From contig CBDVDR010000001.1 in the NCBI GenBank assembly GCA_965372795.1, positions 256,001 to 320,000 of the forward strand: DNA of 64,000 nt, written 5' to 3'. The notes beneath the pieces were generated by a model. It was not told where the DNA came from, made no database searches, and saw only the letters and a program-made list of their open reading frames with translations. Shown here piece after piece: positions 1 through 64,000 of the stretch (position 1 is the first letter of the stretch; each line of letters opens with the position of its first letter). A program made the position numbers and the translations under genes. Source of the stretch: an uncultured bacterium. Its GTDB lineage: Bacteria > Zixibacteria > MSB-5A5 > GN15 > FEB-12.

Positions 1-733
1 AGGCTATATATTCTACCTTTGATGTCGGGCAGGTTGCTTTGATCACAGCTTTCATCTCACGTCTAATTATAGCACAATCGGTAACCCCTGATGCGACCAT
101 CTCTTTGGCTGTTTTCAAAGCATAGAACAAACATCTTGCTTCTCCCCTTTGAGACTCGGAGAAATATTTATTCCGTGATGACATCGCCAACCCGTCTTTT
201 TCCCGAACGGTTGAGGCAATAATAAATTTTATCGGAAAACCCAAATCGCTGGTCATCTGTTTAAGAACCATCGCCTGCTGATAGTCTTTCATCCCGAACA
301 CAGCCACATCAGGACGGGTGATATTAAACAGTTTAGCAACTATTGTGGTAACGCCTTGGAAATGATCCGGACGTGATTGCCCTTCGAGAGTCTTGGTTAG
401 CTTTTCAACATTCACAACGGTCTGAAAATTATCGGGGTAGATATCATCCGCTTTGGGAATAAATACAATTTCCGAACCGGCGGATTTTATCTTTTTTATA
501 TCCCCTTTTTCATCCCGGGGGTATTTACTCAAATCTTCTTTCGGTGCAAACTGGGTCGGATTGACAAAGATCGATGTAATCACAACCTCAGCCTGTTTTT
601 TAGCTCTTCTGATTAGCGATAGATGTCCTTCATGCAGAAATCCCATAGTCGGAACGAGCCCGATAGTTTTCCCATCGGCGGCTAATTGCCTTGATAGGGA
701 TTGCATTTTTTTAACCGACCGGATAATTTTCAT
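1..733 (-). CDS. panC: Pantoate--beta-alanine ligase (3' end runs off window)
   Basis: Manual translation from ATG at 733: MKIIRSVKKMQ...LVPTMGFLHEGHLSL...SIFVNPTQF...SRPDHFQGV...FGMKDYQQ...REKDGLAMSSRN. Absent from the ORF track because it is truncated. Confidence 0.95.
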   Translation of the reverse strand, partial: MKIIRSVKKMQSLSRQLAADGKTIGLVPTMGFLHEGHLSLIRRAKKQAEVVITSIFVNPTQFAPKEDLSKYPRDEKGDIKKIKSAGSEIVFIPKADDIYPDNFQTVVNVEKLTKTLEGQSRPDHFQGVTTIVAKLFNITRPDVAVFGMKDYQQAMVLKQMTSDLGFPIKFIIASTVREKDGLAMSSRNKYFSESQRGEARCLFYALKTAKEMVASGVTDCAIIRREMKAVIKATCPTSKVEYIA

Positions 734-820
734 GTGAGAATATTAGGCTGAATTTACTTATAAAGCAAGAAATAGATTGTAAGGGAACTCTTTTAGAGAT
801 ATTTAGTCAATAAACCAAAC

Positions 821-1861
821 CTACATATTATTTACAAAATTTTCAAAAGTGCTATTTTTTAATTCTAAAGTGATATTATTACCATGTAGATTTTCTTCAT
901 ATTTCATAGTATCAATTTTAGCTTTTAATTTGTATCCAAAAACTTTCAAATAATTAGTAATTAATTTTAAAGATATATTGGGATCTATTAATAATATCTT
1001 TAGATTCTTCTTCCGCATTCTTAGAACGCTATTTAGAAAAAAACATATATGTTCATCAAATTCATTTAAAGAAAGACCAATTATTATAACTTCATCTGCT
1101 TCTATAAATTCATTTCTTGCCATGTTCCATTGTCTTTGTAAAATTGGTGTTTTTTGAATTTCTTCCTTTTTGTTTTCTGAAAAACCAACTATCAATGGTT
1201 CACTTGAATACAAAACTGATGATATATCATATTCTTCAATACTTCCACAGAATGGGCAAGAATAGTTATTCTCGTTCCAATGAGTAACTACTACATTGAT
1301 ATCTGGTCTAAATGATTCTTTGCAATTTAAACAGTATAGAGTATTAGATGAGCCATGTAATTTATAGAAACGGATTTTTTTTGAGTTATCTTGATTGTAT
1401 TTCATCCAATCCACTTGATATTTATTTAGTAAATAACCATCAAATAGAATATCCCAATTTATAGTACAAATAGCTCCTTCAACTTTGTCCAAAAACTTAT
1501 TTGATATAGTTGTCTTTTGAGTCACAGATAAACTATAGAAATAAGTCATTATCGCATATCGAAGATAACTAAGAACATAATTTTTACTTAGGTCGTAGTT
1601 GTCTGAAGATGCTTCGATTATATTATGTAATTTTAAGAAATCCGTATCTTTTGGATTATTTGCTATTCTAATTATTTCTTCTATGTTTTTATCCTTAAGA
1701 ACACTAATAAATGATTTTACGATTTCAATTAACGCTTGAATTTTAAAATTATCTGGGAATGAATGGCTAATCAACGATTGATTAAATTCAGAGACTAATG
1801 GATATCCTGCGTGTTTGGATACTCCAGCTCCAAATAAATAAACTTTTTTTTTCTCCACCAC
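821..1861 (-). CDS. SIR2-like (SIR2_2-type) NAD+-dependent protein with Zn ribbon
   Basis: Motifs YLFGAGVS, TINWD, KLHGS, CLNC...CPFC, IIIGLS; GTG start; visibly more AT-rich than neighbours. Confidence 0.8.
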   Translation of the reverse strand: MVEKKKVYLFGAGVSKHAGYPLVSEFNQSLISHSFPDNFKIQALIEIVKSFISVLKDKNIEEIIRIANNPKDTDFLKLHNIIEASSDNYDLSKNYVLSYLRYAIMTYFYSLSVTQKTTISNKFLDKVEGAICTINWDILFDGYLLNKYQVDWMKYNQDNSKKIRFYKLHGSSNTLYCLNCKESFRPDINVVVTHWNENNYSCPFCGSIEEYDISSVLYSSEPLIVGFSENKKEEIQKTPILQRQWNMARNEFIEADEVIIIGLSLNEFDEHICFFLNSVLRMRKKNLKILLIDPNISLKLITNYLKVFGYKLKAKIDTMKYEENLHGNNITLELKNSTFENFVNNM

Positions 1862-1866
1862 TCCCC

Positions 1867-2955
1867 CTACTCCTCTTCCCCGAACAAAGGCGTCTCGTCG
1901 CCAATAGCATAATTGTCTTTGATCTTACGAATAGCTATAAATCCCGAAGTCTGCGCTGTGGCGATCACACTCAACATATAAGCCACACCCGAAGTAAAAA
2001 TTATAAACAACATGACTGACATCAAATACCCAGCCGGTTGATCCGTCCCGCCCCGCGCCCATTGGGTAATCGAAAATGACCAGTCGACCCCGGGCATCAC
2101 ATTAAGCATACTTTCTACAATCGGCGAGTTTACCGGAAGATGCGAAAATCCCGACCGTACCAATCGCTCAACTTTCCCACCGCCAAGCATCGAAGCCGAC
2201 ACCACTGCAAACTGCACCGCCCGATAAGATGCGTAGGCATACACAAATCCGGCAAGTTTCGCCGCCACAAAAGCATAAGCGGTATATCCGACCCACCGGA
2301 ACGGCTGGCGGATTATGGTTGAGAATGTTTCTAAAATTGCGTTAAAGGCTTCCCCTTTACGCTCCGAGGCGGCAACTGAGGGAAGCAATAAAACCGAAAT
2401 CTGGAACACAGTGAAAATAAATATCGAAAAAATCGCAACGATAAATCCCGGGAAAACAAAAAACAGCGCCACAATCCATTCGCCAATAAAAGGAATCCGT
2501 CCCAGCAATCCGAACAGCCAGAACAAAATCACCACAAACAGCAAAAACATAACAATCGCCAACTCGGCAAGAATAATCTGGTTGATTCTTTTAAACCCAA
2601 ATTTAATCGACTGCCTGATTGATAAAAACGGATTGCCCCTGATTTTCTCAACTTCCATCGCCGACACACAAAACATCCCGATCATTATCGCAATCGTACT
2701 GACAAACAGACCGACTCCGAAAATAATTTTTGCAAACGGACTTTTTAAAACAATATGGAAAAATGGGAACAGATTATAAGCCTGCCAGATATAGCTGAGT
2801 TTTTCACCGTCAATCGCAAATGAGAGATAAGCAAAAATATCATAAAGACCTAATGCGATAGTCAAAAAAACAGTCATCACCAGAATCTTCTTTGGTGCCA
2901 ATGCCCGAAGCGGCGCCCAGAGAACATCATAAAAATTATAGTTTGGTTTATTCAT
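1867..2955 (-). CDS. Multi-pass membrane protein, unknown function
   Basis: 362-aa ORF with several hydrophobic segments. Confidence 0.7.
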   Translation of the reverse strand: MNKPNYNFYDVLWAPLRALAPKKILVMTVFLTIALGLYDIFAYLSFAIDGEKLSYIWQAYNLFPFFHIVLKSPFAKIIFGVGLFVSTIAIMIGMFCVSAMEVEKIRGNPFLSIRQSIKFGFKRINQIILAELAIVMFLLFVVILFWLFGLLGRIPFIGEWIVALFFVFPGFIVAIFSIFIFTVFQISVLLLPSVAASERKGEAFNAILETFSTIIRQPFRWVGYTAYAFVAAKLAGFVYAYASYRAVQFAVVSASMLGGGKVERLVRSGFSHLPVNSPIVESMLNVMPGVDWSFSITQWARGGTDQPAGYLMSVMLFIIFTSGVAYMLSVIATAQTSGFIAIRKIKDNYAIGDETPLFGEEE

Positions 2956-3047
2956 ATTGTGATCTTCTTTCTTACATCCCTATAGTCAAGGTAACTAAGT
3001 TACCATTTTTTTAGCAACGAAAGCACTTTATTATATGTAGAATTCTA

Positions 3048-4046
3048 CTATAAATGAAATTCTACAATATCTTTATCAGCCAGCACAAAATCTTTTTGCA
3101 CTCTTTGTCCGTCAAATTTCCCCTCACCCCAGACTTTGGCAAATTTGAGTTTATCGGCAATATCCCGGTGAAGTTCAAAAGCCGCTTCTTCAACATTCCC
3201 ACCGATATGAAGAATGATCGGGTCTTTAAAATCAGCTTCTTTGCCAACCGGTTTAGTGTAAATTCGCATTATTTTCAAACTGTCAAACAGAGCTTTTTGA
3301 AGTTCCTCAAGGCTGACATCATCGAGTATCGAAGTCGGCACGATCACAAACCCGTCAAACATCTTTTTAAGCTGTTCATATTTCTCATGCGACTCATCTT
3401 CATATTCTTTATGAGCGCAGATTAATGTTTTCTTGTAGGCATACCTCGGATCATCAGGCTTTTCATCAACCTCGGCTTTTAGAATAATCCTTTTTTCTTC
3501 AAGCTTATCTAATATAAATTTGATATCACTTGCCATATTTTCTGCGGCAAGATCAGCCACCAGCAAAACAATATCCGCATTCCTAATCAACCCCGACATA
3601 TAGTTTTCATAAAGTTCAGTCGAAATTGGCGGTGTATCTATAAGTTGCAAATGAACCGTATCATAAATCATCATCCCCGGTTGCGGTTCCCGGGTAGTGT
3701 ATGGATAATCTCCGATTAACGGTTTTGCATGAGTAAAAACATCAATCAGCGACGATTTACCGCTATTGGGCGGACCAATCAAAATAATCTGTCCGGCGCC
3801 TTCCTTGTCAATATGATCCATCGATGTAACCTGGCGGGCGCCATGCGTTTTATTTCCACCGCCTTCAATAGTCTTTTTGAGTTTGGAAATTTTACCTTTC
3901 ATTTCCGCCTGAAGCTTGTCGGTGCCCTTATGTTTGGGCATCATCCGAAGCAGCTCCTGAGCCATCCGCAGTTTTTCCCTCGGGTCCGATTCTGATTTGA
4001 ATTCCCGTTCTAACTCGTAATATTGTGGCGGCAAATTAGCAGGCAT
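3048..4046 (-). CDS. DRG/Obg-family GTPase with C-terminal TGS domain
   Basis: MPANLP N-terminus, PKHKGTDK, GPPNSGKSS, YPYTT, DTPP, RIYTK...AKVWG...DIVEFH. Confidence 0.9.
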   Translation of the reverse strand: MPANLPPQYYELEREFKSESDPREKLRMAQELLRMMPKHKGTDKLQAEMKGKISKLKKTIEGGGNKTHGARQVTSMDHIDKEGAGQIILIGPPNSGKSSLIDVFTHAKPLIGDYPYTTREPQPGMMIYDTVHLQLIDTPPISTELYENYMSGLIRNADIVLLVADLAAENMASDIKFILDKLEEKRIILKAEVDEKPDDPRYAYKKTLICAHKEYEDESHEKYEQLKKMFDGFVIVPTSILDDVSLEELQKALFDSLKIMRIYTKPVGKEADFKDPIILHIGGNVEEAAFELHRDIADKLKFAKVWGEGKFDGQRVQKDFVLADKDIVEFHL

Positions 4047-4099
4047 ATCTATTTATAATATATTAAATCTATCTAAACAAGTATCAGGGTGATGCAAAT

Positions 4100-5269
4100 T
4101 TATGAAAATTTCGAGATTATTTCTTCTATCGACCGGCATACATAATCAATTCCATCCTTTTTCAGCCCGACATAAAACGGAAGCGATATTACTCGGCGAC
4201 CGGCATAAGCAGAATTGGGGAGAATTTGCTCGGTAAAACCAAGAGCATCGCGATAATATTCAAACTCAAAAATCGGCTGATAATGAACTCCGCACTCAAT
4301 CCCCTTTTTGTTCATCAGACGGATAAATTCGTTCCGATCAATTTTAAGTTTTGATAAATGTAACTTGATGATAAACAGATGCCAGCCATGAGTTATATTA
4401 TCATCCAAAAACGGCAGTTCAATATATTCACTGAGATGTGATAATTTCTTAATATATTTACCGGCCACCTTTTCTCGTTTGATTTGATCTTTTTCAAATG
4501 TTGTAAACTGACCCAGCCCGATGGCGGCGTGAACATCAGACATATTTCCCTTGAACCCTAAATGAGCTATATCGTAATGCCAGTCCTTTTTCTTATTCCG
4601 GTCAAAGGTGTTCTTGGTAAAACCATGTCGGGCAAACAGCCGGATCGCATCAATCAATTCTTTATGTCGACTGACAACCATCCCGCCCTCGCCGCAGGTC
4701 AGATTTTTTGTGGAATAAAATGAATAGACCGAAGCATCGGTATACTTTGGAATTGACTTCCCCTTATACTTCGCCGCAATTGCATGAGCCGAATCAGAAA
4801 TCAATGGGACAGACAGTCTATCGCAAACTTTTTTTAAACGATCATAATTTGAAGGATAACCGGCTATATCAACCGGCATAACAGCGATTGTACGATCAGT
4901 AATTTTACGGGCAACTTCATCAGGATCAATGTTGAGTGTCTTTGGATTAATATCGGCAAATATCGGACGCGCCCCGGTATGCATTATAGCCTCAATCGTT
5001 CCGACAAATGTAAACGGTGATGTGATAACTTCTTTTGTATTATTTGACCCAATCGCCGAAAGAATCATCTGAAGACCAAGGGTGCATGAGTTAATTGCGA
5101 CGCTATGTTTCATGCCGAGATACGAACTGACCGTTTTCTCAAATTGCTTAACTTTCGGTCCGCTTGTCAGCCACCCGCTATTTAAGGTGTCGTTGACTTC
5201 TTTTTTGGTTTGCGACGAAAGCTTTATATCAAAAAGAGGAATCTCAATTTTATTTTGTTTTTTGCTCAT
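4100..5269 (-). CDS. DegT/DnrJ/EryC1/StrS sugar aminotransferase
   Basis: SGWLTSGP, DSAHA, SFYSTKNL, GEGG motifs. Confidence 0.9.
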   Translation of the reverse strand: MSKKQNKIEIPLFDIKLSSQTKKEVNDTLNSGWLTSGPKVKQFEKTVSSYLGMKHSVAINSCTLGLQMILSAIGSNNTKEVITSPFTFVGTIEAIMHTGARPIFADINPKTLNIDPDEVARKITDRTIAVMPVDIAGYPSNYDRLKKVCDRLSVPLISDSAHAIAAKYKGKSIPKYTDASVYSFYSTKNLTCGEGGMVVSRHKELIDAIRLFARHGFTKNTFDRNKKKDWHYDIAHLGFKGNMSDVHAAIGLGQFTTFEKDQIKREKVAGKYIKKLSHLSEYIELPFLDDNITHGWHLFIIKLHLSKLKIDRNEFIRLMNKKGIECGVHYQPIFEFEYYRDALGFTEQILPNSAYAGRRVISLPFYVGLKKDGIDYVCRSIEEIISKFS

Positions 5270-6317
5270 AAATTAACCGTTCATAAAGTTCTGCCATTGA
5301 ATCTAAAGAACTCTCCCAATCATAATTTTCTTTAACAAAATCATACGCCGCCTTACCCATACTATTACATAAATCTCTGTTAGTGGCAAGTTTGATAATT
5401 GCCTCGGCAAGTTTCCCGACATTTTCCGGTGGAACCAATAAGCCCGTCTCACCATCCCGGATAACTTCCGGCACTCCCCCAATTCGTGAGGCAATAACCG
5501 GACGACCACAGGCATTTGCCTCAAGCACAGCGACTCCGAACGATTCCGATTCCATAACAGAAGGCATCACCATAAAATGATGCTGTTTAATCAGGGAATA
5601 AATTTCTTTATTTTCAATATGTCCGACAAATTGAACATTATCCTGAATATCATAATCTAACACAGCCAATTTTAAAGCCGAAGTCAGGTCCCCTTCTCCG
5701 GCAAGAGTCAGCTGAATATCCGGTATTTTTTCTTTAACTTTTGAAATCGCCTGAAGTAAAATATCCGGACCATATTTTTTGCGATGGGCTTTGATAAAAC
5801 ATATTTTAATTCTACCCGTAGGAGGATTTGTTCTCTCTGCTGGTATTTTTACTCCAAATGGTATAACCGTTAAACGATCTTTAACATCCTTTGCTAATTT
5901 TATCGCATGATCTTTTAACAGGTTACTGGTAGCAGTAATATAAGTCGCATCATTAAGAATCTTTTTAATCAGAAATCTATTAGCCGGATTTGAAGGGAAA
6001 TCAATTATATCAGCACCCCAAACCGAAACTATCGACGGTTTGATATTACACAATTTTGCCCAAAGCCCGAAACCGGAGGCGTAATGAGCATGAACCAAAT
6101 CAGGCTTAAACGACTTTGCAACCGATCCTGCTTTACCGGCTTGGGTTATATATGAAAGTTTCATGGATCGAGGCAGGATAACCGTTTCGATATCATCAAG
6201 CGGCTTCCCATCAAGGGAGATAAGTTTCATATCAAAACCACGACTGGATAAACCTCGTACCCACCGTTGAATGTGAACTGAATCAGCCCAGCCGAAGATA
6301 ACTATTCGTTTTGACAT
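5250..6317 (-). CDS. GT4 family glycosyltransferase
   Basis: ESFGVAVLEANACGRPVIASRIGGVPEVI motif. Confidence 0.9.
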   Translation of the reverse strand: MSKRIVIFGWADSVHIQRWVRGLSSRGFDMKLISLDGKPLDDIETVILPRSMKLSYITQAGKAGSVAKSFKPDLVHAHYASGFGLWAKLCNIKPSIVSVWGADIIDFPSNPANRFLIKKILNDATYITATSNLLKDHAIKLAKDVKDRLTVIPFGVKIPAERTNPPTGRIKICFIKAHRKKYGPDILLQAISKVKEKIPDIQLTLAGEGDLTSALKLAVLDYDIQDNVQFVGHIENKEIYSLIKQHHFMVMPSVMESESFGVAVLEANACGRPVIASRIGGVPEVIRDGETGLLVPPENVGKLAEAIIKLATNRDLCNSMGKAAYDFVKENYDWESSLDSMAELYERLIYEQKTK

Positions 6318-7871
6318 TTAACTGATACTCTCTTTTTTATTCCTGAAAAATATATCAACCAAACCTCTTCTAAACCCAAAACAGTATAGTGATATTAAAT
6401 AGATTATCACAACTATACAAAAAGACAAAATCAAATAACCGGTCAAATATATATTATTGTTATTATAAATATCTATGCTAAAATAACTCTTAACATACGC
6501 CAGACCACCAAGTGGCAAGACCCCAGCTAAAAGCAGATTGACAATGATTGCAATATTGCGCGAGTCAGACTTTAGTTTAAGACGGCTGATAAGAAAACTC
6601 ACCAATAAAACTGCATACAATAAAAAAGATATCGACGAGGCCGCTGTAATTCCGCCAATACCAAAATAATTTGAAAGCAAGGCTGTCAAAAGATACTTTA
6701 TGACCAATGCAATTACCGCAAAATAGAAAACCTGTTTCTCCCAGTTCCCCGAATAACATGCTCGTACTGAACTCGAAATTACAAACAGAGCAATAACAGT
6801 CGGCACAAACGGTTTCAAAACCGAAGCCGTCAACATAACCGAATCAGCATCAAAAGCACCGCGGAAAAAGAGAAGCTTTACAATTTCCTCAGCATTAACA
6901 TACATCATGATTGCTAACGGAATCGCCAGAGTGATTGCGGCGATAATCGATTTAATGTAAGTCTGACCGAAACCAACTTCATCCTCAATTGATTGTTTTG
7001 AAAAAAGAGGGAATAAAACCGAAGCAATCGCAAATCCGATGACCGCATCAGGCAGAATAATCAAAACATTGCTGTAATTTAATGCCGCCACGCTCCCCTC
7101 TCCAAAACTTACCGCAAAATAACGATCAATCAAAAAATACGACCGATTAATAAATTCAATCAGAATTATAACTGACAAACCCGAAGTTACCAGTCTGATC
7201 TCTTTTGTATCTAACGAAAATTTAATATTTCTAAAAAGATCAAGTTTCAATACTCTTAATAGCAGATACACATTCTGGAAAAACAGACCGGCCAACCATC
7301 CAATAGCAATGGCACCAACCGATAAATTTTCTGCAAAAAGAACAATACAGCCTATGGAAAAAATATTAAAAATCAGAAAACCGGAGGCTGGGAAAATAAA
7401 TATTTTATTTACATTCAAATACGACCGCAATATCGCTTCGATAGTTCCCAGCACAATTGAAACCGCTGTCACCTGGCTGAACAGAATCAAGCGCTCAAAT
7501 TCTATATCTGTTAGACCGCCCCCCCAGATCCTCATTATCGCCGGAGCAGATAAAATAATTAAAATTGTAATTATTGCCGCGCTAAATATTTTGAAATTTA
7601 TAACAGTCCAGACAGAACTCCAGACATTTTTATTTTGTTCAATCTCTGTTATTTTTTTTGAAAAATAGGGTACCAGAAAATAAACGGAAGCATAATTAAA
7701 AACACCATAGAACAGAGCCGGAAGAATTATTGCAATCAGATAAAGATCATATTCCGAACTGGTGCCGAATTTTTCAGCGATAATTATTTCTCTGATGAAT
7801 CCGAGAAGTTTCGAGAGAAATACTACCGAGACCACACCGAAAATAATTTCTCGCAGCCGATTAATTCGCAA
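6318..7871 (-). CDS. MurJ/MviN-like (MOP family) lipid-linked sugar flippase
   Basis: SKLLGFIRE...FGTS, LFFRGAFD motifs; many TM segments. Confidence 0.8.
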   Translation of the reverse strand: MRINRLREIIFGVVSVVFLSKLLGFIREIIIAEKFGTSSEYDLYLIAIILPALFYGVFNYASVYFLVPYFSKKITEIEQNKNVWSSVWTVINFKIFSAAIITILIILSAPAIMRIWGGGLTDIEFERLILFSQVTAVSIVLGTIEAILRSYLNVNKIFIFPASGFLIFNIFSIGCIVLFAENLSVGAIAIGWLAGLFFQNVYLLLRVLKLDLFRNIKFSLDTKEIRLVTSGLSVIILIEFINRSYFLIDRYFAVSFGEGSVAALNYSNVLIILPDAVIGFAIASVLFPLFSKQSIEDEVGFGQTYIKSIIAAITLAIPLAIMMYVNAEEIVKLLFFRGAFDADSVMLTASVLKPFVPTVIALFVISSSVRACYSGNWEKQVFYFAVIALVIKYLLTALLSNYFGIGGITAASSISFLLYAVLLVSFLISRLKLKSDSRNIAIIVNLLLAGVLPLGGLAYVKSYFSIDIYNNNNIYLTGYLILSFCIVVIIYLISLYCFGFRRGLVDIFFRNKKESIS

Positions 7872-8960
7872 TTATTTCCCCTTTAGATATCGTTTGATCT
7901 CGTCGGTAATAATCTTTGATGGTTTCTTATTTCTGACTTTGTATCCGGTCTCTCTGACTTTTGGCAGGCGCCTAATTGCTTTGAATAATTTATTTTTATT
8001 AAGCCCCACCAGTTGATTGCCGTTTTTCAAAGTCTCAACCCACTCTGTTTCATCTCTCAATGTCATCACCGGGGTACGGAGATAGATCGCTTCTTTTTGA
8101 AGCCCTCCCGAATCAGTCATAACAAATTTCGAATTATATATTGCTGTTAAAATATCATAGTAACCAAGCGGCTCACAAATAATAACATTCTTAATCGTTC
8201 TTAGTTGTTTGATTAATTTAAATTCTGTAAATCTCCCGAGTGTTCTCGGATGCATCGGAAATACAACCGGTAATGACAATTTCTCAAGCATCCCGATTAT
8301 TTTTTCAAGATTTTTTTTCTCATCAACATTGGCCGCCCGATGAAGGGTAAATAATGCAAATTCATCTTGAGTAAGATTATATTTATTCAAAAACTTTTCA
8401 TTATTTCTAATTTTCGTTTTTGAATCTTCTAATAATTCAAACATCAAATCACCCGAACGGATAACTCCCTTTTTAATCCCCTCGGATTTTAAATTCTTTA
8501 TCGCGGTCGTGGTCGGGCAAAACAATAACGATGACAGCTTATCGCTTAAAACCCTATTAATCTCCTCCGGCATATCATCGACAAACGACCTTAACCCCGC
8601 CTCAACATGACCAACCGGAATATTTAATTTTGCCGCCGACAGTGCCCCGGCCAAAGTTGAATTGGTGTCGCCAAAGACTAAGACTAAATCCGGTTTTTGT
8701 TTTATGAAAACCTGCTCAAGCTTTTCAATCATTCGTCCGGTCATCAAGCCATGGCTTCCGCCGCTGATGCCAAGATTTATATTTGGTTTTGAAATTTTTA
8801 ACTGCTTAAAAAAAATATCCGACATCTCGAAATCTTTATGCTGTCCGGTATGCACAATAAAATGCGTAAATGATTTTTTTAGTTCTAAATCTAACGGGGA
8901 CAGTTTAATAAATTGCGGACGGGCACCGACAACAGATATTATTTTCAATTTTCTTTTCAT
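7872..8960 (-). CDS. Non-hydrolysing UDP-GlcNAc-type 2-epimerase (WecB/WbpI-like)
   Basis: VGARPQFIK, HTGQH, GDTNST, HVEAGLRS, TDSGGLQKEA. Confidence 0.92.
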   Translation of the reverse strand: MKRKLKIISVVGARPQFIKLSPLDLELKKSFTHFIVHTGQHKDFEMSDIFFKQLKISKPNINLGISGGSHGLMTGRMIEKLEQVFIKQKPDLVLVFGDTNSTLAGALSAAKLNIPVGHVEAGLRSFVDDMPEEINRVLSDKLSSLLFCPTTTAIKNLKSEGIKKGVIRSGDLMFELLEDSKTKIRNNEKFLNKYNLTQDEFALFTLHRAANVDEKKNLEKIIGMLEKLSLPVVFPMHPRTLGRFTEFKLIKQLRTIKNVIICEPLGYYDILTAIYNSKFVMTDSGGLQKEAIYLRTPVMTLRDETEWVETLKNGNQLVGLNKNKLFKAIRRLPKVRETGYKVRNKKPSKIITDEIKRYLKGK

Positions 8961-9016
8961 TGATAATTATTATATCAGATATCAAAATTTATATCAAGCA
9001 ATACTATTTAACCCAT

Positions 9017-9045
9017 AAAAAAAAGGCAGGTATCAACCTGCCTTT
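9017..9045 (-). terminator. Rho-independent terminator after the WbpE-like gene
   Basis: aaaggcaggt-atca-acctgccttt stem with A-run (U-tail on minus strand). Confidence 0.7.
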
Positions 9046-9064
9046 ATATCTCTACAAAAGAGAG

Positions 9065-10171
9065 CTATAACACCGCCTCTTTGACAACCTTAACGGTTTC
9101 TTCCAACTCTTCCTGAGTCAGTTCAGGGAAAATCGGAAGTGCGATTACATTCTTGGAAGCTTTTTCTGACAGTGGAAAATCTTCAGCTGAATAACCCAGA
9201 TCCGCAAAACATTCCTGAGTATGGAACGGCACCGGATAATAAATTTCAAATCCGATTTTATTGGCTTTAAATTTCTCTATCAATGCCTCACGGTCAGGGA
9301 CTTCAATCGTATACTGATTATAAATATGGAAAGTTGTATAATCTCTGACATTCGGCGTTTTGATCTGTGCAACATCTTTAAATGATTCATCATAAAACTT
9401 GGCATGTTTGATTCGTTTTTCAGACCAGCCTCGTAAATAAGGCAACTTGATATTCAAAATAGCCGCCTGTATCGAAGCCAACCTCGAATTATATCCGACA
9501 ATTTTATGATAATATTTTGGTTCAGCGCCATGGTTACGGAAAATCTTTACCAATTTATAATCTTCTTCATTATTACATACAACAATTCCGCCGTCACCGC
9601 CGGCACCGAGATTCTTAGTCGGATAAAATGAAAAACATCCAAAATCTCCAAACGATCCGGCCGGTTTACCTTTATACTCGGCTCCAATAGCCTGTGCCGC
9701 ATCTTCGACAACTTTCAAATTATGTCGTTTCGCTATCTCCATAATCGGATCCATGTCTGCCACCTGACCAAACAGATGAACCGGCAATATGACTTTGGTC
9801 TTATCAGTTATAGCAGCTTCGATTTTTGATGGATCAATATTATATGTGTCATCTTCAATATCAACAAAGACCGGCTTGGCGCCAAGTCTCACAATCACTC
9901 CGGCCGTCGCAAAAAACGAAAACGCGGTTGTAATTACTTCATCCCCGACTCCAACGCCGCAGGCATCAAGTGCTAACAAAAGCGCATCGGTTCCCGAAGC
10001 TACACCGTTGGCATATTTGACCTGACAAAGTTTCGCAATCTCTTCCTCAAGATCGGTAACTTCCGGACCTAATATAAACCAGCCATGATCTAAAACTTTT
10101 AATACTGCCTCATCCATCTCCGGTTTTAGGTAGGCATATTGTCGCGCTAAATCTAATAGAGGTACTGACAT
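9065..10171 (-). CDS. DegT-family aminotransferase (WbpE-like)
   Basis: FILGPEV, SGTDAL, VHLFGQ, EDAAQAIGA, SFYPTKNLG, NSRL. Confidence 0.9.
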   Translation of the reverse strand: MSVPLLDLARQYAYLKPEMDEAVLKVLDHGWFILGPEVTDLEEEIAKLCQVKYANGVASGTDALLLALDACGVGVGDEVITTAFSFFATAGVIVRLGAKPVFVDIEDDTYNIDPSKIEAAITDKTKVILPVHLFGQVADMDPIMEIAKRHNLKVVEDAAQAIGAEYKGKPAGSFGDFGCFSFYPTKNLGAGGDGGIVVCNNEEDYKLVKIFRNHGAEPKYYHKIVGYNSRLASIQAAILNIKLPYLRGWSEKRIKHAKFYDESFKDVAQIKTPNVRDYTTFHIYNQYTIEVPDREALIEKFKANKIGFEIYYPVPFHTQECFADLGYSAEDFPLSEKASKNVIALPIFPELTQEELEETVKVVKEAVL

Positions 10172-10183
10172 TTAAAATTCTCC

Positions 10184-10945
10184 TTAATCGTCTTTCCAGC
10201 CTTGATTTTCAAGAAGTTGGTCTTCGGGAACATCTCTAAAAACTTTTGCAGGCATCCCCGCAACAATCTTTTTAGATGGCACATCTTTAGTAACAACCGC
10301 CCCGGCAGCCACCAAGGCATCTTCGCCGATAACTTTTCCCGGTAAAATTGTTGCATTGACACCGATTCGGGCGCCTTTTTTAAAGATCACACCTTTGAAA
10401 TGTTTGAACCGTTCTTCGGTTCGCCCGATAAAATTATCATTTGAAGTTGCAACGCATGGTGCAACAAAAACCCGGTCTTCTATATCTGAATAAGCAGTTA
10501 TATATACATTGGTCTCAAGCTTTACATATTTGCCGATATTACAGAAATTTTCAATAGCCACGCCTCTGCCAACAATTGTATGACTTCCGATTGTAACATT
10601 TTCCCGTACCGTTGATAAATCAGCAATCAAAACTTTATTAGAAATTGAGCAACCGCGATAAATCACGACATTGGTTCCTATAATACAGTTGGCGTCAATT
10701 TTACAGGGCAGCAGTTCATCATCCTTGGTAACAGCTGAATTAGCCGCTTTCATCGGACGCTTGCCAACAACAGTGCCGTCATCAATGCGAACATTATCAC
10801 CAATAACAGTATGGTCATGAATCGCAACATTGTGACCGATCACACACCCTTTACCAATTATAACTTCCTCACCGATATATGTAAATTCACCAACCCTCGT
10901 TCCGGAGCCTATTTCAGCAGATGAATGAACTTTAGCAGTGGTCAT
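10184..10945 (-). CDS. Hexapeptide-repeat N-acetyltransferase (WbpD-like)
   Basis: Left-handed beta-helix repeats; IGVNATILPG...VAAGAVVTKDVP...VAGMPA. Confidence 0.85.
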   Translation of the reverse strand: MTTAKVHSSAEIGSGTRVGEFTYIGEEVIIGKGCVIGHNVAIHDHTVIGDNVRIDDGTVVGKRPMKAANSAVTKDDELLPCKIDANCIIGTNVVIYRGCSISNKVLIADLSTVRENVTIGSHTIVGRGVAIENFCNIGKYVKLETNVYITAYSDIEDRVFVAPCVATSNDNFIGRTEERFKHFKGVIFKKGARIGVNATILPGKVIGEDALVAAGAVVTKDVPSKKIVAGMPAKVFRDVPEDQLLENQGWKDD

Positions 10946-10964
10946 ATATAAAATACCTTTCTGA

Positions 10965-12146
10965 TCAATTACTTTTTTTCTTTATACCCGGAAGCCATCC
11001 AAAATAACTTCTAAAAAATAACATTGCCCGGTTATAATCTTCTTCACTTTTAAACTTCAGTTTGTCAAAATACTCAATTATTGCAGCCATGAGAATCGAA
11101 ATTAATAAACTCAATGCAAAAGTAATCACGACAATCAAAGTTCGTTTCGGCCGATACTTCAATTCCGGAACCTGGGCTCTTTGGAGCACCGAAAATTCCT
11201 GAAAACTTCCACTTTCCTGTATTTTTGCCTGTTCAAACTGCTGCATCAAAAGTCCGGATAATTCTTCTCCAACTCTGACTTTTGAATATAATTTATTGTA
11301 TTCATTTTTTAGGGATGGAATTTTATTTAAAGGAAGCGCAAAAAATGAATTGCCATCCTGACCGGTTTCAAGTTCGCTCAGCTGTTTTTTTAGAATGCTT
11401 TTTTGCTGTTTTAGTAACTTAACATCAACCTGAGAAACATTGGTCGTTTTTGCCAGAAGCAGATCAACCTCAGTCTTTGAAAGAGCCACCTTTATTTCTA
11501 TCGCCTGCTCTATTGCCATGCGTGTTTGTTCATCAAAATCAATAGTTTTATTTTTTAGCTGAAACTCTTCAAGAACCTTGCGTGACTTGCTTAAATCTTC
11601 ATCAACTTTTTTTAATCGGGCTTCAAAAAATATTCTTTTCTCTCTAGCCTTTACTGCAACCACCTGACGGCTAAGGCTGTCAAGACCATCTACAAAAGCA
11701 TTGGCAAGATCAGCAGCAACCTTAGGATCTCTATCCTCAACCTCAATCGACAACAAGCCTTCTTCGGTTTTAACAATGCTGGCATGAAACATCAAGGCTT
11801 CATAAGCTTGAGTATTGGTTTCCGTTTCATACCGTTCACGAAGTTTGTACCGCTTTATAATCGGATCAGTAATTCTGCGACTTTCAAGTATCCTGACAAA
11901 AACATCAGCCGTTGTGGAAAGCGAAACAAGATCAAGACCCGAGGCGCCATCGGACAGATTGATAACCGATGTCTGCTGTTCCTTGGGAGGCAAGACCAAA
12001 GCTGAAGACAAATACCATTTTGGTAATATTAATGAAACAACAATTGCTGTAAGAGTAAGTAGCGTAACAAACGAAAGAATAAATTTTTTCCGCTTGGCAA
12101 GCAGCTCTAAAAAAAGCCAAAGATTGTTAGATTGATCATCACTCAC
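10965..12146 (-). CDS. Wzz/GumC-like polysaccharide chain-length regulator
   Basis: N-terminal TM + LPKWY, coiled-coil middle, AQVPE...PKRTLIV + C-terminal TM. Confidence 0.85.
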   Translation of the reverse strand: MSDDQSNNLWLFLELLAKRKKFILSFVTLLTLTAIVVSLILPKWYLSSALVLPPKEQQTSVINLSDGASGLDLVSLSTTADVFVRILESRRITDPIIKRYKLRERYETETNTQAYEALMFHASIVKTEEGLLSIEVEDRDPKVAADLANAFVDGLDSLSRQVVAVKAREKRIFFEARLKKVDEDLSKSRKVLEEFQLKNKTIDFDEQTRMAIEQAIEIKVALSKTEVDLLLAKTTNVSQVDVKLLKQQKSILKKQLSELETGQDGNSFFALPLNKIPSLKNEYNKLYSKVRVGEELSGLLMQQFEQAKIQESGSFQEFSVLQRAQVPELKYRPKRTLIVVITFALSLLISILMAAIIEYFDKLKFKSEEDYNRAMLFFRSYFGWLPGIKKKSN

Positions 12147-12251
12147 AAATGTTCACCTGTTATCTTGAGTTAAAAGTCCCTTCCGTATCATAATACGGAA
12201 GAATAATATAACATATAAGTCCTGTTTTCCTTGAATATGTTTTAGACGGCA

Positions 12252-12280
12252 AGGATAGTGAAAAGATTTGCCTCTGTCAA
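12252..12280 (-). promoter_or_regulatory. sigma70-type promoter for the polysaccharide operon
   Basis: Minus strand TTGACA-N17-TATCCT. Confidence 0.6.
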
Positions 12281-12343
12281 CCTGTATAATATCTCCCAAA
12301 GGTTCGTTTTTTTGTACCTATTAACCATCTTTTTTGGTAATTT

Positions 12344-13471
12344 ATGATTATCGAAGACACTTTAGAAAGACGGCACGTGAAACTGTTACAACGAAAAAAT
12401 ATTATCTATCCGGCACTTATATGGTTAGTGATAATCATTGGGTATATTATTCTTTTTAATATCGGACAACAGAAATATTATAATCTGACTGATACCCTTA
12501 TCCAATGGGATGGAAAACATTACCTGTCAATAGCCAGAGATGGTTACGATGCCTACCCCTGTAAAAATAACAGTTCAATTTGCGGAAATGTTGGCTGGTT
12601 TCCGATGTATGCCTTAGCCTCGAAACCGGTTGGATATATTTTACAAAATTATTCCATCGGACTTATCGCCTGCAGTTGGATCTGTTTTCTGGCTTCGCTT
12701 CTGCTTCTGTTTGGCATGATCGAAAGGAAATATGACCAAAAAACCGCTCTATGGTCGCTTATCGCTTTAGCTGTTTTTCCCTCATCATTTTATTTTATAT
12801 CAGCCTTTCCATATTCTGTTTATCTCTTACTGGCTGTATCTATTTTTTATCTGCTTGAAAAAGAAAAATTCATCACGGTTATCTTTTTAACCGGACTATT
12901 AGCAGTAACTTACCCTTCAGGTTCAATTATTGGATTTGTCCTGCTTTATACTTTAATAAAAAACTGGAGCCGATACAACTCTGTCCAAAAGGGACAATTA
13001 TTTTCAAGTATGGCTGCGATTGGAATCGCAATCGGGCTATACTTCGCCTTTTATTGGATTAAGTTTGATAATTTCACCATGTATCTTGACTTCCAATCTC
13101 AACCTCAATTTGCCCATAGAATGCGATTCCCGCTGATGACAATTATTGAATCTTTCAGATTTATAGATATCAGCCACCCTGTTAATATTTCCCTGATATT
13201 CACTACTATAATAGTTTTGATATTTTATAACAAAAAGACTCCTATTAACTGGCAAATTTATATGTTTGCAATTCTTCTGTTCACTCCTACGATGGGAACT
13301 ATCGCCTGCTACTACCGTCACATAATCGTAGCTTTCCCATTATTCATTATGATTGGCAGAGCGTATTCCGGGATATATGGTAAATACCTGATGGGGCTAT
13401 ATATCGTTTCAGCCCTGATTATTAACTGGATATTCTATATCGAATTCTTTAAAAAAGGGCTTTTGATGTAG
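12344..13471 (+). CDS. GT-C fold mannosyltransferase-like (PIG-V/GT76-like) membrane protein
   Basis: WDGKHYLSIARDGY...GWFPMY, FPSSFYF; many TM segments; start could be the GTG near 12377. Confidence 0.7.
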   Translation: MIIEDTLERRHVKLLQRKNIIYPALIWLVIIIGYIILFNIGQQKYYNLTDTLIQWDGKHYLSIARDGYDAYPCKNNSSICGNVGWFPMYALASKPVGYILQNYSIGLIACSWICFLASLLLLFGMIERKYDQKTALWSLIALAVFPSSFYFISAFPYSVYLLLAVSIFYLLEKEKFITVIFLTGLLAVTYPSGSIIGFVLLYTLIKNWSRYNSVQKGQLFSSMAAIGIAIGLYFAFYWIKFDNFTMYLDFQSQPQFAHRMRFPLMTIIESFRFIDISHPVNISLIFTTIIVLIFYNKKTPINWQIYMFAILLFTPTMGTIACYYRHIIVAFPLFIMIGRAYSGIYGKYLMGLYIVSALIINWIFYIEFFKKGLLM

Positions 13472-13472
13472 T

Positions 13473-13955
13473 TTATTGTACTGCTTTCAAATCAAACTCA
13501 TAGTAAAGAGTATCTTCAGTATCCAAGCCCACATCTATCACTCTCAAAGTGTCCATAAAAATCGAGCTGTCGGTAAAAACTGCGTTAAAGGTTCCGGTTG
13601 GTAGTCGTTTCTCATCACAGTTTGTACCGGTTGTACCTTTGGTAATTAACTGAATAAATCCGGTCATCGAATTTATAATAATCTCACCCTGCGAATTACA
13701 AAGATTTGATGGATTTGTATTATGAATCAGAACAAAGGCATCGTCATCAATTACTAATGATACTGAATCTATAAGAGTAACCGGAAAATTTGAATGCGGG
13801 AGTGCATAACTTTTTGTAAAAGTTAATGTACCTGTGTAAAGATCAGCTATTTCAACCGGGATATAATTATTATCAACCGGATTATCATCTTTAGAACAGC
13901 CTAAAATAATAGACATCGAAATTAATAAAAGTAAGATTACAACTTTCTTATTCAT
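13473..13955 (-). CDS. Lipoprotein, unknown function
   Basis: Signal peptide with lipobox IILGC-SKDD. Confidence 0.7.
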   Translation of the reverse strand: MNKKVVILLLLISMSIILGCSKDDNPVDNNYIPVEIADLYTGTLTFTKSYALPHSNFPVTLIDSVSLVIDDDAFVLIHNTNPSNLCNSQGEIIINSMTGFIQLITKGTTGTNCDEKRLPTGTFNAVFTDSSIFMDTLRVIDVGLDTEDTLYYEFDLKAVQ

Positions 13956-14030
13956 AAAGAAACCACTCCTGTTATTTGTTTCTCACTAACCAACGAAATT
14001 ACCATTATTTCGTCAAATTTTTTAAAATTA

Positions 14031-15686
14031 TTATTTTGACTCGGCAATTTCTGAAATAGCGTTCATCGTTTCGTTATGTCGATACTCAACCGCAGCTTTT
14101 ACAAAATCCCTGAAAAGCGGATGAGGTTTCGTTGGACGTGATTTTAACTCCGGATGAAATTGTACTCCGACAAACCAAGGATGGTCGGTTATTTCAATTA
14201 TTTCGACTAAACGCTCATCAGGTGATAATCCTGATAATGTCAGCCCGTTCTCAGTTAGTGTTTCACGATAGACATTATTTAATTCATAGCGATGACGATG
14301 TCTTTCTGAAACTTCATCGGTTCCGTAAGACTCGAATGCTTTCGTCCCATTTTTCAGTTTACATTTGTATGCTCCAAGTCTCATTGTTCCGCCTAATTCG
14401 GTCACCCCTTCTTGATCAGCCATCAAATGAATTACCGGATGTTTCAATTCCCGATAAAATTCAAAACTGTGAGCATCTGGTAAATCACAAACTGAACGGG
14501 CATACTCAATCACAGCACATTGCATCCCAAGACATATTCCTAAAAATGGGATTTTGTTTTCCCTCACAAATTTGATCGCTTCAATTTTCCCTTCTACACC
14601 CCGCTCCCCAAAACCACCGGGAATTAGCAAACCATCAACATCCTTCAGGAACTTTTCAGCGCCATTATGTTTAATATCTTCTGAACTGACCCAAATCAGT
14701 TTTACTTCGGCATCATTGTAAACTCCGGCATGAATAAACGACTCAATAATTGATTTGTAGGCATCCTTAAGCATCACATATTTCCCACAAATCCCGATTT
14801 TGATCTGCCTTTTGGGATTGTTAATCTTAGCCACCATCGTTGCCCAATCATCCAAGTCTGCCTTTGGTAAATCCCAGCCAAAATGTTCACAAATTATATT
14901 ATCAACCTGTTGTTCCTGAAATTTAACCGGAACATCATAAATAGTTAAAACATCTTCAGCAGCGATAACATTTTTGGTCGGCACTGAACAGAAAAGAGAA
15001 ATCTTCTGGCGCAACTCGTCACTAATCCTTTGAGCCGAGCGGCATAACAGCATATTCGCCTGAATTCCAATTTGTCGCAGTTCCTTAACTGAATGCTGTG
15101 TTGGTTTGGTTTTAAATTCTCCGGCTGTTGGAATATATGGAACCAGTGTGACATGGATAAACATTGTGTTTTCCACTCCCTCTTCCTGACCCATCTGTCG
15201 AATTGCTTCCAAAAACGGCAATGATTCAATATCACCAACGGTCCCGCCGATTTCCGATATTATAACATCCGGCTCATCATCAACCCTCGCTTGCTTTTTT
15301 ATACAATTTTTAATCTCTTCTGTCACATGGGGAATCACCTGTACTGTTGCTCCAAGATAGTCGCCGCGTCTTTCACGAGTAATAATCGTATTATAAATCT
15401 GTCCCGTTGTAACATTGTTGATCTTTGTCAAAGATTGATCCAAAAATCTCTCATAATGACCCAAATCAAGATCCGTCTCAGAACCATCATCAAGAACAAA
15501 TACTTCGCCATGCTGATAGGGATTCATCGTCCCCGGATCGACATTCAAATAAGGATCAAATTTAACATTAGTTACTTTCAAACCTCTTTTTTGAAGTAAT
15601 AACCCTATCGAAGATGCTGCGATTCCCTTACCAAGGGAAGAAACAACTCCCCCGGTAACAAAAATGTATTTAGTCTTTTTACTCAT
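14031..15686 (-). CDS. pyrG: CTP synthase
   Basis: FVTGGVVSSLGKG, KTKPTQHSV, PGGFGERG, GICLGMQ, ERHRHRYE, QFHPE. Confidence 0.98.
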   Translation of the reverse strand: MSKKTKYIFVTGGVVSSLGKGIAASSIGLLLQKRGLKVTNVKFDPYLNVDPGTMNPYQHGEVFVLDDGSETDLDLGHYERFLDQSLTKINNVTTGQIYNTIITRERRGDYLGATVQVIPHVTEEIKNCIKKQARVDDEPDVIISEIGGTVGDIESLPFLEAIRQMGQEEGVENTMFIHVTLVPYIPTAGEFKTKPTQHSVKELRQIGIQANMLLCRSAQRISDELRQKISLFCSVPTKNVIAAEDVLTIYDVPVKFQEQQVDNIICEHFGWDLPKADLDDWATMVAKINNPKRQIKIGICGKYVMLKDAYKSIIESFIHAGVYNDAEVKLIWVSSEDIKHNGAEKFLKDVDGLLIPGGFGERGVEGKIEAIKFVRENKIPFLGICLGMQCAVIEYARSVCDLPDAHSFEFYRELKHPVIHLMADQEGVTELGGTMRLGAYKCKLKNGTKAFESYGTDEVSERHRHRYELNNVYRETLTENGLTLSGLSPDERLVEIIEITDHPWFVGVQFHPELKSRPTKPHPLFRDFVKAAVEYRHNETMNAISEIAESK

Positions 15687-15694
15687 TTAAACCT

Positions 15695-16432
15695 CTATAT
15701 TTTATTTATTTTTTTCAAATCCTGCACGGTATCAATTGAAACCGTTTCCATCCTGGTCTTATATAATTTTAATACGTTTCCATTTTCAATAATGCGAAGC
15801 TGTTCCAGTGATTCTGCTTTCTCATTTTCAGACTGTCCCCATTTGGCAAATTTCAATATCCCCGCACGGGTGAAAAAGTAAATTCCGATATGACTGTAAA
15901 ACTTATGCTGATCGGTTCGGTTTCCGGTACTATAATTCTGTAAATATGGTAATGGGTATCTTGAAAACCAGATCGCCTCAGCTTTTTCGTTACCTACTAC
16001 TTTCACTGTATTCGGATTGAATAATTGATCTTCATCTTTTATCTGCTTAATCAATGTCCCATAATCCGACTTCTTATCGTTGCAAAACTGATCAATATAA
16101 CGATCAAGCACTTTTGCCTTAATTCCAAAATTATCTGCCTGTACATTAAGATAACAATCAGCCTTTACCTTCTTTGCAACTTCGGCTAATCTGTCAGAAC
16201 CGGTTTTGTGTCGCCTGGATGTTACGACAACCTCGGCTCCAAATTCTTCGGCTGTACTTTTGATTTTTTTGTCATCAGTAGCAATAATTACCCGGTCAAT
16301 CTGGTTACTTTTGGAAAGCGATTTCCAGACATAATAAAGAAGAGGTTTGCCCTGAAACAAATGAAGAACTTTGCCCTCAAACCGTTTTGAGCCTAACCTC
16401 GCCGGAACTACAGCAACAATTTTCCTTTTCAT
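15695..16432 (-). CDS. kdsB: CMP-KDO synthetase (3-deoxy-manno-octulosonate cytidylyltransferase)
   Basis: PARLGSKRF, TGSDR, PNTVKVV, FSR, HIGIY, ESLEQLR; directly upstream of pyrG. Confidence 0.88.
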   Translation of the reverse strand: MKRKIVAVVPARLGSKRFEGKVLHLFQGKPLLYYVWKSLSKSNQIDRVIIATDDKKIKSTAEEFGAEVVVTSRRHKTGSDRLAEVAKKVKADCYLNVQADNFGIKAKVLDRYIDQFCNDKKSDYGTLIKQIKDEDQLFNPNTVKVVGNEKAEAIWFSRYPLPYLQNYSTGNRTDQHKFYSHIGIYFFTRAGILKFAKWGQSENEKAESLEQLRIIENGNVLKLYKTRMETVSIDTVQDLKKINKI

Positions 16433-16619
16433 AATTGAACAACTCTCAATAATAATCCAAAATCTGTTTCTGAAACAGAGTTTATCGTAGGTAAAGGTTT
16501 GGAATTATTACAGTTAACACCACTTTTAGGGGGTAGTTGTACTTGATTATGATGGGATAATTGAAATCCGGTAAGCTTTGCTATCAGACCAACCTGTAGC
16601 TTTTTGTGCCGCATAAGCT

Positions 16620-16648
16620 ATAATATGTACACCCCTTAACTCTGTCAA
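16620..16648 (-). promoter_or_regulatory. sigma70-type promoter for kdsB-pyrG
   Basis: Minus strand TTGACA-N17-TATTAT. Confidence 0.6.
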
Positions 16649-16706
16649 GAAAAATTGACTTTTCCAACTCGGGAATCCCAATTCACCGGGAATCTCAATT
16701 GATTTC

Positions 16707-16733
16707 TAAAGCTATATACAGTACTGCCGATAT
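16707..16733 (+). promoter_or_regulatory. sigma28 (FliA/SigD)-type promoter
   Basis: TAAA-N15-GCCGATAT, 38 bp upstream of ATG 16772 (RBS GGAG). Confidence 0.65.
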
Positions 16734-16771
16734 ATTTCTTAGACGTCCCAAATTGAAACAATGGAGAATAA

Positions 16772-18145
16772 ATGACTGTTAAACAGTTCCAATATGAACC
16801 AGAGCAATCCGAAATTGCTTCTTCACATCCCAAAAACAACCGGTTTCCAATTGAAACAAAACACCTCAAAGAAAACACTTCATTTATTGAACCGATGTTA
16901 TTTGGGCTGTTGGTGAGAGGTTGGTTAAGTGATCGATCCAAAGAATTTATAGATCGCTTGGCTCCTGAGAATTCTATCTCTTTTATTATTTCCGGAGATA
17001 AATATCTCGCCCCGGAGGATGTTACCCTTTTCCCGCATGAGTTGATTGAAACTGCGATCAATGAAAACACTTCGGCTGTATTTTCACACATCTTCAGACC
17101 ACGATCCAATTTTACTCATAATTACATGATTACAACTGCTACCATAAATCCCGGTGACAAACATCCCGTTGTTTTTGGTATTTTAGGTCCCGACGATGTT
17201 CTTTCCAATCCTTTGCAACAGGAAAGATTCCAGGGATATGTTGCAAAATTCCGTACAGCTTACCAATCCGCAAAAAAAATGGCTGAAAAATTGGATGAAC
17301 ATATCAATTCAACCAAACCTACAATACTGGTTAACCGTAGTTCCGGTCGGGTTCTTTATGTAAACTCTTCCCTTGAACAAATAGTTAGCATGAATTTACG
17401 TGAATTGGTACATCTTGAGTTCAACCAGATTAAAGAGCTCTTCCCCGATCCGACTCTTTTTGGCAAACTAATTCTACAAAACTATTCCTCAGATAATTTT
17501 CAAATTTCTGTGATGTCATTTAACAAAGAAACTCTTAAATCACCTTCCCCAAATAGCCCAACCAGATTTCTGCTTGATAAAATATCCATGGGAGTTTCAA
17601 ATATTTCCAAAACGGGTTTCATCCTTGAGAAAAACCTGTCGGAGTTTGATAATGAATCAACAAATCACCTGGCAGCCGCAATTAACAATCAGACAAAAAA
17701 TCTTCAACCGGTTATTCAAATGCTCGATGACATCATCGAACGTAAACCTTCGCAAAAAAGAATCAATCTTTTGTATGAACTTGACAAAGCTATTCAGCAA
17801 AAAGGCGATGATTATGCTATCCAACTCCATTCAAAAGTAAACAACTTATATCTTAAGGCAGACCTGACTGCGTATAGAATTATTTTTTCAGCGGTCCTGA
17901 ATTCACATCTTAAAGGGAAAGAAACCCCCTCATCAACGACTATCACGGTTGATAAAACAAATTTCCTAAGTGAATTTAATATCCATTTCAATTCCTCGTT
18001 TAAAGAAGTCAATGATGGTCTGGAATTATCAGACTGGAATGAATTTGCACATCAGATATGTCGAGAAAATAAAGTGATTTTAAAAAATATGATTAATAAA
18101 AAAACAAATAAACTTGTCACCACCCTAACAATTAAGACTGATTGA
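16772..18145 (+). CDS. Hypothetical protein; probable degenerate PAS-containing histidine-kinase-like protein
   Basis: PAS-like TILVNRSSGRVLYVNSSLEQI; HisKA/HATPase-like layout without H, N or G boxes; overlaps next gene by 4 bp. Confidence 0.55.
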   Translation: MTVKQFQYEPEQSEIASSHPKNNRFPIETKHLKENTSFIEPMLFGLLVRGWLSDRSKEFIDRLAPENSISFIISGDKYLAPEDVTLFPHELIETAINENTSAVFSHIFRPRSNFTHNYMITTATINPGDKHPVVFGILGPDDVLSNPLQQERFQGYVAKFRTAYQSAKKMAEKLDEHINSTKPTILVNRSSGRVLYVNSSLEQIVSMNLRELVHLEFNQIKELFPDPTLFGKLILQNYSSDNFQISVMSFNKETLKSPSPNSPTRFLLDKISMGVSNISKTGFILEKNLSEFDNESTNHLAAAINNQTKNLQPVIQMLDDIIERKPSQKRINLLYELDKAIQQKGDDYAIQLHSKVNNLYLKADLTAYRIIFSAVLNSHLKGKETPSSTTITVDKTNFLSEFNIHFNSSFKEVNDGLELSDWNEFAHQICRENKVILKNMINKKTNKLVTTLTIKTD

Positions 18146-19599
18146 AAGAAAATATGCTCTTAGATACAACCACAAAAACCACATCTATATTAATAGTTGA
18201 AAATCCAGCCGACCAAAATACCAGCATCCTTGCTCAACTGCGTGGCTCTGATTACCGCTTGATGAGAACTGACTCAATGGAGTCGGTTGTAAGTGTGCTG
18301 GAAAATGAAGAAGTTGAAATGTTAATCTGCAATCTTTCAAACTTTGATGAAAATAGCTGGTCAACTCTTGACCGCGCCAAAAGAAAACACCCTCTGGTAG
18401 ATTTTATCATTATTTCTGAAAATTCAATTGAATGGGATAAGAATAGCCGGTTAAATGAAGAAGGCGAATTTTTAAGCTCTCCAATTTCAACAAATCAGCT
18501 GTTGGCTACAATTAAAAGAATCGCACGACATCAAAATGTCAGAATGGAATTATTAAATCTTAGAGGCAGAATGGCAATGTCTTATGGGTTTGATAATATT
18601 ATTGGCATCTCCAAACCGATTTCTGACCTTAAAGAAACAGTAAACAAAATTTCACCTACGGATATAAATGTTTATCTCATTGGTGAATCAGGTACCGGTA
18701 AAAAACAACTGGCGCATACAATTCATTATCATTCAAAACGTAGAATGAACTCCTTTGTAATGGTCGATTGCTCGATTATACCGGAATACCTGCATGAAAA
18801 TGAAATATTCGGAACTTATTCCGTAGCCAATCAACTGGCTAACTCAAATAGACTGAATCTAACATCGTCAAATATTAATTCTCCCTTTCAACAATCAGCT
18901 CTTGAAAAAGCTAACGGTGGAACTCTTTTTATAAATGAAATCCACCGCCTCACCCTTCCCTGCCAGGGAAAACTTATAAAATTCCTCCAGACATTTGAAA
19001 TTACCGGGTCCACCCACCAAACTTCATTCAAAGCCGATATTAGAGTAATTGCATCAACCGGAACTGATATTGAAAGTTTAGTTGAGCAGGGATTGTTTTT
19101 AAAAGAGTTACACTACTTATGCAATGTTTTTCCAATTGAAATGCCAACCCTTTCTGAGTGCAGTGAAGATATTGAACTTCTGGTAGATTATTTTCTGCGA
19201 AGAATCTCATTTGAAATGCAAACCGGTTCTGTGACAATCTCAAGACGGGCAATGGAAAAACTTCATAATTATAACTGGCCCGGAAATGTCAGAGAACTTG
19301 AAAATACCCTCCAGCGCTCTGCCGCTCTTTGCCGGGAGAACTTAATTGAAGCTGAGGATATCCGATTTATTTCATCCTCGTTCACTAAACCCAAAAGACT
19401 AAAAGCTAATAATGAAACTAAAACGATAAGTAAAACATCGTTAGCTGATAATCAAAAAACCATTATCAAGAAAGTTCTCGAAGAGAATCAATGGAATTTC
19501 ACTCAATCAGCCCAGGAATTAGGCATTGGACGAACCACGCTCTGGCGCAAAGTAAAAAAATACCAATTAAAGCGTCCGCCGGAAACCACTGAGGAATAA
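18142..19599 (+). CDS. NtrC/Fis-family regulator (receiver-AAA+-HTH) with degenerate motifs
   Basis: GESGTGK, ENEIFG, GGTLFINEI, WPGNVRELEN, Fis HTH AQELGIGRTTLWRK; no GAFTGA. Confidence 0.85.
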   Translation: MKENMLLDTTTKTTSILIVENPADQNTSILAQLRGSDYRLMRTDSMESVVSVLENEEVEMLICNLSNFDENSWSTLDRAKRKHPLVDFIIISENSIEWDKNSRLNEEGEFLSSPISTNQLLATIKRIARHQNVRMELLNLRGRMAMSYGFDNIIGISKPISDLKETVNKISPTDINVYLIGESGTGKKQLAHTIHYHSKRRMNSFVMVDCSIIPEYLHENEIFGTYSVANQLANSNRLNLTSSNINSPFQQSALEKANGGTLFINEIHRLTLPCQGKLIKFLQTFEITGSTHQTSFKADIRVIASTGTDIESLVEQGLFLKELHYLCNVFPIEMPTLSECSEDIELLVDYFLRRISFEMQTGSVTISRRAMEKLHNYNWPGNVRELENTLQRSAALCRENLIEAEDIRFISSSFTKPKRLKANNETKTISKTSLADNQKTIIKKVLEENQWNFTQSAQELGIGRTTLWRKVKKYQLKRPPETTEE

Positions 19600-19647
19600 T
19601 TACGTATAAATAATTAAGAAGACTGACTTTAATGAAGGACTAACAAA

Positions 19648-20088
19648 TTGACTGAGTTATTTGCAACTTACCTTGAAGCTATAAAAGAAAAACTCGATTT
19701 TGATAAATGTGTATTGATTGTTCGAAAAAACGGGAATCTGGCTGCAATCGCCACCTGGGATAACAATATTTTCCATGAAGGCTTATCAATCTCACTTCCC
19801 AATGATAATTCATTTTTCCAAAATATCGTAAATAGTAAAAAAAACTATATCAGCAATGATTGCTCAACTTTTGAAGGAAACTTCTTTGAAAGAAAACTTT
19901 TACTAAACGATAATTCACAATCCTGTATGATTCAACTTCTGGATTCTGATAATGAAGTTGTTGGCTTGATCGGCTACAGTTCATCATGCAAAAATGCCTT
20001 TGATAATGATTCTATAAATTATGTTCTGAGCCTTGGTAATGAATTTATTCAAAAAGTAGAAACCATGCTCGAAAAGACTGCGGTATAA
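19648..20088 (+). CDS. Small GAF-like domain protein
   Basis: Pattern DKCVLIV...SCMIQLL...EVVGLIGYSS...AF resembles a GAF fold; RBS AAGGA, TTG start. Confidence 0.5.
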   Translation: MTELFATYLEAIKEKLDFDKCVLIVRKNGNLAAIATWDNNIFHEGLSISLPNDNSFFQNIVNSKKNYISNDCSTFEGNFFERKLLLNDNSQSCMIQLLDSDNEVVGLIGYSSSCKNAFDNDSINYVLSLGNEFIQKVETMLEKTAV

Positions 20089-21078
20089 CTATTTATCGCT
20101 ACTGCGAATTCTTTTAATAGCACGATTATGTTCAGCATTAGACTTGGAAAAATAATGCCCGCCCGTATTATCAGCTACAAAATATAAAAAGTCGGTCTTT
20201 TCAGGTGAGATTGCCGCTTTGATTGACTTCTCCCCCGGTGAATTTATCGGTGTGGGCGGTAATCCTTTTCTCATATAAGTATTATACGGCGAGTCTTTTC
20301 TTAAATCTTTTTTCCATAATGGTCGATCCAAACCCCCTAAACCATAAATAACCGTCGGGTCTGCATCAAGTCTCATATTTCGATTTAACCGGTTATGATA
20401 GACTGATGAAACTCGGCTGTGTTCGCTATTTAATCGAGTTTCAGCTTCAATGATAGATGCCATTATTATAACCTCTTCCCGACTAAGATTATTCGGAATG
20501 TCCTTTTGCCAAATTGTATCAGTAACGGTATAAAACATTGTTATCATATCACTCAACACATCCTCAACCGAAGCCCCATAAGGGAAAAAATAAGTTTCCG
20601 GATACAGATACCCCTCAAGCGAAGGAATTTTCTTACTTTTTAAAAAAGCGGCTTTGACATTGAGGGCAACAATTTGCGCCGAATCAAAACCCATTTTCTC
20701 CTGCAATATTGCAGCTGTCCCCCAGATAGGCATTCCTTCCGGGATTGTAACTTTAATTTTGAGAAATTCTGCCTTCTCAAGTTTACTTAAAACTGATTTA
20801 CATGAATTTTTACCGGTAAATGGATAACGTCCCGGAGTAAGCTTTTTGTCGACACCATTCAAACGAGCAAAAATTTTTATCACCAATTTTGACCCGATCA
20901 CTTTTTTTTCAGCTAAGATATTAGCAATGCGATTAAAATTATCGCCCTGCTTAATATCAATATGAACAACCCGATCCGAAATATCATAATCCTGATTATA
21001 AGCCATGAACCCATACCCGACTAAAATTACAATCAATATTACAATACCGCTTATTATTTTTTTTAAATTACTGCTCAT
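20089..21078 (-). CDS. mltG: Endolytic transglycosylase MltG
   Basis: TIPEG, LEGYLYPETY, MASIIEAE, LDADPTV, SPYNTY, GLPPTPI. Confidence 0.95.
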   Translation of the reverse strand: MSSNLKKIISGIVILIVILVGYGFMAYNQDYDISDRVVHIDIKQGDNFNRIANILAEKKVIGSKLVIKIFARLNGVDKKLTPGRYPFTGKNSCKSVLSKLEKAEFLKIKVTIPEGMPIWGTAAILQEKMGFDSAQIVALNVKAAFLKSKKIPSLEGYLYPETYFFPYGASVEDVLSDMITMFYTVTDTIWQKDIPNNLSREEVIIMASIIEAETRLNSEHSRVSSVYHNRLNRNMRLDADPTVIYGLGGLDRPLWKKDLRKDSPYNTYMRKGLPPTPINSPGEKSIKAAISPEKTDFLYFVADNTGGHYFSKSNAEHNRAIKRIRSSDK

Positions 21079-21510
21079 TTATCTTACCAGTTCATCGAGG
21101 AATCTCTGAAGAATAATCACTGCTGCTAAACGGTCGAGACGCTTTTTATCCTGCCCGACTTTTTTACCATGAGCATGAATAATTCCCATCGCTTCCTTGG
21201 TTGAATACCTTTCATCACTTTTATGAATCGGTCCATCGAATATTTCATGAAGTTTTAAAACAAATTCATCTATCTCAACACATTTTTTACTTTTCTCTCC
21301 GGAACTATGAAGCGGGTAACCAATAACCAAGCCATTCGGCTCGTATTCTTTTATTATTTTTTCGATTTTCTCTAAGGCTTCTTTTTGGGATTTAATTTCA
21401 AGGGTCTTTAAGGCTGAGGCAATCAAACCGGTCGGATCACTTTTGGCAATCCCGATTCTACGCTCGCCATAATCAATCCCAATAAATGTTTTATCATATT
21501 CAATAGTCAT
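21079..21510 (-). CDS. ruvX: YqgF/RuvX pre-16S rRNA nuclease
   Basis: GIDYGERRIGIA.SD, DERYST, DRLAAVIILQ. Confidence 0.95.
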   Translation of the reverse strand: MTIEYDKTFIGIDYGERRIGIAKSDPTGLIASALKTLEIKSQKEALEKIEKIIKEYEPNGLVIGYPLHSSGEKSKKCVEIDEFVLKLHEIFDGPIHKSDERYSTKEAMGIIHAHGKKVGQDKKRLDRLAAVIILQRFLDELVR

Positions 21511-21623
21511 AATTTTATTATATTTACATAATTTTTATATTCAACTAATAATTGATATATTTGGTTTCTTGAAAATACAAATATAAGAGGCAAAGCCAAA
21601 AAGACTGACTATGTCAGTGCCTG

Positions 21624-22895
21624 TTAAGTTTTGCGCTCTTTTTTCTTTGCTGCCGGAAATAGGACATTGTTAAGAATCAAACGATACCCGGGTGAGTTTT
21701 TGTGAAGCGACAGATCGGTTGGCGGATCGTGTACCATATGCTGATAATCTTCAGGGTCATGTCCTGACAAAAATGTAAATGTCCCCCGCCCCAGATTGCC
21801 ATGGATATACCGCACCTCGTCAAAATTATCAGGCTGCCCCAAAACAGTCACAAATTTCTTGAGCAAAGATTTCCTGAACCCCGTATTCTGCCCCATAAAC
21901 CCTTCGACTACGTTAACATGATTCTGTGATAACATCGTCGGGACCGGGTCAAGTTTCGCGGCAAAATCAAACAGATAGAAAAAATCATCTTTTTGAGACA
22001 AAAACCTAATCATCCGGTCAGGATAGGTGTCAATATTACTATGTCTGTAAACCAGCGGGTCTATTGATAATTTAAAATTTTCAAAGGCGAAGGTCTTGCT
22101 GTAATCAAGTTTCTCCTGTGCCCCGGGATCAATCGGATCTCCGTCAAACTCGCGCGGTACTATATCAATTCCCTCGGCGGCAAGAGCGATATCAAATGTT
22201 TCCGGAGCTGAACACATCGAAAATATAAACCCGCCCCGACGTACATAATCATAAATCGTGCGCGCTACATCATATTTCATCTTCGAAACTTTGCTGTACC
22301 CGAGCTTTTTTGCCATCGTCTCATTTGTAGTCACATCAGCCTGATACCAGAGTTGATTTCTAAACGAGGCGTAAAATTTCCCATACTGCCCGGTGAAATC
22401 CTCATGATGACAATGAAGCCAGTCATATTCATCCAAAGCACTCGACAACACATCCTCATCCCAGATCAGTTCATATTTTATTTCAGCGTAGGTCAACGCC
22501 AGCGTCACCGCATCATCCCACGGTTGACTCGATGTCGGCGAATAAACGGCAATATTCGGAGCCTTCTCAAGCTCGACCCGTTCCATATTCTCAACTTCAA
22601 TCCGCCTGAAAATATCAGCCACCTGTCCCGAACTTGCCCGCTCATAAGACACTCCCATAAGCAGACACAGATTGAGAATTTCATCATTATAATCAATCAG
22701 AAACGATCCGCCCTGATAGTTCAAAAGCCACTGAGCTTTATAACCTAAATCAAGGGCTTTAAAAATTACACCATAAGCTTTTAAATGATCGGTTTGTGAT
22801 TCATCCATCGGAATCAGAAGCGAGACCGACATAACCGGGGTAACTAAAATGAGAACTGCTATTAGAACTGTAAAAACAAATTTTTTCATATTCAT
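21624..22895 (-). CDS. Conserved exported hypothetical protein
   Basis: Signal peptide; LIPMD...HLKAYG...WLLNY, WDDAV, HHEDFTGQYGKF, HDPEDYQH, GYRLILNN; resembles an FCB-group family of unknown function. Confidence 0.7.
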   Translation of the reverse strand: MNMKKFVFTVLIAVLILVTPVMSVSLLIPMDESQTDHLKAYGVIFKALDLGYKAQWLLNYQGGSFLIDYNDEILNLCLLMGVSYERASSGQVADIFRRIEVENMERVELEKAPNIAVYSPTSSQPWDDAVTLALTYAEIKYELIWDEDVLSSALDEYDWLHCHHEDFTGQYGKFYASFRNQLWYQADVTTNETMAKKLGYSKVSKMKYDVARTIYDYVRRGGFIFSMCSAPETFDIALAAEGIDIVPREFDGDPIDPGAQEKLDYSKTFAFENFKLSIDPLVYRHSNIDTYPDRMIRFLSQKDDFFYLFDFAAKLDPVPTMLSQNHVNVVEGFMGQNTGFRKSLLKKFVTVLGQPDNFDEVRYIHGNLGRGTFTFLSGHDPEDYQHMVHDPPTDLSLHKNSPGYRLILNNVLFPAAKKKERKT

Positions 22896-22962
22896 AATGT
22901 ATAAATTATCGGCATTTACTCAACTAATGATTGTACCCGGGAAACCGGACTTTGTTGCAAAA

Positions 22963-24762
22963 TCAATCAAGTTTTAATGCGGCTAAAAACGCTTCCTGAG
23001 GAATCTCTACGGTGCCAAACTGTTTCATCCGCTTTTTACCCTCTTTTTGTTTCTCAAGAAGTTTCCGCTTACGGGTTATGTCACCACCATAACATTTTGA
23101 CAAAACCTGTTTACGCAGTGGCTTCACAGTTGCCCGACTAATAACTTTATTTCCAATCGTAGCCTGAATTATAACTTCAAACATCTGTCGTGGAATCAGA
23201 GTACGAAGTTTCTCGTTCAGCTTTTTCCCCCACAGATAAGCTTTATCCCGGTGAATTATCGAAGAAAGCGCATCTACCGTATCTGCATTCAAATTTATAT
23301 CAAGTTTCACCAGATTAGAACGAATATAATAAGGGACCCCATAATCAAAAGAGGCATACCCCCGGGTTGATGATTTTAAAATATCATAAAAATCAAAAAT
23401 AATTTCTGACAATGGAAACGCATAATTCAAAGTCGCCCGTGTTGGCGAAAGGTAATCCGTTGTTTTGTAAATTCCCCGTCTGTCGATGGCAAGTTTCATA
23501 ATCGTACCGACATATTCCGAGGGTACAATTACCTGTGCATCCACAAATGGTTCTTCAATATGGTCAATATCAGTCGTTTCCGGCATATGTGACGGATTCG
23601 AAATTGATTTCATCTCACCGTTATTCATATAAACATTGTACTCAACCGTTGGAACCGTATTAATAATTGTCTGATTATATTCCCGCTCCAACCGTTCAGT
23701 GATAATCTCCATATGAAGCAGTCCCAAAAATCCCGCTCGAAAACCGAACCCAAGGGCTGTTGAACTTTCAGGTACAAACACCAGCGAGGAATCATTAAGC
23801 GCAAGTTTATCCAGTGAGTCCCGAAGCTGATTAAAATCTTCCGCAACCGCCGGATACAATCCCGCATAAACCATCGGCTTGACATTGACAAAGCCCTCAA
23901 GTGGTTCCGTTGCCGGATTATCCGTTGTGGTAAGGGTATCACCGATTTTGGTATCGCCAACTTCTTTAATCGAGGCAAACAAATACCCGACATCACCCGC
24001 AGAAATCGATTTCATCGGCATTGCTTCGAGTCTCATATAACCGACTTCATCAACCTCATAAGATATATCGGTTGAGAAAAATTTAACGCTGTCCCCTTTA
24101 CGAATCGTTCCGTTGACGACTCTTATAAACGGCATCGCCCCGCGGTAGGTGTCAAACACCGAATCAAAAACCATTGCCTGTACCGGAGCCTCAGGATCGC
24201 CAACCGGAGGTTTGAAAACTTTTATAATCTCTTCCAATAGTTTTTCAATTCCGATTCCTGCTTTGGCTGAACAACGGATAATATCTTCCGGTTTACATCC
24301 TAAAAGCTCAACCAGTTCTTTTTCAACTTTCTCAGGATCAGCATGAGGTAAATCAATTTTATTCAGTACCGGTAAAATTTCGAGATTATTTTCCATTGCC
24401 AGATACAAATTTGAAAGGGTCTGTGCTTCGATTCCCTGAGAGGAATCAACAACCAATATCGCCCCTTCACAGGCCGACAGCGACCGACTGACTTCATAGG
24501 TAAAATCGACATGCCCCGGCGTATCAATCAGATTCAGATCGTATTCTTTACCATCTTTGGCTTTATAATTGAGTTTGATAGCATGGGCTTTAATTGTAAT
24601 GCCGCGTTCCCGTTCAAGGTCCATTGAATCGAGCACCTGGGATTTCATCTGCCGATCAGTGAGTGTTTGCGTAAACTGGAGCAACCGATCTGCAAGGGTT
24701 GATTTCCCATGATCAATATGGGCAATTATGGAAAAATTTCTTATACTTTCAATCTTCTTCAT
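22963..24762 (-). CDS. lepA: Elongation factor 4
   Basis: [49 protein letters not shown]. Confidence 0.98.
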
Positions 24763-24822
24763 ATTCTCACTTTGTCAGAGCCAAATTATAATAACTTCTA
24801 ACTCTTATTATCTTCAAATTGA

Positions 24823-24850
24823 GTAGGTCGAAACCCCTGTGGTTTCGACA
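24823..24850 (+). repeat. GTAG-headed REP-like hairpin
   Basis: gtag-gtcgaaacc-cctgt-ggtttcgac-a; near-identical inverted copy at 28340-28366. Confidence 0.75.
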
Positions 24851-24879
24851 ACTTTTATCGTAACAGCCATCATATAATC

Positions 24880-24978
24880 AAAAAACCCCAACAGACATTC
24901 TGCTGGGTTATTAAAATATCGACACCAAACAGTTTCTTCAGAGCCGCCTAAGATAGGTTATTTATGCCCAAATGTCAA
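24880..24978 (-). ncRNA. Candidate small RNA: orphan sigma70 promoter, ~60-65 nt transcript, intrinsic terminator
   Basis: TTGACA(24978-24973)-N17-TATCTT(24955-24950), then cccagcaga-atg-tctgttggg-g-tttttt; G-U pair only on the minus strand. Confidence 0.45.
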
Positions 24979-25076
24979 TTTATACAAATCGAGGGGGAAA
25001 TGGGCTATAAACAGACAAAAACGACATGCTATTACTATAGTGTTAGCTACATCAGAGTATATCTGATTAATTAAAT

Positions 25077-25252
25077 CACACGAAGTGTGTCATTCCTGCG
25101 AAAGCAGGAATCCAGTATTTTTCTTGAAGTAGGTCGGGTTCTGACTTAAAGGAAAAACCCGACAATTTCTTCGTAGGGTTCAGGCATGCCTGAACCACTA
25201 CATGATAAACCTTCCCCCGTAGGTCAGGTCTCTCTTCTCTTGGAGACCTGAT
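25077..25252 (+). repeat. Cluster of REP-like palindromes
   Basis: cacacgaagtgtg (25077); gtcattcctgcgaaagcaggaatccag (25089); GTAG hairpins at 25129-25164, 25173-25196 (ggttcaggcatgcctgaacc), 25219-25252. Confidence 0.75.
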
Positions 25253-25423
25253 CTGTTATCTGTAATTTTCAAAATAAAACTCTTTTTTAAAAATCTCCCC
25301 TTCCAACCATTTTCCACTACCCAAAATGGAATGCGATATGTATATTCAAACATTACGCATATTATATATTAATGATGATATCGTCAATATTCTGACGCAG
25401 AAAATATTTGAAAGGGGCTGACC

Positions 25424-28261
25424 ATGCCAACCGACTTGGAACTCATAAAACAACTCGAAAAAGAACTTGGAAAAACGTTGACCAGGAAAAAAGACATCAA
25501 GTTTAGTGAATACTGTACAAAAGAGTATCAAACAGATTCAAATGGAAAAGTTGTTGTTTTGATGCTGAATGATTTGGGAATTAATTATATTCCACAAATA
25601 GTATTTAAATTCAAAAAGTTAAAAGCTCTCTCATTGAGAGATAATAAAATCAGAAAATTATCTTCTAAAATTTTCAATCTTCAAAACTTAGAAAAACTAA
25701 ACTTAACATTTAATAAACTAAGTACACTTCCATCTGAGGTTAGCCTGTTAAGAAAATTATCAGAATTTCTTCTGAATTTTAATGATTTCAATACATTTCC
25801 TTCAGAAATATTAAAATTGAAAAACTTAAATTACTTAGGTTTTTACGGTAGTAAACTTTCATCTATACCTTCAAAAATTGAACAATTAAAGGAATTAGCA
25901 GAATTGAATCTTGGTGGAAATAACTTCACTTCATTCCCTGTTGAAATATTGAAATGTGTCAATTTGGAAAGGTTATTATTGCATCGTAATAATCTTTCTA
26001 CTATTCCTTCTGACATAATTTTATTACCGAGATTAAAAAGATTAACTTTAGGAATTAATAAGTTTAACAAATTCCCACTTGAAATATTACAATTAGTATC
26101 CTTAGAAGACTTAGAAATTAATGAAAATTTATTAACTTCTCTACCTCCTGAAATAGATAAATTAAAGAATTTAACTCAATTATCCTTAGAGAATAATAGA
26201 TTAACATTTCTACCTTATGAAATCATAAAATTGCGAAAATTAAAACACCTGGGACTCAACGATAACCCTATCGAACAACCACCACCTGAAATTGCTTTTG
26301 ATGAAGACAATATTAATCGAATTCGTGATTATTTCGAATCATTGGAATCTCAGGGTGAAGATTTTATCTATGAAGCAAAACTTATCCTTGTCGGTGAGCC
26401 GGGAGCAGGCAAAACTTCGTTATCAATAAAACTTAATAACCCGGACTATAAATTAAATCCCAAGGAACCTATGACCGAAGGAATTGACGTTAACAAATGG
26501 GAATTCCTATATTCAGAAAAAATTCCCTTTAGGTGTAATATCTGGGATTTTGGCGGGCAGGAAATCATGCACGCCACCCATCGATATTTCCTAACCAAAC
26601 GTACACTTTATATTGTTGTCGCTGATAATCGCAAAGAAAATACAGATTTTTATTATTGGTTAAACATTCTCGAACTCTTCAGTGGCAAATGTCCTGTACT
26701 TATTGTCTTGAATGAAAAACATAATCATAAGAAAAGTGTTCCGGAAAATATTTTAAAAACTTTCACAAGTGTTAAAAAGGTTTTTGAAGTTAACCTCGAT
26801 GACAACACTGGGTTGGAATACTTATCCAAAGAAATTAAAAAATATTTATGCAATTTAGATCATGTCGGAAATGATCCGATACCTAAGAAATGGGTCAGTA
26901 TCCGCAAGGCTCTAGAAAAAGAAAAAAGTAATTATATATCATATGATCAATATTTGCATATTTGTAAAGCTCATGGAATCGAAGATGAACAAAAAGCAAG
27001 GTATATCAGTGAATTCCTGCATGACCTCGGCGTCGTTCTGCACTTTCAAGATGATTTAACTCTAAATAAAACGGTAATCCTAAATACCGGTTGGGCAACC
27101 GAAGCTGTATACAAAATCCTATTTGATCATGATATTATTGAAAGCGGAGGAACATTTAATAACAAAAACATAGAAAGAGTCTGGCATCAGGATATTTATA
27201 AAAGCAAGCATAGCGAATTGCTCCAACTTATGTTAAATTTTGAACTCTGTTTTGAGATAGATGAAACACGTCAATATATAATACCGGAATTGTTGCCAGA
27301 TAAATCTTCTGCGGATCAAAAATACTGGACAGAGATAAGCTCCAAAGGAAAAGAGCTTCTACGCTTTGAATACCGCTACGATTTTATGCCAAAAGGTATT
27401 ATTTCACGTTTGATAGTACGTATGAATAAATATATCCATAAAAGACAAAATTGGAAAAGCGGGGTTATTCTTAAAAACGGCGATAGTCTCGCCGAAATAA
27501 CAGAAACTATTGATAAAAGAGTATTGAAAATACGCATTACCGGAAACGATCGACTGGAGACACTCTCTATTATTCGGGGTTATATTAATAAATTAAATGA
27601 CACATTTGAGAATCTAAGCGTTGATGAGATGGTACCTTGTAATTGTGCTGAATGTAATAAAAACGAAGTACCTATATTTTTTAAATATAAATTATTAAAA
27701 CAGTATAAACAGGAGGAAGAAAAATTTATAAAATGTAATGCCGGAAATTTGAAAAATGTTGATGTCTTGTCTCTGATTAGTGATGTCATACTGAAAGAGG
27801 ATAGTGAAATGAAAGATGAAAAAGGTTCGAAAGATCAAATAATCAATTTCAATCCTACAATCAACACTACCTCTAATGCCGATGCAACAGCAGATGTTGA
27901 CATTGAAATAACAAATGAAATTCAAATCAACATCAATGGTTTATCCGGTGCCTTTGATAATTTAAAAGATGATCTCTTGGATGAAGCAGAAGACGATGAT
28001 ACTAAAAAATCGGTAGAAAAAGAAATAGCTAAAGTCAAAAAAGCCTTTGAACAACTTCAACAATCAAAAACAAAAGATGATGTACATACTGGTGCAATGG
28101 GTCGCATCAATAGATTTATCAAAAAAATACACGATACAAATACAACGATAGGTAAAGTCTTTGGCAAAATTGAAGATAATGTCTGCCTGGCTCAGGATTT
28201 AGCTGGCTACTATAATAAAATCGCTCTTTTGTCTGGCTTACCACCTGTAGATATTTTCTAA
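25424..28261 (+). CDS. Roco protein: LRR - Roc GTPase - COR - C-terminal extension
   Basis: About ten 23-aa LRRs; EAKLILVGEPGAGKTS, TEGI, IWDFGGQEIMHATHRYFLT; COR-type LHDLGVVLHF, FMPKGIISRLIV, VPCNC. Confidence 0.92.
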   Translation: MPTDLELIKQLEKELGKTLTRKKDIKFSEYCTKEYQTDSNGKVVVLMLNDLGINYIPQIVFKFKKLKALSLRDNKIRKLSSKIFNLQNLEKLNLTFNKLSTLPSEVSLLRKLSEFLLNFNDFNTFPSEILKLKNLNYLGFYGSKLSSIPSKIEQLKELAELNLGGNNFTSFPVEILKCVNLERLLLHRNNLSTIPSDIILLPRLKRLTLGINKFNKFPLEILQLVSLEDLEINENLLTSLPPEIDKLKNLTQLSLENNRLTFLPYEIIKLRKLKHLGLNDNPIEQPPPEIAFDEDNINRIRDYFESLESQGEDFIYEAKLILVGEPGAGKTSLSIKLNNPDYKLNPKEPMTEGIDVNKWEFLYSEKIPFRCNIWDFGGQEIMHATHRYFLTKRTLYIVVADNRKENTDFYYWLNILELFSGKCPVLIVLNEKHNHKKSVPENILKTFTSVKKVFEVNLDDNTGLEYLSKEIKKYLCNLDHVGNDPIPKKWVSIRKALEKEKSNYISYDQYLHICKAHGIEDEQKARYISEFLHDLGVVLHFQDDLTLNKTVILNTGWATEAVYKILFDHDIIESGGTFNNKNIERVWHQDIYKSKHSELLQLMLNFELCFEIDETRQYIIPELLPDKSSADQKYWTEISSKGKELLRFEYRYDFMPKGIISRLIVRMNKYIHKRQNWKSGVILKNGDSLAEITETIDKRVLKIRITGNDRLETLSIIRGYINKLNDTFENLSVDEMVPCNCAECNKNEVPIFFKYKLLKQYKQEEEKFIKCNAGNLKNVDVLSLISDVILKEDSEMKDEKGSKDQIINFNPTINTTSNADATADVDIEITNEIQININGLSGAFDNLKDDLLDEAEDDDTKKSVEKEIAKVKKAFEQLQQSKTKDDVHTGAMGRINRFIKKIHDTNTTIGKVFGKIEDNVCLAQDLAGYYNKIALLSGLPPVDIF

Positions 28262-28293
28262 AAGAAAGAATAAGGTAAGCCCACGCATGGCAG

Positions 28294-28577
28294 AACCCCG
28301 CCTTTGGCGGACTATTAGCCTTTAGTGCTCCTGCCAATTTGTCGAAACCGCAGAGGTTCGACCTACGCAAGACTTCGGTTCACTTTCACCCTAAATTCAT
28401 TGGTGATTGAGAAAAGGCTCCCCTTTATAAAAGGAGGAACGGAAAGTTATGCCCAATTTTATATCTGAAAATCTCCCGAAAATAAAAAGCACACGAAGTG
28501 TGTCTTGGTTTCGAGAGCTGATCAATACAGATAACTCTTTCAAATTAATTGTCAGGAGCACACGGCTCCTGACCTAC
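28294..28577 (-). repeat. REP-like palindromes downstream of Roco
   Basis: Minus-strand GTAG hairpins at 28366-28340 (gtaggtcgaacctctgcggtttcgaca) and 28577-28551 (gtaggtcaggagccgtgtgctcctgac); also ccgcctttggcgg and cacacgaagtgtg (28490). Confidence 0.75.
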
Positions 28578-28600
28578 TCAAAAAGAAAACACAAAAGTAA

Positions 28601-28945
28601 CAAAACGAACCCATTTGGGTTGTACAAGGAATCACCACAATGACTTACAACAAAAAAATGTTTTTTTGGGGGTGCCACACCGCTTGCTGTGGGTTTAATA
28701 TTCATACTACAAAAAAAAATCTAAATTATGCCAAGGATAAACACACGAAGTGTGCAAACGAACCCATTTTCATTGTACTATGATATACAATTACGACTTA
28801 CAGCGAAAATAGTTTGTTCATGAATATAAACCACACGAAGTGAGCAAACGAACCCATTTTGACTATAAGGAAAATCACCACAATGACTTACAGCGAAAAA
28901 GAGTTGTTCTTGATTATAAACCACACGACGTGTGCACGAAGTGTG
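28601..28945. repeat. Degenerate 90-bp tandem repeat
   Basis: cacacga(a/c)gtg at 28742, 28832, 28922 (exact 90-bp period); aaacgaacccattt...gacttaca in two full units plus a partial copy at 28601-28660. Confidence 0.8.
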
Positions 28946-29707
28946 TCAGGAACTTAGGTAAATTGCCAGGCGGTCTTTGAATTCGGCTTTAGCGATATCA
29001 ACATCCAAAATACCTTTGTAAGCAATCGAAATCTGAGCCGTCTCCTCCGAAACCACAACAATCACCGCATCCGCTTCTTCGGACAACCCAATCGCAGCTT
29101 TGTGGCGCATCCCGTAAAGTTTCCCATAGCGCGGGTTAGTTGTCAACGGCAGCGAACAAGCGGCGGCAAGGATATGATCGCCCGAAACCACGACCGCCCC
29201 GTCATGTAAAGGAGTATATGGTGTAAACAGAGTGACCAGAAGTTCTGATGATAATTCGGAGTTGATCTCTTTGCCCGACTCAACAAAATTGCGCAACCCG
29301 GTTTGGCGTTCAATAACAATCAGCCCGCCATAGCGAAGTTCCGCCAGACGCAGTACGGCTCGGGAGACCTCGATAATTGATCTTCGCTGTTCTTCGGTAA
29401 ACAATCGCCTTACAAAACGGTGTTGCCCGAACTGGGCCAGCACCGACCGGAGTTCCGGCTGGAATACAATCACGATAACGATCAGACCGAAGGTGGCAAG
29501 GTTTGAAAACATCCAGGTGACGCCTTCAAGCTGAAACCAATAGGAGATAAATGCGACCACCGCCAAAGTAAACAGTCCGAAAATAATTTGCGCCGAACGG
29601 GTGCCTTTCATCAGTTTTAGAAGCTGATAAAAGATAAACGATACAATCATAATATCGATGATATCTTTTATTCCGAACTTAATAAAATCTAATTGATAAA
29701 AGGTCAT
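28946..29707 (-). CDS. cdaA: Diadenylate cyclase CdaA
   Basis: Three N-terminal TMs, VFQPELR, PLHDGA, GMRHKAA, VVVSEET. Confidence 0.93.
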   Translation of the reverse strand: MTFYQLDFIKFGIKDIIDIMIVSFIFYQLLKLMKGTRSAQIIFGLFTLAVVAFISYWFQLEGVTWMFSNLATFGLIVIVIVFQPELRSVLAQFGQHRFVRRLFTEEQRRSIIEVSRAVLRLAELRYGGLIVIERQTGLRNFVESGKEINSELSSELLVTLFTPYTPLHDGAVVVSGDHILAAACSLPLTTNPRYGKLYGMRHKAAIGLSEEADAVIVVVSEETAQISIAYKGILDVDIAKAEFKDRLAIYLSS

Positions 29708-30585
29708 TTTGTTTCTCTTATAGCTTGCAAAACTTTCAGGGCTTCAACCGTTTGCTCAACATCATGCACTCTTACTATATCGGCACCATGAAGCAGAGCC
29801 ACTACTGCCGAAGAAATCGAACCGCCTAATCTGTCCGAGGCTGGTTTGTCCGAATCATGGATCATTCCGATAAAAGATTTTCGCGAGGTTCCCACAAGCA
29901 ACGGCAGTCCGGTTTCTTTAAATTTTTTCAGACCTGCCAAAAGCTCAAGGTTATCATTCAGCCGTTTTCCAAACCCGATTCCGGGATCGAGAATAATTTT
30001 TGAACGGTCAATCCCTTTGCTTTCACAGTACGAAATTCTTTCCTTAAAAAAAAGCAATATCTCTGCGACACAATCCTGATAATTTGGTTTTTTCTGCATT
30101 CCCCCAGGCTCCCCCTGCATATGCATCAGCACGATGGGCGCTTTCCGCTTCGCCACTAATTTTGCCATTCCGGAATCAAACCGCAAAGCCGAAATATCAT
30201 TCACAATATCCGCTCCCGCATCAAGTGCCTGCCGGGCGGTTTCAGCCTTATAAGTGTCAATAGAAATCGGAACGGTGCTTTCTTTACGAATCATTTTGAT
30301 TACCGGAATCACGCGGCTAAGTTCTTCATCAAGTAAAACCGGTTCCGCTCCGGGACGGGCGGATTCTCCGCCGATATCGACAATATCCGCCCCCTGTTGT
30401 TCCATTTCGATAGCTTTTCTAAATGCCTTTTCAAGGTTTGAATATTCGCTGCCATCGGAAAAAGAATCCGGGGTGACATTCAGGATGCCCATAATCAACG
30501 GTCGGCTTAGAGCAATCTGATTACCGTTTGAAAGCGGGATCACTTTTTTTATCTCTTCAGTACGTTTTAAAATCTGTTTTGACAT
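29704..30585 (-). CDS. folP: Dihydropteroate synthase
   Basis: MGILNVTPDSFSDG, DIGGESARPG, DPGIGFGK, GTSRKSF, RVHDV. Confidence 0.97.
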   Translation of the reverse strand: MSKQILKRTEEIKKVIPLSNGNQIALSRPLIMGILNVTPDSFSDGSEYSNLEKAFRKAIEMEQQGADIVDIGGESARPGAEPVLLDEELSRVIPVIKMIRKESTVPISIDTYKAETARQALDAGADIVNDISALRFDSGMAKLVAKRKAPIVLMHMQGEPGGMQKKPNYQDCVAEILLFFKERISYCESKGIDRSKIILDPGIGFGKRLNDNLELLAGLKKFKETGLPLLVGTSRKSFIGMIHDSDKPASDRLGGSISSAVVALLHGADIVRVHDVEQTVEALKVLQAIRETK

Positions 30586-30659
30586 ATTGACCGTTAAGTT
30601 TTGTTTCTATCTTTATAGAACTTAAATCAAAGATGGAAATCAAGAATAATTCGTTTAAT

Positions 30660-30692
30660 AAAAAAAGCCGGTTTAATTAAAAACCGGCTTTT
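30660..30692 (-). terminator. Intrinsic terminator after ftsH
   Basis: aaaagccggttt...aaaccggctttt. Confidence 0.7.
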
Positions 30693-30714
30693 ACCCTAAT
30701 CTATACTCAAAATT

Positions 30715-32676
30715 TTATTTTTCAGGAGATGGAATCGGCTGTTCAACCTCTTCAACGTCACCGGAAGATTGTCCGACAATTTCATTAACTTCACGGCTAT
30801 CAATAATTTCTTTTTCAAGAAGTCTTTTAGCCAGTTTATGAAGTTTGTCGACATTTTTAGTTAAAATAACCCGGGCGACTTCTTCGGCATCCATAACGAA
30901 TCGTTTGACTTCAGAATCAATCATTTTTGCAGTATCTTCAGAGAAATCATGGCGTTGTTGAATTTCTTTACCGAGGAAAATATGTTCATCGGTTTTGCCA
31001 AGCGTAACCGGTCCGATTTTTTCAGACATGCCCCAATTACAGGTCATCTTCTTGGCTAATCGAGTAGCCCGTTCCAGATCATTCCCGGCACCTGTATCAA
31101 GCTGGTCGAAAACAATCAATTCCGCAACCCGACCACCCATAAGTACCGCCAGAGTCGATTCAAGATATTCCTTCGAATGAGTATGACGTTCGTCGACCGG
31201 TAAAGATTGAGTCACACCAAGCGCCATTCCCCGAGGAATAATTGTAACTTTGTGAACCGGGTCAGCTTTAGGCAGATATTTTGAAACTAGAGTATGACCG
31301 GCTTCATGATAAGCAATCACTTTCTTTTCTTCCGGCATTATTACCAGTGATCTTCGAGCTGAACCCATTAACACTTTATCTTTAGCTTCTTCAAAATCAT
31401 CCATTGTGACCGAATCACGATTTTTTCGTGATGCTAACAGAGCAGCTTCATTAACCATATTGGCCAGATCGGCACCGGTCATTCCGGGAGTACCCCTTGC
31501 AAGAACAGTCAGATCAACATCATCACTAATCTTAACTTTTCGAACATGAACGTTAAGAATTCCTTCTCTACCTTTAACATCAGGATTTCCAACAACAATT
31601 TGCCGATCAAATCGACCGGGACGCAACAGGGCCGGGTCGAGCACATCAGGACGGTTTGTTGCGGCAATCAAGATGACACCTTCATTAGATTCAAAGCCAT
31701 CCATTTCAACCAGCAATTGATTTAATGTTTGTTCACGTTCATCATGTCCCCCGCCTAATCCGGTTCCACGATGGCGACCAACAGCATCAATTTCATCAAT
31801 AAAGATAATACACGGGGCATTTTTCTTGCCTTGTTCAAACAGATCACGAACCCGGCTGGCACCAACCCCGACAAACATCTCGACAAAATCCGAACCCGAC
31901 ATCGAGAAAAACGGCACGCCTGCTTCACCAGCCACAGCTCTTGCAAGCAAAGTTTTACCGGTTCCCGGAGGACCCAGCAAAAGAGCGCCTTTGGGAATTT
32001 TCCCGCCCAGTTTCTGGAATTTACCGGGCTCATTGAGAAATTCGATTATTTCCATCAGTTCTTCTTTTGCCTCTTCGGCTCCAGCAACATCCTTAAAAGT
32101 TACTTTTGGACGTTCATCAGTTATAAGTTTGGCTTTACTTTTCCCAAAAGAAAATAGTCCTTTTGGACCTGAACCGCCTTGCATCTGCTTTATAAAAAAC
32201 AGCCAGAGAAGGATAAGAAATATCCAGGGGGCTATTGAGATAAGGATCGAGAATAGATCGGGACCTTTTATTTTAGCCGTAATGTTGATATCGTTTTCTT
32301 CGAGCCTTTTTACAATTTCATAATTTATATCCGGAAACGGAATACGGGTTTTAAATTTGGAATAGGAATTTGAAGAATTTGATGAAGCAAAAATTTGGGC
32401 TTCACTGAGTCGACCTTCAATTTCCTGATCAGTAAAGGATACTTCCAGAACATTGTTGTTATTAATTTGAGTATTAAACTCGGAGTAAGTAATTTCTACA
32501 AAATCCTGATTTAATCCTGTATAGTAAGTATAAAAGACGATTACAATCAGAAAGAGCGCGAACCAGAACATCATCGACTTGCCGGTGCTTCGCCACCCCA
32601 TCGGTTCTTTTTGTTTTCCGTCTTTATCCTTATTTAAGTTCTTATCTTTATCTTTTTTATTCATCAAATCTGACAC
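30715..32676 (-). CDS. ftsH: ATP-dependent zinc metalloprotease FtsH
   Basis: Two TMs, [26 protein letters not shown]. Confidence 0.98.
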
Positions 32677-32756
32677 AGGTTCTCCAGTCTAAAGTTAACT
32701 TTCATGTTATACAAAGGTTATGAGACTATATTCGATAATTATCCTAAAAAGTTACA

Positions 32757-33308
32757 TTATTCATCAACAACTTTACCAATAAACGGCAGATTTCTAAATT
32801 TCTGGGTATTGTCAAGCCCATAGCCAATTACAAAATCATTAGCGATAGAAAATCCTTTATATTTTATTTCCAACTTTGTCCGGTGACTACCCGGTTTGTC
32901 TAATAAGGTAACAATCTCTACAGATTCAGGTTCCATTTTCTTGAATTCTTTAACTAATGTCGTAACGGTTTTCCCGGTATCTACGACACCCTCAACTATT
33001 AAAACATGTTTCCCTGATATAGAGAAAGAATTATGTCCCCGGAGTTTAACTTTTTCATCCTGCGTTTTACCTTTTCGATACGAAGCTGCAGTAACAAATT
33101 CCAATTCCAGAGGAAGCTTGATTTGTCGGATCAGATCAGAAAGGAAAATAACACACCCTTTTAAAACTCCCACAAATACAATATGTTTATCAGAATAATC
33201 TTTGGTAATCTGTTTACCGAGTTCTGTAACCCGTTTTGCAATAGTCTTTTGATCTAAAAGAAGCTCAAAAGGCATTCGCTCAATTTTCTTTTCGTCGAGT
33301 GCATCCAA
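32757..33308 (-). CDS. hpt: Hypoxanthine phosphoribosyltransferase (variant PRPP loop)
   Basis: VGVLKG, VLIVEGVVDTGKT, LLDKP, FVIGYGLD; tilS-hpt-ftsH synteny. Confidence 0.9.
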   Translation of the reverse strand: MDALDEKKIERMPFELLLDQKTIAKRVTELGKQITKDYSDKHIVFVGVLKGCVIFLSDLIRQIKLPLELEFVTAASYRKGKTQDEKVKLRGHNSFSISGKHVLIVEGVVDTGKTVTTLVKEFKKMEPESVEIVTLLDKPGSHRTKLEIKYKGFSIANDFVIGYGLDNTQKFRNLPFIGKVVDE

Positions 33309-34662
33309 TTCTGTATATCCTCTTTGTAGATTTTGTAATTTTTACTCTCTCACTAATTTCCTGCCCAACAAGCCATATAATCCCTTTTTGATCACAGACA
33401 ACAGGGATTTCATCTCTCATTACCCGGGCAATTTTTTTATCAGTCAGATAGTCGCCTATCTTTTTTCGACCTTTCATCCCCAAAAACATACATTTATCGC
33501 CAATCTCAATATTCCTGATTATTAATGGTAAATCAAGTTTTTCTCTATCAATATAGACGGTCATTTTACTTATTTTTTTGAAATCGGGCAAACTTTTACT
33601 TCGATTTGCTGAAATTTTAAAATTTAAAGCAGGAGTGATCAATTTTACCTGTTTACCCGGTCTAAAATCTTCATGGTAGATTAGTTTATCGCGGTTTGAA
33701 ATAATTAGAAATTCTTTTAAAACTACAACTTGAATTCTCCCGGGTACAGAGATCTCCTTCCCTTTATTAATTGCAAATTCCACCAGTCGATTTACTACTG
33801 TCTTGTCAGGCATCAAATTATCGTTTGAAACTTTTGTCAGACAATGCCTTATAACTCTTCGCCTAAGCCATAAATCATAACTGTTAAAGGAGTTCAAATC
33901 AAGCTGAATTTTACCGCCGGCTGTGATTGACACAGATTTTCTGATCATTTTAGCTGAAATTTTTTCAAGAAATTTATCTTCTTCGACTGCAGTCTCAGCA
34001 AGATTCACCAGTGCAGAATTTACCGATGGGTTTAAGTTTTTGCGAATATCTTTTAATAGCCGGTTTCGAATAAAATTTCTTTTATAGTCATTATTGAAAT
34101 TTGACTGATCGATACAGTATTTTATTCCGTTTTCATTCAAAAAAGATAAAATTTCTTCTCTGGATAAATTCAATAACGGCCTGATAATCTGTCCTCGTTG
34201 GATAGGAATTCCTTTTAAACCGGTAATCCCGGTGCCCCTGAGAATGCGAAACAAAACAGTTTCCGCTTGATCGCCCTGGTGATGACCTAAGCAAATTTTA
34301 TTTAAGCCTGATTCTGATGCGATTCTTTCAAAGGTTTCATATCTAAAATCCCGAGCTGTTTCTTCTATCCCTTTTTTTTGTTCTTTGGCAAGTTTTGGAA
34401 TATTGATCGTTTCAATGTGCAATGGGATATTTAGTTCATGACATAATTCCCGACAAAAAGATTCTTCTTTTTTTGAAGCTTGGGGTCGGATTTGATGGTT
34501 GATATGGACAGCTTCTAAATTAAGGTTAAATCTTTTCTTTATTCTACAAAGCAGATATAACAAGGCAACCGAGTCGGGACCACCTGAAAGAGCGACCAAA
34601 ATTGAATCTTTTTTGATTATAAGTTTAAATTCAAAAATTGTCTTAATTACTTTGTCAATCAT
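33280..34662 (-). CDS. tilS: tRNA(Ile)-lysidine synthase
   Basis: ALSGGPDS, HINHQIR, EETARDFRY, GHHQGDQAET, IIRPLL, RNFIRN. Confidence 0.96.
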   Translation of the reverse strand: MIDKVIKTIFEFKLIIKKDSILVALSGGPDSVALLYLLCRIKKRFNLNLEAVHINHQIRPQASKKEESFCRELCHELNIPLHIETINIPKLAKEQKKGIEETARDFRYETFERIASESGLNKICLGHHQGDQAETVLFRILRGTGITGLKGIPIQRGQIIRPLLNLSREEILSFLNENGIKYCIDQSNFNNDYKRNFIRNRLLKDIRKNLNPSVNSALVNLAETAVEEDKFLEKISAKMIRKSVSITAGGKIQLDLNSFNSYDLWLRRRVIRHCLTKVSNDNLMPDKTVVNRLVEFAINKGKEISVPGRIQVVVLKEFLIISNRDKLIYHEDFRPGKQVKLITPALNFKISANRSKSLPDFKKISKMTVYIDREKLDLPLIIRNIEIGDKCMFLGMKGRKKIGDYLTDKKIARVMRDEIPVVCDQKGIIWLVGQEISERVKITKSTKRIYRIGCTRRKEN

Positions 34663-34710
34663 ATCATAATTAACAGTTTTTTTAAAATTAAGTCAAACTT
34701 CTAAAAGCAT

Positions 34711-34745
34711 AAAAAAACCCCCGATTATTTAAATCGGGGGTTTTT
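34711..34745. terminator. Intrinsic terminator after the K+ channel gene
   Basis: aaaaaaacccccgatt-att-taaatcgggggttttt. Confidence 0.75.
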
Positions 34746-34771
34746 ATAATTTGAGAAGTTTTTATATGAAC

Positions 34772-35788
34772 TTAAACGATATCTTTTTCAAGTCTTTTTA
34801 AACCATCAGTGGGACCGATAAGCACTAAAATATCAGCTTCTTCTAAAACAGTATCCGGTTCTGGTGCGATTGTAATACTTTTTCCCGGTTGTTTGATGCC
34901 TATTAGAGTGATACTGTAATCTTTTTTAAGATTCGATTCAATTAATGTCTTGCCGGCAAGTTTACATCCTGAGGGCACGATGAGTTCCTCAATTGAAAGA
35001 CCTCCTTCACCCAAGGAAGTCATACTCATAAAGTCCATCACATTGGGCCTCATAGATGCCATTGCCATTCTAATGCCGCCTAATTCATGAGGTATAACAA
35101 CATGATTCGCTCCGGCACGGAGCAGTTTTTTTTCTCCTCCTTCATAATCGGCACGGGCGATAATTTTTAAATCCCGATTCATATCTCGGGCAGTAAGGGT
35201 TAGATAAACATTTTGAGCTTCCTCAGGTAAAGTAGAAATAAGGGTCTTAGCATTTTTAATTCCAGCTCTGATAAGAGTATCGTCGTCGGTAGCATCTCCT
35301 TCAACAACGGGAATCCCTTTATCAATTAATTCAGAAATAGACTTTTCGTTCTTTTCAATAACAACAAAAGATTCTTTTTCCCGGAAGAATTCAAAGGCAA
35401 CATGCCTGCCTACTCGGCCGAATCCGGCAATAATGAAATGGTTGCTCATCTTTTTTATTTTACTTTCCATTTTTCTCCTTCCATATATCTCTTGGAACTG
35501 CCCCTCCAGTGCTAACTGTCCGATTACTGAAATAGTAAAACCGGCAATACTAACCCCGACAAGAATTAGAAAGATGACAAAGATTCTTCCGATTTCATGA
35601 AGCGGCGATATTTCACTGAAACCTACAGTTGAAAGTGTGATAACAGTCATATAGAGAGAATCCAGAAAAGTCATTTCCTCGATAAACATAAACCCGATAG
35701 TTCCAAAAGCCAAAACTATTACTATCCCAAAGATAGCACCTCTTAGTTTTTGGATAGGGGATAGGGTGTTATTATTTAATTCTCTCAT
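34772..35788 (-). CDS. MthK/Kch-like potassium channel with RCK_N and RCK_C domains
   Basis: Pore TVITLSTVGFSE; IIAGFGRVG; GDAT; TrkA-C-like tail. Confidence 0.88.
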   Translation of the reverse strand: MRELNNNTLSPIQKLRGAIFGIVIVLAFGTIGFMFIEEMTFLDSLYMTVITLSTVGFSEISPLHEIGRIFVIFLILVGVSIAGFTISVIGQLALEGQFQEIYGRRKMESKIKKMSNHFIIAGFGRVGRHVAFEFFREKESFVVIEKNEKSISELIDKGIPVVEGDATDDDTLIRAGIKNAKTLISTLPEEAQNVYLTLTARDMNRDLKIIARADYEGGEKKLLRAGANHVVIPHELGGIRMAMASMRPNVMDFMSMTSLGEGGLSIEELIVPSGCKLAGKTLIESNLKKDYSITLIGIKQPGKSITIAPEPDTVLEEADILVLIGPTDGLKRLEKDIV

Positions 35789-35987
35789 ACGATGAGATAA
35801 TATGTTTTAATTTGCATATATTCCACAAAAAACATGCACAAAAAAAACATTTTTCCAGCTTGGATTTTCTGATAATTTTTTTAGCGCAAAAATTGCACAT
35901 TTTAGTTGCAATAATTTAAATTTGAAGTTTTTCTTAAAATAGTTATGAAAAAGATATTAATTAATAGATACAAATTCGGTTGAAATC

Positions 35988-36389
35988 ATGACGACTAAAA
36001 ATAATAACAAATATAAGATATTTTTCCGCTATCATTTTCCTCTAATTATATATGCCGCAACAGTTATCATTCTTTCTTCAATCCCCGAACTGGGGATAAA
36101 GAAATTTCGTTTTCTATTTGTTGATAAAGCTGCACATTTTGTAGAATATGCCATTTTATCGGCCTTAACTTTCCGTTCATTTTACCAAATATTCCACAAA
36201 GACAATATCAATAAAGCACTTATCCTATCCGGCGCCTTTTTAATCGGGTTTGCTACTTTTGATGAAATTTACCAGAGTTTTATTCCCGGTCGTCATTCTG
36301 ATATCTATGATTTAGCGACAGACATTTTTGGTTCATCTTTGGTACTAATCTTGCTTCAATACCGTTATAAAAGATTGAATAAGAGCTGA
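35988..36389 (+). CDS. VanZ-family membrane protein
   Basis: DKAAHFVEYAIL, DEIYQSFIPGR, D...D. Confidence 0.85.
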   Translation: MTTKNNNKYKIFFRYHFPLIIYAATVIILSSIPELGIKKFRFLFVDKAAHFVEYAILSALTFRSFYQIFHKDNINKALILSGAFLIGFATFDEIYQSFIPGRHSDIYDLATDIFGSSLVLILLQYRYKRLNKS

Positions 36390-36421
36390 TTAACAGTAAT
36401 TATGTTAAATACTCAGAGGTG

Positions 36422-36449
36422 TTGACAAATGAGGCTAATACGCTATATT
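36422..36449 (+). promoter_or_regulatory. sigma70-type promoter with ~280-nt leader to the 2092-aa gene
   Basis: TTGACA-N16-TATATT. Confidence 0.4.
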
Positions 36450-36730
36450 GCCCGTAGCTAGAGAAAAAATTACACACCTTTTTTAATGTGAGTATTAATA
36501 CATACCAAATTGTTCTGACGTTATTGAGTTCAATTATTAACTAAAAATTATTGGTGAGCCTTTGTTTTTTTTGAGTCGAATGAAAATCTATTTAGCATTT
36601 GAATTTATATGAAGCCAAGGGTAACAGAATTTTCAAAAATAGAGTTTTTGAACTGTGTTTAATAAATTGCAGATAGTTCTGCACAAAAATGGAAAAAATA
36701 AACTTTAAATCTTATTAAGGAGTTCGGTAG

Positions 36731-39700
36731 ATGCGAACAAAACTTCTTTTCGGTCTTATCACTTTCCTTCTCCTCACAACAGGTGCAGCTTGGGGTCAAA
36801 CTCAAATGAATCTGGACCATGTTGAAGGCTTGACGCCAGAATTAACTTTAACTGCCGATGGTATTACCCCAATTATATTTCATATAGGGATGAATAATAC
36901 TTCAGGTTCAAATATTAAAGGCTGGACCAATGGATTTCATGTCTATACAACTACAGGTGCCCAATGGACCATCCCTGCCAGTGATACTATCGGGTATTAT
37001 ACCGGGGTAATTCTTCCAAGCATGGCTGAACAAAAATTTGTCAATCAGTTCAGTGTTGATGGAATAGGTGCCGACACAGTTGGTTTTGGAGGCTTTTCGT
37101 TATTTGCCCCGGGTATTCCAACTGATTTAAACGAAATTGTCTGGACAATAAATATTGGTACAATTGATCCTGCCTACAACGGTGGCGAGATTTGTTTAGA
37201 TACTTCATTCTACCCTCCGGCTGGTGGTTGGAGTTGGTCAACACCAAGTGGTCCAGTTCTACCAACCTGGGGTGGACCTCAGTGTTTTGCTATTGGTGAA
37301 GCTGCTTCCAATACCGCCCCGGTTTTTAATCCGATTGGTAATAAAATTGGTGCAGAGAATTCAAATCTGACTTTTGTAGTATCAGCAACCGATGCTGATT
37401 TAGACCCGTTAACATATTCGATCACTTCCACTGATTTACCGACAGGATATACTTTTGTTGACGGTACTTTCGACTGGACTCCTTCATTTAGTGATGAAGG
37501 TGCTTATACGGTAACTTTCCAGGTATCTGATGGAACAGATACTGATGAAGAAATCATATCTATTACTATCGCAAATACAAATCAGGCTCCGATTTTAAGC
37601 GCCATTGGTGACAAATCTACTGATGAAGGTATAAATTTATCCTTCCCGGTTTTCGGATCTGACCCTGATGGTGATGATCTTACTTATTCAATAACATCAA
37701 CAGATTTACCAACCGGTTATACTTTTGCAGCTTCAATTTTCAATTGGAATCCTGCTTTTGATGAAGCCGGTGTTTATTCTGTAACATTCCAGGCTTCAGA
37801 TGGTGATGATACTGATGAAGAGACTATTACTATTACAGTACTCAATACTAATCGCGCTCCGGAGTTAAATGCTATCGGTAATAAAGAAACCGATGAGGGT
37901 GTTAATCTGAATTTTGCCGTTACCGGCAGTGATCCGGATGCAGACGCTGTAACCTTCTCAATTACTGATACGGATCTTCCAGCAGGTTATACTTTTGTTG
38001 GCGGTGTTTTTGACTGGACCCCGGGTTCTACCGATGATGGAATTTATTCTGTTACATTTGAGATTTCTGATGGTCTTCTTACTGCTGATGAAACAATCTC
38101 GATTACTGTTATCGATGTTAATAACGCCCCGGTATTTGATCCTTTAGCTGATCAAATCGTGAGTGAAAACAGTAATCTGAATTTTGCTGTAAATGCAATT
38201 GATCCTGAAGGTGATGGTTTAACTTACTCAATTTCTGCCTCTGACCTTCCGGGTGGACATACCTTTGTAGGAAGCACCTTTGACTGGACACCAACATTTG
38301 ATGATGAAGGTGTTTACTCGGTAACATTCAGTGTGACTGATGGAGTTAATCCTGCGGTTGAGCAGATAATTTCAATTACGGTCAATAATACAAACCGTGC
38401 TCCTGTTTTCAATCCAATTGCTGATCAAATCGTGAGTGAAGACAGTAATTTGAATTTTGCTGTCAGTGCAACAGATGCTGACCTTGATGGTTTAACTTAT
38501 AGCATTACTACTAATGATCTTCCGGGTGGGCATACCTTTATAGACGGAGTCTTTGATTGGACGCCTACATTTGATGATGAAGGTATTTACTCGGTAACAT
38601 TCTCAGTTACTGATGGTGCTGATGCTGTTGAAACAACAATCTCTGTTACTGTAAATAACACAAACCGGGCACCTGTTCTTGGTTCAATTGGCAATCAAGA
38701 AATAGATGAAGGCGCTCTTTTAACCTTTACTGCTTCGGCAACCGATGATGATGGTGAAGCTCTTACATTTAGTATAACCGCTACTGATTTACCGATTGGA
38801 TATACTTTTGTAGACGGAGTTTTTGAATGGACACCCGGATTTACAGAAGCCAGTGTTTATAGTGCTACAATAGAAGTCACTGATGGTGATTTAACTGATA
38901 CTGAAACAATTTCAATAACAGTTAATGATTCACCACGCTGGGTATTGGACCCGATTGGTGACAAAGAAGTTTCAGAAAACTCCAATTTAACTTTCCCGGT
39001 TCCTTTCAGTAATCCTGATAGCGAAATATTAACTCTGACAGCTAGCGGTGTTCCTGTCGGTGCTACTTTTGACGGCATTGAGTTTGTCTGGAACACTACT
39101 TTTGATGATGAAGGTGAATATTTTGTAACCTTTACCCTAACAGATGGCGACATTGTTAAAGATGAAACCATTTCAATATTAGTTACTAATGTTAACCGGG
39201 CTCCGGTATTAACAGCTATTGGTGATAAATTTGTTGATGAAGATGCGAATCTGAATTTTGCTCTTGCAGCAACTGATGATGATGGTGATGATTTGACATT
39301 CTCAATAAGTGCCACCGATCTTCCGGTTGGTTATACTTTTGTAGATGGTGTCTTTGACTGGACGACTACTTTTGATGATGAAGGCGTTTACTCGGCTACT
39401 TTTGTGGTCTCCGATGGCGATGACACATCTGAAGAAACAATTGCCATTACAGTCACCGATGTTAACCGTGCTCCTTCGATTGACTCCCCCGGAGATAAGA
39501 TTGTAAACGAAGGCGTCAATCTGAACTTTGCTGTTACCGGTGATGATCCGGATGGTGACGGGCTTACATTTAGTATTTCCTCAACTAATCTTCCGGTTGG
39601 ATATACATTTGTAGACGGTGTTTTTGACTGGATCCCTGGTTTTGAAGATGCAGGAATTTATTCTGCTACCTTCCAGGTAACCGATGGTGAGTTCACCGCC

Positions 39701-42700
39701 GAAACAACTATTACAATTGAAGTTGTAAACTTTGCCCGTTGGTCACTTATTCCTATCGGTGATAAAGAAGTATTAGAGAATGACAATCTTGGATTCACAA
39801 TTACATACAGCAATCCAGATAGTGATGATCTTACTCTTACTTCAACTGCTTTACCGGGAACTGCAACATTGACCGGTGATGTTTTTGACTGGACAACAAC
39901 TTTTGATGATGCCGGTATTTATCCGGTAACATTTACTATTACCGATGGCGTCTTTTCTCAAGACGAAACAATTAATATCACTGTTACCAATGTCAACCGC
40001 GCTCCGGAAATGACTTTAATTGGTAACAAAGAGACTGATGAAAATATAAACTTGAACTTTACCGTTCTTGCAACCGATGATGATGGCGATGCATTGACAT
40101 TCTCAATCAGTGCCACTGATCTTCCGGTTGGATATACTTTTGTTGATGGTGTCTTTGACTGGACACCAAGCTTTGATGATGACGGTGTTTATAGTGCAAC
40201 ATTCTCAGTAACTGATGGTACTGATGCAGTAGAAGAAATTATCAGTATCACGGTCAATAATGTAAACCGTGTGCCGGTATTAACCGCTATCGGTGATAAA
40301 ACCGGTTCAGAGAACAGCCAATTGACCTTTGTTATTGTTGGTTCTGACCCTGATGGTGATGATCTGATTTATACAATGACTTCAATTGATTTACCGGTTG
40401 AAGCATCCTTTGATGTAAATACTCAGACTTTTGACTGGACTCCTGCTTTTGGAGAAGCGGAAACTTACTCAGCTACCTTTACGGTATCTGATGGTGTTCT
40501 AAGTACTGAAGAAACCATCAGTATTGTAATTTCTGCTACAAACCGAACTCCGGTTGTAGATGCAATTGATGATTTCAATATTGATGAATGTGATGTTATA
40601 GATGTAATCTTTACTTCTACTGACCCGGATGGTGATGCCCTTGCATTGTCAGTGGCTACTTTGGTTGACGGTATGACATTCACCGATTTAGGTGATGGTA
40701 CCGGACGCTTCCAGTACAACCCGACTTATGACAGTGAAGGTTCTTACCCGCTTACTTTAACAGTTTTTGATGGTTCAGAATCTGTCTTAGAAGACTTCAC
40801 AGTTAATGTAACTGACTGTTTACCTCCTTATATTCTCAGCTTAGGTTCACCGGCAACAGTGCCGGGTTCAAGAGTCGCGATAGCTTTGACTTATGAAAAT
40901 GCCTGTGAATTAGTCAACATGACTTCAACCATTGGTTGGACTTCAGAACTGATGAATCTTGATTCAGTAAGTTTTGTTGGAAGCAATGTTGATTACCTCG
41001 TTGGTAACAGTTCAGAAATATTAGCAGGTACTGCCACTATCAATAGTGAAGTAGGTGCCGGTGAAACAAATATCCCTGCGGGCGGCGGACTTTTCGCAAC
41101 CCTTCATTTCTCACTTGATGCCGGTATTGCAGAAAACCTTTATCCGATTACAATAAATTCATCGCAGTTTGTTTATGACTGTGGCGAAGGTCTGCTAATT
41201 GCTGATCCGCTTGTTATCAATGGCGGTGTCTTGATTCAGTTCACTGAGACATTTGTCTGCGGTACTGTTATTGATGACCTTGGTGTTCCTATTGAAGGAT
41301 CAACAGTTGAACTCTGGGATGACTTCCCATTTGCTAAAGGGGTGCAATTATCGACTACAACCAACAGCTTTGGTTCATTTGCTTTTGCAGATGTTGCTGT
41401 TGGAACCTTCTCCCTTTATGCTTATCAGGAAAGTTACTATCCTGGAATCGAAAGAGATCTTAACTCCGGTACAACCGGAATTATGATAACACAGAAAGCT
41501 GTTCCGGCAGTTGTTATGGGTCCGGAATGGGTCAACCTTTACTGTGATTTTAATACTTTGAATGATGTGGCGGTACCTGTTGGTACAGTTATCGACGCAT
41601 ATTCAATTGATGGCGTTCATGCCGGTACCTATTATGTCACAACCGAAGGCAGCTACGGCTTTATGTCGGTCTACGGTTCTGATATTTACAGTGGTAATGG
41701 CGGAATATTAAAAGATGAACCGATTCGTCTGTTCATAAACGAAATTGAAGCATTCTCCGGCACCGATCCAACCTGGACCGGTAATGGTGATAGAATTGAA
41801 GCCTGTTTGTCAGCTTCTCATATAACAACTCAATCCTGTGAATTAGTTGAAGGATGGAATCTTGTCAGTTGGAGAAACGATACCAACAATGACGAGATCG
41901 CCAATGTTTTAGCATCTTTAGGCGACTGTATTGAAGTTGTCCTTGGATTTGAACAAGGCGGTTTAACTTATGATCCTACCCTTCCTGCATTTTCAACTTT
42001 GAATGAAGTCGATCATTTGAGTGGTTACTGGATTAAAATAGCCCAGGGTTGTGCTACCACGATGCTTGAAATCGATGGTGCCCCGGTACCGGCTATTTCT
42101 CCTATCTCATTAACTACCGGATGGAACCTTGTATCTTATCTGCCTGAAGAAACTCTTCCGACAGAAAATGCTCTTGGTTCAATCCATGATAATTTGACCA
42201 TAGCACTTGGCTTTGATGGAGCAGGTTTAACCTACACACCGAATAATCCAAATGCGACTGATATGGATGATATGAGTTCATGCTTTGGCTACTGGGTTAA
42301 AGTTACTCAGGATGATATCCTAACTTACCCGGGTGCGGGAACTCCGGCTAAAGCCGTAGTAAGCACAGCCAAGCTTGCAACAGATGCCGGTAAGAATATA
42401 CCTAAATCAACAAGCTGGGTTAATCTGTACTCTCATCAATTGACCTTAAACGATATCTCTATCGGTTCCGGTTCAGAGATTACAGCTCATAATCTTAATG
42501 GTGATATCATCGGAAGTTACACTATCGGTGAAAGTGGTCGATTTGGTTTCATGTCAGTTTATGCTGATGACCCGACCTCTAAGGATGTTGATGGTGTTGT
42601 CGCCGGTGAATCATTCTACCTTTCAGTTGATGGTCATAAAACCAACGAAACCTTTACCTGGACTCAGAGTGGTGATAGAATTGAAGTCGCTGCCTTGACG

Positions 42701-43009
42701 ACCAGTGATGATGTTAAAGGCTCACTACCGGGTAGTTATAGTTTGAATCAGAACTATCCTAATCCGTTCAACCCGACTACAACTATCAAGTTCAGTTTGG
42801 CTAAATCCGGTCAGGCTAAACTCCAGATCTTCAATATTCTGGGTGAAGTAGTCGCTACCCCGTTTAATAGCTTTGCTGATGCCGGCCAGAATGAAGTAGT
42901 CTGGGACGGTAAAGATAATAACGGAAAATCAGTCTCATCAGGTATTTACTTCTACCGCTTAACTGCCGATAATTATACCGAGACTAAGAAGATGACTCTT
43001 CTTAAATAG
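36731..43009 (+). CDS. Giant secreted surface protein: 13 cadherin/Ig-like repeats, cohesin-like and carboxypeptidase-regulatory-like domains, NYPNPFN C-terminal sorting domain
   Basis: Signal peptide; ~91-aa repeats NxAP...DxDGD.LTFS...FDWTP...Y.VTF.V.DG; QNYPNPFNPTTTI...SSGIYFYRL...KKMTLLK; RBS AAGGAG. Confidence 0.85.
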   Translation: MRTKLLFGLITFLLLTTGAAWGQTQMNLDHVEGLTPELTLTADGITPIIFHIGMNNTSGSNIKGWTNGFHVYTTTGAQWTIPASDTIGYYTGVILPSMAEQKFVNQFSVDGIGADTVGFGGFSLFAPGIPTDLNEIVWTINIGTIDPAYNGGEICLDTSFYPPAGGWSWSTPSGPVLPTWGGPQCFAIGEAASNTAPVFNPIGNKIGAENSNLTFVVSATDADLDPLTYSITSTDLPTGYTFVDGTFDWTPSFSDEGAYTVTFQVSDGTDTDEEIISITIANTNQAPILSAIGDKSTDEGINLSFPVFGSDPDGDDLTYSITSTDLPTGYTFAASIFNWNPAFDEAGVYSVTFQASDGDDTDEETITITVLNTNRAPELNAIGNKETDEGVNLNFAVTGSDPDADAVTFSITDTDLPAGYTFVGGVFDWTPGSTDDGIYSVTFEISDGLLTADETISITVIDVNNAPVFDPLADQIVSENSNLNFAVNAIDPEGDGLTYSISASDLPGGHTFVGSTFDWTPTFDDEGVYSVTFSVTDGVNPAVEQIISITVNNTNRAPVFNPIADQIVSEDSNLNFAVSATDADLDGLTYSITTNDLPGGHTFIDGVFDWTPTFDDEGIYSVTFSVTDGADAVETTISVTVNNTNRAPVLGSIGNQEIDEGALLTFTASATDDDGEALTFSITATDLPIGYTFVDGVFEWTPGFTEASVYSATIEVTDGDLTDTETISITVNDSPRWVLDPIGDKEVSENSNLTFPVPFSNPDSEILTLTASGVPVGATFDGIEFVWNTTFDDEGEYFVTFTLTDGDIVKDETISILVTNVNRAPVLTAIGDKFVDEDANLNFALAATDDDGDDLTFSISATDLPVGYTFVDGVFDWTTTFDDEGVYSATFVVSDGDDTSEETIAITVTDVNRAPSIDSPGDKIVNEGVNLNFAVTGDDPDGDGLTFSISSTNLPVGYTFVDGVFDWIPGFEDAGIYSATFQVTDGEFTAETTITIEVVNFARWSLIPIGDKEVLENDNLGFTITYSNPDSDDLTLTSTALPGTATLTGDVFDWTTTFDDAGIYPVTFTITDGVFSQDETINITVTNVNRAPEMTLIGNKETDENINLNFTVLATDDDGDALTFSISATDLPVGYTFVDGVFDWTPSFDDDGVYSATFSVTDGTDAVEEIISITVNNVNRVPVLTAIGDKTGSENSQLTFVIVGSDPDGDDLIYTMTSIDLPVEASFDVNTQTFDWTPAFGEAETYSATFTVSDGVLSTEETISIVISATNRTPVVDAIDDFNIDECDVIDVIFTSTDPDGDALALSVATLVDGMTFTDLGDGTGRFQYNPTYDSEGSYPLTLTVFDGSESVLEDFTVNVTDCLPPYILSLGSPATVPGSRVAIALTYENACELVNMTSTIGWTSELMNLDSVSFVGSNVDYLVGNSSEILAGTATINSEVGAGETNIPAGGGLFATLHFSLDAGIAENLYPITINSSQFVYDCGEGLLIADPLVINGGVLIQFTETFVCGTVIDDLGVPIEGSTVELWDDFPFAKGVQLSTTTNSFGSFAFADVAVGTFSLYAYQESYYPGIERDLNSGTTGIMITQKAVPAVVMGPEWVNLYCDFNTLNDVAVPVGTVIDAYSIDGVHAGTYYVTTEGSYGFMSVYGSDIYSGNGGILKDEPIRLFINEIEAFSGTDPTWTGNGDRIEACLSASHITTQSCELVEGWNLVSWRNDTNNDEIANVLASLGDCIEVVLGFEQGGLTYDPTLPAFSTLNEVDHLSGYWIKIAQGCATTMLEIDGAPVPAISPISLTTGWNLVSYLPEETLPTENALGSIHDNLTIALGFDGAGLTYTPNNPNATDMDDMSSCFGYWVKVTQDDILTYPGAGTPAKAVVSTAKLATDAGKNIPKSTSWVNLYSHQLTLNDISIGSGSEITAHNLNGDIIGSYTIGESGRFGFMSVYADDPTSKDVDGVVAGESFYLSVDGHKTNETFTWTQSGDRIEVAALTTSDDVKGSLPGSYSLNQNYPNPFNPTTTIKFSLAKSGQAKLQIFNILGEVVATPFNSFADAGQNEVVWDGKDNNGKSVSSGIYFYRLTADNYTETKKMTLLK

Positions 43010-43040
43010 GGATTAAACCTTATATAGGATTAACAATATT

Positions 43041-43066
43041 TTCCAGCCGGCTATAGCCGGCTGGAA
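43041..43066. other. Perfect 26-bp intergenic palindrome
   Basis: ttccagccggctatagccggctggaa; no U-tract. Confidence 0.7.
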
Positions 43067-43083
43067 TTAAATACAGGGGTACT

Positions 43084-46050
43084 GTGAAAAAAACTTCCTC
43101 ATTGATAGCAATTATTGGAATATTATTTCTATTTCTATCTATTTCAATTTCTGCTGATGTAATTCCAACAACAGAATGGACTTCATTTTTCGGTGAAATA
43201 ACTTACAATGATCAACCGGCACCAGTAGGTACGATTGTTGATGCTTATGATCCTGATGGAATATTATGCGGATCGTTTACAGTTAAAGAAGAGGGTTGGT
43301 TTGGACTGCTAAATGTCTATGGCGATGATGCCATAACTGATACAATTGATGAAGGAGCCAATACCGGTGATATAATAACACTAATGGTTAATAATCGAGA
43401 AGTTGTTATTGATTCAGGTGATATAATCTGGCAATCAAAAGTATTACCTAAACAAATAAATATTTCCTCAAGTGCGGCTGTTGCATTTTCTCTTATTGAT
43501 TTTGAGGATGTAAAAACGGGTGAACCGGGTGAAACTGTAAGATTTGAAATCGGGGTTCAAAATGATGGAACCGGGTTAGATTTTTATCAAATTGACCCAG
43601 TAAGTTCCTCTAATTGGAATATTCCAGAAACATCAGGATTTGTCTATGCACTCCCTTATGACACAGCCTATGTTTATTTTGATATCGTAGTACCGCTTGC
43701 CCCATCACCGTTTATTGATACAATTACTTTTACGGTATCTTCACCTCTTGATGCCACTCAACAGGTTGAAAAAGCTTACATCATTAAGCAGTTTGATGGT
43801 GGAATTGATATTTATGATTTTGAAGTAATCGCTATTCCAAGTGATACATCCGGTTCTCCTGATGAGACCATTGAACTAAATATTGAGATTCAAAATTTAG
43901 GTATCACCAGTGATTCATACAGTCTGACTATAAATCAATTCAGTGATTGGACTATTACACAGCAAGCTTTGGTTTCGATACTTCCAGGTCAGACAGATTA
44001 TTTAAAGTTTTATGTTACAATACCGAATGATTTTACTGTTTTAGAAAACAATATCGACTATACCATTGAATCGATTGGCGACCCCACAAAAATTTATGAA
44101 AATAGTGTTTTAGTAGCTGTGATACCAAATCCTGTTTCGGTTCTGACAGTTGTTGATCCGCCCAATAATCAAAACGGCGTTCCGGGAGAAACAGTACGCT
44201 TTTTAATCGGAACTAAAAATGACGGCACGACATCTGATTTGTATACGGTAACTGCTGCGTCGGCAAAAGATTGGAATATTACCAGTCAGGATTCTATTTT
44301 CAACACGCCGGGCAATACTGAATATGTTTATTTTGATGTGGAAGTCCCACTTCATATAGGAACCTTGACTGATACAATCACCTACACAGTATCTTCATAC
44401 ATCGACCCGACTCAATTTTACACTTCAACCGTTGAGCTTGTAAGTTCATCAGATATTTTTGTAGCATTCACGATAATTGAGCCGGCAGTAAATAAAGCCG
44501 GATTCCCGGGTGATACAATTACGTTTTCTGTCAAAGTCAGGAATGATGGAAACAGCACAGATATTTATCGGATGTCTACACAATCGATGAAAAACTGGGA
44601 AACAATTGATGACAATATGGTTTTTACCAGTCCGGGATTTATTTCAGAAGTTTCATTTAGCGTTATCATTCCTGAAGCCATTGACGCGACATACGATGTT
44701 TTAGATTATACGCTCGCCTCGATTGTCGACCCGTCTAAAACCTATAGTGGTAAAGTTATCTTAACCAGCTCTCAACAGGAAATATTCATAATGTCGGTTC
44801 TTAGCGAACCTGACGATCAACATGCAACCCCCGGAAGTACAGCTCGTTATACAATGACGGTTCGTAATGATGGGAATGCTGCTGACCTTTACAGCCTGGT
44901 TACAACTTCTGCCAGCGGATGGATGACAACTGATAGTTCAGCAATTTCAAATGAGCCGGGTGAAACAATAAAAATTTATTTTGATGTTGAAGTTCCTGCA
45001 GAAGCAACCAACGGCATGGTTGATGATGTTTTCTTCCGCCTGGTTTCAATTAATGATGAGACCCAGTTTTTGGAAGGATATGTTTATACAACCGTTGATG
45101 ATAACGCCAATGTAGTTCTTAATGCTTTCTTATCACCGGTTGAACAATCAGCTTATCCGGGTGATATTGTCAGATTTACAATAGGTGCTACCAACGAAGG
45201 AAACAGTACCGATATTTATAAGCTGACCTCATCTTCATCATTAGGATGGCTAACCGTAAATACCGATTCAACGTTTATAAGCCCCGGCGATACACAGTAT
45301 GTATCATTTGATGTATATGTTCCTGTTAATGCCGGCGATGTTGAAGATATTATATCATTCCGCCTGGAATCATACATTGATCCGGCTCAATACCATGAAG
45401 GCGTTGTAAAGTTAACAAGCTCTCGCCGAGGATTTGTTGCTCTTACAATGGTTGATTATCCTTTAGATCAATCCGGTGCTCCGGGAGGTACGGCAAGATT
45501 TTCATTTACTATTCGTAATGATGGCAATGCTCAGGATATCTATGGAATAACAGCCACAACAGCCTTAGGCTGGACAATTACCACTTTAGATAATATTTCT
45601 AATGAACCTTCACAAACAGCAGCCTTGTATTTTGATGTAACAATTCCAAGTACGGCATTGAATATAGTTGAGACGGTTATATTCAGAGTCTTTTCTCAAA
45701 TTGATGCTAATGAGTACTTTGAAGATACATTAACTCTTTCAATTCTGCCTACTGATGTTGAAGACGGTAATGGAATAGATATTCCTGATAATTTTGCAGT
45801 CAGTCAGAACTATCCCAATCCGTTTAATCCATCGACAACAATAGAATATGCCCTGCCTCAAAAATCTGAAGTTCGCTTGGATATTATTAATATTCTTGGG
45901 CAGTTTGTTGAAACTAAAAATTTAGGATATCAAGCTGCAGGCTATCATACTATTGATTTTGACGGCTCAGCCTTATCCAGCGGTATTTATTTCTACCGTA
46001 TAATAACTGACTTCGGCGTAGAATCCAAGAAAATGGTCCTGCTTAAATAA
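43084..46050 (+). CDS. Secreted protein with 7 NEW3/CARDB-like beta-sandwich repeats and NYPNPFN C-terminal domain
   Basis: Signal peptide; ~109-aa repeats PG.T..F....NDG...D.Y....W; QNYPNPFNPSTTI...SSGIYFY...KKMVLLK. Confidence 0.8.
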   Translation: MKKTSSLIAIIGILFLFLSISISADVIPTTEWTSFFGEITYNDQPAPVGTIVDAYDPDGILCGSFTVKEEGWFGLLNVYGDDAITDTIDEGANTGDIITLMVNNREVVIDSGDIIWQSKVLPKQINISSSAAVAFSLIDFEDVKTGEPGETVRFEIGVQNDGTGLDFYQIDPVSSSNWNIPETSGFVYALPYDTAYVYFDIVVPLAPSPFIDTITFTVSSPLDATQQVEKAYIIKQFDGGIDIYDFEVIAIPSDTSGSPDETIELNIEIQNLGITSDSYSLTINQFSDWTITQQALVSILPGQTDYLKFYVTIPNDFTVLENNIDYTIESIGDPTKIYENSVLVAVIPNPVSVLTVVDPPNNQNGVPGETVRFLIGTKNDGTTSDLYTVTAASAKDWNITSQDSIFNTPGNTEYVYFDVEVPLHIGTLTDTITYTVSSYIDPTQFYTSTVELVSSSDIFVAFTIIEPAVNKAGFPGDTITFSVKVRNDGNSTDIYRMSTQSMKNWETIDDNMVFTSPGFISEVSFSVIIPEAIDATYDVLDYTLASIVDPSKTYSGKVILTSSQQEIFIMSVLSEPDDQHATPGSTARYTMTVRNDGNAADLYSLVTTSASGWMTTDSSAISNEPGETIKIYFDVEVPAEATNGMVDDVFFRLVSINDETQFLEGYVYTTVDDNANVVLNAFLSPVEQSAYPGDIVRFTIGATNEGNSTDIYKLTSSSSLGWLTVNTDSTFISPGDTQYVSFDVYVPVNAGDVEDIISFRLESYIDPAQYHEGVVKLTSSRRGFVALTMVDYPLDQSGAPGGTARFSFTIRNDGNAQDIYGITATTALGWTITTLDNISNEPSQTAALYFDVTIPSTALNIVETVIFRVFSQIDANEYFEDTLTLSILPTDVEDGNGIDIPDNFAVSQNYPNPFNPSTTIEYALPQKSEVRLDIINILGQFVETKNLGYQAAGYHTIDFDGSALSSGIYFYRIITDFGVESKKMVLLK

Positions 46051-46070
46051 GCTAAAAATTACTACTTATC

Positions 46071-46101
46071 AAAAACCCGATTGTTAAAATCGGGTTTTTT
46101 T
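46071..46101 (+). terminator. Intrinsic terminator
   Basis: aaaaacccgatt-gttaa-aatcgggttttttt. Confidence 0.75.
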
Positions 46102-46195
46102 GTTGTCATAAATAAAAAAAATACCGATATATTATTATAATAATTATTGGATTTTATCTTTTGAAATAAATTTGATAGTTTAGACAGGATATTGC

Positions 46196-47194
46196 GTGAA
46201 AATAAAACATAAATCATCGGGTAAAACTGACGTCGGGCTCGTTAGAACAAATAATGAGGATAATTTTTTCTTTGATTCCGCAAAAGGGATTTATGTCGTT
46301 TGTGATGGCATGGGTGGTCATAACGCCGGCGAAATAGCTTCATTAACTGCTTGTGAATTAATTGAAAAAATCTTTAATAAATTATTCTCTGAAATAAACG
46401 AAGATAAAACTCTGGGCATTGAAGCTAATCTGCCATCAAGCGGAGATGTTTTATTAAAAGCAATCAGACTTTCAAATCGTAAAATTCATAATCAGGCTTT
46501 GATCAATGAGAGCCAGTCCGGAATGGGTACGACTGTTGTTGCCGCAGTATTGGAAGATGATTTTATCTCAATCGTTCATGTTGGAGACAGCCGGTTATAT
46601 CGCCTTGATAAAGAAAAGCTCACACCTTTGACAACGGATCATTCCTGGATTGCAGAAGTTCAACGGACCACTGATTTGTCGGAAGAAGAATTAAGCAGCG
46701 TTGTTGGGAAAAATGTTATTACCCGTGCATTGGGTGTCAAAGGAACTGTTGAAGCTGATTATTCTTTGGTCAAAGTAAATCCCGGTGATTTATTTATTCT
46801 CTGCTCGGATGGACTTTGCAGCCTGGTCCCTGATGATGATATATTTAAAAGAGCTGACAAGAACAGAGGCAATCTCGACTCGCTTGTTGATAGACTGATA
46901 GAACTTGCCAAAGAACATGGCGGTAAAGATAATATTACAGTTATTGCTATTGAAATTGAAGATGTCTTAAAAACAGTTCAACCAAATATTGAACCGTTTA
47001 CGAATTCTGAAGAAGATCAGGAAATTCTTGATATAGAAGATAATTGGCTCGAGCAGATTGAAAATACTTCAGACGAGATAATCGAGACTGAAGAAAAACC
47101 GGAACCTTCCTCACCCAACAAGCTGTTCCTATTTTCGATATTTGCATTATTTGTAATAATCGCTGTTGTAATGATTTATATGGTGGGGAATTAA
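46196..47194 (+). CDS. PP2C (Stp1/PrpC-like) Ser/Thr phosphatase with C-terminal TM anchor
   Basis: TDVGLVRTNNED, VCDGMGGHNAGE, GMGTT, HVGDSR, ITRALG, CSDGL, GGKDNIT. Confidence 0.93.
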   Translation: MKIKHKSSGKTDVGLVRTNNEDNFFFDSAKGIYVVCDGMGGHNAGEIASLTACELIEKIFNKLFSEINEDKTLGIEANLPSSGDVLLKAIRLSNRKIHNQALINESQSGMGTTVVAAVLEDDFISIVHVGDSRLYRLDKEKLTPLTTDHSWIAEVQRTTDLSEEELSSVVGKNVITRALGVKGTVEADYSLVKVNPGDLFILCSDGLCSLVPDDDIFKRADKNRGNLDSLVDRLIELAKEHGGKDNITVIAIEIEDVLKTVQPNIEPFTNSEEDQEILDIEDNWLEQIENTSDEIIETEEKPEPSSPNKLFLFSIFALFVIIAVVMIYMVGN

Positions 47195-47217
47195 TCAGTC
47201 AAAGACAAACAAATCTA

Positions 47218-47245
47218 TTGACTTATACCTGTAAGTTTATATAAT
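47218..47245 (+). promoter_or_regulatory. tRNA promoter
   Basis: TTGACT-N16-TATAAT, 13 bp before the tRNA. Confidence 0.55.
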
Positions 47246-47258
47246 TCACATCAATTAT

Positions 47259-47332
<74 letters not shown>

Positions 47333-47399
47333 TTTTTTTATTTCTGACTTCTAAAGTAAATCTATGACTTCTCAAATTACAGTTTAATGAAATAGTTCA

Positions 47400-47564
47400 T
47401 TTGAAGAAAATCAATTAATAATTTTTATTATTGGGAAGCCTTTGAAGAAAATCATTTTATAATTTTTATTATTGGGAAGCCTTTGAAGAAAATCAATTAA
47501 TAATTTTCATTATTTGGGAAGCCTTTGAAGAAAATCAATTAATAATTTTCATTATTTGGGAACC
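47400..47564. repeat. Four tandem 41-42-bp repeats
   Basis: Unit tttgaagaaaatcaattaataatttt(t/c)attatt(t)gggaagcc starting at 47400, 47441, 47482, 47524. Confidence 0.9.
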
Positions 47565-48016
47565 TATTTATCAAGTGGAAAACAATCTTCAAATTTTATT
47601 ATTTTTAAATTACTTTCTACAACTGACTCATCCAAATAACCGATTGAATTTATATTGTGATTTAAAAATTCTTTTAATTTATTCAATTTATGGAATTTTT
47701 GTGGGGGAGTAGCAAAATGTCCGGCATAAATTAATTTCAACCAATATCTTCTATATTCTAAAACAGACATATTAAGATACTTAGTGGAAAAACAAATATT
47801 TCGAGGAATATATTCGGTAAGAATTATCTCGTATTTATTTTCCAATTTTGTAGTTTGTCCGAAATATAATTTTCTAAGATCATCAGAAGAAATTGAATCA
47901 ATTTCAGATTCAATGTTTGTTACAATAGCAATTTCGGCTGTTACAGAAGATGTAATAGCAATAATGATGACAGCCAGTAAAATGCTCAATCGGGTTAGTT
48001 TAAAATATGTATTCAT
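47564..48016 (-). CDS. Small periplasmic binding-protein-like protein
   Basis: Signal peptide; IAIVTN...LRKLYFG...YWLKLIY.G...PP...SIGYLD; typical partner of the adjacent porin. Confidence 0.65.
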   Translation of the reverse strand: MNTYFKLTRLSILLAVIIIAITSSVTAEIAIVTNIESEIDSISSDDLRKLYFGQTTKLENKYEIILTEYIPRNICFSTKYLNMSVLEYRRYWLKLIYAGHFATPPQKFHKLNKLKEFLNHNINSIGYLDESVVESNLKIIKFEDCFPLDK

Positions 48017-48017
48017 A

Positions 48018-49109
48018 TTAAAAAGCCACCGCTACTGATGAGCGGAATATTTCATATTGATCATCGGGTTCAGAATCGCCAATACCATAAAAATGGTATT
48101 CACTTTTTAAGAATATTTTTTCTGTTAACGCATAATTAACACCGAACATAAGCAGCTGTTCAGCAGGATGATCTTCATGAATATCATGCAGTAGATATTC
48201 ATAAATGATAAATGGAGTTATTCGTTCTTTAAAAGTATAGGCTGTTAAAATGTAAGCGCCTTTTGTTTCTTTAAAAATATTATTAGGTATTTGCTGATCA
48301 TTCAGCAGTTCAACTTTACCATGAATTGCTTCGGATTCGATATGTAATTTACCTAAGTCTGCTTCAAATTCAATTCCAAAAACTTTTTGCCTGCTATTGA
48401 ATTCATTGCCGTTTTTCTCAGAATAAAACGAAGCCCCTACTGACATTTGTGATATTGGGAGAGTGACTACTAATCTCCCCCCGATTGCCTTATTAGGGTT
48501 ATTATCAGATGAGCCGGGCTCTTCTCCCCGCCCATTACTGATTATAAATTGGTATCGAACTTGCCATTTATTATAATACTGGGTACCTAAGAATTGAATT
48601 CCGGTCGAGGTTAAAGCGAAGTTACGATCTTCAGTTTCAGTTGCCAATTCATGTTTTCCATAAACACTATGAGGCAGTACTGTTGACAAAAAAGTAGGCG
48701 TAGCATCATGACGTTCGTTATAAATGCCAAAGGGAGTCATAAATTTACCGACCCGCACCCCAAAGTAATTAGCATATTTATATTCAAGAAAGGCTCGAGC
48801 CAGATAGATTTTTCCGGAGAAATTCCCTTCTTCGTGAGAAGGTCCATGCTCCCATTCCAATTCTGAAGTTACTTTAAAATTATGATCAAGTTTATAATGA
48901 GACATAAGATTAAAGTGGTGCTGATCAAAGGTCCAGCTTCTATTACCCTCTTGATTACTAACAGAAGCTTCCATATCAAAGAAACCATATAAATTCACTC
49001 TGGACTGTTGAGCAACGAGATCGACACTTAAAATAAGTATTAGGATTATAATTGTAGAAACTGTTTTTTTTATAAAACAAGCCATTGGCCAGCACCCTTT
49101 TAAATTCAA
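48018..49109 (-). CDS. Outer-membrane beta-barrel (porin-like)
   Basis: Signal peptide, LYGFFD, VRVGKFMTPFGIYN, NKAIGGR, LKSEYH, terminal Phe (VAVAF); start may be the internal ATG (MACF). Confidence 0.75.
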   Translation of the reverse strand: MNLKGCWPMACFIKKTVSTIIILILILSVDLVAQQSRVNLYGFFDMEASVSNQEGNRSWTFDQHHFNLMSHYKLDHNFKVTSELEWEHGPSHEEGNFSGKIYLARAFLEYKYANYFGVRVGKFMTPFGIYNERHDATPTFLSTVLPHSVYGKHELATETEDRNFALTSTGIQFLGTQYYNKWQVRYQFIISNGRGEEPGSSDNNPNKAIGGRLVVTLPISQMSVGASFYSEKNGNEFNSRQKVFGIEFEADLGKLHIESEAIHGKVELLNDQQIPNNIFKETKGAYILTAYTFKERITPFIIYEYLLHDIHEDHPAEQLLMFGVNYALTEKIFLKSEYHFYGIGDSEPDDQYEIFRSSVAVAF

Positions 49110-49393
49110 ATTCTATTTTTTCGTACTTTAGCAAATACACGATTCACCATAAATCTTATCGGGAGATTTTGTAAAAACATTTACTTCTTTGCCCATAAGA
49201 ATTCAACAATTCGTTCTAAATATTTATTTTGTCTGTTTTTGTCAAATTAGTTTAATGTGATAACGAATCACATATTATTCATATAAAGGAGTACTATCTC
49301 TTTTATTGGCATTTAATAATATGTGAGTGGTTCACTCCCCTAACGTATTAGCGGCGGGTAATTTAACTGGAACAAATAAGAGCGTGGGGACTA

Positions 49394-49458
49394 CAAAGAT
49401 ATATGTTAACCTGCCGATATTACGATTGATTGACATAAATTTATTAATTGGCTATATT
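49394..49458 (+). promoter_or_regulatory. Tandem sigma28-like and sigma70-like promoters
   Basis: CAAA-N15-GCCGATAT (49394-49420) and TTGACA-N17-TATATT (49430-49458). Confidence 0.5.
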
Positions 49459-49493
49459 TTCTCTAAGTTAAACAGAATTATTTAAAGGACCTT

Positions 49494-51365
49494 ATGAAAA
49501 ACAGAAATTTCGGCGTCAAAGATAGTATATTAAAACTTATAATTGTTACGGTCTCAATTTTTCTCTTCTCAGGAAACCTGTTTGCACAGGAAGGCATTAT
49601 TTCACTGGATCATGTCGATGGATTAATCGCTACCGATACAGTTGGAACCGATTCGGAAATTACTTTTCATATCAGATTTAATAATAACTCCGGTGTGCCA
49701 ATCGATGGCTCAACAAATGGCTTTAGAATTTATTCTCCAAACGGTGCAGAATGGACAACTACAGTTGGAACTCCAACCGGTGCAATTACACCATCAATGT
49801 ATGATGTCATTTCAGATACTTCAACCAGTATTGATGGAATGCTTGCTGATACTATTGGTTTCGGTGGAGCACGATTCTTAAATCCTGGAATTCCAAATGG
49901 TTTTAACGAAATTGTTTTTACTATTCAAATCGGTCCTATTGGAGATCAGCACCACTTGGGTACTATATGTATTGATAGTTCTTTCTATCCACAAGCCGGA
50001 GCATGGATATGGTCAATTACAGGCAATGATTTAATTCCAACATGGGATGGACCACATTGTTTTACAATTTATGATTGTGACCAAGTCGGTTTGCCAAATC
50101 CTTGTTCTGATGATGATGATGGTGATACAGTTTTGGATACTGATGATAATTGTCCCTTTGTTCCAAATCTTGACCAGACAGATACTGATGGTGACGGTAC
50201 CGGCGATGCTTGTGTGGATGATATTGATGGTGACGGTGTTATAGATGCTGATGATAATTGTCCGACTGAATTCAATCCTTTGCAAGAAGATGATGACTTA
50301 GACGGTGTTGGCGATGATTGTGACAATTGCCCGACTGAGATCAATCCATTACAAGCAGATTTTGACAATGATAATGTGGGTAACGATTGTGACAATTGCC
50401 CGGTTGATCCCAACGAATTTCAGGAGGATGCCGATGGTGACGGGATCGGTGATGCCTGTGATACCTGTACCGATACCGATGGCGATGGTTATGGCAATCC
50501 CGGATTTCCGGCTAATACTTGTGAAGAAGATAATTGTCCACTAGTTTCAAATCCAAGTCAAAATGAATTTGATGGAGATTTGGTTGGCGATGCCTGTGAT
50601 AATTGTGAATTAATACCAAATAATAATCAGGGCGATACGGATAGCGATGGAATCGGTGATGCCTGTGACAATTGTCAGACTGATAGTAACCCGAATCAAA
50701 GCGACTATGACCGTGATCAAATCGGTGATGTCTGTGATGACTGTACTGACTTAGATGAAATCACAGATCACGGTTTACTAACCGATGGATTTGGCAACCC
50801 CGGATATGATATCAGCGGGTGCCTAGAATCAACTTATGATAATTGTCCTGACAGATGGAATGAATCTCAAACTGACACAGATGGTGACGGCGTGGGAAAT
50901 CATTGTGATAATTGTTTTGAAATTTCAAACCCACTACAGGAAGATTTTGATAATGATAATGTTGGGGATGAATGCGATAATTGCCCCAATGACTTCAACC
51001 CGCTTCAGGAAGACAGTGATTTAGATGGGATTGGTGATTCATGTATCGTTGTCGGGATTGGCGATTATGATGATATGGAACTGCCTGAGAGTTTTGAACT
51101 GATGCAGAATTATCCTAACCCGTTTAATGCCGGAACAATGATTCAATATTCGGTACCGCATAAATCAAATGTTAGAATTTCTATTTATAATATACTTGGA
51201 CAAAATGTGATTACGCTTACTGACGAAGTACATTCTGCGGGGTATCATCAGATTGAATGGAATGGTAATAATCATAATGGTAGAGTCACTTCAAGTGGAA
51301 TCTATTTTTACAAGATGGAATCGACAGCAGGAACGATTTCAAAAAAACTTATCATGCTAAAATAG
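49494..51365 (+). CDS. Secreted thrombospondin type-3 repeat protein with NYPNPFN C-terminal domain
   Basis: Many DNCP...NxxQxDxDxDGxGDxC repeats; QNYPNPFNAGT...SSGIYFYKM. Confidence 0.88.
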   Translation: MKNRNFGVKDSILKLIIVTVSIFLFSGNLFAQEGIISLDHVDGLIATDTVGTDSEITFHIRFNNNSGVPIDGSTNGFRIYSPNGAEWTTTVGTPTGAITPSMYDVISDTSTSIDGMLADTIGFGGARFLNPGIPNGFNEIVFTIQIGPIGDQHHLGTICIDSSFYPQAGAWIWSITGNDLIPTWDGPHCFTIYDCDQVGLPNPCSDDDDGDTVLDTDDNCPFVPNLDQTDTDGDGTGDACVDDIDGDGVIDADDNCPTEFNPLQEDDDLDGVGDDCDNCPTEINPLQADFDNDNVGNDCDNCPVDPNEFQEDADGDGIGDACDTCTDTDGDGYGNPGFPANTCEEDNCPLVSNPSQNEFDGDLVGDACDNCELIPNNNQGDTDSDGIGDACDNCQTDSNPNQSDYDRDQIGDVCDDCTDLDEITDHGLLTDGFGNPGYDISGCLESTYDNCPDRWNESQTDTDGDGVGNHCDNCFEISNPLQEDFDNDNVGDECDNCPNDFNPLQEDSDLDGIGDSCIVVGIGDYDDMELPESFELMQNYPNPFNAGTMIQYSVPHKSNVRISIYNILGQNVITLTDEVHSAGYHQIEWNGNNHNGRVTSSGIYFYKMESTAGTISKKLIMLK

Positions 51366-51378
51366 CATATAAAAAAAT

Positions 51379-51443
51379 AAAGAGGTTTGAAATTAACAAA
51401 CCTCTTTACCTGCCGGATCCGCCCCCACGATCCGGCATTTTTT
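51379..51443. terminator. Two hairpins between convergent genes
   Basis: aaagaggtttg...caaacctcttt and tgccggatc...gatccggca-tttttt. Confidence 0.65.
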
Positions 51444-51470
51444 GTTTCCCATCAAATCTGTTATAGCTTT

Positions 51471-51722
51471 TTAATAATACAGTTCTCTCTCAGTATTAAT
51501 TTCTTCACTAATATTGACCGGTTCGATAATTAAACTTGATGATCCTATTTTGGTTAAGCCATCCATAGTTTGAGTTAAAAGACTTGAATTATCCCCCCAA
51601 AATTGGGAGAAGTTGGCTATATCTTTCTCAGAAGTATTTTCTGTCCAGTCGAAGCTTAGTTCATCATAACAGATTGAATTAACAACTACATTTTCTATTT
51701 TAAGAACTAACCTAACTAACAT
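51471..51722 (-). CDS. Small acidic hypothetical protein (83 aa)
   Basis: ATG start, purine-rich RBS (aaagga), upstream sigma54 promoter, downstream terminator. Confidence 0.55.
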   Translation of the reverse strand: MLVRLVLKIENVVVNSICYDELSFDWTENTSEKDIANFSQFWGDNSSLLTQTMDGLTKIGSSSLIIEPVNISEEINTERELYY

Positions 51723-51773
51723 ATTTTCTCTTTTTCCTTTGTACTTTTTGTTTCATCTCAACTATCTCAATAT

Positions 51774-51789
51774 TGCAAAAATAATGCCA
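51774..51789 (-). promoter_or_regulatory. sigma54 (-24/-12) promoter
   Basis: Minus strand TGGCAT-TATTT-TTGCA, exact GG-N10-GC spacing. Confidence 0.7.
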
Positions 51790-52014
51790 TGCCGTTTCTT
51801 GTCAAACAACTCACTTATCTTGTTGATAATAAGCTGATTACAAAATATCGGCAGGGATTTAGCATATTATAAACAGACTATTTTAGGGGAGATTAAACTG
51901 GTAGTATGGGGAGATTACTATATTTTTATATTCTTCCTATCAGATATTTTTATTAAAGTATTATAGTAATTTATACGATGAATTAAAATAAAAGGGAGCA
52001 ATAACACCATAGTC

Positions 52015-52032
52015 TTGTGAATTTATTCTCAT
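52015..52032 (+). promoter_or_regulatory. Rex/Crp-like operator upstream of the hydrogenase operon
   Basis: TTGTGAA-TTTA-TTCTCAT versus Rex consensus TTGTGAA-N4-TTCACAA. Confidence 0.35.
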
Positions 52033-52132
52033 ATAACTTGATTATTGTTATTAAACAAATTAGTTTATTCCCCTTAAAAGATAGTTTTTGAACTGAAAAT
52101 TTAAGGTAATCTGTTAGGCCCAGGAAACAAAA

Positions 52133-53323
52133 ATGACAGGAAATAGTAAAAAAGAACAATCGTTAAAAGTTGATGAGCAATTTGTCATCAATGCAACTGA
52201 GATCACAAAATTATTTGATCTGTTAAAAAAGAAAAAGTACAAACTTCATGGTCCTACGGTTCGTGAAGATGCTATTGTTTATGATTGTATTGACAAAGTT
52301 GAAGACCTTCCGATAGGTTTTATCGAGGAACAGGATGGCGGTCGTTATCGTTTAAAAAAGACCAAGAACAATTCCCTTTTCTCCTATGTTGTCGGGTTGC
52401 AATCATGGAAAAAATATCTACATCTCCCCCGAGTAAAATTATGGGAGGCTGTGCCAACCAAAAAAGGTTTTGAAATAAATTCCGAGTTTCCAAAAGCAGA
52501 GAAGAAGGCTTTTATCGGGGTTCGCTCATGCGAGCTTCATGCAATTGCAATTCAGGATAAAATATTTTTGGAAGGCGAATATCCTGACCCGATCTACAAA
52601 TCTCAACGAGAAAATATTTTTATCGTGGCAGTCAACTGCACCCGCAGCGGAGATACCTGTTTTTGTACATCAATGAATACCGGTCCAAAAGCTGAGAAGG
52701 GTTTTGATCTTGCCCTGACTGAAATAATTAAAAAAGACAAGCACCAGTTTGTCGTTGAATCAGGCTCGGCAAAAGGACTTGAAATTGTAAAACAATTAGC
52801 TTCAACAAAAGCAAAAAATGAAATTATTCAAGAAGCCGAAAAGCTGATTTCTAATACAGCTAATAATATGGGCAGAAAAATAGAAACCAACGATCTGAAG
52901 AAACTGCTTAAAAATAATCCCAATCATCCCCACTGGAATAAAGTAGGCAAACGATGTCTTAACTGTGCCAACTGTACTATGGTTTGCCCAACCTGTTTCT
53001 GTACCACAATTGACGATGTTACCGAATTGACCGGTGCCTCTGCAGAACGAATCCGCCGATGGGATTCATGTTATACTCAGGATTTTTCATATATTCACGG
53101 CGGTTCGGTCAGACCATCAGCATCGGCAAGATATAGACAATGGATAACACATAAACTTTCGAGTTGGATAGACCAGTTTGGAACTTTTGGCTGCGTTGGA
53201 TGCGGACGCTGCATAACCTGGTGTCCGGTAGGCATAGACTTAACCGAAGAAGTAAAAGCAATCCGTGCCAGCGCCAAACAACCAGCCTCAGTCATTACTG
53301 GAGAGGAGACTCATGAAAACTAA
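52133..53323 (+). CDS. Group 3b hydrogenase (sulfhydrogenase) beta subunit, 4Fe-4S
   Basis: [41 protein letters not shown]. Confidence 0.9.
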
Positions 53324-53780
53324 TTTAAGTCCTTATCTGTTGGAACATCCTTTTATAAAAGGGATGAATCCCAAGCATATCGAGACAATTGTCGGATGTG
53401 CTTCGAATGTAAAATTTGATGCCGGAGAATACCTATTTCGAGAAGGTGATGAAGCTACCGAATTTTATTTTATTCGTCATGGCCAATTAGCTCTTGAACT
53501 TTATCGTCCCCAAAAAGGCGCTATTGTTGTACAAACTTTGAATCCGGGTGAAGTCCAGGGCTGGGCATGGATATTTCCTCCCCATTATCGCAATCTGGAT
53601 TGCCGGGCAACCGAACTTACCCGGGCTATCGCTCTTGATGGAACATGTTTGCGTGAAAAATGCGAAGAAGACCATGAATTAGGTTATGAACTTATGAAGA
53701 GATTTTCTCATGTCATGGAACAGGAACTTGAATCTTTGAGATTACGGATATTAGACGTTTATGGCAACAACAACAGTTAA
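53313..53780 (+). CDS. Stand-alone cyclic-nucleotide-binding domain protein
   Basis: F.AGEYLFREGD...FYFIRHGQ...PGEVQGW; no HTH; ATG 53313 follows RBS GAGGAG. Confidence 0.85.
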   Translation: MKTNLSPYLLEHPFIKGMNPKHIETIVGCASNVKFDAGEYLFREGDEATEFYFIRHGQLALELYRPQKGAIVVQTLNPGEVQGWAWIFPPHYRNLDCRATELTRAIALDGTCLREKCEEDHELGYELMKRFSHVMEQELESLRLRILDVYGNNNS

Positions 53781-54630
53781 AACAAGCAAGACAAGCAGTA
53801 CTGAATCAAATCCAATGCTGCCGGATATATTTGTAGTCGATAAGGCTTACAAAAATACAAAAGATACTTTTACAATTGAATTGATCCCTCAAAAGAAATC
53901 AGATGGTTTCACGTTTGAACCGGGACAATTTAATATGCTCTACACTTATGGAGTTGGAGAAGTGCCAATTTCCATAAGCAGTGATCCATCAGATGCACCT
54001 CGTCTTATTCATACGATCAGAGCTGTCGGGGCGGTGACCAGAGCTATGATGAAGTTGAAAAAAGGTGCCCAGATTGCTGTTCGTGGTCCTTACGGTGCAA
54101 GCTGGCCGGTTGAGATTGCTAAAGGTCATGATGTAATTCTTCTTGCCGGTGGTATCGGTCTGGCACCATTGCGTCCGGCGCTTTATCATATTTTGAATAA
54201 TCGTGAGAAGTACGGTAAAGTAATAATTCTCTACGGTACAAGAACTCCAAAAGACATCCTTTATCGTAAAGAATTGGAACACTGGCGTTCCCGGCTTGAT
54301 TTATATGTCGATGTTACAGTTGATTCATCAGCTAAGGACTGGCATGGCAATGTCGAAGTTGTAACAAGATTAATTCCGCGGGCAAATTTTGATCCGCTGG
54401 ATTGTATCGCCATGATATGCGGACCGGAAATCATGATGCGTTATGGTGCTTTAGCTTTGATGAAACAGGGTGTTTCACAGGATAACATTTATGTTTCAAT
54501 GGAACGAAATATGAAATGCGGAGTCGGGCTTTGCGGACATTGCCAGTTTGGTGATTCCTTCATTTGTAAAGATGGTCCGGTTTATTCGTATTCAGAGATA
54601 AAAGATATGATGCTAATCAGGGAGTTATAA
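53761..54630 (+). CDS. Group 3b hydrogenase gamma subunit (FAD/NAD(P), 2Fe-2S)
   Basis: [47 protein letters not shown]...CKDGPV. Confidence 0.92.
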
Positions 54631-54632
54631 TT

Positions 54633-55415
54633 ATGAGCAGCTCAAAAAAACCAAAACTCGCTGTGTGGAAATTTGCATCCTGTGATGGTTGTCAGCTAAG
54701 TTTACTTGATTGTGAAGACGAACTCTTGGCGGTGGCGGAACAGGTTAAAATAGCATATTTCCCCGAAGCATCCCGTGCCTTTGAAAAAGGTCCTTATGAT
54801 ATTTCATTAGTTGAAGGATCTATTACAACCCCGCACGATGAAGAACGAATCCATCAGGTTCGCAGAACTTCAAAGTTTTTAATTTCCATCGGGTCCTGTG
54901 CCACAGCCGGCGGGATTCAGGCAATAAGAAATTTTGCAGATGTTAAAGAATATGCATCAATGGTATATGCTCATCCGGAATACCTTTCAACTTTAAAAAA
55001 GTCTACCCCGATTTCTGATCATGTCAAAGTAGATTTTGAACTCAGAGGTTGTCCGATTAATAAATACCAGCTTCTTGAAGTTTTTAATGCTTTGTTAAAT
55101 AACCGTAAACCGATAACTCCACCTCATTCGGTCTGTCTGGAATGTAAATTAAAGGGGAATATCTGTGTGATGGTTGCGCATGGGACACCATGTTTGGGAC
55201 CTATCACCCATGCCGGTTGCGAAGCCATTTGTCCATCGTACAATCGAGGCTGCTATAGTTGTTTCGGTCCGAAAGAGACAGCTAATCCAAAATCGTTAAG
55301 TGATCAATTCATCCATTTGGGTCTGAATCAGAAAGATTTAGTACGCAAATATCGCACCTATAATGCCTATGCTGATGAGTTCAGAAAAGAAAGTGAATAT
55401 CATGAGTCAGAGTAG
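54633..55415 (+). CDS. Group 3b hydrogenase delta (small) subunit
   Basis: [33 protein letters not shown]...CYSCFGP. Confidence 0.92.
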
Positions 55416-56694
55416 AACAATAAAAGTTGATTACCTTGCCCGCGTCGAAGGCGAAGGCGCCATGACAATTAAAATGAAGGGTGACCAGGTAACTGACGTT
55501 AAATTCAGAATATTTGAACCGCCTCGTTTCTTTGAAGCATTTTTAAGAGGTAGAGATTTTCGGGAAGTTCCTGATATAACAGCTCGCATCTGTGGCATTT
55601 GCCCTATCGCTTATCAGATGGGTTCCATTAATGCTATGGAAAATGCTCTTAATATAACTGTTGATGATCAGATAAAAAAACTTCGCAGGATGATCTATTG
55701 CGGTGAATGGATCGAAAGTCATGCACTTCATGTTTTCATGCTTCACGCTCCCGATTTCCTCGGTTTTCAGGATGCAATCCAGATGGCGCAGAAACATCCT
55801 GATGTTGTAGAAATGGGCTTGAAGATAAAAAAAATCGGCAACGACATCATGACTCTTCTCGGAGGTCGCGAGATTCATCCAATTAATATGAAAGTTGGCG
55901 GTTTTTATCGAGTCCCGACTAAAGAAGAAATTCAAAAACTGTACAAGCCGTTGAAGTGGGCAAAGGATGCTTCCAAAAAGATGATCAAACTGGTTGCCGG
56001 TCTGCCTATTCCTGAGTTTGAGTACGATTACGAATATGTTTCATTGCGAAATGATCAAGAGTATCCTATTTGTGACGGTCGCCTGATTTCAAACCGGGGC
56101 ATCGACATTGACATAAGTGATTTTTCACAGCATTTTGAAGAAGAACATGTAAAACATTCTACTTCACTTCATGCCAAAGTAATTAATCGTGGTAATTACC
56201 ACGTCGGACCTCTAGCTCGATACAATTTAAATTATGATCTGTTACCGAAACATATCCAGAAAATTGCAAAATCAGCCGGTCTTGAAAAGGAATGTTACAA
56301 TCCGTTTAAGAGTATTATTGTCAGGTCGATTGAAACTCTTTATGCTTGTGAAGAAGCCCTTAGGATAATCGAAGAATATGAACCTCCTGAAAAATCTTCT
56401 GTTGATGTCACACCAAAAGCCAGCGTCGGTTTTGGTTGTACCGAAGCTCCAAGAGGAATATGCTGGCATAGTTATGAGATTGATGATGACGGCACGGTTT
56501 TGAATGCCCGGATTGTTCCACCAACATCTCAAAACCAGAAAACAATCGAATCAGACCTTTATGGCTTCGTCAAAAAATACATTAATCTACCTAAAGATGA
56601 ACTGACCTGGAAATGTGAGCAGGTGATCAGAAATTATGATCCTTGCATTTCCTGTTCCTGTCATTTTTTAAAATTGAATATTGTTCAGGAATAA
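55402..56694 (+). CDS. Group 3b [NiFe]-hydrogenase alpha (large) subunit
   Basis: ARVEGEG, L1 RICGIC, EAPRG, PPTSQN, L2 DPCISCSCH plus cleavable tail; ATG 55402 preferred. Confidence 0.93.
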
Positions 56695-56698
56695 ATAT

Positions 56699-57172
56699 AT
56701 GAGTAACGATACTGAAATTCTTGTTATTGGTATCGGTAATGAATTCCGAGGTGACGATGCGATTGGGCTTCTCACCGCGCGTCTTTTAAAAGAAAAACTT
56801 TCAAGCCAAATTACTATCCTTGAAGAAAGCGGCGAAGGCACTCGTCTAATGGAAGTTTGGAAAGGATTTGAGAAGATCATCATTATTGATGCTGTCCGTT
56901 CCGGAGATCAGCCGGGGAAAATTCATCAACTTGATGCTTCCGAACAAAAAATTCCATCTGATTTATTTTATTATTCAACTCATGCTTTTGGAGTAGCCGA
57001 GGCAATAGAGACAGCCCGAGCCCTGAAGAGATTACCTTCTGAAATACACATTTATGGAATAGAAGGCTCCAATTTTGCAATGGGGTCTGAAATTTCCGAA
57101 ATTGTAAAAGAAAATATTGCCAAACTTCAACAAATTATTATTGAAAACGAATTTCAGTCAATTTCCAATTAG
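56699..57172 (+). CDS. Hydrogenase maturation endopeptidase
   Basis: IGIGNEFRGDDAIG, IIIDA, STHAFG; ATG 56699. Confidence 0.92.
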   Translation: MSNDTEILVIGIGNEFRGDDAIGLLTARLLKEKLSSQITILEESGEGTRLMEVWKGFEKIIIIDAVRSGDQPGKIHQLDASEQKIPSDLFYYSTHAFGVAEAIETARALKRLPSEIHIYGIEGSNFAMGSEISEIVKENIAKLQQIIIENEFQSISN

Positions 57173-57300
57173 CTTTGATTAATACCTGAAAATGTCATAA
57201 ATACACCCTTCCTCATTTTAAGCTATTTCTTTGCTTATCAGCAACTTACAAAGTCTGACGAATACCTTGTTTGACTAATATTTAATCCCGCACCGGCTGG

Positions 57301-57327
57301 TAAAGTTCCTGTAATATTAACCGATAT
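57301..57327 (+). promoter_or_regulatory. sigma28-type promoter
   Basis: TAAA-N15-ACCGATAT upstream of the lipoprotein gene (RBS AGGAGG). Confidence 0.55.
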
Positions 57328-57385
57328 TTAAATCGTAGAGAATAAATTAGAAAAATAAAAAATTAATGCTAAATTAGGAGGTTAC

Positions 57386-58423
57386 ATGCTTAAGAGAAGC
57401 ATCTTTTGCCTGACAGGAGTCATTTTAGTACTCGCATTTGGATTATTTACCGGTTGTGGTGATGACACATCAACACCTACCGGTGGATTAATTACCGGTG
57501 CAAATCAATTATCAGAACTTATATCTCTTGTTCAGGAAGTTGCCCCTCCGCTTTATGACGGTCCCGGATTTTCCGGATCTCCATCACTGTCACCGATGCC
57601 GGCCGACAGTTTCTGGCTGGAAGGTGAAACACCATGGATAGGAAAAGCTTTTGGTGATAAATGGCCGATGGCTCTTTACACAAACATTCGCAGAATCGAC
57701 AGCAATATTGTTTTACTTAATTTTGCCTTAGAAAATGGTGAAGGAACACACAACAGAGTAGTCGGAACCGATACAACATCGGTAACAGTAACTTATTCCG
57801 AATTAGCAGATCCAACGGTAGTCCCGGTTGGATTGCAAACCGTACTCGGAGCTACTACAGTTTCTTTACAAAATTACGTCAGAATAGTTGAAGGTGAAAC
57901 AGTCATAGACGCTGCCTTTTCGGTTTCTGATACTGAAAACAGTCTCATGATTTATCATAGCCTCCCTGCAGATGCTGAAGCAGAAATAGGAAGAGAAACA
58001 CGGGTATTCTATGCTGATCTTAATCTGACTACAGGAATCATAAATTTAGCCGGTGGCAATTACCGTGAAATGGAAGTAGGTTTATTCTATGGATCAGCTT
58101 TCAAATTCGGAAATGATGCTGATAATAACTTTGATTTCAGAATGTCGTATCTGGTAGAAAATCAAACTTATTCATTCTCAATGGTTGAATGCCTTATCGG
58201 CGGCGGTCATAAAGATGATGGATTTGCTATTCGTCATGCAATGTTTATCCCTGCTGATGGACCTTTGAGTGAAAACAATGAAGTTGTATCTGTATTTTCC
58301 GCACCGAACTATACTTATGGCGGAACCGAAGTTTCAGATGGTTTAGCACCATATGTTGCAGATGCCAACCTTTTTGATGTAAATGATTTACCGTCCACAT
58401 GGTTCTCCAACCCATGGGAATAG
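57386..58423 (+). CDS. Lipoprotein, unknown function
   Basis: Lipobox FTGC-GDD; acidic; strong RBS. Confidence 0.75.
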   Translation: MLKRSIFCLTGVILVLAFGLFTGCGDDTSTPTGGLITGANQLSELISLVQEVAPPLYDGPGFSGSPSLSPMPADSFWLEGETPWIGKAFGDKWPMALYTNIRRIDSNIVLLNFALENGEGTHNRVVGTDTTSVTVTYSELADPTVVPVGLQTVLGATTVSLQNYVRIVEGETVIDAAFSVSDTENSLMIYHSLPADAEAEIGRETRVFYADLNLTTGIINLAGGNYREMEVGLFYGSAFKFGNDADNNFDFRMSYLVENQTYSFSMVECLIGGGHKDDGFAIRHAMFIPADGPLSENNEVVSVFSAPNYTYGGTEVSDGLAPYVADANLFDVNDLPSTWFSNPWE

Positions 58424-58448
58424 ACGCTTAGGTGAGTTTTTTAAATTG

Positions 58449-58479
58449 AAAAAGGACAGGTTTTACCTGTCCTTTTTTT
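58449..58479. terminator. Bidirectional terminator
   Basis: aaaaaggacaggt-ttt-acctgtccttttttt between convergent genes. Confidence 0.8.
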
Positions 58480-58483
58480 ATGT

Positions 58484-60517
58484 CTACTTTGTCATAGAAT
58501 TATATTCAATATCATACGAAGGCGGGTCTCCACCCTCACCCTTCAAATAATGTTCCATCCATCTCAACATCCGTAAATTATAATCATATCTCGATGAAGC
58601 TTTACTGCTTCCATGACCTTCTCCCGGATATAAAACCAACCGCACCGGTGCTTTGCCGACTGTTTTTAAATAGCGATATAGTTCCATTGATTGACTTGGA
58701 TGAACTCTGGGATCATTCTTGCCATGCATAATCAAAATCGGGGTGTTAGCCTGTTGTGAGTAATAGATTGGGCTGCGTTCTAAAAACCATTGCCAATAGT
58801 CCCAGGGCCAGCGTCGGGCATGAACATCATACATCTCAATAGGAATATCAGTTGTACCAAATTTTGAAATTAAATCACTGACCCCTACTCCCATAACAGA
58901 TGCCGCAAAATGTTCAGTCAGGGCTGTTGCTGCCCAAGCCGAGGCATAACCACCATAAGAACGTCCGGTAATACCAACTTTGGAACGTTCCACCAGACCA
59001 ATCTCCACCAGATGATCAATAGCGTCGACCAGATCATTAAATTCACCTCCGGCATAGTCAGCCTGTCCCATTTTTGAAAATTCAACTCCCCGACCGGTAC
59101 TCCCGCGATAATTAGGATAGAAAACAACAAAATCTTTGGCAGCGGCTATCTGTCCGGGACCGGAATACCAGGTCAACCAGCCATTTCTACGATGAGCTTC
59201 AGGACCGCCATGCACCGACATTATCAGAGGATACTTTTTGCCTTGTTTATAATTCAAGGGATAAATTAACAATCCTTCAAGCTCTAATCCATCACGTGCT
59301 TTATATTTTAAAACCTCTTGTTTGGCTAACTTGGTATTACTTAACCAGGGGTTGTTGTCCGTAACTTTTTTAACATCTTGTTCAACAATAAATAGTTCGT
59401 TGGGGTGGTAAGGTGAATTTGCAACAAAACAGAATTTATTAGTTTCAATCGAATATTTAAAATCACGATATATAATATCGGTTCTTTCAAACATCGTTTT
59501 CATATTTTTAGTAACCGGATTGAACACGCCAAATGAGGTTCCTACGCCTATATCAGCGAGGAAATATATAAGCTCAGATTTTACCCATAATATATTTTTC
59601 ATATGTCCCTCAAATTCATTTATTACAAATTCGAGGTTTTCTGAATCTATTTTCCCGATTGATAATCTGCCTGAGGCAGGATCGTTTTTATCAGCAGAAC
59701 TTATTACAGCCACCGACTTACTATCCGGCGACCAGACAATGGAACCGACTTTGCCTTCACTTTTAAATTGAGTCTTAATTGATTTGGATTTAACATCAAC
59801 AATCGTTACTCGTTTAGACACATAACGATCATCAACTAACGGCGTTGGCGTCAGAGCTATGGACAAATAGTTTCCATCCGGGCTCCATTTCAAAGTATAG
59901 GCAGAGCCATCAAGATCAAATTTTTCGTACGATTTATTTTTTAAATCATATAACCAAATCTGTCTTTGCTGCCATCCTTCTTCATAAACCTCTTGTTTAA
60001 ATCCTTTATCTTTAATCTCGGTTGATTTTGTATCGGTTGAATCTTTAGCAATAAATGCAATTTGATTCCCGGAGGGTGACCACTCATATTCAGAAATTTC
60101 AGTAGTAAATTCTATTATTTTTTGAGATTCTCCCCCGTCAATCGGAATTTTATATAATGATTTTTGCTTATCATCATTTCGCTTTGAAAGGTAGGAAATA
60201 AAATTGCCATCTGGAGAAAATTTGATTGATGATATTGAAACTTCACCGGTAATATATGGATAGGATTTCTTGTTTTTGTAAACATAAAGCCATTTGTATG
60301 ATGAACCATCTTCTTCATTGAATGGATCTCTCGGGACTGAAACGGTATAGGCAATATTTTCACCATCAGGAGAAATAGCAATTTGAGAAACTTCGCGAAG
60401 GTTAAATAAATCTTCAGAAACCATCCCTCGTTGGTTCTCAGCAAATGTGTTTCCCCATAAAATAACAGAGAGAATAAACAACCCTGAAAATAACAATAAC
60501 GATTTAGTTTTTTTCAT
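58484..60517 (-). CDS. S9 family (acylaminoacyl/dipeptidyl) peptidase, exported
   Basis: Beta-propeller WSPDG repeats, HGGP, NYRGS, GRSYGG, HGKNDPRV, EGHG. Confidence 0.93.
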   Translation of the reverse strand: MKKTKSLLLFSGLFILSVILWGNTFAENQRGMVSEDLFNLREVSQIAISPDGENIAYTVSVPRDPFNEEDGSSYKWLYVYKNKKSYPYITGEVSISSIKFSPDGNFISYLSKRNDDKQKSLYKIPIDGGESQKIIEFTTEISEYEWSPSGNQIAFIAKDSTDTKSTEIKDKGFKQEVYEEGWQQRQIWLYDLKNKSYEKFDLDGSAYTLKWSPDGNYLSIALTPTPLVDDRYVSKRVTIVDVKSKSIKTQFKSEGKVGSIVWSPDSKSVAVISSADKNDPASGRLSIGKIDSENLEFVINEFEGHMKNILWVKSELIYFLADIGVGTSFGVFNPVTKNMKTMFERTDIIYRDFKYSIETNKFCFVANSPYHPNELFIVEQDVKKVTDNNPWLSNTKLAKQEVLKYKARDGLELEGLLIYPLNYKQGKKYPLIMSVHGGPEAHRRNGWLTWYSGPGQIAAAKDFVVFYPNYRGSTGRGVEFSKMGQADYAGGEFNDLVDAIDHLVEIGLVERSKVGITGRSYGGYASAWAATALTEHFAASVMGVGVSDLISKFGTTDIPIEMYDVHARRWPWDYWQWFLERSPIYYSQQANTPILIMHGKNDPRVHPSQSMELYRYLKTVGKAPVRLVLYPGEGHGSSKASSRYDYNLRMLRWMEHYLKGEGGDPPSYDIEYNSMTK

Positions 60518-60550
60518 AATTTACCCGAACTTAATTTTATGTTAAATATT

Positions 60551-62494
60551 TTAATCTTTTGTTTGTGTCCTTTTATATAAAAGGAATCCTACTCCAGCAA
60601 AAAGAATTATTGAAATTAATTCGCTAACATTATCTGATATTGGTAAATCAAGTCCGATATATTTCCCAAAATTGAATGTATACAACGCTACCCCGACACT
60701 TAAGAAACCCTCGCCTCCAATCAGACCGGAGCTGAATAAAATACCCTTCTCTTTTCGTTTTGCGAGTTCTTCGGGTTGGTCTTTGTGTTTCTTTTCAATA
60801 AAATATCTGATTATACCGCCAAAAAATATTGGTGTCATTGATGATACCGGAAGATACAATCCAACTGCAAAGGGTAATGATGGTATCGAACAGAGCTCAA
60901 CAATCATACCCAGAAAAGCACCGGTAAGAACTAAGCCCCACGGGATACCGGTTTCTAAAACCCCATCGATGATCGTTTTGATAAGGGTTGCCTGCGGAGC
61001 CGGCAAATCAACAGATCCGACTTGATAAGTTTTAGCCAGAATAATTACTGCCCCACACACAGCCGCGGCAGAGGTTGTCGCCCCGATAAGTTCACCTATC
61101 TGTTGTTTATATGGCGTAGCACCGACAAGAAATCCGGTTTTTAAATCCTGGGAAGTGTCTCCGGCAATTGAGGATGCGACGCATACAACAGTACCGATTG
61201 TCAGAGCCGTTACTTTACCGATTAAATCAGTCCAGCCCAGCATAACAAAAATACCACTGACACCTAACAGAGTAACAATAGTCATCCCCGAAGTCGGGTT
61301 TGAGGATACCCCTACCAAACCGACAATTCTTGAAGAAACCGTTACAAAGAAAAAAGCAAACAGAGCAATTGCCGGAGCGGCAACCAGTCTGATAGCTAAT
61401 GAAGTACTCATGCCAATAATTCCCGGAACGAAAGCAAGAATCAACATGATCAAAAACACACCATAAAACACATATTTTAAATTGAGATCTTTATCGGTTC
61501 TTAAAATATTTTTTTCAGTTCCGGTCTCTGATGAAGACTTACCAGAACCAAATTGTTTGCCAATCTCTCTGGTAGTCAGCTTAAAAGATTTAATCATGGT
61601 TGGGATTGATCTGACAATTGTAATAATTCCGCCAAATGCCACTCCGCCGGCACCAACATAGCGAATATAACGAGTCCAAATTTCTGCGGGTGACATCGAG
61701 GAAATTGTTTTAATCGTTTCGGGCCAGATTGGCTGGTTGACATGTTCGCCAATAAATGCCATCAGAGGAATCAACACCAGCCAGGATACTAAACTTCCTG
61801 AAACCATGATCGCCGAGACACGGTAGCCTAAAATATATCCAACCGCCATATATGCCGGAGTGGCAGCAATTCCAAGTTGTGCTTTTTGAATCAGTGGAAG
61901 ATCAAAAAATACTTTTGATTTCCAGAGTTTTAGAAATCCAACAAAAAATTTAAATACCAGCCCGACAACCAGACCAAGTAATACATTACCGGCTTTGGCG
62001 CCACCGCTATCACTTGCAATAAGAACTTCCGCACAGGCGGTGCCCTCAGGGTACGGTAGTTTTTCATGTTCCTCTTTGATTAAAAAACGGCGGAGCGGAA
62101 TCATAAACAGAATACCAAGCAAGCCGCCTAACATTGCCAGCATAGTCAGTTGAAATAGCGGTAAATCGACACCCCATAAATAAAGAGCAGGAATTGTAAA
62201 GATTACTCCGGAGGCAAGTGACGAACTCGCTGATCCGACCGTTTGTGCCATGTTGCTTTCGAGGATTGTTCCCTGTCCCCATATTCCATTCATCAGACGA
62301 AAGAACCCCACACTCATGACCGCGACCGGAATTGAAGTTGAAACCGTGATGCCTACTAAAAGCCCCAGATAAGCATTTGCAGCCCCAAATAGAATACCAA
62401 AAAAGATACCTATTAAAACTGATTTTACAGTGAATTCAGCAATGGATTCTTTTGGAGATATATATGGTTTGAATTCAGAGTTGTTATTACTGAT
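60551..62494 (-). CDS. OPT-family oligopeptide transporter (probable ATC start)
   Basis: PEGTACA, GVSSNPTSG, QDLKTG, APQA; conserved-looking N-terminus FKPYI...ANAYLGL...STSIP extends 59 codons above the ORF-track ATG at 62317. Confidence 0.88.
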   Translation of the reverse strand: MSNNNSEFKPYISPKESIAEFTVKSVLIGIFFGILFGAANAYLGLLVGITVSTSIPVAVMSVGFFRLMNGIWGQGTILESNMAQTVGSASSSLASGVIFTIPALYLWGVDLPLFQLTMLAMLGGLLGILFMIPLRRFLIKEEHEKLPYPEGTACAEVLIASDSGGAKAGNVLLGLVVGLVFKFFVGFLKLWKSKVFFDLPLIQKAQLGIAATPAYMAVGYILGYRVSAIMVSGSLVSWLVLIPLMAFIGEHVNQPIWPETIKTISSMSPAEIWTRYIRYVGAGGVAFGGIITIVRSIPTMIKSFKLTTREIGKQFGSGKSSSETGTEKNILRTDKDLNLKYVFYGVFLIMLILAFVPGIIGMSTSLAIRLVAAPAIALFAFFFVTVSSRIVGLVGVSSNPTSGMTIVTLLGVSGIFVMLGWTDLIGKVTALTIGTVVCVASSIAGDTSQDLKTGFLVGATPYKQQIGELIGATTSAAAVCGAVIILAKTYQVGSVDLPAPQATLIKTIIDGVLETGIPWGLVLTGAFLGMIVELCSIPSLPFAVGLYLPVSSMTPIFFGGIIRYFIEKKHKDQPEELAKRKEKGILFSSGLIGGEGFLSVGVALYTFNFGKYIGLDLPISDNVSELISIILFAGVGFLLYKRTQTKD

Positions 62495-62572
62495 GAGTTT
62501 CCTCTTTCCCGTTAAAGCCTAATATCTGTTTACAAAGAATAGAAATAAAATATATATAACAAGACTTTTAAA

Positions 62573-63913
62573 CTATGTATAATCTCTGCCATACTTATCG
62601 TATTTGCCATAAAAGATATCATCCCCCCAGACAGAAACTGTTCTTGCAAATGATGATCGCCTGGTTCCCGCTCTGACAATATTGTGAACAAAGGTCGGAG
62701 GATGGCTATAAGGACAAACTTTCATACATAACCCGCAGTCAGTTCCGACAATTCTCCAATAATGCAGACACTGTTCGACATTAAGCAGCCACTTTTCGAC
62801 CCCTCTGACAGACTTTTTCCCATTATGCGCGATAGCCTGAGAGGGGCAATTGTCAGCGCATTTCATACATTTTTCACAAAAATCCTGAACTCCAAAATTT
62901 ATCGGTTTGTCAATTATTAATGGTAATTCGGTTGTAATAGCCCCAAGTCTGATTCTGGCACCCTGTTTTGGAGAAATTAAGTAACCCATTCTGCCTAATT
63001 CGCCCAAGCCGGCTTGGTATGCCAGAGGCGGAAGCATTATTTGATAATTGCTATCAGAAATATGAGCCCTTGCCTGAAATCCAATTGATCGAATATATTT
63101 GGCAATTTCAATCGAAATTTCAGCCCCCTTGAGATATTGAATGGCGGCTTCGGTTGTGATCGGTAAAGTTGGCGCTTTTTCTACCTGATGATATGACATT
63201 TCAAGAGTAAAGATAATTGCAAATTTATGACTGTTCTCTACCTGTTGTCCCCACGGTTCAGGACCTCGTCCAACATGTGAATAAACATATCGCTGCTCTA
63301 ATAGAGCGATGCCTACATCTGAGGCCCCTGAGTCAATAATTTTCTTTTTTATTTCTTTAGTGAAATTTTCAGCTCTGTCTTCTCTTTTTTGTAATGCAAC
63401 TTCCCCGTCAACAGAAGTAGTCATACTGCCGATTTTCTTAAAAATCTCTTTAATTTCTATTGATCCTTTCAGATCATAAAATTTCCCTCCCGGGGATAAC
63501 AGGGCAGGAAGTTCTTTGAGCCTGTCATCGACAGATTTGTAATCGGGGTGCTCGTTATAATATTCAATATATCGTTCTGTACCTGCGTGATAATCTTCGC
63601 GGGCGAAAATTGTATCGCGTTCGTCAATTTTTTGATTCGATTCAACAATTTTAAGATTTATCAAAGAACCAACCGGGGCAAAAAATAAAATCAGAAACAT
63701 TAAAGTTGTGATAATAACAGCGATTAAAATAGTTTGATTAGTGAATAAGAATAGATATATCGCAGCCCAAATTGTGACTGTTATTAATGATGAAGCAATA
63801 CTGGCGTAGACCGCCCGATTTCGATGTTCATTTACAGAAGCAAATAGAAAACTGATCAGGAATAGAAATAGAGCCAGAAAAATAAAATGTGTGACGAGTT
63901 GAAGGAAAATCAT
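62573..63913 (-). CDS. Reductive-dehalogenase-like cobalamin/2x[4Fe-4S] protein with N-terminal TM helices
   Basis: DERDTIFAR, GASDVGI, AGLGELGR, GARIRL, FCEKCMKCADNCPSQAI, CGLCMKVCPY; three hydrophobic N-terminal helices; no Tat motif. Confidence 0.8.
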   Translation of the reverse strand: MIFLQLVTHFIFLALFLFLISFLFASVNEHRNRAVYASIASSLITVTIWAAIYLFLFTNQTILIAVIITTLMFLILFFAPVGSLINLKIVESNQKIDERDTIFAREDYHAGTERYIEYYNEHPDYKSVDDRLKELPALLSPGGKFYDLKGSIEIKEIFKKIGSMTTSVDGEVALQKREDRAENFTKEIKKKIIDSGASDVGIALLEQRYVYSHVGRGPEPWGQQVENSHKFAIIFTLEMSYHQVEKAPTLPITTEAAIQYLKGAEISIEIAKYIRSIGFQARAHISDSNYQIMLPPLAYQAGLGELGRMGYLISPKQGARIRLGAITTELPLIIDKPINFGVQDFCEKCMKCADNCPSQAIAHNGKKSVRGVEKWLLNVEQCLHYWRIVGTDCGLCMKVCPYSHPPTFVHNIVRAGTRRSSFARTVSVWGDDIFYGKYDKYGRDYT

Positions 63914-63967
63914 TATAACCTTTAATTTTCCTAAAGATACAATAATTAGTTTTATTCAGCAAGAGAC

Positions 63968-64000
63968 AAAAAAAGAGCGACTCAATTAAAGAATCGCTCT
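63968..64000 (-). terminator. Terminator of an upstream minus-strand gene (cut by window edge)
   Basis: aaaaaaagagcga...tcgctct. Confidence 0.5.

What the first reader, a model, noticed from the sequence alone, without database searches (positions are those of the whole stretch)
16772..20088. Intact but apparently phosphorylation-dead two-component-like operon (pseudo-kinase, pseudo-activator, GAF-only protein)
Seen: three co-oriented full-length ORFs with no frameshift; the first two overlap by 4 bp, and the last stop codon abuts the mltG stop. The 457-aa protein has a PAS-like segment then kinase-like spacing. Its H-box-like helix FLLDKISMGVSNI has no His, the N-box-like ADLTAYRIIFSAVLNSHL lacks NA, and there are no DxGxG/GLGL boxes. 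The partner receiver has LIVEN and ICNL where acidic residues and the phospho-Asp are expected. Inference: concerted loss in both partners with open frames retained points to a repurposed protein-interaction or ligand-sensing module rather than decay.
Basis: partly seen in the sequence, partly recalled or inferred. Interest (0 to 1): 0.72.

Follow-up and report, generated by a model that had tools for sequence, protein, structure and literature searches.

The report
Phosphorylation-dead, flagellar-linked regulatory operon
A three-gene signalling operon of an uncultured flagellated bacterium has lost every residue needed for phosphate transfer, ATP hydrolysis and sigma-54 contact, yet it is kept intact here and in many relatives, so it probably now works by binding partners and DNA alone.

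Summary
Three co-oriented intact ORFs (A 457 aa, B 485 aa, C 146 aa) lie between kdsB and mltG.

- **A** folds as GAF-like–PAS–DHp–CA, a histidine-kinase fold. It has Asp at the phospho-His position and no ATP lid or G boxes.
It has no receiver Asp pocket, no GAFTGA loop (a 13-residue insertion instead), Walker B Asp→Asn and both Arg fingers lost. Walker A, the AAA+ scaffold and the Fis-type HTH are kept.
- **C** is a small GAF-like protein.

The organism is a Zixibacterium. The A–B(–C) operon sits in the same place in 70 of 72 related loci. Outgroup orthologues are a near-canonical kinase and sigma-54 activator pair. The window's family lost the kinase ATP site throughout. The His, the receiver site and the GAFTGA loop were then lost repeatedly (fewest changes 9, 11 and 9 on a 71-row tree).

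Frames stay open across saturated synonymous divergence. A conserved sigma-28 (FliA)-type promoter and a conserved leader precede A.

Best reading: an 'atypical EBP' module that needs neither phosphorylation nor sigma-54, controlled by protein contacts. This is a new variant of known kinds (VpsR/TyrR/NtrX, FleQ, DivL, NifL–NifA). The function is untested.

The parts
16620..16648 (-). Divergent sigma-70-like promoter (TTGACA-17-TATTAT, 11 of 12 matches) facing kdsB/pyrG. It marks the left edge of the intergenic region.
   Evidence: The -35 block (TGTCAAG on the + strand) recurs in the 7 related loci viewed.
16707..16733 (+). Sigma-28 (FliA)-type promoter TAAAG-N14-GCCGATAT, about 40 nt upstream of the A start codon.
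   Evidence: The same motif sits at the same position in 45 of 69 orthologous loci (relaxed pattern) and 37 of 69 (strict). Background is 0.009 and 0.0012 per 450 nt. The genome's main flagellin gene carries TAAAG-N14-GCCGAT and a CheW gene carries the strict motif TAAAG-N14-TCCGAT. A FliA/WhiG sigma gene is present.
16740..16760 (+). Conserved leader block TAGACGTCCCAAATTGAAACA between the promoter and the start codon. It may be an operator or a 5'UTR element.
   Evidence: The core [CT]CAANNTG[AG]AAC is present in 41 of 69 loci, against a background of 0.003 per 450 nt. It lies 41–42 nt after the promoter's TAAAG in 24 of 25 loci that have both. Its function is unknown.
16772..18145 (+). Gene A, a 457-aa pseudo-histidine kinase. 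Domains: GAF-like 30–145 (nt 16859–17206), PAS 184–251 (17321–17524), DHp 263–322 (17558–17737), lidless CA-like 329–455 (17756–18136).
   Evidence: AF2 model with mean pLDDT 88.7. Foldseek hits to WalK 2e-16, LOV-HK, HK853, NifL and DivL. Family profile against ZraS 5e-9. N-domain VIA Z 10.0–8.5 to phytochrome, Nlh1 and NifA GAF domains. D269 at the His column. No HATPase_c hit.
18142..19599 (+). Gene B, a 485-aa degenerate NtrC/FleQ-like bEBP. Domains: pseudo-receiver 13–125 (nt 18178–18516), AAA+ with lid 153–408 (18598–19365) carrying the L1 insertion F223–Q251 (18808–18894), HTH_8 434–474 (19441–19563).
   Evidence: PF00158 8e-36, AAA_lid_14 and HTH_8; Response_reg only 0.012. FleQ 9e-56. 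Motif losses are read. The HTH motif LGIGRTTLWRK is invariant in 65 orthologues.
19648..20088 (+). Gene C, a 146-aa free-standing GAF-like protein with the conserved motif F-x-GNFFERKLLL … S..P … VGL.G.SS … AF.
   Evidence: Pfam GAF_2 6.6e-5, below the cut-off. A 19-sequence profile hits the GAF domain of a sigma-54 regulator (3k2n, 4.8e-4) and other GAF domains. C is present in 18 of the first 20 loci.

Best explanation
The locus is a vertically inherited three-gene operon of flagellated Zixibacteria.

**Origin.** It descends from a cytoplasmic GAF–PAS histidine kinase (A), an NtrC-type sigma-54 activator (B) and a small GAF protein (C).

**State in this genome.** The whole chemical chain has been dismantled.
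- A cannot bind ATP and has no phospho-His.
- B has no phospho-acceptor pocket, no sigma-54-contacting GAFTGA loop, and no catalytic Walker B Asp or Arg fingers.
- What remains is the dimeric DHp/CA scaffold with two sensor domains in A, and in B the Walker A motif, the AAA+ scaffold, the lid and an invariant Fis-type HTH. C remains as well.

**Most likely mechanism (inferred).**
- B acts as an 'atypical EBP': a DNA-binding regulator of non-sigma-54 promoters that needs no ATP hydrolysis, as VpsR, TyrR and NtrX do.
- Its activity is set by protein contacts rather than phosphotransfer. A would contact B through the old kinase–receiver interface, much as NifL acts on NifA or DivL on its partner. 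The GAF-type ligand-binding domains of A and C supply the signal.
- The operon is read from a sigma-28-type promoter, which places it late in the flagellar and chemotaxis programme.
- The conserved leader block right after the promoter is a candidate operator for autoregulation.

**Shown:** the anatomy, the residue losses, conservation, synteny, the repeated loss among relatives, and the promoter motif.
**Inferred:** DNA binding without sigma-54, A–B and C contacts, sigma-28 dependence in vivo, and autoregulation.
For: **Fold and homology.**
- A has a histidine-kinase fold: AF2 pLDDT 88.7, Foldseek to WalK, HK853, NifL and DivL, family profile against ZraS 5e-9.
- B is closest to FleQ at 9e-56, with the match running through its receiver-like N-terminus.

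**Residue losses.**. The 14 paralogous bEBPs of the same genome keep DE and the Arg fingers in 14 of 14 and a GAFTGA-like loop in 13 of 14. The genome also has rpoN.

**Ancestry.**
- Outgroup-family orthologues in the same genomic slot have the H-box His, an N-box Asn and a G2 box, and reach Pfam's HATPase_c cut-off (26.8–54.2 against 26.4 bits). Four orthologues tested from the window's family hit nothing.
- Their B partners are fully canonical: DD/D/K, GSFTSA, DE, RR.

**Retention.**
- The A family is found in 98 of 104 genomes of the family.
- A–B are adjacent in 69 of the 70 loci with a complete B, out of 72 fetched. Two were cut by contig ends or had no B hit.
- dN/dS for degenerate pairs, where defined: B 0.085–0.29, C 0.066–0.18, A 0.08–0.48.

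**Repeated loss.**
- Fewest changes on a 71-row tree built from flanking housekeeping genes: A-His 9, receiver site 11, GAFTGA 9, Walker B 7, Arg fingers 9.
- For GAFTGA against the receiver site there are 7 independent pairs on well-supported branches. They go the same way in 6.6 on average and never the opposite way, median p 0.016.

**DNA binding kept.** The HTH motif is invariant in 65 of 65 orthologues.

**Precedent.** VpsR lacks GAFTGA, has Walker B 'ND', shows no ATPase activity and activates with sigma-70. TyrR, HupR, HsfA, PhhR and NtrX are listed as atypical EBPs (PMC6158489, passages read). Caulobacter and R. capsulatus NtrC lack GAFTGA and act at sigma-70 promoters (bioRxiv 10.1101/2023.06.06.543975, passages). 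The FleQ REC domain is phosphorylation-incompetent (PMC10723142, passages).

**Sigma-28 promoter.**
Against: - No binding, DNA target or phenotype is known.
- No sigma-54 promoter-like site (at least 9 of 11 matches to TGGCAC-N5-TTGCA) lies on the sense strand upstream of the operon's genes, within 900 bp, in the window or in the first 20 loci. Of the 4 low-scoring sites in those loci, 2 lie inside the B coding sequence, 1 is on the opposite strand and 1 is a 9-of-11 site upstream of A in a locus whose B is degenerate. The ancestral regulon is therefore unknown too.
- Loss is not strictly concerted. Six loci have a canonical B with no His in A, and three have a degenerate B with His in A. The corrected test for A-His against B is not significant (p 0.125).
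- The degenerate proteins evolve fast. Window against its same-genus relative: A 33%, B 49%, C 46% identity, compared with pyrG at about 90%. dS is saturated, so dN/dS values are rough.
- Some genera carry truncated A forms of about 300–400 aa. That could mean A is dispensable in places.
- C is missing, or was not found, in 9 of 70 loci.
- The strict sigma-28 motif is not specific on its own. Of the 20 downstream ORFs checked, out of 33 genome-wide hits, only flagellin and CheW are classic targets.
- C's GAF assignment rests on sub-threshold matches.
Confidence: 0.6

Rival explanations
1. The genes are non-functional relics of a two-component system that are still open by chance, that is, slow pseudogenisation.
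For: All catalytic motifs are gone. Divergence is fast: A is 33% identical to its same-genus orthologue. Some genera carry truncated A forms.
Against: - Frames are intact in 70 of 72 loci across an order, with dS saturated.
- dN/dS is below 0.5 wherever it is defined.
- The HTH is invariant in 65 of 65 orthologues.
- C has strongly conserved motifs.
- The promoter and leader are conserved.
- The degenerate state persists in whole clades.
Confidence: 0.04
2. A cryptic phosphorelay persists. Another kinase or a small phospho-donor would phosphorylate B on a different residue, or A's Asp269 or the near-invariant His379 would take part in phosphoryl chemistry.
For: - His379 is present in 96 of 104 family members and is unexplained.
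- In relatives with a lidless A, B keeps a perfect receiver (24 + 6 loci), so B must be phosphorylated by something other than A's own ATP site, or not at all.
- The same-genus orthologue has Asp at the acceptor column.
Against: In the window's B the acidic pair, the acceptor Asp and the Lys are all replaced (EN, N, S). A has no nucleotide-binding boxes. The downstream ATPase and sigma-54 contact that phosphorylation would switch on are also gone.
Confidence: 0.08
3. B is a poison subunit or decoy. It would be a catalytically dead AAA+ protomer that joins rings of one of the 14 canonical bEBPs, or occupies their enhancers, and so damps sigma-54 transcription. A and C would tune it.
For: The AAA+ scaffold, Walker A, sensor II (WPGNVRELEN) and HTH are kept while the catalytic residues are lost. 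The genome has 14 canonical bEBPs and rpoN. FleN/FleQ and HrpR/S show that bEBP rings can be regulated by partners (PMC10723142 passages; PMC3105312 from the listing only).
Against: There is no evidence of a specific paralogue partner. The same orthologue is a normal stand-alone activator in relatives, and its HTH is unchanged, which suggests it keeps its own sites. Characterised GAFTGA-less EBPs act directly at sigma-70 promoters.
Confidence: 0.12
4. B is a nucleotide or second-messenger switch of the FleQ/VpsR type, for example binding c-di-GMP at the dead ATP site, that toggles motility against sessile genes. A and C would be accessory.
For: The best solved relative is FleQ, and VpsR is also hit at 4e-39. 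Walker A is intact. The operon has a sigma-28 promoter in a flagellated lineage. Walker B 'NE' resembles VpsR's 'ND'.
Against: Of the FleQ c-di-GMP contacts named in PMC10723142 (R144, R185, E330, R334), the alignment shows D, H, Y and R in B. Only 1 of 4 is kept. No FleN-type partner was looked for, and no ligand is known.
Confidence: 0.15

Closest known systems
Atypical enhancer-binding proteins (VpsR, TyrR, NtrX, HupR, PhhR, HsfA; R. capsulatus and Caulobacter NtrC)
   Same: They share bEBP domain order with no GAFTGA loop, and some have a non-consensus Walker B (VpsR 'ND', here 'NE'). VpsR has no ATPase activity and works with sigma-70 (PMC6158489 passages; bioRxiv 10.1101/2023.06.06.543975 passages).
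   Different: Here the receiver's phospho-site and both Arg fingers are lost as well. L1 carries a 13-residue insertion rather than a deletion. The cognate kinase-like partner is itself dead. Close orthologues in the same genomic slot are still canonical sigma-54 activators.
FleQ (Pseudomonas flagellar/biofilm master regulator) with FleN
   Same: It is the best solved match, 9e-56 including the N-terminal domain. Its REC-like domain is phosphorylation-incompetent (PMC10723142). It has a motility context. The conserved leader block resembles the published FleQ box GTCaNTAAATTGAC, with a spacer one base shorter. That motif string was recalled and then found verbatim in PMC8125075 and PMC6120874, seen in the search listing only.
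   Different: FleQ keeps GAFTGA and an active ATPase and acts with sigma-54. Only 1 of its 4 named c-di-GMP contacts is kept here. The partner here is a kinase-like protein, not a FleN-type ATPase.
NifL–NifA
   Same: A PAS-containing histidine-kinase-like protein controls a bEBP by binding rather than phosphotransfer, and a GAF domain takes part. NifL appears among the fold matches (9qq6_A, 1e-9), and NifA and Nlh1 GAF domains appear among the N-domain matches.
   Different: By recalled knowledge, NifL keeps a nucleotide-binding GHKL domain and NifA is an active sigma-54 activator with a fused GAF domain. Here CA is lidless, B is catalytically dead, and the GAF is a separate protein. Binding was not shown.
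Bacterial histidine pseudokinases and ChpT-type phosphotransferases (DivL, ChrS pseudokinase variant, PsmA, ChpT)
   Same: They have the DHp + CA fold without kinase chemistry, repurposed for protein recognition. DivL is among the fold hits (4q20_B). PMC4211667, PMC9491836 and PMC12963549 were seen in the search listing only.
   Different: DivL keeps a full CA domain (recalled). Here the ATP lid and G boxes are deleted in a whole bacterial family, and in this genome the His is gone too. The partner is a bEBP, not a single-domain receiver.

Membership tests
Sensor histidine kinase (HisKA + HATPase_c) | DHp four-helix-bundle hairpin followed by an α/β CA (Bergerat) domain | tested here: met
   AF2 model pLDDT 88.7 with DHp 263–322 and CA-like 329–455. 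Foldseek to WalK 2e-16 and HK853 about 3e-9. Family profile against ZraS 5e-9.
Sensor histidine kinase (HisKA + HATPase_c) | Phospho-acceptor His in the H box | tested here: not met
   D269 sits on the column aligned to the ZraS His. The family column reads H in 42 of 104.
Sensor histidine kinase (HisKA + HATPase_c) | ATP-binding N, G1, F and G2 boxes and the ATP lid | tested here: not met
   No HATPase_c hit in A, in any of 104 family members, or in 4 orthologues tested from the window's family. Three outgroup orthologues pass the cut-off. A 13-column deletion removes the G2 region. The Asn column is ambiguous, N377 or S378.
Sensor histidine kinase (HisKA + HATPase_c) | Autophosphorylation and phosphotransfer activity | not testable with these tools
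   Needs a biochemical assay.
Sigma-54-dependent bEBP (NtrC family) | AAA+ sigma-54 interaction domain, lid and Fis-type HTH | tested here: met
   PF00158 8.3e-36, PF25601 5e-21, PF02954 4e-12. No NCBIfam equivalog cut-off is reached (best 233 bits against 795).
Sigma-54-dependent bEBP (NtrC family) | GAFTGA loop (L1) that contacts sigma-54 | tested here: not met
   Replaced by FGTYSVANQLANSNRLNLTSSNINSPFQQ. 13 of 14 paralogues and 31 of 70 orthologues keep a G[AS][FY]T[GSTN]A-type loop.
Sigma-54-dependent bEBP (NtrC family) | Walker B Asp-Glu and the two Arg fingers needed for ATP hydrolysis | tested here: not met
   NE in place of DE, and L and L in place of R and R. Walker A GESGTGK is kept.
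Sigma-54-dependent bEBP (NtrC family) | Receiver domain with acidic pair, phospho-Asp and Lys | tested here: not met
   EN, N64 and S. Pfam Response_reg only 0.012, 16.2 against 30.2 bits.
Atypical (sigma-54-independent) EBPs | bEBP homology without GAFTGA, often with a non-consensus Walker B | tested here: met
   The definition is taken from PMC6158489 passages.
Atypical (sigma-54-independent) EBPs | Acts at sigma-70-type promoters without ATP hydrolysis | not testable with these tools
   Needs in vitro transcription or genetics.
FleQ-type c-di-GMP receptor | c-di-GMP contacts R144, R185, E330 and R334 (PMC10723142) | tested here: not met
   Read from the alignment as D, H, Y and R, so 1 of 4 is kept. 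Numbering was mapped by hand from the chain alignment.
GAF domain (protein C) | Match to GAF models or fold | tested here: inconclusive
   GAF_2 6.6e-5, GAF_3 2.3e-4 and GAF 1.6e-3 are all below Pfam's cut-offs. The orthologue profile hits solved GAF domains at 4.8e-4 to 3e-3. C was not folded.
Sigma-28 (FliA) regulon | Promoter TAAA-N15-GCCGATAA upstream of the gene, and a FliA gene in the genome | tested here: met
   TAAAG-N14-GCCGATAT at 16707–16733. 45 of 69 orthologous loci carry it at the same place, against a background of 0.009 per 450 nt. The flagellin and CheW genes carry it. FliA scores 262.5 bits against a cut-off of 189.6. The consensus itself is recalled knowledge.
Sigma-28 (FliA) regulon | FliA-dependent transcription start | not testable with these tools
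   No sequencing run was listed.

The most novel reading that the evidence does not exclude
Across one order of flagellated Zixibacteria, a single orthologous kinase and sigma-54-activator pair has been converted repeatedly and independently, about nine or more times, into a module that needs neither phosphotransfer, ATP hydrolysis nor sigma-54. It nonetheless stays under selection and under sigma-28 control. This would mean the scaffold has a second, phosphorylation-independent job. One possibility is a late flagellar checkpoint in which a ligand-sensing pseudo-kinase and a free GAF protein gate a DNA-bound pseudo-activator. That job would pre-exist in the canonical pairs and suffice on its own. 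It would be a natural, replicated experiment in how two-component systems turn into partner-switch regulators.
Probability: 0.35. Interest if true: 0.75.

Novelty: new variant of a known kind. Interest (0 to 1): 0.62.

Why it matters
Each part has a precedent: GAFTGA-less 'atypical' EBPs, the pseudo-receiver of FleQ, pseudokinases such as DivL, and the NifL–NifA partner switch.

What is unusual is that both partners of one cognate pair are dead at every catalytic step, yet they sit in a core-genome operon that is still fully canonical in close relatives. Canonical, intermediate and fully degenerate states occur side by side on one tree, so the order of events can be read:
1. the kinase ATP site goes first;
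2. then the His;
3. then the receiver site together with the sigma-54 loop;
4. then the ATPase residues.

The function that survives can also be tested with matched natural controls. If confirmed, this would show how phosphorelays evolve into binding-only regulators. It would also give uncultured Zixibacteria a first motility-linked regulatory circuit.

Tried and rejected
- **Sequence search of A against solved structures.** Nothing found (best E 0.06). Only the family profile reached kinases.
- **The search for related loci with the 104-row alignment.** The 6-row alignment gave 3 loci and the organism names.
- **Sigma-54 promoter scan around the operon, window and 20 loci.** No convincing site. 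Four low-scoring matches were found: 2 inside the B coding sequence, 1 on the opposite strand, and 1 at 9 of 11 upstream of A in L023.
- **First tree of 21 rows.** It gave only 2 well-supported independent pairs, too few for a test, so sampling was extended to 71 rows.
- **Complex prediction with A (full length), B (1–395) and C as the partner.** 'No answer', score 0.00, controls not run. This is neither for nor against binding.
- **The look-up of sequencing runs for 16400–20300.** None was listed and no RNA holder was listed.
- **Rfam scan of 16300–20300 at E ≤ 1.** Only two chance-level hits.
- **The search of earlier findings by place and by sequence.** Nothing returned.
- **Link between B's state and loss of flagella.** Rejected. 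FlhA is present in 150 of 154 genomes of the order, and the 4 without it are 81–94% complete.
- **Direct repeat CGGGAATCCCAATT ×2 at 16670–16700 as a conserved operator.** Not seen in the 7 related upstream regions viewed.
- **FleQ-box paper PMC4686206.** Not held.
- **dN/dS for the window against its only same-genus relative.** dS is saturated or undefined.

Full report
**1. The observation**

The three ORFs are as described. A is 16772..18145 (+), 457 aa. B is 18142..19599 (+), 485 aa, with a TTG start that overlaps A by 4 bp. C is 19648..20088 (+), 146 aa. The convergent mltG-like ORF 20089..21078 (-) ends where C ends.

Pfam gives A no significant family (PAS at 0.1). B gets Sigma54_activat (8e-36), AAA_lid_14 and HTH_8, but Response_reg only at 0.012. 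C gets GAF models below their cut-offs. NCBIfam places B among NtrC-family regulators without reaching any equivalog cut-off.

**2. Protein A is a kinase-fold protein without kinase chemistry**

A alone finds nothing among solved structures. It belongs to a coherent unannotated family:
- 5 relatives at about 35% identity in one search;
- 151 cluster representatives at E ≤ 1e-3 in the exhaustive search, of which 138 are at ≤ 1e-10, nearly all about 455–480 aa.

A profile of 104 full-length members matches the DHp and early CA region of the kinase ZraS (5e-9) and of HK853, and matches PAS domains at 161–220.

AlphaFold2 with this alignment gives a confident model (mean pLDDT 88.7):
- an α/β domain, 30–145;
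- a long helix;
- PAS, 184–251;
- a DHp hairpin, 263–322;
- a CA-like α/β domain, 329–455.

Foldseek returns histidine kinases (WalK 2e-16, LOV-HKs, HK853), NifL from the NifL–NifA complex, DivL and the kinase-related domain of plant phytochromes. The N-terminal domain, folded alone (pLDDT 90.1), is GAF/PHY-like. VIA gives Z 10.0 to a phytochrome GAF-PHY, 9.0 to the Nlh1 GAF and 8.5 to the NifA GAF. This is only moderately above the tool's stated background of 7–8. Foldseek on the same domain is weak.

The column aligned to the ZraS phospho-His holds D269 in the window. Across the family it reads H in 42 of 104, D in 16, Q in 8 and N in 7. No family member hits HATPase_c, and 8 of 104 hit HisKA weakly. 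An unexplained His (H379) on the N-box helix is present in 96 of 104 members.

**3. Protein B is degenerate at every functional step except nucleotide-loop and DNA binding**

Its best solved relative is FleQ (9.4e-56), and the alignment runs through the N-terminal receiver-like domain.

The window's genome has sigma-54 and 14 other bEBPs scoring 186–250 bits against PF00158. B scores 124 bits.

| Feature | 14 paralogues | B |
|---|---|---|
| Walker B | DE in 14 of 14 | NE |
| Arg fingers | both kept in 14 of 14 | FLKELHYLCN in place of FREDLYYRLN |
| GAFTGA-like loop | 13 of 14 | a 13-residue insertion and no such motif |
| Walker A | — | intact (GESGTGK) |
| Sensor II | — | intact (WPGNVRELEN) |

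In the receiver, the acidic pair, the acceptor Asp and the Lys read EN, N and S.

**4. Who carries it, and where**

Record titles of relatives name Candidatus Zixiibacteriota.

The A family is found in 98 of 104 genomes of the window's taxonomic family. At E ≤ 1e-12 it is also found in 15 of 31 genomes of a second family of the order, where it is more divergent.

I fetched 72 loci. In the first 20, the order pyrG–kdsB (opposite strand), A–B–C, mltG–ruvX (opposite strand) is conserved, apart from losses at contig ends. Over all 72:
- 70 hold a complete B. One was cut by a contig end and one had no B hit.
- 69 of these have an A-type ORF directly upstream.
- 61 have an ORF of at least 120 aa directly downstream.

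C homology was checked only in the first 20 loci, where 18 have it. C is the best conserved of the three, with the motif F-x-GNFFERKLLL and others. Its profile hits solved GAF domains, the best being the GAF domain of a sigma-54 regulator (3k2n, 4.8e-4).

**5. Ancestral state and order of losses**

Orthologues in the second family have the H-box His, an N-box Asn and, in most, a G2 box GLGL. They reach Pfam's HATPase_c cut-off in 3 of 3 tested, while 4 of 4 tested from the window's family hit nothing. Their B partners are fully canonical: DD, D, K; GSFTSA; DE; RR. They score about 420–435 bits against AtoC and NtrC models, compared with about 225–233 bits for the window's B.

In the window's family every A lacks the 13-column G2/lid stretch. 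Kinase ATP binding was therefore lost first, and once.

The 71 rows (70 loci plus the window) sort as follows:

| State of B | State of A | Rows |
|---|---|---|
| Canonical | His kept | 24 |
| Canonical | His lost | 6 |
| Degenerate | His lost | 35 (the window among them) |
| Degenerate | His kept | 3 |
| Partial (GAFTGA kept, receiver site lost) | — | 2 |
| Degenerate | A not called | 1 |

The tree was built from the flanking housekeeping genes (pyrG, kdsB, mltG, ruvX; 71 rows; quick IQ-TREE with LG+G4; 32 of 68 inner branches at SH-aLRT ≥ 95; many rows with under half of the columns filled). On it, the fewest changes are 9 for A-His, 11 for the receiver site, 9 for GAFTGA, 7 for Walker B and 9 for the Arg fingers.

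Independent contrasts on well-supported branches:
- GAFTGA against the receiver site: 7 pairs, same direction in 6.6 on average, never opposite, median p 0.016.
- GAFTGA against A-His: 6 pairs, 4.3 the same way, none opposite, p 0.125.
- GAFTGA against the Arg fingers: p 0.06.

So co-loss of the receiver site and the sigma-54 loop inside B is supported. Coupling to A's His has a consistent direction but is not significant, and it is demonstrably not obligatory. Parsimony counts cannot tell loss from regain. Regain of whole motif sets seems unlikely, but that is an inference.

**6. Selection**

Synonymous sites are saturated for almost every pair (dS > 1 or undefined), so the values below are rough.

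| Pairs | A | B | C |
|---|---|---|---|
| Degenerate | 0.08–0.48 | 0.085–0.29 | 0.066–0.18 |
| Canonical | 0.08–0.26 | 0.04–0.07 | 0.07–0.19 |

For the window against its same-genus relative, dN is 0.71, 0.48 and 0.48 for A, B and C, and dS is saturated. Open frames across such divergence, together with an HTH motif (LGIGRTTLWRK) that is invariant in 65 of 65 orthologues, argue against decay. Constraint on B does look a few-fold weaker after degeneration.

**7. A new functional clue: the promoter**

About 40 nt upstream of A lies TAAAG-N14-GCCGATAT (16707–16733). This matches the recalled sigma-28/FliA consensus TAAA-N15-GCCGATAA.
- The motif is at the same position in 45 of 69 orthologous loci (37 with the strict pattern). 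Background in the rest of the same loci is 0.009 (strict 0.0012) per 450 nt. It occurs in both canonical and degenerate lineages.
- The genome encodes a FliA/WhiG sigma factor above its NCBIfam cut-off (262.5 against 189.6 bits), FlhA and flagellins.
- The main flagellin gene carries TAAAG-N14-GCCGAT upstream.
- Twenty ORFs downstream of strict genome-wide hits were checked, out of 33 hits. They include flagellin, CheW, an HDOD protein and an SLT transglycosylase. The rest look unrelated.
- FlhA is present in 150 of 154 genomes of the order. Flagella are therefore universal there and do not track the state of B.

Between the promoter and the start codon lies a conserved block, window 16740–16760, TAGACGTCCCAAATTGAAACA. 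Its core is present in 41 of 69 loci against a background of 0.003 per 450 nt, and it lies 41–42 nt after the promoter in 24 of 25 loci that have both. It resembles the FleQ box GTCaNTAAATTGAC with a spacer one base shorter. I recalled that motif and then found it verbatim in two papers, in the search listing only. This is a lead for autoregulation, not a test.

No convincing sigma-54-type promoter lies in or near the operon in the window or the first 20 loci.

**8. Mechanism**

Shown:
- a kinase-fold protein that cannot be a kinase;
- an EBP that cannot be phosphorylated at the canonical site, cannot touch sigma-54 through L1 and lacks the hydrolysis residues;
- an intact HTH and Walker A;
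- a conserved GAF-like third protein;
- conservation, synteny and a conserved sigma-28-type promoter.

Inferred:
- B works as an atypical EBP at non-sigma-54 promoters. Precedents are VpsR (no GAFTGA, Walker B ND, no ATPase, sigma-70) and TyrR, NtrX, HupR, PhhR and HsfA (PMC6158489 passages), and the Caulobacter and Rhodobacter NtrC proteins (bioRxiv 10.1101/2023.06.06.543975 passages).
- A controls B through the old kinase–receiver interface, in the manner of NifL–NifA or DivL.
- C and A's sensor domains bring in ligands.

FleQ-type c-di-GMP sensing is less likely. Only 1 of the 4 contact residues named in PMC10723142 is kept.

**9. Novelty and limits**

No paper that mentions Zixibacteria appeared among the 10 listed hits of the one two-component/sigma-54 search I ran (358 papers held at least 2 of the 3 terms, and none of the 10 listed held the term 'Zixibacteria'). 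That is weak evidence of absence from print.

Pseudokinases, pseudo-receivers and GAFTGA-less EBPs are all known kinds. The new aspect is a cognate pair that is dead at every step, sits in a core operon, and has canonical, intermediate and dead states in sister lineages.

Limits:
- All genomes are MAGs.
- The tree rests on four flanking genes with missing data.
- Motif states were read from automatic alignments.
- C was not folded.
- No expression data or binding evidence could be obtained.

Noticed in passing
window 51774 (- strand): The best sigma-54 promoter-like site in the window is TGGCATTATTTTTGCA, 10 of 11 consensus positions with the GG and GC in place. The downstream gene was not examined.
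   Followed up: no
window 57301 (+), = G000 C1:313301: A second strict sigma-28-type motif, TAAAGTTCCTGTAATATTAACCGATA, lies 59 nt upstream of a 345-aa ORF. That ORF has a lipoprotein-like N-terminus and no Pfam family.
   Followed up: partly
window 16670-16700: A tandem direct repeat, CGGGAATCCCAATT / CGGGAATCTCAATT, 17 nt apart, lies just upstream of the sigma-28-type promoter. It was not seen in the 7 related upstream regions viewed.
   Followed up: partly
window 16459-16483: A near-perfect palindrome with 12-nt arms (92% complementary, 1 nt between them), AAAATCTGTTTC/GAAACAGAGTTT, lies just upstream of the kdsB start on the opposite strand.
   Followed up: no
protein A residue 379 (window 17906-17908); alignment A2: A His two to three residues past the N-box Asn column is present in 96 of 104 family members. 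It is Ala, Gly or Leu in the 11 outgroup orthologues that align over the CA domain (10 of them kinase-like with the H-box His, 1 without). It appears where ATP binding was lost, and its role is unknown.
   Followed up: partly
related loci L072–L076, L083, L084; genomes of genera g5, g21, g57: Some lineages carry shortened A proteins. One form of about 300 aa lacks the CA domain. One of about 350 aa ends after DHp. One of about 400 aa lacks the N-terminal GAF-like domain. All still sit directly upstream of B.
   Followed up: partly
related loci L042, L052, L058, L061, L062, L065: One well-supported clade has lost the His in A (T, N, E, E, E, D) while B stays fully canonical. In four of the six loci no C-sized ORF follows B. 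This hints that A's His is dispensable once its ATP site is gone.
   Followed up: partly
G000 C11, about 36200–36420 (outside the window): The sequence just upstream of a flagellin-family gene reads by eye like the C-terminal part of a CsrA-type regulator. The signature is recalled and was not tested.
   Followed up: no
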